Shown here in pieces: positions 1 to 32,000 of a stretch of 32,000 nucleotides of DNA; position 1 is the stretch's first letter; the number at the start of each line of letters is the position of its first letter. The position numbers and the translations under genes are program-made. The DNA comes from Candidatus Saccharimonadota bacterium. Its GTDB lineage: Bacteria > Patescibacteriota > Saccharimonadia > Saccharimonadales > Saccharimonadaceae. The stretch spans positions 660,001 through 692,000 of the forward strand of contig JBAQRV010000001.1 of the NCBI GenBank assembly GCA_049296095.1, written 5' to 3'. The notes under the pieces were generated by a model. It did no database searches and was not told the DNA's origin. It was given only the letters and a program-made list of their open reading frames with translations.

Positions 1-828
1 GGGGTAACTATTTACGACGACGATAAAACGACATTGGAGCCGCTGAGTAATTTTGTGAACGACGGCGCTGGGCTGCAACTGACCATTACACGAGCAACCA
101 CGATTATACTCGATCTTTATGGCAAGCGAACAGAGGTTCGGACGTTGGCCAAAACGGTGAGGGATATGTTAGACGAAAAGGATATTGTGCTCGGTGAGAA
201 GGGGCGCGTGTCGGTGCCAGTAACAACGCCAATTTCTCAAGGTATGGAAGTGCGGGTCTGGCGTGAGGGCGTTCAGACTATTTCGGTCGATCAGGAGATC
301 CCTTTTAGTAACCAGATCGTCTACGATGCGGACCGACCGCTGGGTTATCGTACAACTCAAAGCAAGGGTGAGCCAGGCCTCCGAAGTATCACCTATGAAA
401 TTGAGATTAAGGATGGAGTTGAGGTTTCGAGGGTCGAGATTGCGAATATTGTGACTCGAAATGCGGTTTCGCAAACTGAAATTATTGGACTTCGCAACGA
501 TGGCGGTGGCTTAACCGCAGCTAAGGGTGCTCAGTACTATACGGACAGTAACGGCGTTTCCCATCGGGAAACCTATTATGATTTGAATATGAATGTCGTG
601 ATGCGTAGTTGTGGTCAGGGTGGCTATTATACGGTGCGGCCTGACGGTGCCAAGGTAGATGCCCAGGGCTATATCATTGTGGCAGCAAACTATTCAAACT
701 ATCCGAAGTGTTCCGTGGTAGAGACGAGCCTAGGACCGGGAAAAGTCTATGATACTGGTGGCTTTGCAGCGCGCCATCCATTTGGATTCGACCTGGCGAC
801 CGACTGGACGCGAGCCGACGGTATCTAA
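1..828 (+). CDS. DUF348/G5-domain cell-wall protein with C-terminal 3D (YabE/MltA-like) domain; 5' end runs off the window
   Basis: Frame 1 is open from base 1 (GVTIYDDDKTT precedes the listed Met at 34). It has a G5-like block ITYEIEIKDGVEVSRVEI. The C-terminal GYIIVAANYSNYPKCSVVETSLGPGKVYDTGGF resembles 3D domains of YabE-type proteins. Paralog of 29336..30514. Confidence 0.8.
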   Translation, partial: GVTIYDDDKTTLEPLSNFVNDGAGLQLTITRATTIILDLYGKRTEVRTLAKTVRDMLDEKDIVLGEKGRVSVPVTTPISQGMEVRVWREGVQTISVDQEIPFSNQIVYDADRPLGYRTTQSKGEPGLRSITYEIEIKDGVEVSRVEIANIVTRNAVSQTEIIGLRNDGGGLTAAKGAQYYTDSNGVSHRETYYDLNMNVVMRSCGQGGYYTVRPDGAKVDAQGYIIVAANYSNYPKCSVVETSLGPGKVYDTGGFAARHPFGFDLATDWTRADGI

Positions 829-861
829 CGTGTATCTCGCTCTGTTCCACGAAGGTGCTTA

Positions 862-870
862 TGCTATATT
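862..870 (+). promoter_or_regulatory. Extended -10 box TGcTATATT, 6 nt upstream of the esterase ATG (leaderless geometry)
   Basis: The sequence tgctatatt is followed by taatgt and then ATG at 877. There is no SD-like purine run in between. Confidence 0.4.
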
Positions 871-876
871 TAATGT

Positions 877-1926
877 ATGAAGAAAACAAAAAAGTCTCAG
901 CGAGTGCCATTTTTTAAACGCAAACCATTTTTGTGGACAGTTGGTATTATTCTCGGGATTATCCTTGTCGTCGTAGTAGCCTTTAGGGTGAGCCCATTTC
1001 CTGGTGCTTTTGTGATTCGGGCTGTCTTTGATCAAGATGCGCAAAAGAAATTGGTCGCTCTCGAGGCACATAAGCCATCGACGCTCATTACAGTTTTAAA
1101 AGATCAGCAATACAGTGAGGGCGATAATGATGCTAAACTTGATGTCTATATCCCTCAGGCAAAGGTCGCCGATGGCGCAAAGTTGCCGATCATTATTTGG
1201 ACCCACGGTGGCGCCTGGATATCGGGCGATAAGGCAAATGCTGGCCCATACTTCGAACTGTTGGCTGAAAAGGGATTCGTTGTTGTGTCAGTGAATTACA
1301 CGCTGGCGCCAAACAAGACCTATCCAACTCAAATTCATCAGTTGAACGCAGCGCATGCATATATTAAGGCTCATGCTGAGAGCTTTTATGGTGATCCAAA
1401 TAAGATTATTCTCGCCGGGGATTCGGCTGGAGCACAGCTATCGAGTCAGATGGCGACGATTATTACTAATCCGTCGTATGCAACCGAAGTGGGGGTGGTG
1501 CCTTCGCTTGCGAAGTCGGATCTAGCGGCGGTTGTCTTATTCTGTGGCATATACAAAATGGAAGGATTGACCCATCCTGAGGAGAATCTCTCCAAACTTA
1601 TTAGTTGGGGCGATGATGTGACGGTGTGGTCGTATACAGGCTCAAGGGATAAGAATGCACCATCAATTCGTCAGATGTCTGCCTATTATCATGTTGATAG
1701 TAACTTCCCAAAGACCTTTATTAGTGGGGGCAATAACGATCCATTGACGGATGTGCAATCAAAGCCTATGGCCGATAAGCTGACCTCACTGGGCGTAGAG
1801 GTGACGAGCTTGTTTTATCCAGCTGACCATCAGCCAGCTTTGCCGCATGAATATCAGTTCAATCTCGATAATGACGATGGTATGAACGCACTCATGCAAG
1901 TACAGGATTTTGTCGCTGGGCTGTAG
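877..1926 (+). CDS. Membrane-anchored alpha/beta hydrolase, hormone-sensitive-lipase-type esterase/lipase family
   Basis: N-terminal TM segment (FLWTVGIILGIILVVVVAF), oxyanion motif HGGAW, nucleophile elbow GDSAGA, and later acidic and His residues (NNDPLTD, PADHQ). Confidence 0.8.
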   Translation: MKKTKKSQRVPFFKRKPFLWTVGIILGIILVVVVAFRVSPFPGAFVIRAVFDQDAQKKLVALEAHKPSTLITVLKDQQYSEGDNDAKLDVYIPQAKVADGAKLPIIIWTHGGAWISGDKANAGPYFELLAEKGFVVVSVNYTLAPNKTYPTQIHQLNAAHAYIKAHAESFYGDPNKIILAGDSAGAQLSSQMATIITNPSYATEVGVVPSLAKSDLAAVVLFCGIYKMEGLTHPEENLSKLISWGDDVTVWSYTGSRDKNAPSIRQMSAYYHVDSNFPKTFISGGNNDPLTDVQSKPMADKLTSLGVEVTSLFYPADHQPALPHEYQFNLDNDDGMNALMQVQDFVAGL

Positions 1927-1929
1927 GCC

Positions 1930-2691
1930 CTAGTTGAAGCGCTCTGTTTTGATCGAAGATAATGGAATGCCAATCGTCTGTAGGGCATCATTGACGGCGC
2001 TGACAAATCGACTCATGCCACAAACATAGACAATTGGAGAACTCGGATAACCAGCAATAATGTTCTGTAGTAATGGGACAGAGATCCGGCCTGTTTCACC
2101 AGTCCAATCCTTTGGTGCGCTGGTCGTGAGTGTGATGGTGACAGAGGGATTATCGAGGAGGATGTCTTTATAAATGATATCGTCGAACGTATGACTGCTA
2201 TAAATAAGGTGCATGGGTGCGGTAGAGCCTGATCTTTTATGGGCTTCGAGAATTGAAACTAAAGGAATAACCCCAGAGCCACCAGCAATCAACAATACTG
2301 GCTGTTCGTCGGTTTCTCGCCAGACAAAAAAGCGACCGAATGGTCCGCGAATTTCAACTTTATCACCCACAGCGAGCGTCTGATGGATATATGGGGTGAC
2401 TTCGCCATCAGGGACCTCTTGAATTGTCAGACGTAGCGTGTCTTTTGAATCCGTTTCTGGCGCTCCAGAATAGAGGCGAGCTGCTTGATAACCATCCTCG
2501 CCAGTCAGGCGCAGTTCGTAGTGTTGGCCAGCGCGATGAGGCAGGAGATCGGGTGAGGAGAGGATGAGACTTTTCACCTCGGGGGTTTCGGTGATACTAT
2601 CGACAACCGTTGCCTCGATCCATTGAATCGGACTAGTAGTCATCGCTGTACCGTTGCTCAAGCCACGGATCACCGTAGTTGTGATAGCCAT
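1930..2691 (-). CDS. Ferredoxin-NADP reductase-like FAD/NAD(P)-binding oxidoreductase (no Fe-S domain)
   Basis: RLYS FAD-binding motif, GDKVEIRGPFG, and NAD-binding LLIAGGSGVIP. The listed start at 2691 has a GGGAAG just upstream but overlaps the upstream gene by 59 nt. An alternative ATG at 2643 overlaps by 11 nt. Confidence 0.75.
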   Translation of the reverse strand: MAITTTVIRGLSNGTAMTTSPIQWIEATVVDSITETPEVKSLILSSPDLLPHRAGQHYELRLTGEDGYQAARLYSGAPETDSKDTLRLTIQEVPDGEVTPYIHQTLAVGDKVEIRGPFGRFFVWRETDEQPVLLIAGGSGVIPLVSILEAHKRSGSTAPMHLIYSSHTFDDIIYKDILLDNPSVTITLTTSAPKDWTGETGRISVPLLQNIIAGYPSSPIVYVCGMSRFVSAVNDALQTIGIPLSSIKTERFN

Positions 2692-3250
2692 TTACTTCCC
2701 AAAAGCCGGGGTGGTCTTCTTTTGTGAAGGTGAGCTGCTTGATCCATTTGGCGCTTTTCCAGAGGTAGAGATGGGGAACGAAGAGGCGGGCGGGACCGCC
2801 ATGATCAGGAGTGAGCGGCTCATCATGGGCTTTGAGCGCAACCATTGCTTGGTTGTTGAGGACATCCTGGATAGGTAAGTTGGTGGTGTAGCCTTCGAAA
2901 GTGGTTGCAATGACGAAATTGGCATCTTTGGTGAGACCGCCAGCTAGTGCGATTAAGTCATCGAGAGAGACGCCCTCCCATTTCATACCAAGTCGGCTCC
3001 AGCGCGTCACACAATGAATATCAGTATTGAGCGTTGTCATGGGAAGTTTTGTGAACTCATCCCAATTAAGAGTGATCTTTTTCTTTACCTCACCATCAAT
3101 AGTGAGGTTCCATGTATCGGTTGGGATATGTGGAGTAGGCGCATAGGATAGAATTGGCCACTGGATAACTTCTGTTTGTCCAGGGGGAAGTGTACGAGGT
3201 CTCTCGTGTTCGTATGACTTGGCTTTAAAACCTTTGTTCACAACTGCCAT
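2633..3250 (-). CDS. Sulfite-oxidase/YedY-like molybdopterin-dependent oxidoreductase catalytic subunit
   Basis: A 205 aa protein with the conserved HCVTRWS block, carrying the molybdopterin-ligand Cys typical of this fold. It sits directly upstream of, and overlaps, the FNR-like partner gene. Confidence 0.7.
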   Translation of the reverse strand: MAVVNKGFKAKSYEHERPRTLPPGQTEVIQWPILSYAPTPHIPTDTWNLTIDGEVKKKITLNWDEFTKLPMTTLNTDIHCVTRWSRLGMKWEGVSLDDLIALAGGLTKDANFVIATTFEGYTTNLPIQDVLNNQAMVALKAHDEPLTPDHGGPARLFVPHLYLWKSAKWIKQLTFTKEDHPGFWEVNGYHNYGDPWLEQRYSDDY

Positions 3251-3303
3251 ATACGTAGTGTATCACCAAGAATATGACGGGGTCAAAGTCGGAGAATGGA
3301 TAC

Positions 3304-4842
3304 CTATTCGGTGATGTCGCGGATGACAGTTATTTGTGCACCGAGGGTATTGAGTCGTTCGGCTAAGTCCTCGTAGCCACGGTTAATCGAGTAAATGTTG
3401 CGCAGTGTCGAGACGCCAGGGGCAGCCAACATACCGAGGAGAATAACAACGGCAGGTCGAAGAGCTGGAGGAGTGACGACCTCAGCTGGCTTCCATTTGG
3501 TCGGACCCTCGATGTAGACACGGTGCGGGTCGAGCAGCTCGATCTTGGCATTGAGTTTAGTGAGCTCGGTCAGGTAGATGGCACGGTTTTCGTATACCCA
3601 GTCGTGAATGAGTGTACGGCCCTTGGCGGTTGCCGCAATAACGGCAAAGAACGGAAGGTTGTCAATATTGAGACCAGGGAAAGGCATTGAGTGAATTTTG
3701 TCGATCGGTGCTTTCAGATCGCTTGGCTTTGTTGTGATGTCTACCAGTCGAGTGTAACCATTCAGGGCCGTGTACTCATCAGACAATTCATACTGGAATC
3801 CCATGTTTTCGAGGAATTTTAGTTCTATTTCGAGGAATTCAATCGGGGCGCGTTCGATAGTAATCTCAGATTTTGTCACGATTGCAGCGGCAATAAAGCT
3901 CATCGCCTCGATTGGGTCCTCAGATGGAGCATATTCAACGTTTTTATTGATATCTTTCTGTCCATGGATAGTCAGTGTCGTTGTGCCGATACCCTCAATC
4001 TTGATACCCAATTTAAGAAGGAAGAAACAAAGATCTTGTACCATGTAGTTTGGGCTAGCGTTGCGGATAACGGTAACGCCGTCGTTCAGTGCCGCTGCCA
4101 TGATAATGTTTTCGGTCACAGTATCACCGCGCTCAGATAGAATGATTGGCCTTTCTGGGTGAATCGGTTTTGAAACTGCTTCGTAGTGACCGGTGACGGT
4201 GTCTACCTTGAGGCCGAAGTATTCCAGGCCACTCAGATGTGGCTCGACGGTCCGTTCACCGAGGGTGCAACCACCAGCATAGGGAATCTCAAACGTTTTG
4301 TGGCGGTGCATGAGTGGTCCGAGGAACATAATGATGCTGCGTGTTTTTCGAGCTGCCTCGACATCCATCGATTCAAGTTTGAGGCGAGCAGGAGGAATAA
4401 TCTCAAGGTCGTTATCGCCAAACCAACGGGTCTTCACACCAATACTATTGAGGACCTCGAGGATACGGTTCACTTCTTCGATGCGAGCGACGTGACGGAG
4501 GACTGTTGTGCCACGGTTGAGGAGTGAGGCACAAAGAAGTGCGACAGCGGCGTTCTTGCTCGTTTTGGTGATGATGTGGCCGGAAAGTTTATGTCCACCT
4601 TCGATACGGAAATTAACTGAACCCGACTGATTGAGGGTGATGATCTGGCTTGACAAAACGTCGCTAATACGCGCTAACATCTCAAGGCTGATATTTTGGC
4701 CGCCTTTTTCAATGCGATTTATGGCGCTTTGACTAGTGTTTAGGGCCTTTGCAAGCTGACTTTGGGTCATGCCGCGGGCCTGTCTCGTCTCTTGTATCAG
4801 AGTGCCAATCTTTGACGTATAGGTTTTTGGTTGCATAACCAT
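3304..4842 (-). CDS. murA: UDP-N-acetylglucosamine 1-carboxyvinyltransferase (MurA) with an N-terminal XRE-type helix-turn-helix domain fusion
   Basis: The first ~70 aa read MTQSQLAKALNTSQSAINRIEKGGQNISLEMLARISDVL, a classic HTH_3 pattern. The rest is MurA-like: TSKNAAV (Lys22 equivalent), GGCTLGERTVEPH (catalytic Cys115 equivalent) and C-terminal INRGYEDLAERLNTLGA. A second Met codon lies at 4836. Confidence 0.85.
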   Translation of the reverse strand: MVMQPKTYTSKIGTLIQETRQARGMTQSQLAKALNTSQSAINRIEKGGQNISLEMLARISDVLSSQIITLNQSGSVNFRIEGGHKLSGHIITKTSKNAAVALLCASLLNRGTTVLRHVARIEEVNRILEVLNSIGVKTRWFGDNDLEIIPPARLKLESMDVEAARKTRSIIMFLGPLMHRHKTFEIPYAGGCTLGERTVEPHLSGLEYFGLKVDTVTGHYEAVSKPIHPERPIILSERGDTVTENIIMAAALNDGVTVIRNASPNYMVQDLCFFLLKLGIKIEGIGTTTLTIHGQKDINKNVEYAPSEDPIEAMSFIAAAIVTKSEITIERAPIEFLEIELKFLENMGFQYELSDEYTALNGYTRLVDITTKPSDLKAPIDKIHSMPFPGLNIDNLPFFAVIAATAKGRTLIHDWVYENRAIYLTELTKLNAKIELLDPHRVYIEGPTKWKPAEVVTPPALRPAVVILLGMLAAPGVSTLRNIYSINRGYEDLAERLNTLGAQITVIRDITE

Positions 4843-4846
4843 AATA

Positions 4847-4866
4847 ATATATCATGGTTGATATAT
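4847..4866. promoter_or_regulatory. Perfect 8-4-8 palindrome ATATATCA-tggt-TGATATAT in the murA/glyA divergent region (candidate operator)
   Basis: Read directly from the sequence. It lies between a minus-strand TTGACT (4872..4867) and TATTAT (4849..4844), immediately upstream of the HTH-MurA start. Confidence 0.35.
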
Positions 4867-4885
4867 AGTCAAGAGGCTATCAGGG

Positions 4886-4894
4886 TGATATAAT
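4886..4894 (+). promoter_or_regulatory. Extended -10 box TGaTATAAT for glyA
   Basis: The sequence tgatataat lies about 22 nt upstream of the ATG, and the SD GGGGAG sits between it and the start. Confidence 0.45.
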
Positions 4895-4915
4895 CAAGGA
4901 AAAGGGGAGAGAACA

Positions 4916-6217
4916 ATGGCAGATCCACAGACTATTACTCATGACGATCAGATCGCGGCGTTTATTAAAGGTGAAGAGGAGCGCGAAAGAGTTGGCCTCG
5001 AGCTCATTCCGAGTGAAAACTATGTCAGCCGAGACGTACTAATTGCTCTCGGGAGTATCTTTACTAATAAGTACTCTGAGGGATATCCTGGACGCCGCTA
5101 TTATGGAGGTCAAGATTTTACCGATCAGGTTGAGCAACTGGCAATTGATCGTGCCAAGCAACTATTCCATGCTGATCATGCCAATGTGCAGCCCCACTCT
5201 GGAGCGCCCGCTAACGAAGCGGTCTATAGTGCTTGGCTGGAACCAGGTGATACGGTCCTTGCTATGGATCTGAGCCATGGTGGTCACTTAACCCATGGTG
5301 CACCAGTGACACGGAGTGCGAAACTGTATAACTTTATCCGCTATAAGATGAAGAATACGGAGACGGGTGAGATTGACTACGAACACCTACGCCTACTCGC
5401 TAAAGAGCATAAGCCAAAGATCATCCTGGCTGGCTTTAGTGCCTACCCACGCGAGCTTGATTTTGATAAGTTTGCTGAGATTGGTAACGAAGTTGGGGCC
5501 TTGTTGATGGCGGACATGGCGCATATTGCCGGATTAATCGCCGGAGGGGTTACTGAGAACCCGCTGGATCATGGTTTCCACGTTATGACGACAACAACCC
5601 ACAAAACCCTCCGCGGACCGCGTGGTGGCCTTATTTTGACCAAGGGGGTGGTAGGAAATCCACTGCGCGCTCCTGAAAAGACGATTGAGAACATCCCAAC
5701 CCTTATTGATCGGGCGATTTTCCCTGGAATGCAGGGTGGTCCGCACATGCATGTGATCGCAGCCAAGGCGGTTGCCTTCCATGAAGCGCTACAGCCTGAA
5801 TTCAAGGATTATGCCGCTCAAGTAGTAAAGAATGCATCGGCGTTGGCAGACGCACTGGTAGCTCGAGGATTCAGCCTGGTGACTGGTGGAACTAGTAATC
5901 ACCTTATCCTAGCTGATGTGCATAAGAGCTTTGGGATTGATGGGAAGGTGGCCGAGAATGCACTTGATGCAATTGGGCTCACCTTGAATGCCAACTCTAT
6001 CCCAGATGATGAGCTGCCACCGTTTCGTCCAAGCGGCATTCGTTTAGGAACTCCAGCCGTGACAACTCGTGGCTTGAAAGAGGAGCATATGGAAAAGCTA
6101 GCTGAGTGGATGAAGCAGGCGATTGATAAGCGTGAGGATGAGGCTGCTTTGGCGAGTCTTCATGAAGAAGTTATCGAGTTTGCTAAGGGTTTCAAGCTGC
6201 CGAGTGATCTAGAGTAG
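4916..6217 (+). CDS. glyA: Serine hydroxymethyltransferase
   Basis: Full-length SHMT pattern: ELIPSENY, YSEGYPGRRYYGG, and the PLP-lysine motif TTTTHKTLRGPRGG. Confidence 0.95.
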   Translation: MADPQTITHDDQIAAFIKGEEERERVGLELIPSENYVSRDVLIALGSIFTNKYSEGYPGRRYYGGQDFTDQVEQLAIDRAKQLFHADHANVQPHSGAPANEAVYSAWLEPGDTVLAMDLSHGGHLTHGAPVTRSAKLYNFIRYKMKNTETGEIDYEHLRLLAKEHKPKIILAGFSAYPRELDFDKFAEIGNEVGALLMADMAHIAGLIAGGVTENPLDHGFHVMTTTTHKTLRGPRGGLILTKGVVGNPLRAPEKTIENIPTLIDRAIFPGMQGGPHMHVIAAKAVAFHEALQPEFKDYAAQVVKNASALADALVARGFSLVTGGTSNHLILADVHKSFGIDGKVAENALDAIGLTLNANSIPDDELPPFRPSGIRLGTPAVTTRGLKEEHMEKLAEWMKQAIDKREDEAALASLHEEVIEFAKGFKLPSDLE

Positions 6218-6234
6218 TATTTTATAGGAATAAG

Positions 6235-6261
6235 AAAAACGCCGCGAGATGCGGCGTTTTT
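6235..6261. terminator. Bidirectional rho-independent terminator between convergent glyA and the pilin gene
   Basis: The sequence aaaaaCGCCGCgagatGCGGCGttttt is a 6-bp GC stem flanked by an A5 run and a T5 run. Confidence 0.8.
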
Positions 6262-6282
6262 AATTTGCTAATGTTGTCTATA

Positions 6283-6804
6283 CTATGCTGCGGTAGGGCA
6301 GGCAGTAGTATCACCGACATCAACAGGGGTGCTGGTGACCGCACCCGTGTTGTAGTCCCAGAACCAGATTTCTAATCCTGAAATCTCTGCCGCGGTATCA
6401 ATTGTCGCTTGCTGATCCGGTGATGGTGTAGCAGCAGCACATTTACGGATAACAACAGTGTTGGTTCCGTTTGATGCGCTTAGCGTAGCAGTACTGGCAG
6501 CGAAGCTCCAGTTTGGATTCGTCGCGCTCATGTAATAAGAGGCTGTCGTTGCTGCACCCGTGAAGTCGGCTGCTGCGAACGGATATTTTCCAGTAGGGCC
6601 GTCAGCTTGGTAGAGCTCAGCCTTTTTTTGTACGGTTGCCGCGGTTGCTTTTGCGCTCGCAGCATTTGCTCGGCTAGTAATACCGTTATAAGAAACAAGT
6701 GTAATAGCGGCCAGGATACCGATAACAACAATCACAATCAAGAGTTCAACGATCGTGAAGCCTTTTTGTGCTTGTAATTTAGCTTTGATGTTATTGAGAC
6801 TCAT
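6283..6804 (-). CDS. Type IV (major-type) pilin-like protein
   Basis: Prepilin signature KG|FTIVELLIVIVVIGILAAI (Gly-1, Phe+1, Glu+5). A C-terminal Cys pair (RKCAAA ... TTACPTAA) is typical of a D-region disulfide. Confidence 0.85.
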   Translation of the reverse strand: MSLNNIKAKLQAQKGFTIVELLIVIVVIGILAAITLVSYNGITSRANAASAKATAATVQKKAELYQADGPTGKYPFAAADFTGAATTASYYMSATNPNWSFAASTATLSASNGTNTVVIRKCAAATPSPDQQATIDTAAEISGLEIWFWDYNTGAVTSTPVDVGDTTACPTAA

Positions 6805-6892
6805 TGTTGAGTTGCCCCCTATTTATAATGTAGTTTATTCTGAGACTAATGTACTACGCTAGCGCAATAAGCGCAAGCTTTTTAGCTCAATT

Positions 6893-7381
6893 TTATGAGG
6901 TCGGGCAAGCGATACCGGACCCCGAATCATTACCAACAGAGACGTAACTATTGGCATTGCCACCGTTGGTGTAGGTCCAGTAATAGACGCGAGTACCCCT
7001 AATATTGTTATTGGTACTGCTGATGTTGGCTTGAGTCGCATTAGGTGTTGTACCGCATTTTAGGAGTTTGACCGTCTTTGGGGTGGTGGGTTGGGTCGCT
7101 CCCAGATCAAACGCCACAGTAGTAGCGTCGATATAATAGGGCTTGCTGTGAGCGCTAGTAAGACTACTAATATCATAGGCGTATGCGCCAGTTTCGGACT
7201 TGAAGCTTTCCAGTTTGCGAGCGACCATGTTAGCCGTGTCCTCGGCGGTAGAATTATTTGCGCGTTGAGTAACGCCACTATAGGACACGATCATAATCGT
7301 GGCGAGGATACCGATGATGACAATCACGATAAGGAGCTCGATGATAGTGAAGCCAGATTTTTTAAGCGTTAGCATGTTCAT
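6893..7381 (-). CDS. Type IV pilin-like protein, tandem paralog of 6283..6804
   Basis: KKSG|FTIIELLIVIVIIGILATI, with the same C-terminal Cys spacing (LLKCGTT ... GIACPTS). The ORF-track start at 7387 is GTG; in-frame ATG codons at 7381 and 7375 are more plausible starts. Confidence 0.85.
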   Translation of the reverse strand: MNMLTLKKSGFTIIELLIVIVIIGILATIMIVSYSGVTQRANNSTAEDTANMVARKLESFKSETGAYAYDISSLTSAHSKPYYIDATTVAFDLGATQPTTPKTVKLLKCGTTPNATQANISSTNNNIRGTRVYYWTYTNGGNANSYVSVGNDSGSGIACPTS

Positions 7382-7417
7382 TATCACTATATAGTACCTT
7401 ATTCTTTAGATGCAAAT

Positions 7418-9502
7418 TTACTGTTCAGCGACAAAGTTGATACCATCAAGACTGAGCCAGACATTGGAACCAAGAATATATCTAACATCGCCATTCGCCA
7501 ATATGTCGATACGGGCAACGCCGTTGTAAGCATTAGCAACAGATATCAGCAGTCGGCCAGCTGGTCGATAGCCAGCAGGCAGGGTTAAGATGTTTGTATC
7601 TTGGGTTGCTGCACTTCCCCTACCGAGGAGTCCCTTGAGACTGACGACTCCATCACTTCCCTTGGTATATTGAGGTGTCGAGAACGGAGCACCGTAATGA
7701 ACCCAGCTGTTCTGCAGGGTCATATTGCACCACTGAGTTGTACAGGTGCTGCCGGTTGCGCGACTCGATGGCCAATAAAGTGAGTGAATTGAATACCATG
7801 CATTGCTACCGCCCTTTGCATCTGCAACACTTGGTGAAGCGCTAACGGAAAAGACAGTATTACCATTTGCAAAGGCAGGCATGTGCATATATTGATTAGG
7901 CGTAGTTGAGGCGGGAAGCGTCCATAGATCAGTGCCGTCAGTTGCTGTTCCTCCGGATATCATCGCCCGTAGTTCGACGCGACCGCTGCCATCAATGGCA
8001 TAGCCAGGGGCCTGTCCGTAGAACGAGTCACCGTAGACGACCCACCCGTTAAGTAACGAGAGGGATGTAAAAGTTGTCCCACTTGGTTGGAAGGCGATAC
8101 CATCTAAACTTACATCGCTATTGATTCCAGAAATCTGCACGACCCCATCAGCACGAACATCAACACGTGTTACCGCACTATTACCTACTCTTTGGTAAAT
8201 ATAGTTTTGTGACGGACGGTAGCCTACGGGTAGAGTCGCAATGGTCTGAGGGTTTGTGCTATTACCTGGTCTTCTCAATAAGCCTTTTAGTACAACAACG
8301 CCAGCAGAGGTTTTTGTGTATCCACCTGGTGCCCATACGTCGCCGTAGTCGACCCAGCCATTTTGGAAATTAAAGTTAGCCCACTTAGGGATTGTAATGG
8401 TAGAGGTTGCGCTGTATGCCGACGTCCCTGCAGTATTAGTTGCTGAGACTCGGCCATTAATCACATCAGTATGGGTACCAGCTGTGACCGTATAAGTATT
8501 GACGTTCTGGTTAGTGACAGGTGTTTGCCAGGCGCCACCATTGATGTTGTATTGGAAGGTATATGAGTCGGCGCCATTGACTTTTGGCCATGTGTAGATC
8601 ACCGAAGTAGGGCTAGACAGTACGCCCGATAGGGTGGGAGCACTCGGCGTTGTTGGGGTAACGACATCCGCAATAGCCGAAGCATTCGTATCAAGGCGAC
8701 TAACACGCACAACAGCTGATCGTTCGATTGTTCGCCCTGCGACGTTTTGGGAGGCATTGATAGCGACACTTGCCGTAGAGAGTGACTGTAGGGCGGTGCC
8801 ACGTTCACCAATTGATACTAAGGTATCTGAAGCGACTGTATTGACCGCGGTTGAAGCAGCGGAATTGTAGTAGCTGACGTTGAAGTTTGCCGCCGTGACA
8901 CCTTCGACAAGTTTGATGTCTTCGGTCTTGCAGAAGACAGCCGTATAGCCTGGTGCGCAGCTTGGTTGTTGCCACGGAGCGACACAATAGACAGACAGGC
9001 TGGTGTAATTTGACGGCATAATGGTGCGACGCCATAGCGTGTTGTTTTTAACAAAATAGACAATATTAATACTCATCGGTGTGTTATCAGCGACTCGACT
9101 ATCGCCGCAGGCATTTGGTTTGTCCTTTTGGTAGACAATACCGCTAGTTGTTGCCAATGGATTACCGGTGGTGGCAAGGGTATTGAGAATCAGACTCGTC
9201 CCACTAGTCCCGCCAACGTTCGTAAAGGCAGTCGCATCATTGTTGTAGCCCTGTGCCTCGCCAGCAACCAAGGTAATATTGTTTGTCGCCAGGAAGGTGG
9301 TGCTGAGCTTGACGTCCTGTTCTATCCGATTTAAGGCATCCTGGACGTTATAGGTGAGGACATTTGATGCTCGTGATGAGAGAACCTCACCGGTCATGCT
9401 GATAATGACAGTCAAGAAGGCGCCAATTGCCAAAATGACGATCGGCGCGATGACGAGCATTTCAATGAGGGTAAAGCCGCGTTGCAGTGTGTGACGGATC
9501 AT
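7418..9502 (-). CDS. Large pilin-like (minor pilin or tip adhesin candidate) protein: prepilin N-terminus, FN3-like domain and three tandem ~100-aa beta-rich repeats
   Basis: QRG|FTLIEMLVIAPIV prepilin motif. FN3-like segment PSAPTLSGVLSSPTSVIYTWPKVNGADSYTFQY. Three repeats share the pattern (Q/L)N(G/S)WV.YG ... LKGLL ... TLP.GYRP ... DG(I)(A/N)F. The ATG at 9502 forms an ATGA overlap with the upstream stop; the ORF track lists 9514. Confidence 0.8.
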   Translation of the reverse strand: MIRHTLQRGFTLIEMLVIAPIVILAIGAFLTVIISMTGEVLSSRASNVLTYNVQDALNRIEQDVKLSTTFLATNNITLVAGEAQGYNNDATAFTNVGGTSGTSLILNTLATTGNPLATTSGIVYQKDKPNACGDSRVADNTPMSINIVYFVKNNTLWRRTIMPSNYTSLSVYCVAPWQQPSCAPGYTAVFCKTEDIKLVEGVTAANFNVSYYNSAASTAVNTVASDTLVSIGERGTALQSLSTASVAINASQNVAGRTIERSAVVRVSRLDTNASAIADVVTPTTPSAPTLSGVLSSPTSVIYTWPKVNGADSYTFQYNINGGAWQTPVTNQNVNTYTVTAGTHTDVINGRVSATNTAGTSAYSATSTITIPKWANFNFQNGWVDYGDVWAPGGYTKTSAGVVVLKGLLRRPGNSTNPQTIATLPVGYRPSQNYIYQRVGNSAVTRVDVRADGVVQISGINSDVSLDGIAFQPSGTTFTSLSLLNGWVVYGDSFYGQAPGYAIDGSGRVELRAMISGGTATDGTDLWTLPASTTPNQYMHMPAFANGNTVFSVSASPSVADAKGGSNAWYSIHSLYWPSSRATGSTCTTQWCNMTLQNSWVHYGAPFSTPQYTKGSDGVVSLKGLLGRGSAATQDTNILTLPAGYRPAGRLLISVANAYNGVARIDILANGDVRYILGSNVWLSLDGINFVAEQ

Positions 9503-9921
9503 CCCATACTCCATGAAGTCAAGATACTACTAACGGTAATTCCGTTAGCGTAGGTTGAGAATTTCAGAGTTTGCTGAGGGTCGTTATAGGTGATAATAAC
9601 TTCAATCTTAGATAGTCCCGAGACAGTGAGACCTGGAGGACAGGAGATTACTACCGAAATAGACACATTAGACAGTCCATCGATCTCTACAGACGAGTTA
9701 GTGAGGGGGGTAGACGCAACACAGGGATTAACCGCCTGAGGTGAGTATCTCCGAAGATAGTCGTACGCTACATTACTCGCCCTCGATTCAGCGCGGGCTT
9801 GGCCACCGTCCTTAATGACGACGTTGAATAGCTGGTAGGCGGCAATCAAAAAGGCAGCAGCAACGAAGAGAGTGATGAGGAGTTCGACTGCGGTGAAACC
9901 AGATTGGGAAGATTTTATCAT
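9499..9921 (-). CDS. Minor pilin / pseudopilin-like protein
   Basis: SQSG|FTAVELLITLFVAAAFLIAAY prepilin-type N-terminus. It has ATGA overlaps with both neighbouring genes. Confidence 0.75.
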   Translation of the reverse strand: MIKSSQSGFTAVELLITLFVAAAFLIAAYQLFNVVIKDGGQARAESRASNVAYDYLRRYSPQAVNPCVASTPLTNSSVEIDGLSNVSISVVISCPPGLTVSGLSKIEVIITYNDPQQTLKFSTYANGITVSSILTSWSMG

Positions 9922-10433
9922 CGATTTTTACTCGTTACCACGTAGACGGTGTTATCTTTTTCGAGACGGTAGTAGAGATTATACTTTCGACCTGTTGCGC
10001 CAGTACTATTTAAGGAGCCATCAGCATTGAGCGGTTGGTAAACGTATTGATTAATAGTCGGTTGAGGCAATACGCCTGTTGTTGTCTGTAAATTATTAGT
10101 TGCAGATATTAAACTGAGCGCCGGTGAAGTGACGCCTGGTGCGCGTAGTGCATCGGGATCGATATCACGTAGTACTTGAAGAATAAAGGCTTCGCCGCCA
10201 CTTGTTGTAAATGCCGCCGAAGGGTATCGACCGACATCGCTAGGGCTATTATCGTAACCGACTCTATAAAAATTTTCAAGGTGAGAAGCAATTATCTCAA
10301 CGTCAGCGGTTCGTTCGGCATCGCGAGAGCTCATTTGGCTTGAACTAAGATTAACAACCGCAAGCAACAACAAGATGCCCATAATAGTGATCGTAATGAT
10401 CAATTCGACAATGGTAAACCCACGCGTTCGCAT
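9918..10433 (-). CDS. Minor pilin / pseudopilin-like protein
   Basis: MRTRG|FTIVELIITITIMGILLLLAV prepilin-type N-terminus with a short leader. Confidence 0.8.
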   Translation of the reverse strand: MRTRGFTIVELIITITIMGILLLLAVVNLSSSQMSSRDAERTADVEIIASHLENFYRVGYDNSPSDVGRYPSAAFTTSGGEAFILQVLRDIDPDALRAPGVTSPALSLISATNNLQTTTGVLPQPTINQYVYQPLNADGSLNSTGATGRKYNLYYRLEKDNTVYVVTSKNR

Positions 10434-10473
10434 GACTATAGCATAAGGGGTTTGAGCTCAAATCGCAAGTGTC

Positions 10474-11493
10474 CTAGAGCTCGAGCGGTTCTTGCTCGAT
10501 TAGAATGCGGAATTTGTCGCGAATTGCACCTATAATTTCGTCTCGCGCTGTTGCAAGATCGGTATAGCTGGTTGCGGATTCGTTGATAAGGACGAGGCTG
10601 TTTTTGTCGTGAACGCGCATACCGTGAAGGAGCTGACCTTTTAAGCCTGCTTGCTCGATGAGCCAACCTGTCGGAACTTTAGCCGTCCCATTACCCATAT
10701 CAAAGGTTTTCATGTCTGGATAGGTCTTTTTTAGATCGTTTAATTGCCAGTCTTCAACAATTGCGTTCTTGAAGAACGACCCAGTATTTGGCCTCGTGGC
10801 AGGGTCGGGGAGTTTATCGGCACGGATTGCCATGACAGCATCACGCACGGTTTGTTGAGTGTAGAGCTTGATATTGTGCTGATCGAAATAGGTTTGCAAG
10901 CTTTCATAGAAAGGTGGCTGAGGTTGATTCTTGGACAATTTTAAGGTGATATTGAGAATGACGTAACGATCCTTCTCAGAACCACGGAATATGCTGTGTC
11001 GGTAAGAGAACTCACATTGTTCATTTGTGAGAGTAACGATCTGATCAGTCTGTGAGTCGTAGGCTTCGAGAGAGATGAGGGTCTCGGAAATCTCTTGGCC
11101 ATAGGCGCCAATATTCTGAACTGGCGCCGCCCCTGTTGTCCCTGGAATCGACGACAATGCTTCGATACCAGTAAGCCGCATGTCAACGGTTCGCTTGACG
11201 GTCTCGTCCCAGCTCTCCCCTGCCCCAATTTTTATTGTTGTTGTATTTATATCATCATTAATAATTTCGAAACCGGGGATACGAATACGGACAACGAGAC
11301 CTGGAAACCCTTCGTCCTTGGCGATGATGTTGCTACCGCCGCCTAATATAAATATTGGTAGATTTTTTGAGCGAGCGTTGCGGTAAACAGTGATGAGTTC
11401 GTCGGTTGAGTGGACTTCGGTAAAAAAGCGTGCAGGGCCACCCAGTTTCATCGTGAGGAGGTTTTTAAGGGGTATGTTTGTGTGGACTTCCAT
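10474..11493 (-). CDS. murB: UDP-N-acetylenolpyruvoylglucosamine reductase (UDP-N-acetylmuramate dehydrogenase)
   Basis: FAD-binding N-terminus LKNLLTMKLGGPARFF ... ILGGGSNII, SYRHSIF, and the long-form (E. coli-type) length of 339 aa. Confidence 0.9.
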   Translation of the reverse strand: MEVHTNIPLKNLLTMKLGGPARFFTEVHSTDELITVYRNARSKNLPIFILGGGSNIIAKDEGFPGLVVRIRIPGFEIINDDINTTTIKIGAGESWDETVKRTVDMRLTGIEALSSIPGTTGAAPVQNIGAYGQEISETLISLEAYDSQTDQIVTLTNEQCEFSYRHSIFRGSEKDRYVILNITLKLSKNQPQPPFYESLQTYFDQHNIKLYTQQTVRDAVMAIRADKLPDPATRPNTGSFFKNAIVEDWQLNDLKKTYPDMKTFDMGNGTAKVPTGWLIEQAGLKGQLLHGMRVHDKNSLVLINESATSYTDLATARDEIIGAIRDKFRILIEQEPLEL

Positions 11494-11527
11494 CTAGCAT
11501 TTAATTATAGCCTTTTGAGTCAGTTTA

Positions 11528-11536
11528 TGCTACAAT
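11528..11536 (+). promoter_or_regulatory. Extended -10 box TGcTACAAT upstream of the tRNA-Arg/tRNA-Lys pair
   Basis: The sequence tgctacaat ends 27 nt before the first tRNA base. Confidence 0.4.
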
Positions 11537-11562
11537 GACCCCTGTACTTCGTGCAAAATCAC

Positions 11563-11639
11563 GCACCCGTAGCTCAGTGGATTAGAGCATCTGTCTTCGG
11601 AACAGAGGGTCGCAAGTTCGAATCTTGCCGGGTGTACCA
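11563..11639 (+). tRNA. tRNA-Arg (anticodon UCG), CCA encoded
   Basis: Manual cloverleaf fold: acceptor gcacccg/cgggtgt, D arm gctc..gagc, anticodon stem tctgt/acaga with loop cuUCGga, T arm gcaag-ttcgaat-cttgc, then a-cca. Confidence 0.9.
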
Positions 11640-11645
11640 CATTGT

Positions 11646-11722
11646 GGGTCAGTAGCTCAGCTGGTTAGAGCGTCTGCCTCTTAAGCAGAATGTCGTGGGT
11701 TCAAGTCCCACCTGACCCTCCA
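11646..11722 (+). tRNA. tRNA-Lys (anticodon CUU), CCA encoded
   Basis: Manual cloverleaf fold: acceptor gggtcag/ctgaccc, anticodon stem tctgc/gcaga with loop cuCUUaa, T arm gtggg-ttcaagt-cccac, then t-cca. Confidence 0.9.
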
Positions 11723-11734
11723 CGAAATGATTGA

Positions 11735-11760
11735 AAAGCTTCCTTTTTCGGAAGCTTTTT
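11735..11760 (+). terminator. Rho-independent terminator after the tRNA pair
   Basis: The sequence aaaGCTTCCtttttcGGAAGCttttt is a 6-bp stem extended by A/T pairs, followed by a T run. Confidence 0.7.
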
Positions 11761-11767
11761 GTGTTTC

Positions 11768-11776
11768 TGGTATAGT
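11768..11776 (+). promoter_or_regulatory. Extended -10 box TGgTATAGT, 6 nt upstream of ATG 11783 (leaderless geometry)
   Basis: The sequence tggtatagt is followed by ttagtt and then ATG, with no SD. Confidence 0.4.
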
Positions 11777-11782
11777 TTAGTT

Positions 11783-12397
11783 ATGAAAAAGAATTATCTC
11801 GTCGGGTACAAATTATTTTTCGCACTACTTGGCTTTAGTGCGATTGTCACTGAAATCGCAACGCTTGTTGCCACAGGTATTTTTAACCCTGCCAACTTCT
11901 TTAGTTTCTTTACGATCGAGGCAAATATCATCGCCGCTACCGTATTTCTGATCAGTGCTTTTGCGACCTATGCGGGCAAGAAGAGTGCAAAACTTGATTT
12001 TATGAGAGGTGCCAGTACCTTCTTTATGATTGTGACCGGTATCGTGTTTGCGGTGCTACTTGCGGGGATTGAAAATGCACAATTAACAGCAGTGCCGTGG
12101 GATAATACAGTGCTTCACTATCTCATCCCAATTGCCGTAGCGATTGATTGGATTATGGATCCACCAGCGCGCCGATTTGCTTTTCGCCAAGGTTTGGCGT
12201 GGATTATCTTTCCGATTCTTTACCTCATTTACTCGCTGTTCCGCGGACCGATTGCCAACTGGTATCCTTATCCATTCTTGAACCCAGCAAACGGTGGCTA
12301 TAACCAAATACTTATAACGAGCCTGATTATTACCGCAGGCGGACTTGTATTGATCTATATTGTGACTCGATTCGGACGAGCTACAAGGAAAAAGTAA
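11783..12397 (+). CDS. Polytopic membrane protein, Pr6Pr / FAR-17a-AIG1-like family (tentative)
   Basis: About six hydrophobic helices and the conserved-looking VLHYLIPIAVAIDW. The ORF-track start at 11759 is TTG inside the terminator, so ATG 11783 (MKKNYLVGY) is preferred. Confidence 0.6.
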   Translation: MKKNYLVGYKLFFALLGFSAIVTEIATLVATGIFNPANFFSFFTIEANIIAATVFLISAFATYAGKKSAKLDFMRGASTFFMIVTGIVFAVLLAGIENAQLTAVPWDNTVLHYLIPIAVAIDWIMDPPARRFAFRQGLAWIIFPILYLIYSLFRGPIANWYPYPFLNPANGGYNQILITSLIITAGGLVLIYIVTRFGRATRKK

Positions 12398-12853
12398 CTA
12401 AGCCTTGTGAAGTGATGGAGCGCTTGAGGCCTTGTCATTCCAGGTTGATTTATCAAGGGCAAGCCAGATAAGCCAGACGACAGGAAGGAAGATGGCGAGA
12501 AGGACAAATACCCCTTCTTTACCGAGCTTCTTACCAATGTGATACATAGAGATATACATAAAGATTGTTGAGACGATGTTGACGAATGGGATAATTGCCA
12601 GGATAGCCCAGAAGCCTTGCTGACCACCGATTTCAAGCATTTTCCAACTGTTATAGAAGGGTACCCAAGCGATCCATGATGGGACGCCGGCTTTCTTAAA
12701 GATTTTGCCAAGGAAGATGGCATAGATCACATATATAATGATTGCGAAGAAGAAGCTGAAGAAAATCATCGCTCCTGAGATTGCGACCGCAGCTGCGACT
12801 GCCTCTGGGTCAGTTGTTGTATAAACCTGTTCTGTGTAGTAATAGTTATCCAT
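12398..12853 (-). CDS. Small membrane protein, DUF5684-like (tentative)
   Basis: The pattern FKKAGVPSWIAWVPFYNSWKMLEIGGQQGFWAILAIIPFVN is typical of that family. The start at ATG 12853 is preferred because a TGcTACAAT box (12871..12863, minus strand) lies downstream of the longer ORF-track start at 12895 (TTG). Confidence 0.6.
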   Translation of the reverse strand: MDNYYYTEQVYTTTDPEAVAAAVAISGAMIFFSFFFAIIIYVIYAIFLGKIFKKAGVPSWIAWVPFYNSWKMLEIGGQQGFWAILAIIPFVNIVSTIFMYISMYHIGKKLGKEGVFVLLAIFLPVVWLIWLALDKSTWNDKASSAPSLHKA

Positions 12854-12862
12854 AATAGTTTC

Positions 12863-12871
12863 ATTGTAGCA
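12863..12871 (-). promoter_or_regulatory. Extended -10 box TGcTACAAT, 9 nt upstream of ATG 12853
   Basis: This is the reverse complement of attgtagca. It sits back-to-back with the folD -10 box. Confidence 0.35.
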
Positions 12872-12878
12872 CATGATT

Positions 12879-12887
12879 TGGTAAGCT
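12879..12887 (+). promoter_or_regulatory. Extended -10-like box TGgTAAGCT, 7 nt upstream of the folD ATG (leaderless geometry)
   Basis: The sequence tggtaagct is followed by atatcca and then ATG 12895, with no SD. Confidence 0.3.
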
Positions 12888-12894
12888 ATATCCA

Positions 12895-13710
12895 ATGAGA
12901 ATTCTAGACGGAAAAGAGTTGGCGGGCTTTATCGAAGAGCGTCAATCTCGCCAAGTGCGTGCCTTGCGCCAAGCTTCACACATCGCCCCAAAATTAGCGA
13001 TTATTCAAACGATCGACAATCCGGTCATTGATACTTATGTGCATTTGAAACAGCAATACGGTGAGGACATTTTGGTGGATGTTGCTATTCACAAGATTGA
13101 CCAAGCTGATCTGATGACGACTATTGCGCAGTTGAATGACGATGATTCGGTTCATGGGATTATTATTCAATTACCTTTGGCTGATAAAAATCAGACTGAA
13201 GAGGCAGTGAATGCAGTTGCTCCTCACAAGGATGTCGACGGGTTAGGTGAGAATGCTCTGCTGACTCCAGCCACGGCGATGGCGATTGACTGGCTATTGG
13301 CTGGGTATAATGTCGACCTAAAGGGTAAGAAGATTGCGATTATTGGTAAAGGAAGGCTAGTCGGTGCGCCATTGGAACGATTATGGCAGACGACAGGTTA
13401 TGACGTGAGTGTCTATGATGATTCAACCGAAGATCTCGCATCGGCGGTTCGAAGTTCGAACATTGTCGTGACTGCAACCGGTGTTCCGAGCTTGATTCGG
13501 AGTCAAATGCTCCAACCTGGCGCGGTGGTTGTTGATGCGGGAACGGCAGCCGAGCATGGCAAGATTGTTGGCGATCTCGCCACAGATGTCCGCGAACGAA
13601 CTGATCTGACAATTACGCCTGAAAAAGGTGGCGTTGGTCCGCTGACGGTGACTGCACTGTTTGACAATGTTATTCAGGCAGCTAAAGCAACCGAAGTACT
13701 AGACGCCTAG
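12895..13710 (+). CDS. folD: Bifunctional 5,10-methylenetetrahydrofolate dehydrogenase / methenyl-THF cyclohydrolase
   Basis: VHGIIIQLPL, IIGKGRLVGAPL and PEKGGVGPLTVTALFDNV, at FolD-like length. Confidence 0.9.
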   Translation: MRILDGKELAGFIEERQSRQVRALRQASHIAPKLAIIQTIDNPVIDTYVHLKQQYGEDILVDVAIHKIDQADLMTTIAQLNDDDSVHGIIIQLPLADKNQTEEAVNAVAPHKDVDGLGENALLTPATAMAIDWLLAGYNVDLKGKKIAIIGKGRLVGAPLERLWQTTGYDVSVYDDSTEDLASAVRSSNIVVTATGVPSLIRSQMLQPGAVVVDAGTAAEHGKIVGDLATDVRERTDLTITPEKGGVGPLTVTALFDNVIQAAKATEVLDA

Positions 13711-14067
13711 AGCTTCTTTGACGCGTTGAACGACTTGACGAGGGGTCAACTCGGCTTTGACGATGTAACTATGTATACCTAGATTGCGAATTTCTTTTGG
13801 TGATTCCTCCTGACCAAGGTTGGTGAGGATGATAACAGGCACATCTTTACCCCATTTCTCTTTTCGGATAGCAGCTAATGCTTCGGCACCATTCATTTCA
13901 GGCATCTGAAGGTCCATAAGAATAAGATCTGGTTGGAAGTTTTCAACAAGTGCCACTCCCCGTTTGCCATTGTTGGCAAGTTGCACGTCGAAACCATCAG
14001 CTTCAAATTTCATGCGGTACATTTGGCTGATAACAGTGTCGTCTTCGATGATGGCAATTTTGGTCAT
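13699..14067 (-). CDS. Stand-alone response-regulator receiver domain (CheY-like, no output domain)
   Basis: MTKIAIIEDD, the phospho-acceptor context DLILMDLQMPEMNG, and ILTN and YIVKA motifs. ATG 14067 is preferred over the longer 14100 start. There is a 12-nt convergent overlap with folD. Confidence 0.85.
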   Translation of the reverse strand: MTKIAIIEDDTVISQMYRMKFEADGFDVQLANNGKRGVALVENFQPDLILMDLQMPEMNGAEALAAIRKEKWGKDVPVIILTNLGQEESPKEIRNLGIHSYIVKAELTPRQVVQRVKEALGV

Positions 14068-14129
14068 GGTTAAGTAATATAATAACAGTAGACACACCAT
14101 ATAACAAAAACCTGCCTATTGGAGCTTGT

Positions 14130-15254
14130 ATGACTTTCACTGCGGAACATGAATTAGACGAAGAGCGACTTTTCAGAAAGCCGACTATAGGCGAGGTTGT
14201 CGAAGTGAGTAATGACCGTGTTTTTGATGCTTTAGGGCGGAGCTATCATCGACGAGAGGTAGTGGTTGGTGATCAGAGCGACAATGATCCAAATACTAGA
14301 CAAAAATTCTTTGAAATGGCAAATCATGCAGAAATGATACTTGCTCTTAATCCGCACCTCAAACCTACCACAGTCGAAAGATATTCTAACGGAAAAAAGC
14401 AATTGGTTGTGGACCGTGCAAACAAACCTGCTATGGAACTCTATTACGACCAAGGATTTCCTACGCAAATGACGGAATGGGGGACGCAGATGATGCTAGC
14501 GATCGCGCTTGAGCCGTTGCAGAGGCTCGACGAGGGCGGAGGGAGATTTTTAAAAGATAGAAAGCTTGATTCTCGGACACTGGAACTTTTTACCTACATG
14601 CCCGATGGGATCGGTCTGCGTGCACGTCAAGCTATCTATAGTGATCTCCTCGTGCGGAAGGCCGAAGTTGCAACACAGGATCGTCTTCAGATTGTTAGCC
14701 TTGGTAGCGGTGCAGCTGTGCCAAATATTCGCGCTACTTTGCAAATAGAGCGACAGGCTTTTAAGGAGGTGGATTGGAACTTTTTTGACAATGATGCGGA
14801 AGCACTTGCAAGTGCAGAATTGTTAATTTCTGAGTCAACTATCGAACACTCTTCATTTGAATATGGCCCAAGTCATACCAACGAGGAAGGAATAAGTGCT
14901 TTTGAAGGCCGAAGTTATATTGAAGCGCGACACGTTGAAAAAGAGTCTCTACATGTCGTTGATGCGCTAGGATTATGGGAATATCTAAATGACAACGAGG
15001 CTGCGACGTTTTTAAGAATGATGTATCCGAAGTTACGTTCAGGCGGTTCTATGATAGTCTCAAATATGTTAAAATCTCGACCGCATCCTCTTTATAACCA
15101 AAAGGCTGTCGGATGGCCAGAAGTAATCATGCGTAGTGATACTGAGCTTTTATCGATTGTGCAAAAATCGAGGACAGTGGTTGATACTGATCAGGTGGTC
15201 ATTACTCACTCGCAAGACGGCGTTTATGCGGTTATGGAAATTCGTAAACCATGA
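14130..15254 (+). CDS. Class I SAM-dependent methyltransferase-like protein with an uncharacterised ~190-aa N-terminal region
   Basis: Rossmann-type motifs: IVSLGSGAA (motif I), NFFDNDAEAL (acidic end of beta-2), VVDALGLWEYL and LRSGGSMIVSN. The SD GGAG lies 5 nt upstream. Its stop overlaps the kinase start (ATGA at 15251-15254). Confidence 0.55.
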   Translation: MTFTAEHELDEERLFRKPTIGEVVEVSNDRVFDALGRSYHRREVVVGDQSDNDPNTRQKFFEMANHAEMILALNPHLKPTTVERYSNGKKQLVVDRANKPAMELYYDQGFPTQMTEWGTQMMLAIALEPLQRLDEGGGRFLKDRKLDSRTLELFTYMPDGIGLRARQAIYSDLLVRKAEVATQDRLQIVSLGSGAAVPNIRATLQIERQAFKEVDWNFFDNDAEALASAELLISESTIEHSSFEYGPSHTNEEGISAFEGRSYIEARHVEKESLHVVDALGLWEYLNDNEAATFLRMMYPKLRSGGSMIVSNMLKSRPHPLYNQKAVGWPEVIMRSDTELLSIVQKSRTVVDTDQVVITHSQDGVYAVMEIRKP

Positions 15255-17386
15255 TCTTCGACATACTTCCTCTTATAGCGGGTCTTTTTTGCTTAGCGTT
15301 GGGGGTCGTTGTTCTCGTTAGTGGAACAGACAGTAAGGGCAGTAAATGGCCATTCGTATTATTTGCATGTAGTGTTGGTTTGTGGGCGGTCTTTGTGGGC
15401 TTATTTAGTTTGGTTGCCAACCAAACACTCGCTACAATATTCGTCGCCGTTTACTATATTGCTGCACTGGCAATTGCATACAACTTCTTGGTATTTAGTT
15501 TCTCGTTTGTGCATAAGCCTCTGAGAAAGAGTATATCAATTATTGCTTTATTGCCGTGGATTGCTATGAGTGTCTTGATTGTTATGCCCAATTTCTTCAT
15601 TGGTACAGTTAATGGAGCGACGAGTGACGTTAGTTTAGTACTTCCAACCTATATCGTCTATAGCGCCTTGTTTAGCTCATACGTTTTAATAGGATTGGGC
15701 TACATGACGCTACGTGCTTTTCGTTCGCATCGCCACAACCATCTAAGGGCATTGATAATTTCACTAGCGATCTGTTTAGCAGGGGGTGCGTACTTCAATC
15801 TTATTCTTCCACTCTTTGGGGATTACCAATGGATTGGGTTGGGGCCCCTATTCGCCTTCTTGATGGTCGCGTCAGTATTTTACGCTATCGCCCGTCATGG
15901 TCTGTTTGATATTCGCCAGGCGGTCGTTCGGACAGTTGCCTATGGACTGTCACTCATTACACTTGCTGGAGTATATCTTCTCGTTGCTTTCATCATCTTT
16001 AATGTTTTGCTTGGGCAAACTGCAACAGTTGGGCAAACATTCTTGAATATAGTATTAACACTGACACTTGCATTCATCTTTCAGCCTATTAAGAAATTTT
16101 TTGACCGTGTCACAAACAGACTCTTCTACAAGGATGTTTATAATATTGATGATTTTTACGCCAAACTTAACACGATATTGTCAGAAACAACTGACTTACG
16201 AAAATTACTGAAACGCACATCCGAGATGATAGCCGACATGCTCAAGAGCGAACAGGTATTCATATTTGTCTACGTTGGTGACAAGGGGTCGCTGTCCGAT
16301 GGCACTAATAATCACACAAAGCTTCCATATCGAGATGCGCGCGAACTTGATCACTACGGCGGTTTAATACAAGCTTCAGCTCATGAATTGCCGATTAATC
16401 TACGGCGTCTGTTGAAGAGCCACAAGCTTGCCATGGTTATGCCCATCGTGAGAGAGGACGGCGCATTAGGGTTGTTATGTTTAGGTGAGCATCTCACCTC
16501 AAAGTATACAAGTCGCGATCGAAGGGTCCTTCGTACAATTTCAGACGAATTAGGTATTGCGATTCAAAATGCTCTTTCGGTTCAGGAAATTAAGAATCTC
16601 AACTCGAGCCTCGAACAGCGCATTAATAGTGCCACTCGTGAACTGCGTGCGAGTAATGCCCAGCTTCAACGTCTCGACGAAGCAAAAGATGAGTTTATTA
16701 GCATGGCTAGTCACCAATTAAGGACTCCTTTAACAAGTATTAAAGGATATATTAGTATGCTGATGGAGGGTGATGTCGGAAAGGTGTCGCCTGACCAAAA
16801 ACACCTTCTTCAAGAAGCTTTTGTCAGTAGTGAGCGAATGGTCCGTCTGATTGGTGATTTCTTGAATGTGTCTCGTTTGCAGACAGGGAAGTTTATTATC
16901 GACAAGCAACCTGTTGATCTCGCGAAGCTCGTCGCTAGGGAGCTTGAAGCACTCGAACCAAATGCGAGTGCGCGCGAGCTAAAGTTTACCTATAAACAAC
17001 CAAAGAATTTCCCGAAGCTGAACCTTGATGAGAATAAAATCCAGCAAGTGATAATGAACTTTGCCGATAATGCCATTTATTACTCGAAAGAGAAGTCAAC
17101 GATTAAGGTTTCATTGTCGGTAGTTGCAAGTCGCGTCGAGTTTACCGTTAAAGATACGGGAATTGGTGTTCCAATTGCTGAACAAGCTCAATTATTTAAT
17201 AAATTCTTTAGAGCAACCAATGCTCGTAAGCAACGACCAGATGGAACGGGTGTGGGGCTATTTCTTGCCAAGAAGGTGATTGATGCTCACGATGGAAAGA
17301 TTATTTTCTCATCCAAAGAAAATAAAGGAAGTACTTTCGGGTTTAGTCTGCCGATAGCAAAACTACGCGTTCGCGATACGAATTAG
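15251..17386 (+). CDS. Sensor histidine kinase: N-terminal multi-pass (about 7 TM) domain, GAF-like domain, HisKA and HATPase_c
   Basis: About 270 aa of hydrophobic helices. GAF-like segment ending GALGLLCLGE ... RDRRVLRTISDELGIAIQNA. H-box FISMASHQLRTPLTSIKGY, N box NFADNAIYYS, G boxes DTGIGV and GTGVGL. Confidence 0.9.
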   Translation: MIFDILPLIAGLFCLALGVVVLVSGTDSKGSKWPFVLFACSVGLWAVFVGLFSLVANQTLATIFVAVYYIAALAIAYNFLVFSFSFVHKPLRKSISIIALLPWIAMSVLIVMPNFFIGTVNGATSDVSLVLPTYIVYSALFSSYVLIGLGYMTLRAFRSHRHNHLRALIISLAICLAGGAYFNLILPLFGDYQWIGLGPLFAFLMVASVFYAIARHGLFDIRQAVVRTVAYGLSLITLAGVYLLVAFIIFNVLLGQTATVGQTFLNIVLTLTLAFIFQPIKKFFDRVTNRLFYKDVYNIDDFYAKLNTILSETTDLRKLLKRTSEMIADMLKSEQVFIFVYVGDKGSLSDGTNNHTKLPYRDARELDHYGGLIQASAHELPINLRRLLKSHKLAMVMPIVREDGALGLLCLGEHLTSKYTSRDRRVLRTISDELGIAIQNALSVQEIKNLNSSLEQRINSATRELRASNAQLQRLDEAKDEFISMASHQLRTPLTSIKGYISMLMEGDVGKVSPDQKHLLQEAFVSSERMVRLIGDFLNVSRLQTGKFIIDKQPVDLAKLVARELEALEPNASARELKFTYKQPKNFPKLNLDENKIQQVIMNFADNAIYYSKEKSTIKVSLSVVASRVEFTVKDTGIGVPIAEQAQLFNKFFRATNARKQRPDGTGVGLFLAKKVIDAHDGKIIFSSKENKGSTFGFSLPIAKLRVRDTN

Positions 17387-17584
17387 CTCAAAAATCAGAA
17401 TCAGGACAACTGCGACGATAGCGGTTGTAATGAGTACGGGTCGAGCGATACGCTTGTGATCAAACCACCACTGCCCTATTCGTGAGCGATTGACTGCAGT
17501 GATCTTTGTGACGGTCGGTCGAACAATGGCTGCGTCAGCACCTTGATAGACTTTGTTGCGTTTTTTCTTCTGCTTGTTTGCCAT
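17363..17584 (-). CDS. Small basic N-terminus / C-terminal TM hypothetical protein
   Basis: MANKQKKKRNK ... a single TM segment PVLITTAIVAVVLILIFELI. There is a 24-nt convergent overlap with the kinase. No family recognised. Confidence 0.45.
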   Translation of the reverse strand: MANKQKKKRNKVYQGADAAIVRPTVTKITAVNRSRIGQWWFDHKRIARPVLITTAIVAVVLILIFELIRIANA

Positions 17585-17609
17585 ATTGGTTTTTATTATA
17601 GCAAAAAAA

Positions 17610-17638
17610 GTAACCCCCGTTTTAAGGCGGGGGTTACT
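17610..17638 (-). terminator. Rho-independent terminator of the LPXTG-protein gene
   Basis: GTAACCCCCG-ttttaagg-CGGGGGTTAC is a 10-bp stem. On the minus strand it is followed by a T7 run (plus-strand aaaaaaa at 17603-17609). Confidence 0.75.
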
Positions 17639-17681
17639 CGTCTGAATCGCTTCAGTAGTGTGAGGAGCGGTCAGACTCTTG

Positions 17682-19016
17682 TTATTGGTTCAATGCACGA
17701 CGGCTAGCGATGTAGTAAGCAAGGCTTGCAATCAGGGCACCAAGGCCAACAATGGCAACAATGTTTTCGGTTGTACCTGTTTTTGGAAGTTCAGGTGGAG
17801 TATCGGCACACTTAGACAAGTCTTTAGTGTACTTGTTACTGTCGAAATCTTTTTCGTCGATCGTAACGATCTTCTTAGTAGAGAGTTCACAGACAGTGAT
17901 TTTTCCAGGCTGACATTCTTTATTAACCTTAACGTCAGCTGATGCCTCTTTTGTTCCAGTGCTAGTAATAACATTCGCAACGTTATGGAGAGTGTTCACT
18001 CCACAAGTAGGAAGAGTTGCGTTATCGGCAACCTTGGCGCTGAACTTAACGTAAGCGTTTGAAGTTGGACCGTATGATCCGATATTTAAACCAGCCGCTG
18101 TAACGCCATCACTTGCAGCCTTGTAACCACCGCCAGTAAAGGCGCTTGCTACGAGCGTGCTTCCAGGAACGTAACTTACGTTTGCAGGAAGGGTGTCCTT
18201 CACTGTCACGTTGTCTTGCTGAGTTGTGCCCTTGTTAGTGTAGATAACTCGGTAAAGAATCGTACTACCAGGGGTTGTTTGAGCATTAGTTGACCATGTT
18301 TTACCACCGTCAACACTCACTTGCTTCTCGACTGAGAAATCAGGCTTATCGACAACAAATTCGTAGATAACATATCCAGCAAATTGGTTACAACCAGGAA
18401 GTGAGCCATTTAGGCTGTCATATCCCAGCGGGGTTCCAGACGTGAGGAAGCTATCAGGAAGTGTGGCACCATTAACAGCACCATTACTTGTGACTTTTGC
18501 TGATGCAGGAACATATCGCAAGTACAGCTTGTCACCAGTTTCGTTCTTCATGTTTGCGCTGTCCCATACAGATGTAGGGTTAGCGTTAGATGAGTTGATG
18601 AAACCACTAACAAGTGATGTTGTGTTAGCTGTAACTTCTCCGGGCATCTGCATACGTAGGGTAACGTCTTTTGCAATGCCAGCACCACTTGCATTTAAGC
18701 TAGTGGCTGCGTTGTTGTGGTAATAAACCATAACTTGGTACGTTTTGCCCGCTTGGAGCGAAACGTTCTCGTCGTAGTCAGCTTGTGTGCCCTTTTCACG
18801 AACACGTACAAAGTTTCGCTCATCGCCAACACTTGGGTTGTCGGTGATCGAGTTAAATGTAACGTAAGGGGCAGGGTTTGCGAACGTAAATGTTGCGCGG
18901 TCTACCGGACCATAAGCGAAGACGGCTACTGGAACAATAATTGCTGCTGCAATCATTGCGACAACTGCTGTTACGCGTTTTGGAGCACGGCGGATGAGTG
19001 AGAGTAATTTACTCAT
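17682..19016 (-). CDS. LPXTG-anchored cell-surface protein with a DUF11-type repeat
   Basis: N-terminal signal/TM (VTAVVAMIAAAIIVPVAVFA). C-terminal sorting signal LPKTG, then a hydrophobic stretch and RRALNQ. The DUF11-like block is STILYRVIYTNKGTTQQDNVTVKDTLPANVSYVPGST. Confidence 0.85.
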   Translation of the reverse strand: MSKLLSLIRRAPKRVTAVVAMIAAAIIVPVAVFAYGPVDRATFTFANPAPYVTFNSITDNPSVGDERNFVRVREKGTQADYDENVSLQAGKTYQVMVYYHNNAATSLNASGAGIAKDVTLRMQMPGEVTANTTSLVSGFINSSNANPTSVWDSANMKNETGDKLYLRYVPASAKVTSNGAVNGATLPDSFLTSGTPLGYDSLNGSLPGCNQFAGYVIYEFVVDKPDFSVEKQVSVDGGKTWSTNAQTTPGSTILYRVIYTNKGTTQQDNVTVKDTLPANVSYVPGSTLVASAFTGGGYKAASDGVTAAGLNIGSYGPTSNAYVKFSAKVADNATLPTCGVNTLHNVANVITSTGTKEASADVKVNKECQPGKITVCELSTKKIVTIDEKDFDSNKYTKDLSKCADTPPELPKTGTTENIVAIVGLGALIASLAYYIASRRALNQ

Positions 19017-19102
19017 TATTGATTCTCCGTTTCTTGATTCATCTCGCAGGATTGAATCAAACTTAATATAAAAATTGAAAACACTGTTACCGGATTGTCA
19101 AT

Positions 19103-19145
19103 GTTACAAATCAGATCATTACAATGTGCACGTTCTTGCCGCACG
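19103..19145. repeat. Left arm of an imperfect ~40-bp inverted repeat (partner at 21387..21427)
   Basis: The left arm gttacaaatcagatcattacaatgtgcacgttcttgccgcacg aligns with the reverse complement of the partner, gttaacaagtcagatcattacagtgcacgttctttagcacg. Identical blocks are tcagatcattaca and gtgcacgttctt. Confidence 0.75.
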
Positions 19146-19240
19146 AGTAAGGGATTACTCCCAAGGAATCTAAGACTATGAGGTGGGCGAACCACCAGAT
19201 AGAAGATAGACTCCTTAGGTCAAAGCTGTAGGCGAGGTTC

Positions 19241-19276
19241 CCAGGGGGCAGCACGACAGGTCGTGTCACCCCCTGG
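19241..19276 (-). terminator. GC-rich hairpin immediately downstream of the 350-aa ORF (terminator-like, no U tract)
   Basis: CCAGGGGG-cag-CACGAC..GTCGTG-tca-CCCCCTGG, starting 9 nt after the stop codon at 19285-19287. Confidence 0.45.
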
Positions 19277-19284
19277 TTCACTCA

Positions 19285-20337
19285 TCAGGCGTCTGGATCC
19301 GCGATCGGTGTAGTCGGCGCCTGTGTAGGTGGCGGCGCGATAACGGGATCAGGCGCGGGAGCGGGAACGGGAACAGGATCGGAGTGTGGCGGGGTTGCCG
19401 GGTTCAAAGGAACCGCGGGTGCCACCGGTGGAGTGTGCTCCGGTGCGTCAATCCCTTTCGGGGCGACGAACGGGGGCTCATCCACACTGTCAATCTGGTT
19501 CTTCGCGTCACAGTTCACCGTACAGGGAGGAGGACCGCAGTTAGTGGTGCACGGGGGCACCTCACTGCAGTTCTCCGTGCACCCAGGCTGGGCCGGAGTT
19601 CCTTCACACTCGAAGACTTCCAACCTCTTGTCCTCGGCGTTGAAACCGATTCGGAAGAGGCAGTTGCCGTTCTTGTCCAGGAGTGTGCGCACCCATGCGG
19701 GCTTGCTCTCCTGTTCGGACGCCAACCTTGCGGTCGGCAGTGTGATAGGTGAGGCATCGGCGGGGACCTCCCAGTTCCTGATCGAGGTGAGCGACTGCTT
19801 ACCCTCGGTCGTGAAGCGGAGCAGGACGGCGTTGAGCCATCCAGCGTACTTCTGGAACTGAGGAGTGACGATCAACACGTCGTTCTCGGTCTTCTCGACG
19901 AACGAGTCGAGACCGTTGGTGTTGATGTCATCCAGAATGACCTGGATCCACGCCTTGTTGCCTTCTGCGCCCTTGACGGTCCACAGCATCATGTCGTCGG
20001 CGATCATACGGAGGAACGTGGGGTTACCACAGACCTCCATCGTGACCTCCTTGTTCACAGCTTCGTCGTCGGACCCCGCGACGGGGATCGAGACTGCTGT
20101 TGCGAACTGACGGTACTCCGAATTGCCGACCTTAACGGTCTGCAGGGAGGAGTCGATGAAGTGGTTATCGGTGCACCGCGCGTCGTCGGGAACCAGATCG
20201 GTTTCCGGGTCGAACGCAACAGTGCCGGACGGGGTGTTGCTGGAATCCGTGGCCTGGAAGGCGAACGGCACCAGCAAGATCCCCACAACGACGACTGCAG
20301 CAATGGCTGCCACAATCCCCTTTGCTTTCTTGCTCAT
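19285..20337 (-). CDS. Hypothetical membrane-anchored or secreted protein with a triple CTxNC motif and a Pro-rich C-terminal tail
   Basis: The SD AGGAGG (20348..20343) lies 5 nt before the ATG. N-terminal TM/signal GIVAAIAAVVVVGILLVPFAF. The motifs CTENC..CTTNC..CTVNC fall at aa 253-276, followed by a PVPVPAPAPDPVIAPPPTQAPTTP tail. GC3-rich codons favour this frame over the antisense ORFs. Confidence 0.65.
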   Translation of the reverse strand: MSKKAKGIVAAIAAVVVVGILLVPFAFQATDSSNTPSGTVAFDPETDLVPDDARCTDNHFIDSSLQTVKVGNSEYRQFATAVSIPVAGSDDEAVNKEVTMEVCGNPTFLRMIADDMMLWTVKGAEGNKAWIQVILDDINTNGLDSFVEKTENDVLIVTPQFQKYAGWLNAVLLRFTTEGKQSLTSIRNWEVPADASPITLPTARLASEQESKPAWVRTLLDKNGNCLFRIGFNAEDKRLEVFECEGTPAQPGCTENCSEVPPCTTNCGPPPCTVNCDAKNQIDSVDEPPFVAPKGIDAPEHTPPVAPAVPLNPATPPHSDPVPVPAPAPDPVIAPPPTQAPTTPIADPDA

Positions 20338-20464
20338 TTTGACCTCCTAGGCCAATCGGTCCCTAATTCTTAAAGCCCCAGGGAAAGGATGGGCTAGCGA
20401 GCGAGGCGGTATGAGCCGCCACAAGACAAATCTTGTAGAGTCAAAACTCTTCGCCCTGTCCGCA

Positions 20465-21163
20465 TTACGCTACGGGCACAGCGGCTGGCGGTGCCGGCGG
20501 GTTGGGCTGAGCTACCTCGTCCTCCGGGGAGGTGAAGTAGCCACTCAGGAAGAACCCGAGTGCCGGCCAGCCGACCCAGTGAAGGATCGACAGGATAACT
20601 CCAGCCACGTGCCACTTGGGATCGTGGTTGAAGAACCAGTCCTGCACGAACCACCCCCAAAGGAGGGCGGCGACGAGCAGGGCGAGCACGGTCGCGAAAG
20701 CGATGAGCCATCCCCAGCGATGCCAGTTCCACCGCCTCGGGTTGAAGTTGGTGTACCAGTGGTGAGCCGGCGGCGTCACAACCACAGCCGCCGGAGCGGG
20801 TGCGGGAATGACGACGGTGTCGATGACCGGCTCGGGCACGACCGCTGCGGGTGCAGCGACGGGCTCGGGTTCGGTGATGACCGGCTCGGGAACGACCGCT
20901 GCGGGTGCAGCGACGGGCTCGGTGGAAGGAGGGGCAACGGGCAGGTCAGGATCGATCTGGCTGAGGACTTCCTCTGCTTCGTCGATCCTGTCCTGCAAGC
21001 GTCGCTTTGCCAAGCGCGCGCCGTAGTCGATCTCGGACTGCACTTTGAGTGCATCCTTGATCTCCTTCCTGCGCTTCTTGACTTCCTTCTTGCCTGCGGC
21101 GCTCAAGTCGAGCAGCGCATTAGTGGCGGCATCTGCCTCATCGGCAATATCGATGGTGGACAT
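20465..21163 (-). CDS. Hypothetical protein: charged helical N-terminus, tandem Pro/Ala/Val repeat, Trp-rich C-terminal membrane domain
   Basis: KKEVKKRRKEIKDALKVQSEIDYGARLAKRRLQDRIDEAEE (coiled-coil-like). The unit EPVAAPAAVVPEPVI occurs twice. The C-terminal region contains WNWHRWGWLIAFATVLALLVAALLWGWF and VAGVILSILHWVGWPALGFFLSGYF. GC3-rich codons support this frame. Confidence 0.65.
   Translation of the reverse strand: MSTIDIADEADAATNALLDLSAAGKKEVKKRRKEIKDALKVQSEIDYGARLAKRRLQDRIDEAEEVLSQIDPDLPVAPPSTEPVAAPAAVVPEPVITEPEPVAAPAAVVPEPVIDTVVIPAPAPAAVVVTPPAHHWYTNFNPRRWNWHRWGWLIAFATVLALLVAALLWGWFVQDWFFNHDPKWHVAGVILSILHWVGWPALGFFLSGYFTSPEDEVAQPNPPAPPAAVPVA
20822..20922. repeat. Tandem direct repeat: two 47-nt copies at a 54-nt period with 1 mismatch, inside the 232-aa ORF
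   Basis: Copies at 20822-20868 and 20876-20922 read gatgaccggctcggg(c/a)acgaccgctgcgggtgcagcgacgggctcgg. The period equals 18 codons, so the repeat is in frame. Confidence 0.9.
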
Positions 21164-21386
21164 AGTATCCCTTTCCTATTTCGTGTGTCGAGTTGGGGAT
21201 GACCCCGAATCAATAAAGATTGGGGAGGACCCCCAGCTGCGTGACACTAGGTCAGGTGCAGCGTGTCAATTAACCATATAAATGATTAACTGGCGCGCCA
21301 CACCTGAAAGAAAGGTACTGTCTGGTATACTTGCGTATACCTATAGCTTTGTTATCAGTGCGTCTTAAAGCATGAATATAAATAGA

Positions 21387-21427
21387 CGTGCTAAAGAACG
21401 TGCACTGTAATGATCTGACTTGTTAAC
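21387..21427. repeat. Right arm of the inverted repeat paired with 19103..19145
   Basis: The sequence cgtgctaaagaacgtgcactgtaatgatctgacttgttaac is the reverse complement match of the left arm. Confidence 0.75.
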
Positions 21428-21614
21428 GACCTCTCCACGTCCATGAGCCTCACGCCCACTGGTGAATGATGTTCTTAATCTATCATATTAATGCTAAATT
21501 GTCAATAACGTAAGCAATAATATGACATAAAGCACAAGCATTATTGATTACCATTCTCGACAGACGCTATATGTAGCGGTGATTCCAGATATGAAACACT
21601 ATATATAATACTAT

Positions 21615-21643
21615 TTGACAAGGGTTGTCAAGGAGAGTATATT
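21615..21643 (+). promoter_or_regulatory. Near-consensus sigma70-type promoter TTGACA-17 nt-TATATT with an embedded palindromic operator TTGACAA-ggg-TTGTCAA
   Basis: -35 TTGACA at 21615-21620, a 17-nt spacer, and -10 TATATT at 21638-21643. The perfect 7-3-7 palindrome spans 21615-21631. It lies about 85 nt upstream of ATG 21730, which has a GGGAG SD. Confidence 0.55.
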
Positions 21644-21729
21644 GCCATGTTATGTGCAGAATCAGCGCCCGCTGGTTGCTTGGATCTCATGATTTGAGTT
21701 TAGTGCACTGTGCAAAATAAGGGAGTCGC

Positions 21730-22065
21730 ATGACTATTGCATCACCCGAGTCCATCACTCGGCCCATCGACGAGATGGTGACGGAGGGTTTCAGAGAGAC
21801 CTGTGACAAAGTGATTGCTAACGGTGGACTCGTTCACCAGATGCAAGATAGGCTGTTCCAGCTCTGCGAAATCTCCCAACGCCAGTACGACATCGAGATG
21901 GTGAGGGACCTGATGGTCTACCTGGTGATAATTAAGGGGGTGTTTATCGGTGCCGTTGTACGAGAAATCCGTCTTCACGACGTTATATTCTCGGACCTCG
22001 TCGCGAAGGAAGCTGCTCAGCGGAAGGCTGTAGTGGCTGACGGTGACAAGGTCGCAGCGGCATGA
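21730..22065 (+). CDS. Hypothetical small protein (111 aa), first gene of an ATGA-coupled small-ORF operon
   Basis: SD GGGAG at 21721-21725, elevated GC, and a stop that overlaps the next start (ATGA at 22062-22065). No family recognised. Confidence 0.55.
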   Translation: MTIASPESITRPIDEMVTEGFRETCDKVIANGGLVHQMQDRLFQLCEISQRQYDIEMVRDLMVYLVIIKGVFIGAVVREIRLHDVIFSDLVAKEAAQRKAVVADGDKVAAA

Positions 22066-22409
22066 CCGTCGTCGACATTCGAATCCCTTGGGATTCTAAG
22101 GTGTACGTTGTGCCGGCTGTAACGGTAGAGGTTATCAATAAACACTTGGCGAACGGTACGGTATTCTCGGGAGAGATAGCCCGGGCCGTAGATGCCGAGC
22201 TGGTTGCCTCAACAGCGAAAGTTAAAAATGGCGCATACCTACTCGGTCAGGTACGAAGAGGGCTGTACATCTACGCTGTGTTCGAAGGGGGCTTAAGAGC
22301 GCCAGAGCTGACGTGGCTCGCTCGACAGCTAGACGGTAATGCAGTCAGGGTCATCTGTCATGACGCGGCACGTCGCCGCCAAAGGATGCGGATGGGGTTG
22401 GCTGTATGA
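22062..22409 (+). CDS. Hypothetical small protein (115 aa), second gene of the coupled operon
   Basis: ATGA overlap at both ends, and an Arg-rich C-terminus AARRRQRMRMGLAV. No family recognised. Confidence 0.55.
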   Translation: MTVVDIRIPWDSKVYVVPAVTVEVINKHLANGTVFSGEIARAVDAELVASTAKVKNGAYLLGQVRRGLYIYAVFEGGLRAPELTWLARQLDGNAVRVICHDAARRRQRMRMGLAV

Positions 22410-22498
22410 CGATCCCATTGGACGACCCAACAAACATACCTTTTGCAGAGACTAAGACAGTCTCGCTGAAGGTTGAGCTCGGGACTTCGAAGACCTAG
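22406..22498 (+). CDS. Possible 30-aa third coupled ORF (MTIPLDDPTNIPFAETKTVSLKVELGTSKT), perhaps a truncated gene remnant
   Basis: The ATG at 22406 overlaps the preceding TGA (ATGA), matching the previous junction. It is below the ORF-track size cutoff and I translated it by hand. Confidence 0.25.
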   Translation: MTIPLDDPTNIPFAETKTVSLKVELGTSKT

Positions 22499-22509
22499 CT
22501 CAACAACCT

Positions 22510-22546
22510 GTCGGGGGACCCGCGGCCACAAGCTGCGGGCCCCGAC
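22510..22546 (+). terminator. GC-rich hairpin (terminator-like, no U tract) at the right edge of the island
   Basis: GTCGGGG-ga-CCCGC ... GCGGG-CCCCGAC. It is followed about 30 nt later by a weaker hairpin plus a T7 run (22574-22600). Confidence 0.45.
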
Positions 22547-22573
22547 GGGTTCACAAAACTCATGTACACCGTT

Positions 22574-22600
22574 AGCCTCTAGTCAAACAGAGGTTTTTTT
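22574..22600 (+). terminator. Short hairpin plus T7 run (rho-independent terminator candidate)
   Basis: agCCTCTagtcaaacAGAGGttttttt. Confidence 0.45.
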
Positions 22601-22649
22601 GATACAATTTCCCGAGTCGAAAGATATTTTTTTGATCTATTCTTTTGAT

Positions 22650-22724
22650 GGTCTCATCGTCTAACGGTTAGGACACCAGGTTTTCATCCTGGCAATCGGA
22701 GTTCGATTCTCCGTGAGATCACCA
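22650..22724 (+). tRNA. tRNA-Glu (anticodon UUC), CCA encoded
   Basis: Manual cloverleaf fold: acceptor ggtctca/tgagatc, anticodon stem ccagg/cctgg with loop uuUUCau, T arm cggag-ttcgatt-ctccg, then a-cca. Confidence 0.9.
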
Positions 22725-22774
22725 AAAGAATCGCTCAAACTCTTTCGACACTCCATTTAAACAAAGGGAAAACT

Positions 22775-24190
22775 ATGGGAATTATTTTCAAACGTACCAA
22801 AATCTTAGCAACAGTTGGTCCTGCCACTGGAACACCAGAGATGATCGAACAACTCATTACCGCAGGTGTGAATGGTCTTCGTCTTAACTTTAGCCACGGA
22901 GACTATGCTGAACGCGATAATCAGATTACTTGGATTCGTGAAGCCAGTAAAAAGATTGGCAAACCAGTCGCTATCTTACAAGACCTTCAAGGCCCAAAGA
23001 TTCGTCTGGGAATGTTGAACGAAAACACCGCTGTTAAAAAAGGTGATGAAATTATTCTTGATCACGCCGCTGAACATAACGGCATGACCTTTCCTGTTCA
23101 GTACAACCTGGCTGAAAAGGTAAAGGTTGGTGAGCCAATTTACATCTTTGACGGTAAGGTTCGTACCACTGTTCTCGAGATTACTTCTGAAACCGCCATT
23201 AAGCTCCGCGTTGAGAATGACGGTACCTTGATGAGCAAAAAGGGTATTAACCTGCCTGATACTGACTTTGGCGGTGACATCCTCACCCCGAAAGATCTTA
23301 AGGATATCGAATATGGTCTGACTAAAGATATTGACTATGTTGCACTTAGCTTCGTTCAGAGTCCTGACGATATTCACAACCTTCGACAAATCCTGGTTGC
23401 AGGGGGTTCACAGGCACAGATTATTGCCAAAATCGAGACCAAAGCAGCGATTAAAGACGACGTTCTTGAAGCAATTGTTAAAGCGACTGACGGTATTATG
23501 GTAGCGCGTGGAGACTTGGCGGTTGAGGCTGGTGCTGAAATCGTTCCTATCGTCCAGCGTCGCCTGATCGCACTGTGCCGTAAGCACGGTAAATTGAGCA
23601 TTGTCGCAACACAAATGATGGCCAGCATGGTTGATGCGCCCGAGCCAACTCGCGCAGAGGTGAGTGACGTTGCGAATGCGGTTATTCAAGGTGCAGATGC
23701 GGTGATGCTCTCTGATGAGACGGCGAACGGTAGTTATCCTCTCGAAACGGTTGCGGCTATGAAGAAGGTCATTCTGTATACACAAGAGAATGCTCCTGTT
23801 GCTCCAATCCACGACGAGATTGTGGCCAAGAATATGCAACTTGATGCAATTAGTACCGCCGCAGTAAAACTTGCCGAGCAATTAAAGGTGTCGGCTATTA
23901 TTGCTGAAACAAAATCAGGCGCGACAGCCGCCCAGATTGCAGCCCACCGTCCAAACCTGCCAATTGTCAGTGTGACCAGTGAACTTCGAGCTGCGCAGCA
24001 ACTTGGCCTTAGTTACGCTAATCGTAGCTACGTTCGTCCAGATAGCCCAGAAGCGGGCTTCGACCTCGCAAAGGAACTGAAACTCCAAGGTTTCTTTGGT
24101 GATGAGCCAGCAACGGTGATTATCGTCAGTGGCCAACAGCCTGGAATCATCGGAACTACTGACACGATCAAAGTCCGCGTGCTAGAATAA
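22775..24190 (+). CDS. pyk: Pyruvate kinase
   Basis: TKILATVGPAT, NGLRLNFSHGD, LQDLQGPKIR and MVARGDLAVE. SD AAGGGA lies upstream. Confidence 0.95.
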   Translation: MGIIFKRTKILATVGPATGTPEMIEQLITAGVNGLRLNFSHGDYAERDNQITWIREASKKIGKPVAILQDLQGPKIRLGMLNENTAVKKGDEIILDHAAEHNGMTFPVQYNLAEKVKVGEPIYIFDGKVRTTVLEITSETAIKLRVENDGTLMSKKGINLPDTDFGGDILTPKDLKDIEYGLTKDIDYVALSFVQSPDDIHNLRQILVAGGSQAQIIAKIETKAAIKDDVLEAIVKATDGIMVARGDLAVEAGAEIVPIVQRRLIALCRKHGKLSIVATQMMASMVDAPEPTRAEVSDVANAVIQGADAVMLSDETANGSYPLETVAAMKKVILYTQENAPVAPIHDEIVAKNMQLDAISTAAVKLAEQLKVSAIIAETKSGATAAQIAAHRPNLPIVSVTSELRAAQQLGLSYANRSYVRPDSPEAGFDLAKELKLQGFFGDEPATVIIVSGQQPGIIGTTDTIKVRVLE

Positions 24191-24215
24191 TAGTACTGAT
24201 TAACAGGGTGGGTAC

Positions 24216-25439
24216 TTGAGCTTTTTTAAACTGACAATTCGTGATGTTCCGCTCGATCACCAGACGGTGTTGGTGCGAGCAGATTATAATGTGCCTCTGA
24301 ATAAAAAAGGGGAGATTGAGGATGACCTGCGCATTCGGGCGAGTTTGCCTACGCTTCGTTATCTCCATGAACGTGGCTGTAGAATTGTCATCATAAGTCA
24401 CCTCGGGCGGCCAGAGGGGAAGGATGCGTCGTTGTCGCTGGAGCCCGTCGCCAACAGATTGGCAAAGCTATTGGATCATCCCGTCACCTTCGTGGATGAC
24501 TGTATCGGTGACAAGGTGGTTCAAGCGGTAAAGAAATCCTCGCCCCACTCTGTTACTTTGCTCGAGAACCTGCGGTTTTATAAAGAAGAAGAGGCGGACG
24601 ATGCGGCCTTTGCCAAAAAAATTGCCACGGCAACCAATGCTCGGTATTTTGTTCAGGATGGCTTCGGGGTCGTTCATCGGGCGCATGCCAGCACACATGC
24701 CATTACCCTCTGTATTCCCAGTGTTGCTGGTCTTTTGTTGGAGCGAGAATACAAAACCATTACCGAGGCGATGGAAGCACCAAAACGCCCCTTAGTGGCA
24801 GTGTTGGGCGGTGCTAAGATTGCAGACAAGATCGGGGTGATTGAGCGTTTTGTCCAGATTGCAGACAAGATTATTATCGGTGGCGCAATGGCTAATACCT
24901 TCCTTAATTACAAAGGTTTTGATATGGGCGCCAGTCTATATGAAAAGGACGAGCACGAGGTACTCGATCGGATTTATCAGGCAGCACATAAAAAACATGA
25001 TGGGAGCGTTGAAGATTTTATTATACTGCCATCTGATGTGGCTGTAGCAGAGGAGGCTACCTCTGGTGTTGAGCGCCGCATCGTGACATTGGGGGATATT
25101 AGTCCCAAGGATAAAGCGCTAGATATCGGTGATGCTTCAATCGAACGGATGGTAGCTGAGGTCGCTCATGCAAAGACAGTGATTTGGAACGGAACTCTGG
25201 GGTATGCCGAATTGCCGACTTTTGCCCATGGCTCGGCTCGGTTGGCATTGGCACTCGCGACCCAACCCAAAACCACCTCTATTATCGGTGGTGGCGATAC
25301 AGCTGATTTTGTGCTGCAATGGGACGCTCAGGATGGTGAGAGCTTTTCACATGTTTCCACTGGCGGCGGCGCTAGCCTAGAGCTGATGGCTGGGGAAAAA
25401 TTACCAGGCATCGAGAGTTTGCTGGATGCACGCAAATGA
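24216..25439 (+). CDS. pgk: Phosphoglycerate kinase
   Basis: VLVRADYNVPL, ISHLGRPEG and IIGGGDTA, with a TTG start. Confidence 0.95.
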   Translation: MSFFKLTIRDVPLDHQTVLVRADYNVPLNKKGEIEDDLRIRASLPTLRYLHERGCRIVIISHLGRPEGKDASLSLEPVANRLAKLLDHPVTFVDDCIGDKVVQAVKKSSPHSVTLLENLRFYKEEEADDAAFAKKIATATNARYFVQDGFGVVHRAHASTHAITLCIPSVAGLLLEREYKTITEAMEAPKRPLVAVLGGAKIADKIGVIERFVQIADKIIIGGAMANTFLNYKGFDMGASLYEKDEHEVLDRIYQAAHKKHDGSVEDFIILPSDVAVAEEATSGVERRIVTLGDISPKDKALDIGDASIERMVAEVAHAKTVIWNGTLGYAELPTFAHGSARLALALATQPKTTSIIGGGDTADFVLQWDAQDGESFSHVSTGGGASLELMAGEKLPGIESLLDARK

Positions 25440-25473
25440 GCTACACTAACAGTAATAAGCATAAGTGGTAATC

Positions 25474-26253
25474 ATGGCTAGGGACAAGACGCTCATTATC
25501 GGTAACTGGAAGATGAACCTCGGAGTACACGAGGCGAGTTTGTATTTGCATAAACTTGAGAAATCGGTCAAACAGCACCGAAATGTCGAAGTGGTGTTGG
25601 CGCCGACGATGCTCACCCTCCAGACACTGAGCCTACAGGTGAATTATCGTCAATTTAAACTCGCTGCTCAGAACTTCTACTGGCGTGATCACGGTGCATA
25701 TACCGGTGAAGTTTCGGCGACGCAGCTGCGCGGGATCGTTTCTTATGCTCTCGTTGGACACTCTGAGCGACGTCATATCTTCCATGAATCCGACAAAGAT
25801 ACTCGTGCGAAGGTGCAGGCAGCGATTCGTAATGGGATTCGTCCTGTGCTTTGTGTTGGTGAAACGGCGAGCGAGCGGGCCTTGGATGAAACACAGGATG
25901 TGATTCATGATCAGCTTATTGGTGGCCTCGCGAATGTGACGAGTGAAGAACTGGGGGAGGTGGTGATTGCATACGAACCAGTCTGGGCAATTGGCACGGG
26001 ACAAAACGCCCTCCCAGGCGACGTGATTGCGGCTGTCCGTTCAATCCGCAGCCAGTTGAAGCATCTGTATGGCGCCAAGGCTGCTGATAGTGTCCAGGTC
26101 CTCTATGGGGGAAGTGTGACAGCTGACAGCGCTGCTGATTACCTTTCTCTTCCAGAAATCGACGGGTTATTGGTCGGCGGTGCTAGTTTAGATGAAAAAG
26201 CCTTTAGTAATATTGTCGAAAAAGCTTATACTAATGGTAAGAAAGATAAATAG
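25474..26253 (+). CDS. tpiA: Triosephosphate isomerase
   Basis: IIGNWKMN, LVGHSERR, IAYEPVWAIGTG and LYGGSV. ATG 25474 is preferred over the GTG at 25465. Confidence 0.9.
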   Translation: MARDKTLIIGNWKMNLGVHEASLYLHKLEKSVKQHRNVEVVLAPTMLTLQTLSLQVNYRQFKLAAQNFYWRDHGAYTGEVSATQLRGIVSYALVGHSERRHIFHESDKDTRAKVQAAIRNGIRPVLCVGETASERALDETQDVIHDQLIGGLANVTSEELGEVVIAYEPVWAIGTGQNALPGDVIAAVRSIRSQLKHLYGAKAADSVQVLYGGSVTADSAADYLSLPEIDGLLVGGASLDEKAFSNIVEKAYTNGKKDK

Positions 26254-26261
26254 GGCGGGCG

Positions 26262-27122
26262 ATGCAAGATATTGATTTTGAAGAACTAGACCGAGCGGTC
26301 AACTCAGTGAGTGCTCCTTCGGCACCAAAAACTGAGGCTGCTTCTTCTGATAGCGTCCCTGTGACCGTGCAGTCTGCACCCGCGCCAACTCCTTCAACTC
26401 CTGCGGCACGTCGTAGTTCGGGACGATTCATGGATGTTGTACATCCCTCTTCTGATATGCGCACATCCTCGGTTCCTGAGCGTTCAACACCTCGTTCCGA
26501 GCCAGAATCCAGCCCTACCCCGACGACAGAACGATCGACTGACTGGCCTGACCCACTTGATTTTCATGGCTTTAAGGATGAACCAGAATCGACCCCAGAA
26601 CCTGTGACACCGCAGGAGGTACCACAGGATTCACTCGAATCACCATTCCTCAGTGACGCTAAGGTAGAAAAACGACCGCTCGGTGGTTTCTCAACTGAGA
26701 CAACTGTCGCTACACCACTCGAGACTCCTAATGAGCCTGAGCTGCTTCTCGAAGCGCCACAAGAAGAGGAATTGCTTACTGCGACCACCGAAGAGAGTGA
26801 CAAGGCAGAACCGATTTCGGATGCCGAATTGCCGCAAGAGGACGAAAAACCGGTCATTCAACCAACTCCAGAACCAACGCCCGCTCCTGCTGAAGACATG
26901 ACGTCTGTTCCTGCTTCAATCACGCAGCAATATAAAGAACAGCCAAGCACGACCGAACAAACCTCAGGGCCTATTTTTGATACCGAATCATACCACCAGC
27001 CCCTGACTCATACTCCAAAGAAGAAATCCGGCGCACTCGTCGTTGTGTGGATCGCTGCCCTTATCCTGATTGGTGCTGGCGCTGGTGCCGCAGTGTACTT
27101 CTTCGTTCTTCCGATGCTTTAA
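26262..27122 (+). CDS. Low-complexity Pro/Glu/Ser/Thr-rich protein with a single C-terminal TM helix (tail-anchored, hypothetical)
   Basis: About 255 aa of acidic, disordered-looking sequence, then KKKSGALVVVWIAALILIGAGAGAAVYFFVLPML. No family recognised. Confidence 0.6.
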   Translation: MQDIDFEELDRAVNSVSAPSAPKTEAASSDSVPVTVQSAPAPTPSTPAARRSSGRFMDVVHPSSDMRTSSVPERSTPRSEPESSPTPTTERSTDWPDPLDFHGFKDEPESTPEPVTPQEVPQDSLESPFLSDAKVEKRPLGGFSTETTVATPLETPNEPELLLEAPQEEELLTATTEESDKAEPISDAELPQEDEKPVIQPTPEPTPAPAEDMTSVPASITQQYKEQPSTTEQTSGPIFDTESYHQPLTHTPKKKSGALVVVWIAALILIGAGAGAAVYFFVLPML

Positions 27123-27148
27123 GCCTAGGCTGAGTCCCCCGGCTCGGC

Positions 27149-27154
27149 TATAAT
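27149..27154 (+). promoter_or_regulatory. Consensus -10 hexamer TATAAT, 7 nt upstream of the pcrA ATG (leaderless geometry)
   Basis: The sequence tataat is followed by agaagga and then ATG 27162. Confidence 0.35.
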
Positions 27155-27161
27155 AGAAGGA

Positions 27162-29270
27162 ATGAATTTACTTGAGGGTTTAAACGAGGCACAGCAAGAG
27201 GCCGCGAAGGTCACGACTGGCCCTCTCTTGATTTTAGCTGGTGCGGGAAGTGGAAAAACTAAAACACTGACGCATCGAATCGCCCGGCTGGTTGCTGAAG
27301 AAGGTGTCTGGCCGAATCAAATTCTGGCGGTTACTTTCACCAATAAAGCAGCTCGCGAAATGCGTGAGCGCCTTAGTCACCTCTTGGGACAAGAGAATAA
27401 TCGCAACTTTATGCCGTGGATGGGAACATTCCACGGTATTTGCGTGCGTTTGCTTCGAATGGATGGTCAGGCAATTGGGATTGCTCGAAACTTCGTCATT
27501 TATGACGAGGATGATCGGCAGTCTTTGATCAAGCAGGCGATGAAGCAACTCTCGATCAGCGACAAAGAAATCAAGGCCTCACAGGCAAGCAGTACAATCT
27601 CGAATGCCAAGAACGAAATACGCACGCCAGATGATTATGAAACGGCGGCGAACTATCCTTATGAGAAAAATATCGCCAAGATCTACAAACGCTATGAAAC
27701 CATGCGCAAGGAAGCGGGAGCGCTTGATTTCGATGATCTGCTTCTCGATGGTGTCCGTTTGCTCCGTGATGATCCTGCAATGCGCAAGAAATGGCGAGAC
27801 CACTTTAAATATATCTTGATTGATGAGTACCAAGACACCAACGCTGCGCAGTATCAGCTGGTGAAGTTATTGGTGAATGACGATAAGAACATTTGCGTGG
27901 TCGGTGATGACTGGCAATCGATCTATAGCTGGCGTGGTGCCGACTTTACCAATATTCTGAATTTTGAACGGGACTTTCCTGGTGCGAAGGTGGTCAAGTT
28001 GGAGCAAAATTATCGTAGTACCGGCAATATCCTCGAAGCTGCGCACAACGTTATTTCAAAAAATACCCAACGAACTGACAAGAAACTTTGGACGGCTGAG
28101 GGCCCCGGTTCACCGGTCCAGGTGCACGGGGTATATGATGAGGCTGAAGAGGCGAGAATGGTGGCTGAGCGGATCTCGACACACGTGGCAATGAAGGCAC
28201 GAACTTTTGATGAGTTTGCCGTTTTGTACCGTACGAACGCTCAGAGCTATACTTTAGAACGAGCTTTCTTGCAATTACGCGTCCCCTATCAATTAGTTGG
28301 CGGCGTGCGTTTCTATGACCGCAAGGAAATTAAAGATGTTATCGCCTATCTGCGATTACTCTACCAACCAAATGACCGGATGAGCTTTAGCCGTATCGCC
28401 AATGTCCCCGTCCGCGGCGTCGGTGCAACCAGTCTCGAAAAGTTCTTTGATTGGCAGTCTGCCAGTGGGTTGGATATCATTACGGCGCTCAATGAGGTCG
28501 AGGGAACGAGTACTATTACGGCACGCGCAAAACAAAGTCTCGGTACTCTTGGACGTATTCTACGGGGACTGACGCTGTCTATCGAAACTTCTTCACCAGC
28601 TGAACTTATTGAGTCAGTGATCAGCGCAGTTGGGTATCGTGATTATATCCTTGATGGTACTCCACAGGCCGAGGACAGAGAGGCAAATATTGGCTCGCTA
28701 TTGTCCGATGCGCAGAACTTTAGTGACTTGCCTGACTTCCTCGAGGAAGTTGCGCTGATGTCGAGCGCCGATAATAGTGCAGATGGACAGAAAGTAACAC
28801 TTATGACACTCCATGCTGCCAAAGGGCTAGAGTTCCCGGTTGTCTTTATTGTCGGTATGGAGGAAGGGATTATTCCGCATGCCCGTGTTTTTGAATCAGG
28901 CCCCGCTGAGCTAGAAGAGGAGCGTCGTCTGGCCTATGTTGGCATGACGCGTGCTCGTGAAGAGTTGCATCTCAGCTATGCCTATAGCCGTTTGCAGTTT
29001 GGCCAGCGTAGCTATAATCCAATGTCACGGTTCATTAGTGATATGGGTGACCAGATTGTGGCCAGTGAGCCTGCTTCGTTGATGGGTCAGCGGCAGGATG
29101 AACCGTTTTATAGTGATGACCTCGGCTTTGCAGTTGGTGATCATGTCAAATCAGCTGCCTTTGGAACAGGCGAGATCATTGACGTCGATGGCATGGCCGT
29201 CACGGTTGCGTTTAAGGGTGGACAGACCAAGAAGCTCAACGCCGAATATGCTCGGCTCGAAAAGCTTTAG
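27162..29270 (+). CDS. pcrA: ATP-dependent DNA helicase PcrA/UvrD family (SF1)
   Basis: Walker A AGAGSGKT, motif II DEYQDTN, QNYRST, TLHAAKGLEF and VGMTRARE, plus a C-terminal Tudor-like tail GDHVKSAAFGTGEIIDVDG. Confidence 0.9.
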   Translation: MNLLEGLNEAQQEAAKVTTGPLLILAGAGSGKTKTLTHRIARLVAEEGVWPNQILAVTFTNKAAREMRERLSHLLGQENNRNFMPWMGTFHGICVRLLRMDGQAIGIARNFVIYDEDDRQSLIKQAMKQLSISDKEIKASQASSTISNAKNEIRTPDDYETAANYPYEKNIAKIYKRYETMRKEAGALDFDDLLLDGVRLLRDDPAMRKKWRDHFKYILIDEYQDTNAAQYQLVKLLVNDDKNICVVGDDWQSIYSWRGADFTNILNFERDFPGAKVVKLEQNYRSTGNILEAAHNVISKNTQRTDKKLWTAEGPGSPVQVHGVYDEAEEARMVAERISTHVAMKARTFDEFAVLYRTNAQSYTLERAFLQLRVPYQLVGGVRFYDRKEIKDVIAYLRLLYQPNDRMSFSRIANVPVRGVGATSLEKFFDWQSASGLDIITALNEVEGTSTITARAKQSLGTLGRILRGLTLSIETSSPAELIESVISAVGYRDYILDGTPQAEDREANIGSLLSDAQNFSDLPDFLEEVALMSSADNSADGQKVTLMTLHAAKGLEFPVVFIVGMEEGIIPHARVFESGPAELEEERRLAYVGMTRAREELHLSYAYSRLQFGQRSYNPMSRFISDMGDQIVASEPASLMGQRQDEPFYSDDLGFAVGDHVKSAAFGTGEIIDVDGMAVTVAFKGGQTKKLNAEYARLEKL

Positions 29271-29335
29271 CATGACGCTGGCGGCCTTGTTTGCTATACT
29301 AAAAGGAACACCTAGGGGGTGTTAAGTAAATAGTA

Positions 29336-30514
29336 ATGAAACAACTACGACACAGGTCCACCATATTCGTGAGCGTCGGTATAGCTACCGCTGTGCTTTT
29401 ACTTGTCTCCCTTATTTCTTTTGTTAGTCCACGAGTCATGGCAAGTACTCAATCTGGCCGCCTGGTGACGATTCATGATCGTGGTGAGCAGAAGTCCTTC
29501 CTGAGTGACGCCGAGACGGTTGCCGATGCGTTGAGCGATGCGGGGGTGACGCTTGATGCTCACGATGCAATTGAGCCAGCGCTTGATCAAAAACTGATTG
29601 CGCGGGAATATGAAGTAAATATCTATAGGGCTCGTCCTGTTATCGTGATTGACGGTCCGACGCGTCAGAAGGTAATGACGCCGTATCAAGTAGCCGACCG
29701 CATCGTGAAAGATGCGGGTGTTACTTTGTACCCAGAAGATACGACGTCCGTCACGCGAACGAACGATTTGGTATCCGATGGTGCTGGATTACAGCTGACA
29801 ATTGATCGAGCTATGCCGATGACCTTGACACTTTTTGGAAGTAAAACCGAGATTCGGACTCAAGGTGAGACTGTTGGTGATATGCTGCGAGAAAAGGGTG
29901 TGGAGCTAGCGCAGAACGATCGGGCGTCGGTCGCTTTATCCACGCCAATTCAAGCCGGAATGAATGTGTCGGTCTGGCGCGAAGGCAAGCAGACGGTGAC
30001 TGTACAGGAAGAGGTGGCGTTTGGTGTCGAAGTGATTCGTGATGCTGATCAATATACCGACTACAAGGCTGTACAATCGGCTGGACAAGCGGGTCAGCGT
30101 AATGCTACCTATGAAATTGAAATTAAGGATGGCATCGAAGTGAGTCGAGTTGAAATTGCTTCACTAGTGACGCTTCAGCCCGTCAAGCAAGTGGAAGTTG
30201 TTGGAGTGAAGGTGAAAGTCATGCCATATACAGGTGGGGGGACGAAAACGGAGTGGCTGGCTGCTTCAAATATCCCTCAAGAATCATGGGGATACGCCGA
30301 TTTTATGGTCCAGAAGGAAAGCGGCTGGAATCCGAACGCGATCAACAAAAGCTCAGGTGCTTGTGGGCTTGCCCAGGCGTTACCTTGTTCAAAGGTCCCT
30401 GGCGACCCTTACAATCCTGTAAACTCCCTTAACTGGATGAATAGTTACGTCAACGGTCGTTACGGTGGTTGGCAGGGCGCATACAACTTTTGGGTAGCGA
30501 ATCACTGGTACTAA
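29336..30514 (+). CDS. DUF348/G5-domain peptidoglycan hydrolase with C-terminal lytic-transglycosylase-like (SLT/Apf-type) domain (RpfB-like architecture)
   Basis: Signal/TM at the N-terminus, DUF348-like repeats, and the G5 block ATYEIEIKDGIEVSRVEI. The C-terminal motifs are KESGWNPNAINKSSGACGLAQ and RYGGWQGAYNFWVANHWY. Confidence 0.8.
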   Translation: MKQLRHRSTIFVSVGIATAVLLLVSLISFVSPRVMASTQSGRLVTIHDRGEQKSFLSDAETVADALSDAGVTLDAHDAIEPALDQKLIAREYEVNIYRARPVIVIDGPTRQKVMTPYQVADRIVKDAGVTLYPEDTTSVTRTNDLVSDGAGLQLTIDRAMPMTLTLFGSKTEIRTQGETVGDMLREKGVELAQNDRASVALSTPIQAGMNVSVWREGKQTVTVQEEVAFGVEVIRDADQYTDYKAVQSAGQAGQRNATYEIEIKDGIEVSRVEIASLVTLQPVKQVEVVGVKVKVMPYTGGGTKTEWLAASNIPQESWGYADFMVQKESGWNPNAINKSSGACGLAQALPCSKVPGDPYNPVNSLNWMNSYVNGRYGGWQGAYNFWVANHWY

Positions 30515-30515
30515 T

Positions 30516-31292
30516 ATGACTGGTCCAAAAAAATCACTCGGACAACACTGGCTCAAGGATCGTGACGTTCTGGCGGGCATTGCCGAAGCGGCTGATATTC
30601 GGCCAACTGACGCAGTGCTCGAGATTGGCCCTGGCTTGGGGACATTGACCAGTGAACTCTTGCGACGCGCTAACAGAGTGATCGCGGTCGAACTTGATAA
30701 AGAACTTGCCACGAAGCTACCAGGTCAGTTTCCTGGTACGAATCTAGAGGTTGTTCGGCAGGATATTCTGAGTTTTGACTTATCAAAATTACCTAAAGAC
30801 TATGTTGTCGTGGCGAATGTTCCGTACTATATCACCTCAAAAATCATTCAACTATTATTAAATGCTGATAATAAACCCAGGGTAGCAGTCTTGTTGGTGC
30901 AGAAGGAAGTGGCTGAGCGGTTGGCTGCAGGGGCAGGTGATATGAGTATTCTTGCCATCAGCGCCCAGCTGTTTTCCGAAGTCTCACTTGGTGATGTTGT
31001 ACCGGCTCGTTTCTTTACACCGCCACCAAAGGTAGATAGTCAGGTGGTAGTGTTGAAATTGCGCGATCATCCCCTTGTTTCGGCAGAGGATGAGAAGGAA
31101 TTTTTCCGTGTCGTGAAGGCCGGGTTCTCGGCTAAACGTAAAAAGCTTCGAAGTAGTCTATCTGGTGGATTGGGCATTTCGAAATTTGAGGTAGAGGAGT
31201 TGCTCCGGCGTGCCTCGATCAGTGCTGATGCTCGGGCAGAATCTTTATCGATTGATGATTGGACTCGTCTCGTGAAAATTGCTGCCTCATAG
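30516..31292 (+). CDS. rsmA: 16S rRNA (adenine1518/1519-N6)-dimethyltransferase
   Basis: LGQHWL, the SAM motif VLEIGPGLGTLT, and ANVPYYITS. Confidence 0.9.
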   Translation: MTGPKKSLGQHWLKDRDVLAGIAEAADIRPTDAVLEIGPGLGTLTSELLRRANRVIAVELDKELATKLPGQFPGTNLEVVRQDILSFDLSKLPKDYVVVANVPYYITSKIIQLLLNADNKPRVAVLLVQKEVAERLAAGAGDMSILAISAQLFSEVSLGDVVPARFFTPPPKVDSQVVVLKLRDHPLVSAEDEKEFFRVVKAGFSAKRKKLRSSLSGGLGISKFEVEELLRRASISADARAESLSIDDWTRLVKIAAS

Positions 31293-31298
31293 TGCTCG

Positions 31299-31307
31299 TG
31301 CTAAAAT
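31299..31307 (+). promoter_or_regulatory. Extended -10 box TGcTAAAAT, 9 nt upstream of ATG 31317
   Basis: The sequence tgctaaaat is followed by agcagcact and then ATG. Confidence 0.35.
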
Positions 31308-31316
31308 AGCAGCACT

Positions 31317-32000
31317 ATGAAGCAACGCTCAACAACTCTGCGATCTCAAGCTTTTACGATCGTCGAATTGATTATTGTCGTAGCTGTCATCGGTATCTTA
31401 GCAACGATCGGTATCGTTTCATACGGGGCAATACAGGCGAACGCTCGTGATAAAGCAATCTTATCTGATCTTGATGGCGTGGCTGGCGAATTAGCGCATT
31501 ACGCGGTGAATAATGCTGGGGTATATGGAAGTGCTGTAGAGTGGTATTCCCCAGATGGCGAGAATGTAAACATACGATTTAGCCCTTCTAATGGCAACGT
31601 CATTGATGTCGTTGCAAATGATACAGATTATTGTATTAGAGGATATAATTTAGCTGCTGGGCAATATAGATCTCTCGCAACAGCGTACACGAAGGGCTCA
31701 AGTTCGACCGCTTGTGATACTCTTAGTGCTTCGAGTGCAGCTATTGCTGCGGGGACGGCTGCTTTCACTGACCTCACTTGGACGCCGCAGTCCAGCCCAG
31801 GGACGCATCGCTGGAGTACGGTCGCAATATCTGCTGATGGCACAAAGCAAGCCGCCGGTGTTTCAAACGGAGGATATGTCTATACATCAGATGATTCAGG
31901 ATCCACCTGGACGGCTCGTACAAGTCTAGGATCACGTTATTGGACTTCTATTGCAATGTCATCTGACGGAAGTAAGTTAATAGCTGCGTATAGCACTGGT
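31317..32000 (+). CDS. Pilin-like protein (prepilin N-terminus) fused to BNR/Asp-box beta-propeller-type repeats; 3' end runs off the window
   Basis: Absent from the ORF track because no stop falls within the window. My hand translation is open for 228 codons. It reads MKQRSTTLRSQA|FTIVELIIVVAVIGILATIG, then WSTVAISADGTKQ, the Asp-box YTSDDSGSTWT, and WTSIAMSSDGSKL. Confidence 0.75.
   Translation, partial: MKQRSTTLRSQAFTIVELIIVVAVIGILATIGIVSYGAIQANARDKAILSDLDGVAGELAHYAVNNAGVYGSAVEWYSPDGENVNIRFSPSNGNVIDVVANDTDYCIRGYNLAAGQYRSLATAYTKGSSSTACDTLSASSAAIAAGTAAFTDLTWTPQSSPGTHRWSTVAISADGTKQAAGVSNGGYVYTSDDSGSTWTARTSLGSRYWTSIAMSSDGSKLIAAYSTG

Follow-up and report, generated by a model that had tools for sequence, protein, structure and literature searches.

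Within the 32-kb window (the whole stretch of DNA analyzed here), a pair of inverted-repeat arms brackets a GC-rich cassette of two minus-strand genes, both of which are real open reading frames, as the preliminary description had proposed. The first bracketed gene (20465..21163) encodes a 232-aa protein with a coiled coil at its N-terminus, repeats rich in proline, and a C-terminal membrane region rich in tryptophan. The second (19285..20337) encodes a 350-aa protein that is anchored in the membrane by its N-terminus, contains a conserved domain with cysteine, and has a tail rich in proline. Directly downstream of the left arm, also on the minus strand, is a gene for an LPXTG/DUF11 (CLIPPER) surface protein (17682..19016) that is co-directional with the cassette in all lineages; genes for a histidine kinase and a response-regulator receiver are likewise conserved neighbours of the locus. 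Searches of Pfam and NCBIfam returned no family for the two cassette proteins or for two small divergent open reading frames. The AlphaFold model of the 350-aa protein reaches pLDDT >90 across residues about 40-245, and a fold search of the PDB with this model matched no chain at E <= 0.001. Among the homologues of this protein that were found, all are on Saccharibacteria-type contigs. GC content is indeed raised in the cassette (0.59-0.66 inside versus about 0.44-0.49 outside), with a value of 0.61 for the bracketed region and a GC3 of 0.75-0.80. This high GC is common to all lineages examined and thus does not constitute evidence of recent transfer.

The arms lie where they had originally been placed (left, 19103-19145; right, 21387-21427), and reinspection of the sequence found both reported shared blocks to be exact, i.e., one of 13 nt (19111-19123/21406-21418) and one of 12 nt (19126-19137/21394-21405). 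Gapped local alignment of the left arm with the reverse complement of the right yielded a score of 49 over 36 columns, with one mismatch, one 1-nt gap, and one 2-nt gap; for 3000 pairs of 120-nt segments drawn at random from the window, scores averaged 14.5 and did not exceed 27, placing the similarity of the arms above chance for the composition of the window. A degenerate pattern for the arm core occurs at only two sites in the 32 kb, both of them the arms, against a chance expectation of 0.02. The inverted repeat is real and far above chance. Its paired and conserved portion comprises 19106-19137 and 21394-21423, and a second, nested inverted pair that was absent from the preliminary description is present at 19222-19232/21340-21350.

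At the same syntenic place, the arm pair was found in all 13 other Candidatus Saccharibacteria lineages recovered (14 with the window), with exactly two copies of the arm core in every locus spanning both positions. Across these lineages, homologues of the 350-aa protein are 41-58% identical and the arms about 90-100% conserved, with the intergenic sequence beside the arms much less so. The 350-aa gene is the constant gene of the bracket. The slot for the first gene varies between lineages and is empty in TM7i, where the arms are still present; overall, the bracketed genes encode proteins of 105-460 aa. Contigs carrying exact copies of the 350-aa and 232-aa proteins were all 100% identical to the window and are hence uninformative with respect to within-strain variation. 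A scan of representative genome contigs, among which the species of the window apparently has no representative, gave 0 matches to the exact pattern TCAGATCATTACAN{0,2}GTGCACGTT; this pattern was too strict, because the orthologues mostly read GTGCATGTC.

Read as RNA in the direction of the cassette genes, the right arm would form the 5′ strand (U arm; 21394..21423, minus strand) and the left arm the 3′ strand (D arm; 19106..19137, minus strand) of a long helix, herein H1. The U arm, kept in all orthologous loci and pairing with 19106-19137 with compensatory changes, reads ACAAGUCAGAUCAUUACA followed by GUGCACGUUCUU, and the D arm, sitting between the 350-aa and LPXTG genes, reads AAGAACGUGCAC-AU-UGUAAUGAUCUGAUUUGU. 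H1 thereby consists of 17 bp, a bulge of 1-4 nt on the 3′ strand, and then ~10 bp. The bulge is the AU dinucleotide at 19124-19125 in the window and 1-4 nt in other lineages; as this inter-arm indel varies in length and sequence and is confined to the D arm in every lineage, it behaves like a bulge. Over 30 pairs in 13 lineages, 94.4% of cells are paired and 10 of the 30 pairs display double substitutions; in a shuffle control that ignores the relatedness of lineages, the observed value was reached by 0/500 shuffles for four of five measures. Sliding the partner strand by 1-3 columns reduced pairing to 26-39%, and RNAalifold recovered H1 unprompted. Given that the lineages are deeply diverged and roughly star-like in their relationships, a number of the double changes arose independently. 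When the predicted transcript was folded in full (1.8-2.5 kb) for six species, the minimum-free-energy structure included H1 every time, retaining 16-17 of the 17 core pairs and 8-9 of the 9 pairs of the second block.

The nested pair forms a second candidate helix (H2), supported by alignments and covariation. Its 5′ strand, U2 (21340..21350, minus strand; AAAGCUAUAGG), lies ~40 nt downstream of the U arm, and its 3′ strand, D2 (19222..19232, minus strand; CCUACAGCUUU), lies ~85 nt upstream of the D arm. Of 14 pairs tested, nine display double changes, with a covariation score of 0.324 versus 0.125 in shuffles (0/500 reaching the observed value). The two spacers that separate H1 from H2 (5′ spacer, about 40-60 nt; 3′ spacer, about 85-100 nt) are not complementary to each other. 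Application of duplexfold to the whole flanks over-extends the interaction and was used solely to show that H2 is always included.

Both helices are embedded in further conserved structure. U2 and the U arm belong to a conserved, structured 5′ leader of ~310 nt (21164..21476, minus strand) that holds additional co-varying hairpins and, in the window lineage, a small GC hairpin with a T-rich tail behind it at 21221-21235. The leader also contains a local competitor, GCACUG (21356..21361, minus strand), with no deviation in 12 of 15 lineages. This hexamer is able to engage the CAGUGC of the U arm, and the resulting hairpin is incompatible with the second block of H1; when the leader is folded alone, a competing local hairpin appears in most lineages. 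On the 3′ side, a GC-rich hairpin (19241..19276, minus strand) follows the stop codon of the 350-aa gene and is retained in orthologues despite sequence change, in the alignment lacking a U tract in every lineage. D2 comes directly after this hairpin, and the stretch from D2 to the D arm is a trailer domain (19138..19221, minus strand) in which two or three local hairpins co-vary among the lineages. Ahead of the U arm, a predicted promoter (P2; 21477..21505, minus strand) consists of TTGACA, a 17-nt spacer, and a TG-extended TAGATT, agrees with consensus at 10 of 12 positions, and is conserved in every lineage in the alignment. Transcription is predicted to start ~50 nt upstream of the U arm, placing the latter at about +50 to +85 of the 5′ leader of the cassette mRNA. 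Immediately after the D arm there is a −35-like TTGACA/TTAACA.

The pattern of pairing differs between the two DNA strands. Of the 390 H1 cells, 368 are paired when read on the coding strand, 20 of them as G·U, compared with 350 on the opposite strand, where G·U accounts for only 2. A single inherited position, which is a sense-strand G·U in 12 of 13 lineages, supplies 12 of the 20 sense G·U cells. Several sense-strand A·C mismatches in single lineages (L019 and L021/L023 for H1; W and L019 for H2) correspond to G·U on the antisense strand. Taken together, the matched changes, the nested H2, and the bulge fit a single RNA helix, both sides of which are transcribed along with the cassette; the G·U asymmetry, to which one inherited position contributes most, may point the same way. 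We consider it likely that the arms are the two sides, 5′ and 3′, of an RNA helix formed over a long range within one transcript, as opposed to the ends of mobile or invertible DNA. Both arms would have to be co-transcribed, with read-through past the hairpin that trails the 350-aa gene, and support for their presumed presence on a single transcript comes from the conserved promoter upstream of the U arm and from the intervening hairpin, which is without a U tract.

Two of the functions originally suggested for the arms, i.e., the termini of a non-autonomous element and the crossover sites of an invertible segment, fared poorly against the comparison of lineages. Were the arms relic terminal inverted repeats, a non-autonomous transposon would have carried the GC-rich cassette in from a high-GC (actinobacterial) host; the bracketing of a region so sharply unlike its flanks in GC and GC3 would suit such an origin, as would the fact that Saccharibacteria live on Actinobacteria. 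Nonetheless, the cassette, its high GC, and both arms are syntenic in 14/14 lineages at the same insertion site, no empty site was found among the lineages recovered, and the homologues of the 350-aa protein found are confined to Saccharibacteria-type contigs. There are only two arm copies per locus, no transposase domain was detected in any major open reading frame of the 32-kb window, and inspection of the flanks bore out the original observation that no target-site duplication lies outside the arms: the sequences beyond them (ggattgtcaat running up to an arm edge and gacctctccacg leading away from one, the right flank opening with gacctc) share no direct repeat. Relics would moreover be expected to decay, yet these arms are more conserved than the proteins and stay in place when the first gene inside them changes between lineages. 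A transposon origin is therefore highly improbable and, judging from the sequences compared, the arms do not mark a recent insertion. We regard as equally remote the proposal that a recombinase encoded elsewhere inverts the 2.3-kb segment to switch expression of the surface-protein genes. Repeats of ~30 bp do flank a segment with surface-protein genes and the main promoter does lie outside the right arm; in addition, one Logan contig stops within the left arm, at 19127. That contig end was rejected as evidence of either inversion or a transcript, since four other contigs run through the arm unbroken. All assemblies of 14/14 lineages agree in how the segment is oriented with respect to the genes for the LPXTG protein and pyruvate kinase, no recombinase gene was found in the 32-kb window, the arms are without dyad-symmetric half-sites such as make up tyrosine or serine recombinase cores, an indel of 1-4 nt would fall within the site, and the nested second repeat is spaced unequally on the two sides.

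The third original suggestion, that of a duplicated regulatory module, stands insofar as the arms are noncoding, under strong selection, and next to promoters, but not in its view of them as two outward-facing DNA copies. An operator for one transcription factor, present twice and possibly bridged by DNA looping, would be a DNA-level form of this idea. Both arms lie in promoter-proximal noncoding DNA, one at ~+50 of the cassette promoter (P2 being 50 nt upstream of the U arm) and the other just upstream of the −35-like TTGACA/TTAACA for the LPXTG gene, with the conserved histidine kinase and response-regulator receiver nearby. Inverted repeats might in principle also co-vary by evolving together with one DNA-binding protein. 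Against this, the arms are asymmetric 30-mers without internal dyad or direct-repeat symmetry, the spacing of their blocks differs by 1-4 nt between copies, and one conserved inter-arm difference makes sense as G·U only at the RNA level. Drift of independent operators would also not yield matched substitutions recurring in both arms, nor the co-variation of a second, nested complementary pair at unequal spacing, and we accordingly judge the operator explanation to be unlikely. Matched changes could alternatively arise if the arms, possibly an old inverted duplication, were kept alike through concerted evolution by gene conversion or occasional recombination, with no pairing-dependent function needed; that the shuffle control takes no account of relatedness leaves this proposal some room. 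Arms of 17 + 10 bp and an H2 of 10 bp, however, fall far short of the lengths at which recombination is efficient, and conversion would erase the stable differences between the arms (G versus A at one position; a bulge in the D arm only). Nor would the arms, in the absence of selection, keep a conservation of about 95% beside diverging intergenic DNA and proteins of 41-58% identity. Concerted evolution is thus a quite improbable explanation.

For the RNA helix that we favour, a course of events can be proposed. Transcription would start at P2 (minus strand, 21505-21477) and proceed through the ~310-nt structured leader with its U arm, after which the polymerase would cross the variable first gene and the conserved gene for the 350-aa membrane protein. 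Before the D arm is made, the U-arm part CAGUGCAUGUC would be held in a local hairpin with the conserved GCACUG; this would amount to two-state folding, in which the hairpin may act as a switch. Having passed the hairpin without a U tract, the polymerase would reach the D arm just before the LPXTG gene. Once made, the D arm would pair with the U arm and the nested H2 (~10 bp) would pair as well, closing a loop of ~2.2 kb. The most likely consequence would be RNase III cleavage of the ~27-bp duplex, separating the cassette mRNA from that of the LPXTG gene; alternatively or additionally, the paired ends may shield the cassette mRNA from decay. RNase III needs roughly two helical turns, a length that the 17 + 10 bp of H1 fits. 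The proposed geometry is that of the stems on either side of 16S and 23S rRNA. H1 is probably an rRNA-style RNase III processing stem or a stabilising stem, and may thereby affect expression. A direct translational effect of H1 is not evident, since the helix does not cover the ribosome-binding site: its end at 21394 lies >230 nt upstream of the first start codon (21163), and both H1 and H2 are clear of the ribosome-binding site, which immediately precedes that codon.

Several known systems share parts of this architecture. Bacterial 16S and 23S rRNAs are flanked by RNase III processing stems (PMC6582327), in which complements kilobases apart on one precursor form a long helix bracketing the functional RNA. 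As in those stems, the helix described here exceeds about 20 bp, contains bulges, and would free the bracketed RNA from its neighbours; it differs in that the bracketed RNA is an mRNA for one or two membrane proteins, in that its cleavage is a prediction, and in the lack of sequence similarity between H1 and rRNA flanks. In the icaR mRNA of Staphylococcus aureus, pairing of the 5′-UTR with the 3′-UTR creates an RNase III substrate, with a short UCCCCUG motif pairing to the Shine-Dalgarno region and blocking translation (PMC3868564). Both UTRs of one bacterial mRNA would likewise pair here into a double-stranded RNase III substrate; in contrast to icaR, the pairing is of 27 + 10 bp, lies >230 nt upstream of the first start codon, leaves the ribosome-binding site untouched, and spans ~2.2 kb over one or two genes. 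The hok mRNA, a toxin message of ~400 nt controlled by antisense RNA and 3′ trimming and belonging to a family defined by covariation, combines a tac/fbi 5′-3′ stem with a metastable 5′ hairpin (PMC9841398). There too, a 5′-3′ stem closes the whole mRNA, and a local 5′ hairpin holds the 5′ strand until its 3′ partner is made. At the locus studied here, by contrast, there is no toxin, the distance spanned is fivefold greater, and the local hairpin is predicted; no antisense promoter or RNA was identified at the cassette. As for DNA-level systems, the ~30-bp inverted repeats flanking a few-kb segment with surface-protein genes are reminiscent of Hin/Gin/Cin, fim, and IS/MITE arrangements. Unlike Hin/Gin/Cin, fim, and the shufflon, our locus has no recombinase in the window, second orientation, or dyad-symmetric core, and unlike IS/MITE ends, it has no transposase in the window, target-site duplication, or dispersed copies at the loci examined. 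The RNA-type covariation, bulge, and nested second helix also set these arms apart from invertible and IS repeats.

To our knowledge, conserved pairing of bacterial mRNA ends is limited to a handful of examples, including hok-type toxin mRNAs, icaR, and a few others, and stems that bracket kilobases of RNA are otherwise characteristic of rRNA precursors. The stem described here co-varies clearly across 14 lineages and encloses a protein-coding unit. Saccharibacteria, which carry it, are ultrasmall, live on the surface of other bacteria, and are almost unstudied with respect to gene regulation; a literature search found no description of the arm element or of UTR pairing in this group. The products of the genes inside the bracket and downstream of it are membrane proteins and proteins anchored to the cell wall, and may plausibly act at the cell surface. 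The helix, if confirmed, would be a new RNA motif absent from Rfam and would provide a testable handle on post-transcriptional control in Saccharibacteria. A bolder proposal, which we find possible though rather doubtful, is that Saccharibacteria have combined an rRNA-style stem for processing and closing with a metastable 5′ hairpin into a dedicated post-transcriptional device. The 27 + 10 bp helix would then signal to the leader, across 2.2 kb, that transcription has run in full through the variable gene slot and the conserved membrane-protein gene. Cleavage by RNase III or pairing of the ends would set the stability and stoichiometry of the cassette mRNA relative to the downstream LPXTG surface protein, and the conserved, anomalous GC3 of the bracketed genes would be part of the same expression regime. 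Such a device, if real, would represent a new clade-wide class of cis-acting mRNA elements in bacteria of the candidate phyla radiation. More generally, a GC-rich island between inverted repeats need not be a mobile element.

Additional candidate features in the leader and trailer were considered and set aside. A gathering-score Rfam scan of the window returned tRNAs only, and a permissive scan of 18950-21750 (E up to 5) returned nothing credible; a match to Guanidine-II (E = 0.74) on the opposite strand was dismissed as noise. A leader peptide over the U arm (MDVERSLTSQIITVHVL* in the window) was rejected, as neither its start nor its stop is conserved, its three codon positions are equally conserved, and it would leave the D arm unexplained. 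A third, outer helix, in which ACCAGG ahead of the U arm would pair with CCUGG beyond the D arm, was likewise discarded, with A·C mismatches in several lineages and the D-side CCUGG conserved with or without its U-side partner.

The inverted-repeat arms lie where the preliminary description placed them; their conserved, pairing portions are 21394-21423 in the right (U) arm and 19106-19137 in the left (D) arm. In the window, a repeat finder recovered arm blocks of 21 nt with 90% complementarity and a perfect 12 nt, and exact matches to the 13-mer and 12-mer of the arms were restricted, across the 32 kb, to the two arm sites. When the left arm was aligned locally, with gaps allowed, to the reverse-complemented right arm, the score was 49; 3000 pairs of 120-nt segments drawn at random from the window gave a mean of 14.5 and a maximum of 27, so arm similarity is above chance. 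Other elements of that description also held, namely (i) the two bracketed ORFs of 350 aa (19285-20337) and 232 aa (20465-21163), both on the minus strand, (ii) the GC-rich segment between the arms (0.59-0.66 inside vs about 0.44-0.49 outside), and (iii) the lack of a target-site duplication, no direct repeat being common to the outer flanks. The cassette is flanked by an LPXTG/DUF11 surface-protein gene (17682-19016, minus strand), a histidine kinase and response-regulator receiver, two small divergent ORFs, and a tRNA followed by pyruvate kinase, phosphoglycerate kinase, and triosephosphate isomerase.

Homologue contexts were collected by three routes, with both genome and metagenome contigs included. 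Gene order is constant (small divergent ORFs, variable first gene, 350-aa family gene, LPXTG/DUF11 gene, histidine kinase), with the variable first gene, the 350-aa family gene, and the LPXTG/DUF11 gene co-directional in all loci. Every locus spanning the region has the arm core CAARTCRGATYRTTRYA twice and no more: a forward-oriented copy lies upstream of the cassette, and a reversed copy separates the 350-aa family gene from the LPXTG gene. The encoded proteins are only 41-58% identical across lineages, which diverge deeply in an almost star-like manner; the arms are about 90-100% conserved, whereas adjacent intergenic DNA is not, and the arms themselves are thus under purifying selection. 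High GC content of the bracketed segment is likewise retained in 14/14 loci (0.55-0.62 inside vs 0.43-0.53 in the flanks, save for one N-filled flank at 0.39). In the window this excess is a third-codon-position effect, with GC3 at 0.75-0.80 in the bracketed genes (19285-21163) and 0.38-0.54 in nearby housekeeping and sensor genes. The bracketed genes are a stable, unexplained codon-usage island and not the mark of a recent transfer; recent insertion of a two-gene cassette is ruled out by the fixed synteny, by the retention of arms and high GC across lineages with diverged proteins, and by the variable first gene.

When the arms are read as RNA in the sense orientation (window minus strand), the U arm is ACAAGUCAGAUCAUUACA|GUGCAYGUC and the D arm is its complement, with 1-4 additional nt separating the blocks. 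A substitution in one arm has its counterpart in the other: three lineages carry GAUUAUU in place of GAUCAUU, one has AUUAUA for AUUACA, one has GUGUAU for GUGCAU, and one combines UCGGAU for UCAGAU with CAUC for CGUC; the arm tails are lineage-specific, again with matched changes. We evaluated this helix (H1) as 30 pairs on a 13-lineage alignment (A2); one row used in the comparisons, L013 + L012, is a composite whose two arms come from different samples carrying the same protein. Of the H1 cells, 94.4% are paired, compared to 26-39% with the partner slid by 1-3 columns. Ten pairs are changed on both sides (4.0 in shuffles) and the covariation score is 0.165 (0.081 in shuffles), with 0/500 shuffles attaining the observed value for 4/5 measures; these shuffles, like those for the second helix described below, ignore phylogeny, a concern lessened by the slid-partner controls and the star-like tree. 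RNAalifold independently recovered a 27-bp H1, i.e., 17 bp, a bulge, and 10 bp.

A second helix (H2) is nested within the first. Its 5' strand, AAGCUAUAGG, lies ~40 nt downstream of the U arm (21340-21350), and its 3' strand, CCUAUAGCUU, lies ~85 nt upstream of the D arm (19222-19232), directly after the hairpin behind the 350-aa gene. Variants occur on both sides in different lineages (UUGCUAUUGCAA, UGCUAUAG, CUAUAAG, CUAUAUAC, and CUAUAGU). On alignment A3, 9/14 pairs show double changes; pairing is 79% vs 26-44% in slid controls, and the covariation score of 0.324 (0.125 in shuffles) is attained in 0/500 shuffles. The stretches intervening between H1 and H2 are of unequal length on the two sides and mutually non-complementary, and they hold local hairpins which themselves co-vary. 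Judged from these sequences, the predicted arrangement is that of an RNA multi-helix junction and not that of a DNA site.

Pairing holds for 368/390 H1 cells on the coding strand (20 through G·U) and for 350/390 on the opposite strand (2 through G·U). This comparison hints at a sense RNA without settling the matter, as a few of the mismatches confined to one lineage are A·C when read in the sense direction. One H1 position is G·U in 12/13 lineages, the remaining lineage having A-U; the arms retain this difference stably, and it would be costless in sense RNA. A predicted promoter, P2 (minus strand, 21505-21477), stands ~50 nt upstream of the U arm and in every lineage comprises TTGACA, a 17-nt spacer, and a TG-extended TAnATT, followed by a conserved and structured leader of ~310 nt. 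Since the GC-rich hairpin after the 350-aa gene is without a U tract in any lineage, it is plausible that transcription reads through it into the D arm. Minimum-free-energy folds of the whole predicted transcript (1.8-2.5 kb) kept H1 in 6/6 species. Within the U arm, CAGUGCAUGUC is complementary to a conserved GCACUG 20-50 nt downstream (21356-21361), a hexamer read as exact in 12/15 lineages, and leader-only folds place the U arm in this GCACUG hairpin in most lineages. The local hairpin and the second block of H1 are mutually exclusive, which suggests an ordered pathway in which the local hairpin would form first and H1 later. The leader also holds a small GC hairpin with a T-rich tail (21221-21235, minus strand), ~60 nt upstream of the 232-aa start codon, which might be an attenuator; a similar hairpin is present in locus L019 and missing in most other lineages.

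The preliminary description had offered the arms as ends of an invertible segment or of a mobile element, and both proposals are contradicted. For inversion, orientation is uniform in all assemblies, with contigs encoding the window's exact proteins being 100% identical to it and unchanged in orientation; no recombinase or transposase was found among the window's major ORFs scanned with Pfam, and the site architecture is unsuitable. Relic transposon ends are at odds with the fixed synteny, with arms more conserved than the proteins, and with two arm copies per locus, the window lacking a target-site duplication and the loci examined lacking dispersed copies.

Two further explanations concern the matched arms themselves. 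Were the arms kept alike by gene conversion, stable arm differences such as the conserved G·U position would be wiped out. It is possible that the arms are a pair of DNA operators, given that the D arm adjoins a -35-like TTGACA/TTAACA; operators, however, account neither for 30-nt sites that lack symmetry and change in step with each other, nor for the variable spacer and the nested helix. We consider it probable that the arms act through RNA pairing.

We propose that the arms are the two strands of one helix closing the cassette mRNA from leader to trailer. In nascent RNA, part of the U arm would be held in the local hairpin, with the long-range helix forming once the D arm is made. Such a helix could allow the cassette and LPXTG mRNAs to be parted by processing, its paired ends could stabilise the cassette mRNA, or both. 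At 17 + 10 bp, the duplex reaches the length that RNase III requires. In its position between cassette and LPXTG gene, H1 resembles the helical stems that flank rRNAs (PMC6582327). Length and position together favour these processing and/or end-stabilising functions, with an RNase III step specifically being a more tentative suggestion, somewhat on the doubtful side. In icaR, 5'-3' UTR pairing creates an RNase III substrate and masks the ribosome-binding site (PMC3868564), which H1 does not. The hok mRNA is closed by a stem joining its 5' and 3' ends and forms a metastable hairpin at the 5' end, to which the predicted local hairpin here is likened, but it differs in being short, in encoding a toxin, and in having an antisense partner (PMC9841398). 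No Rfam family matches the element, and we found no description of such an element in Saccharibacteria in the literature; by predicted structure, the arms belong with long-range UTR pairings or processing stems.

Neither cassette protein (350 aa or 232 aa) has a Pfam or NCBIfam match. A search of 5.8 billion proteins yields no more than 27 relatives of the 350-aa protein. One of these is assigned to Candidatus Saccharibacteria bacterium TM7i, which places the window in a saccharibacterium (TM7 group). The 350-aa protein has 37 invariant residues, four cysteines among them. Its AlphaFold model (mf0322eb4eb01) has pLDDT above 90 at residues about 40-245 and matched no PDB chain at E <= 0.001, possibly representing a new extracellular fold confined to Saccharibacteria. 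The first bracketed gene is a variable slot of at least two unrelated families (window 20465-21163 vs L009, L023, L027, L029, and L031), of tryptophan-rich membrane type and 'ALDAAAPD'-repeat type; in TM7i, whose locus occupies 186-203 kb of CP075337, the slot is empty and the leader leads directly into the 350-aa family gene. The 232-aa gene contains a 54-bp tandem duplication (20822-20922; 47 nt at 98% identity) encoding a repeated proline/alanine/valine-rich stretch, at which three Logan contigs end exactly.

Several further features were observed in the window. Directly before the ribosome-binding site of the LPXTG/DUF11 gene, its 5' leader carries a conserved stem-loop, UUGAUU...CUGCGAGA...AAUCAA (19034-19060, minus strand), with a loop invariant in 12/12 lineages aligned, which may be a separate cis-regulatory element. 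At ~21608-21650, a conserved palindrome (TTGACAA-N4-TTGTCAA) appears to supply the -35 boxes for two overlapping, predicted divergent promoters, one for the small-ORF operon (21615-21643, plus strand) and one directed at the cassette, ~130 nt upstream of P2. A near-palindrome lying between that promoter and P2, CGCTAYATNTAGCG (21565-21578), is conserved in all lineages and may bind a protein or form a small hairpin. Further away, at least four genes with prepilin-type N-terminal methylation motifs and a 698-aa pseudopilin-like protein (6283-10433, minus strand) look like a type IV pilus minor-pilin operon. Finally, a 512-aa protein (3304-4842, minus strand) unites an N-terminal Cro/C1-type helix-turn-helix with an EPSP-synthase-fold (MurA/AroA-type) enzyme domain, an unusual domain combination.
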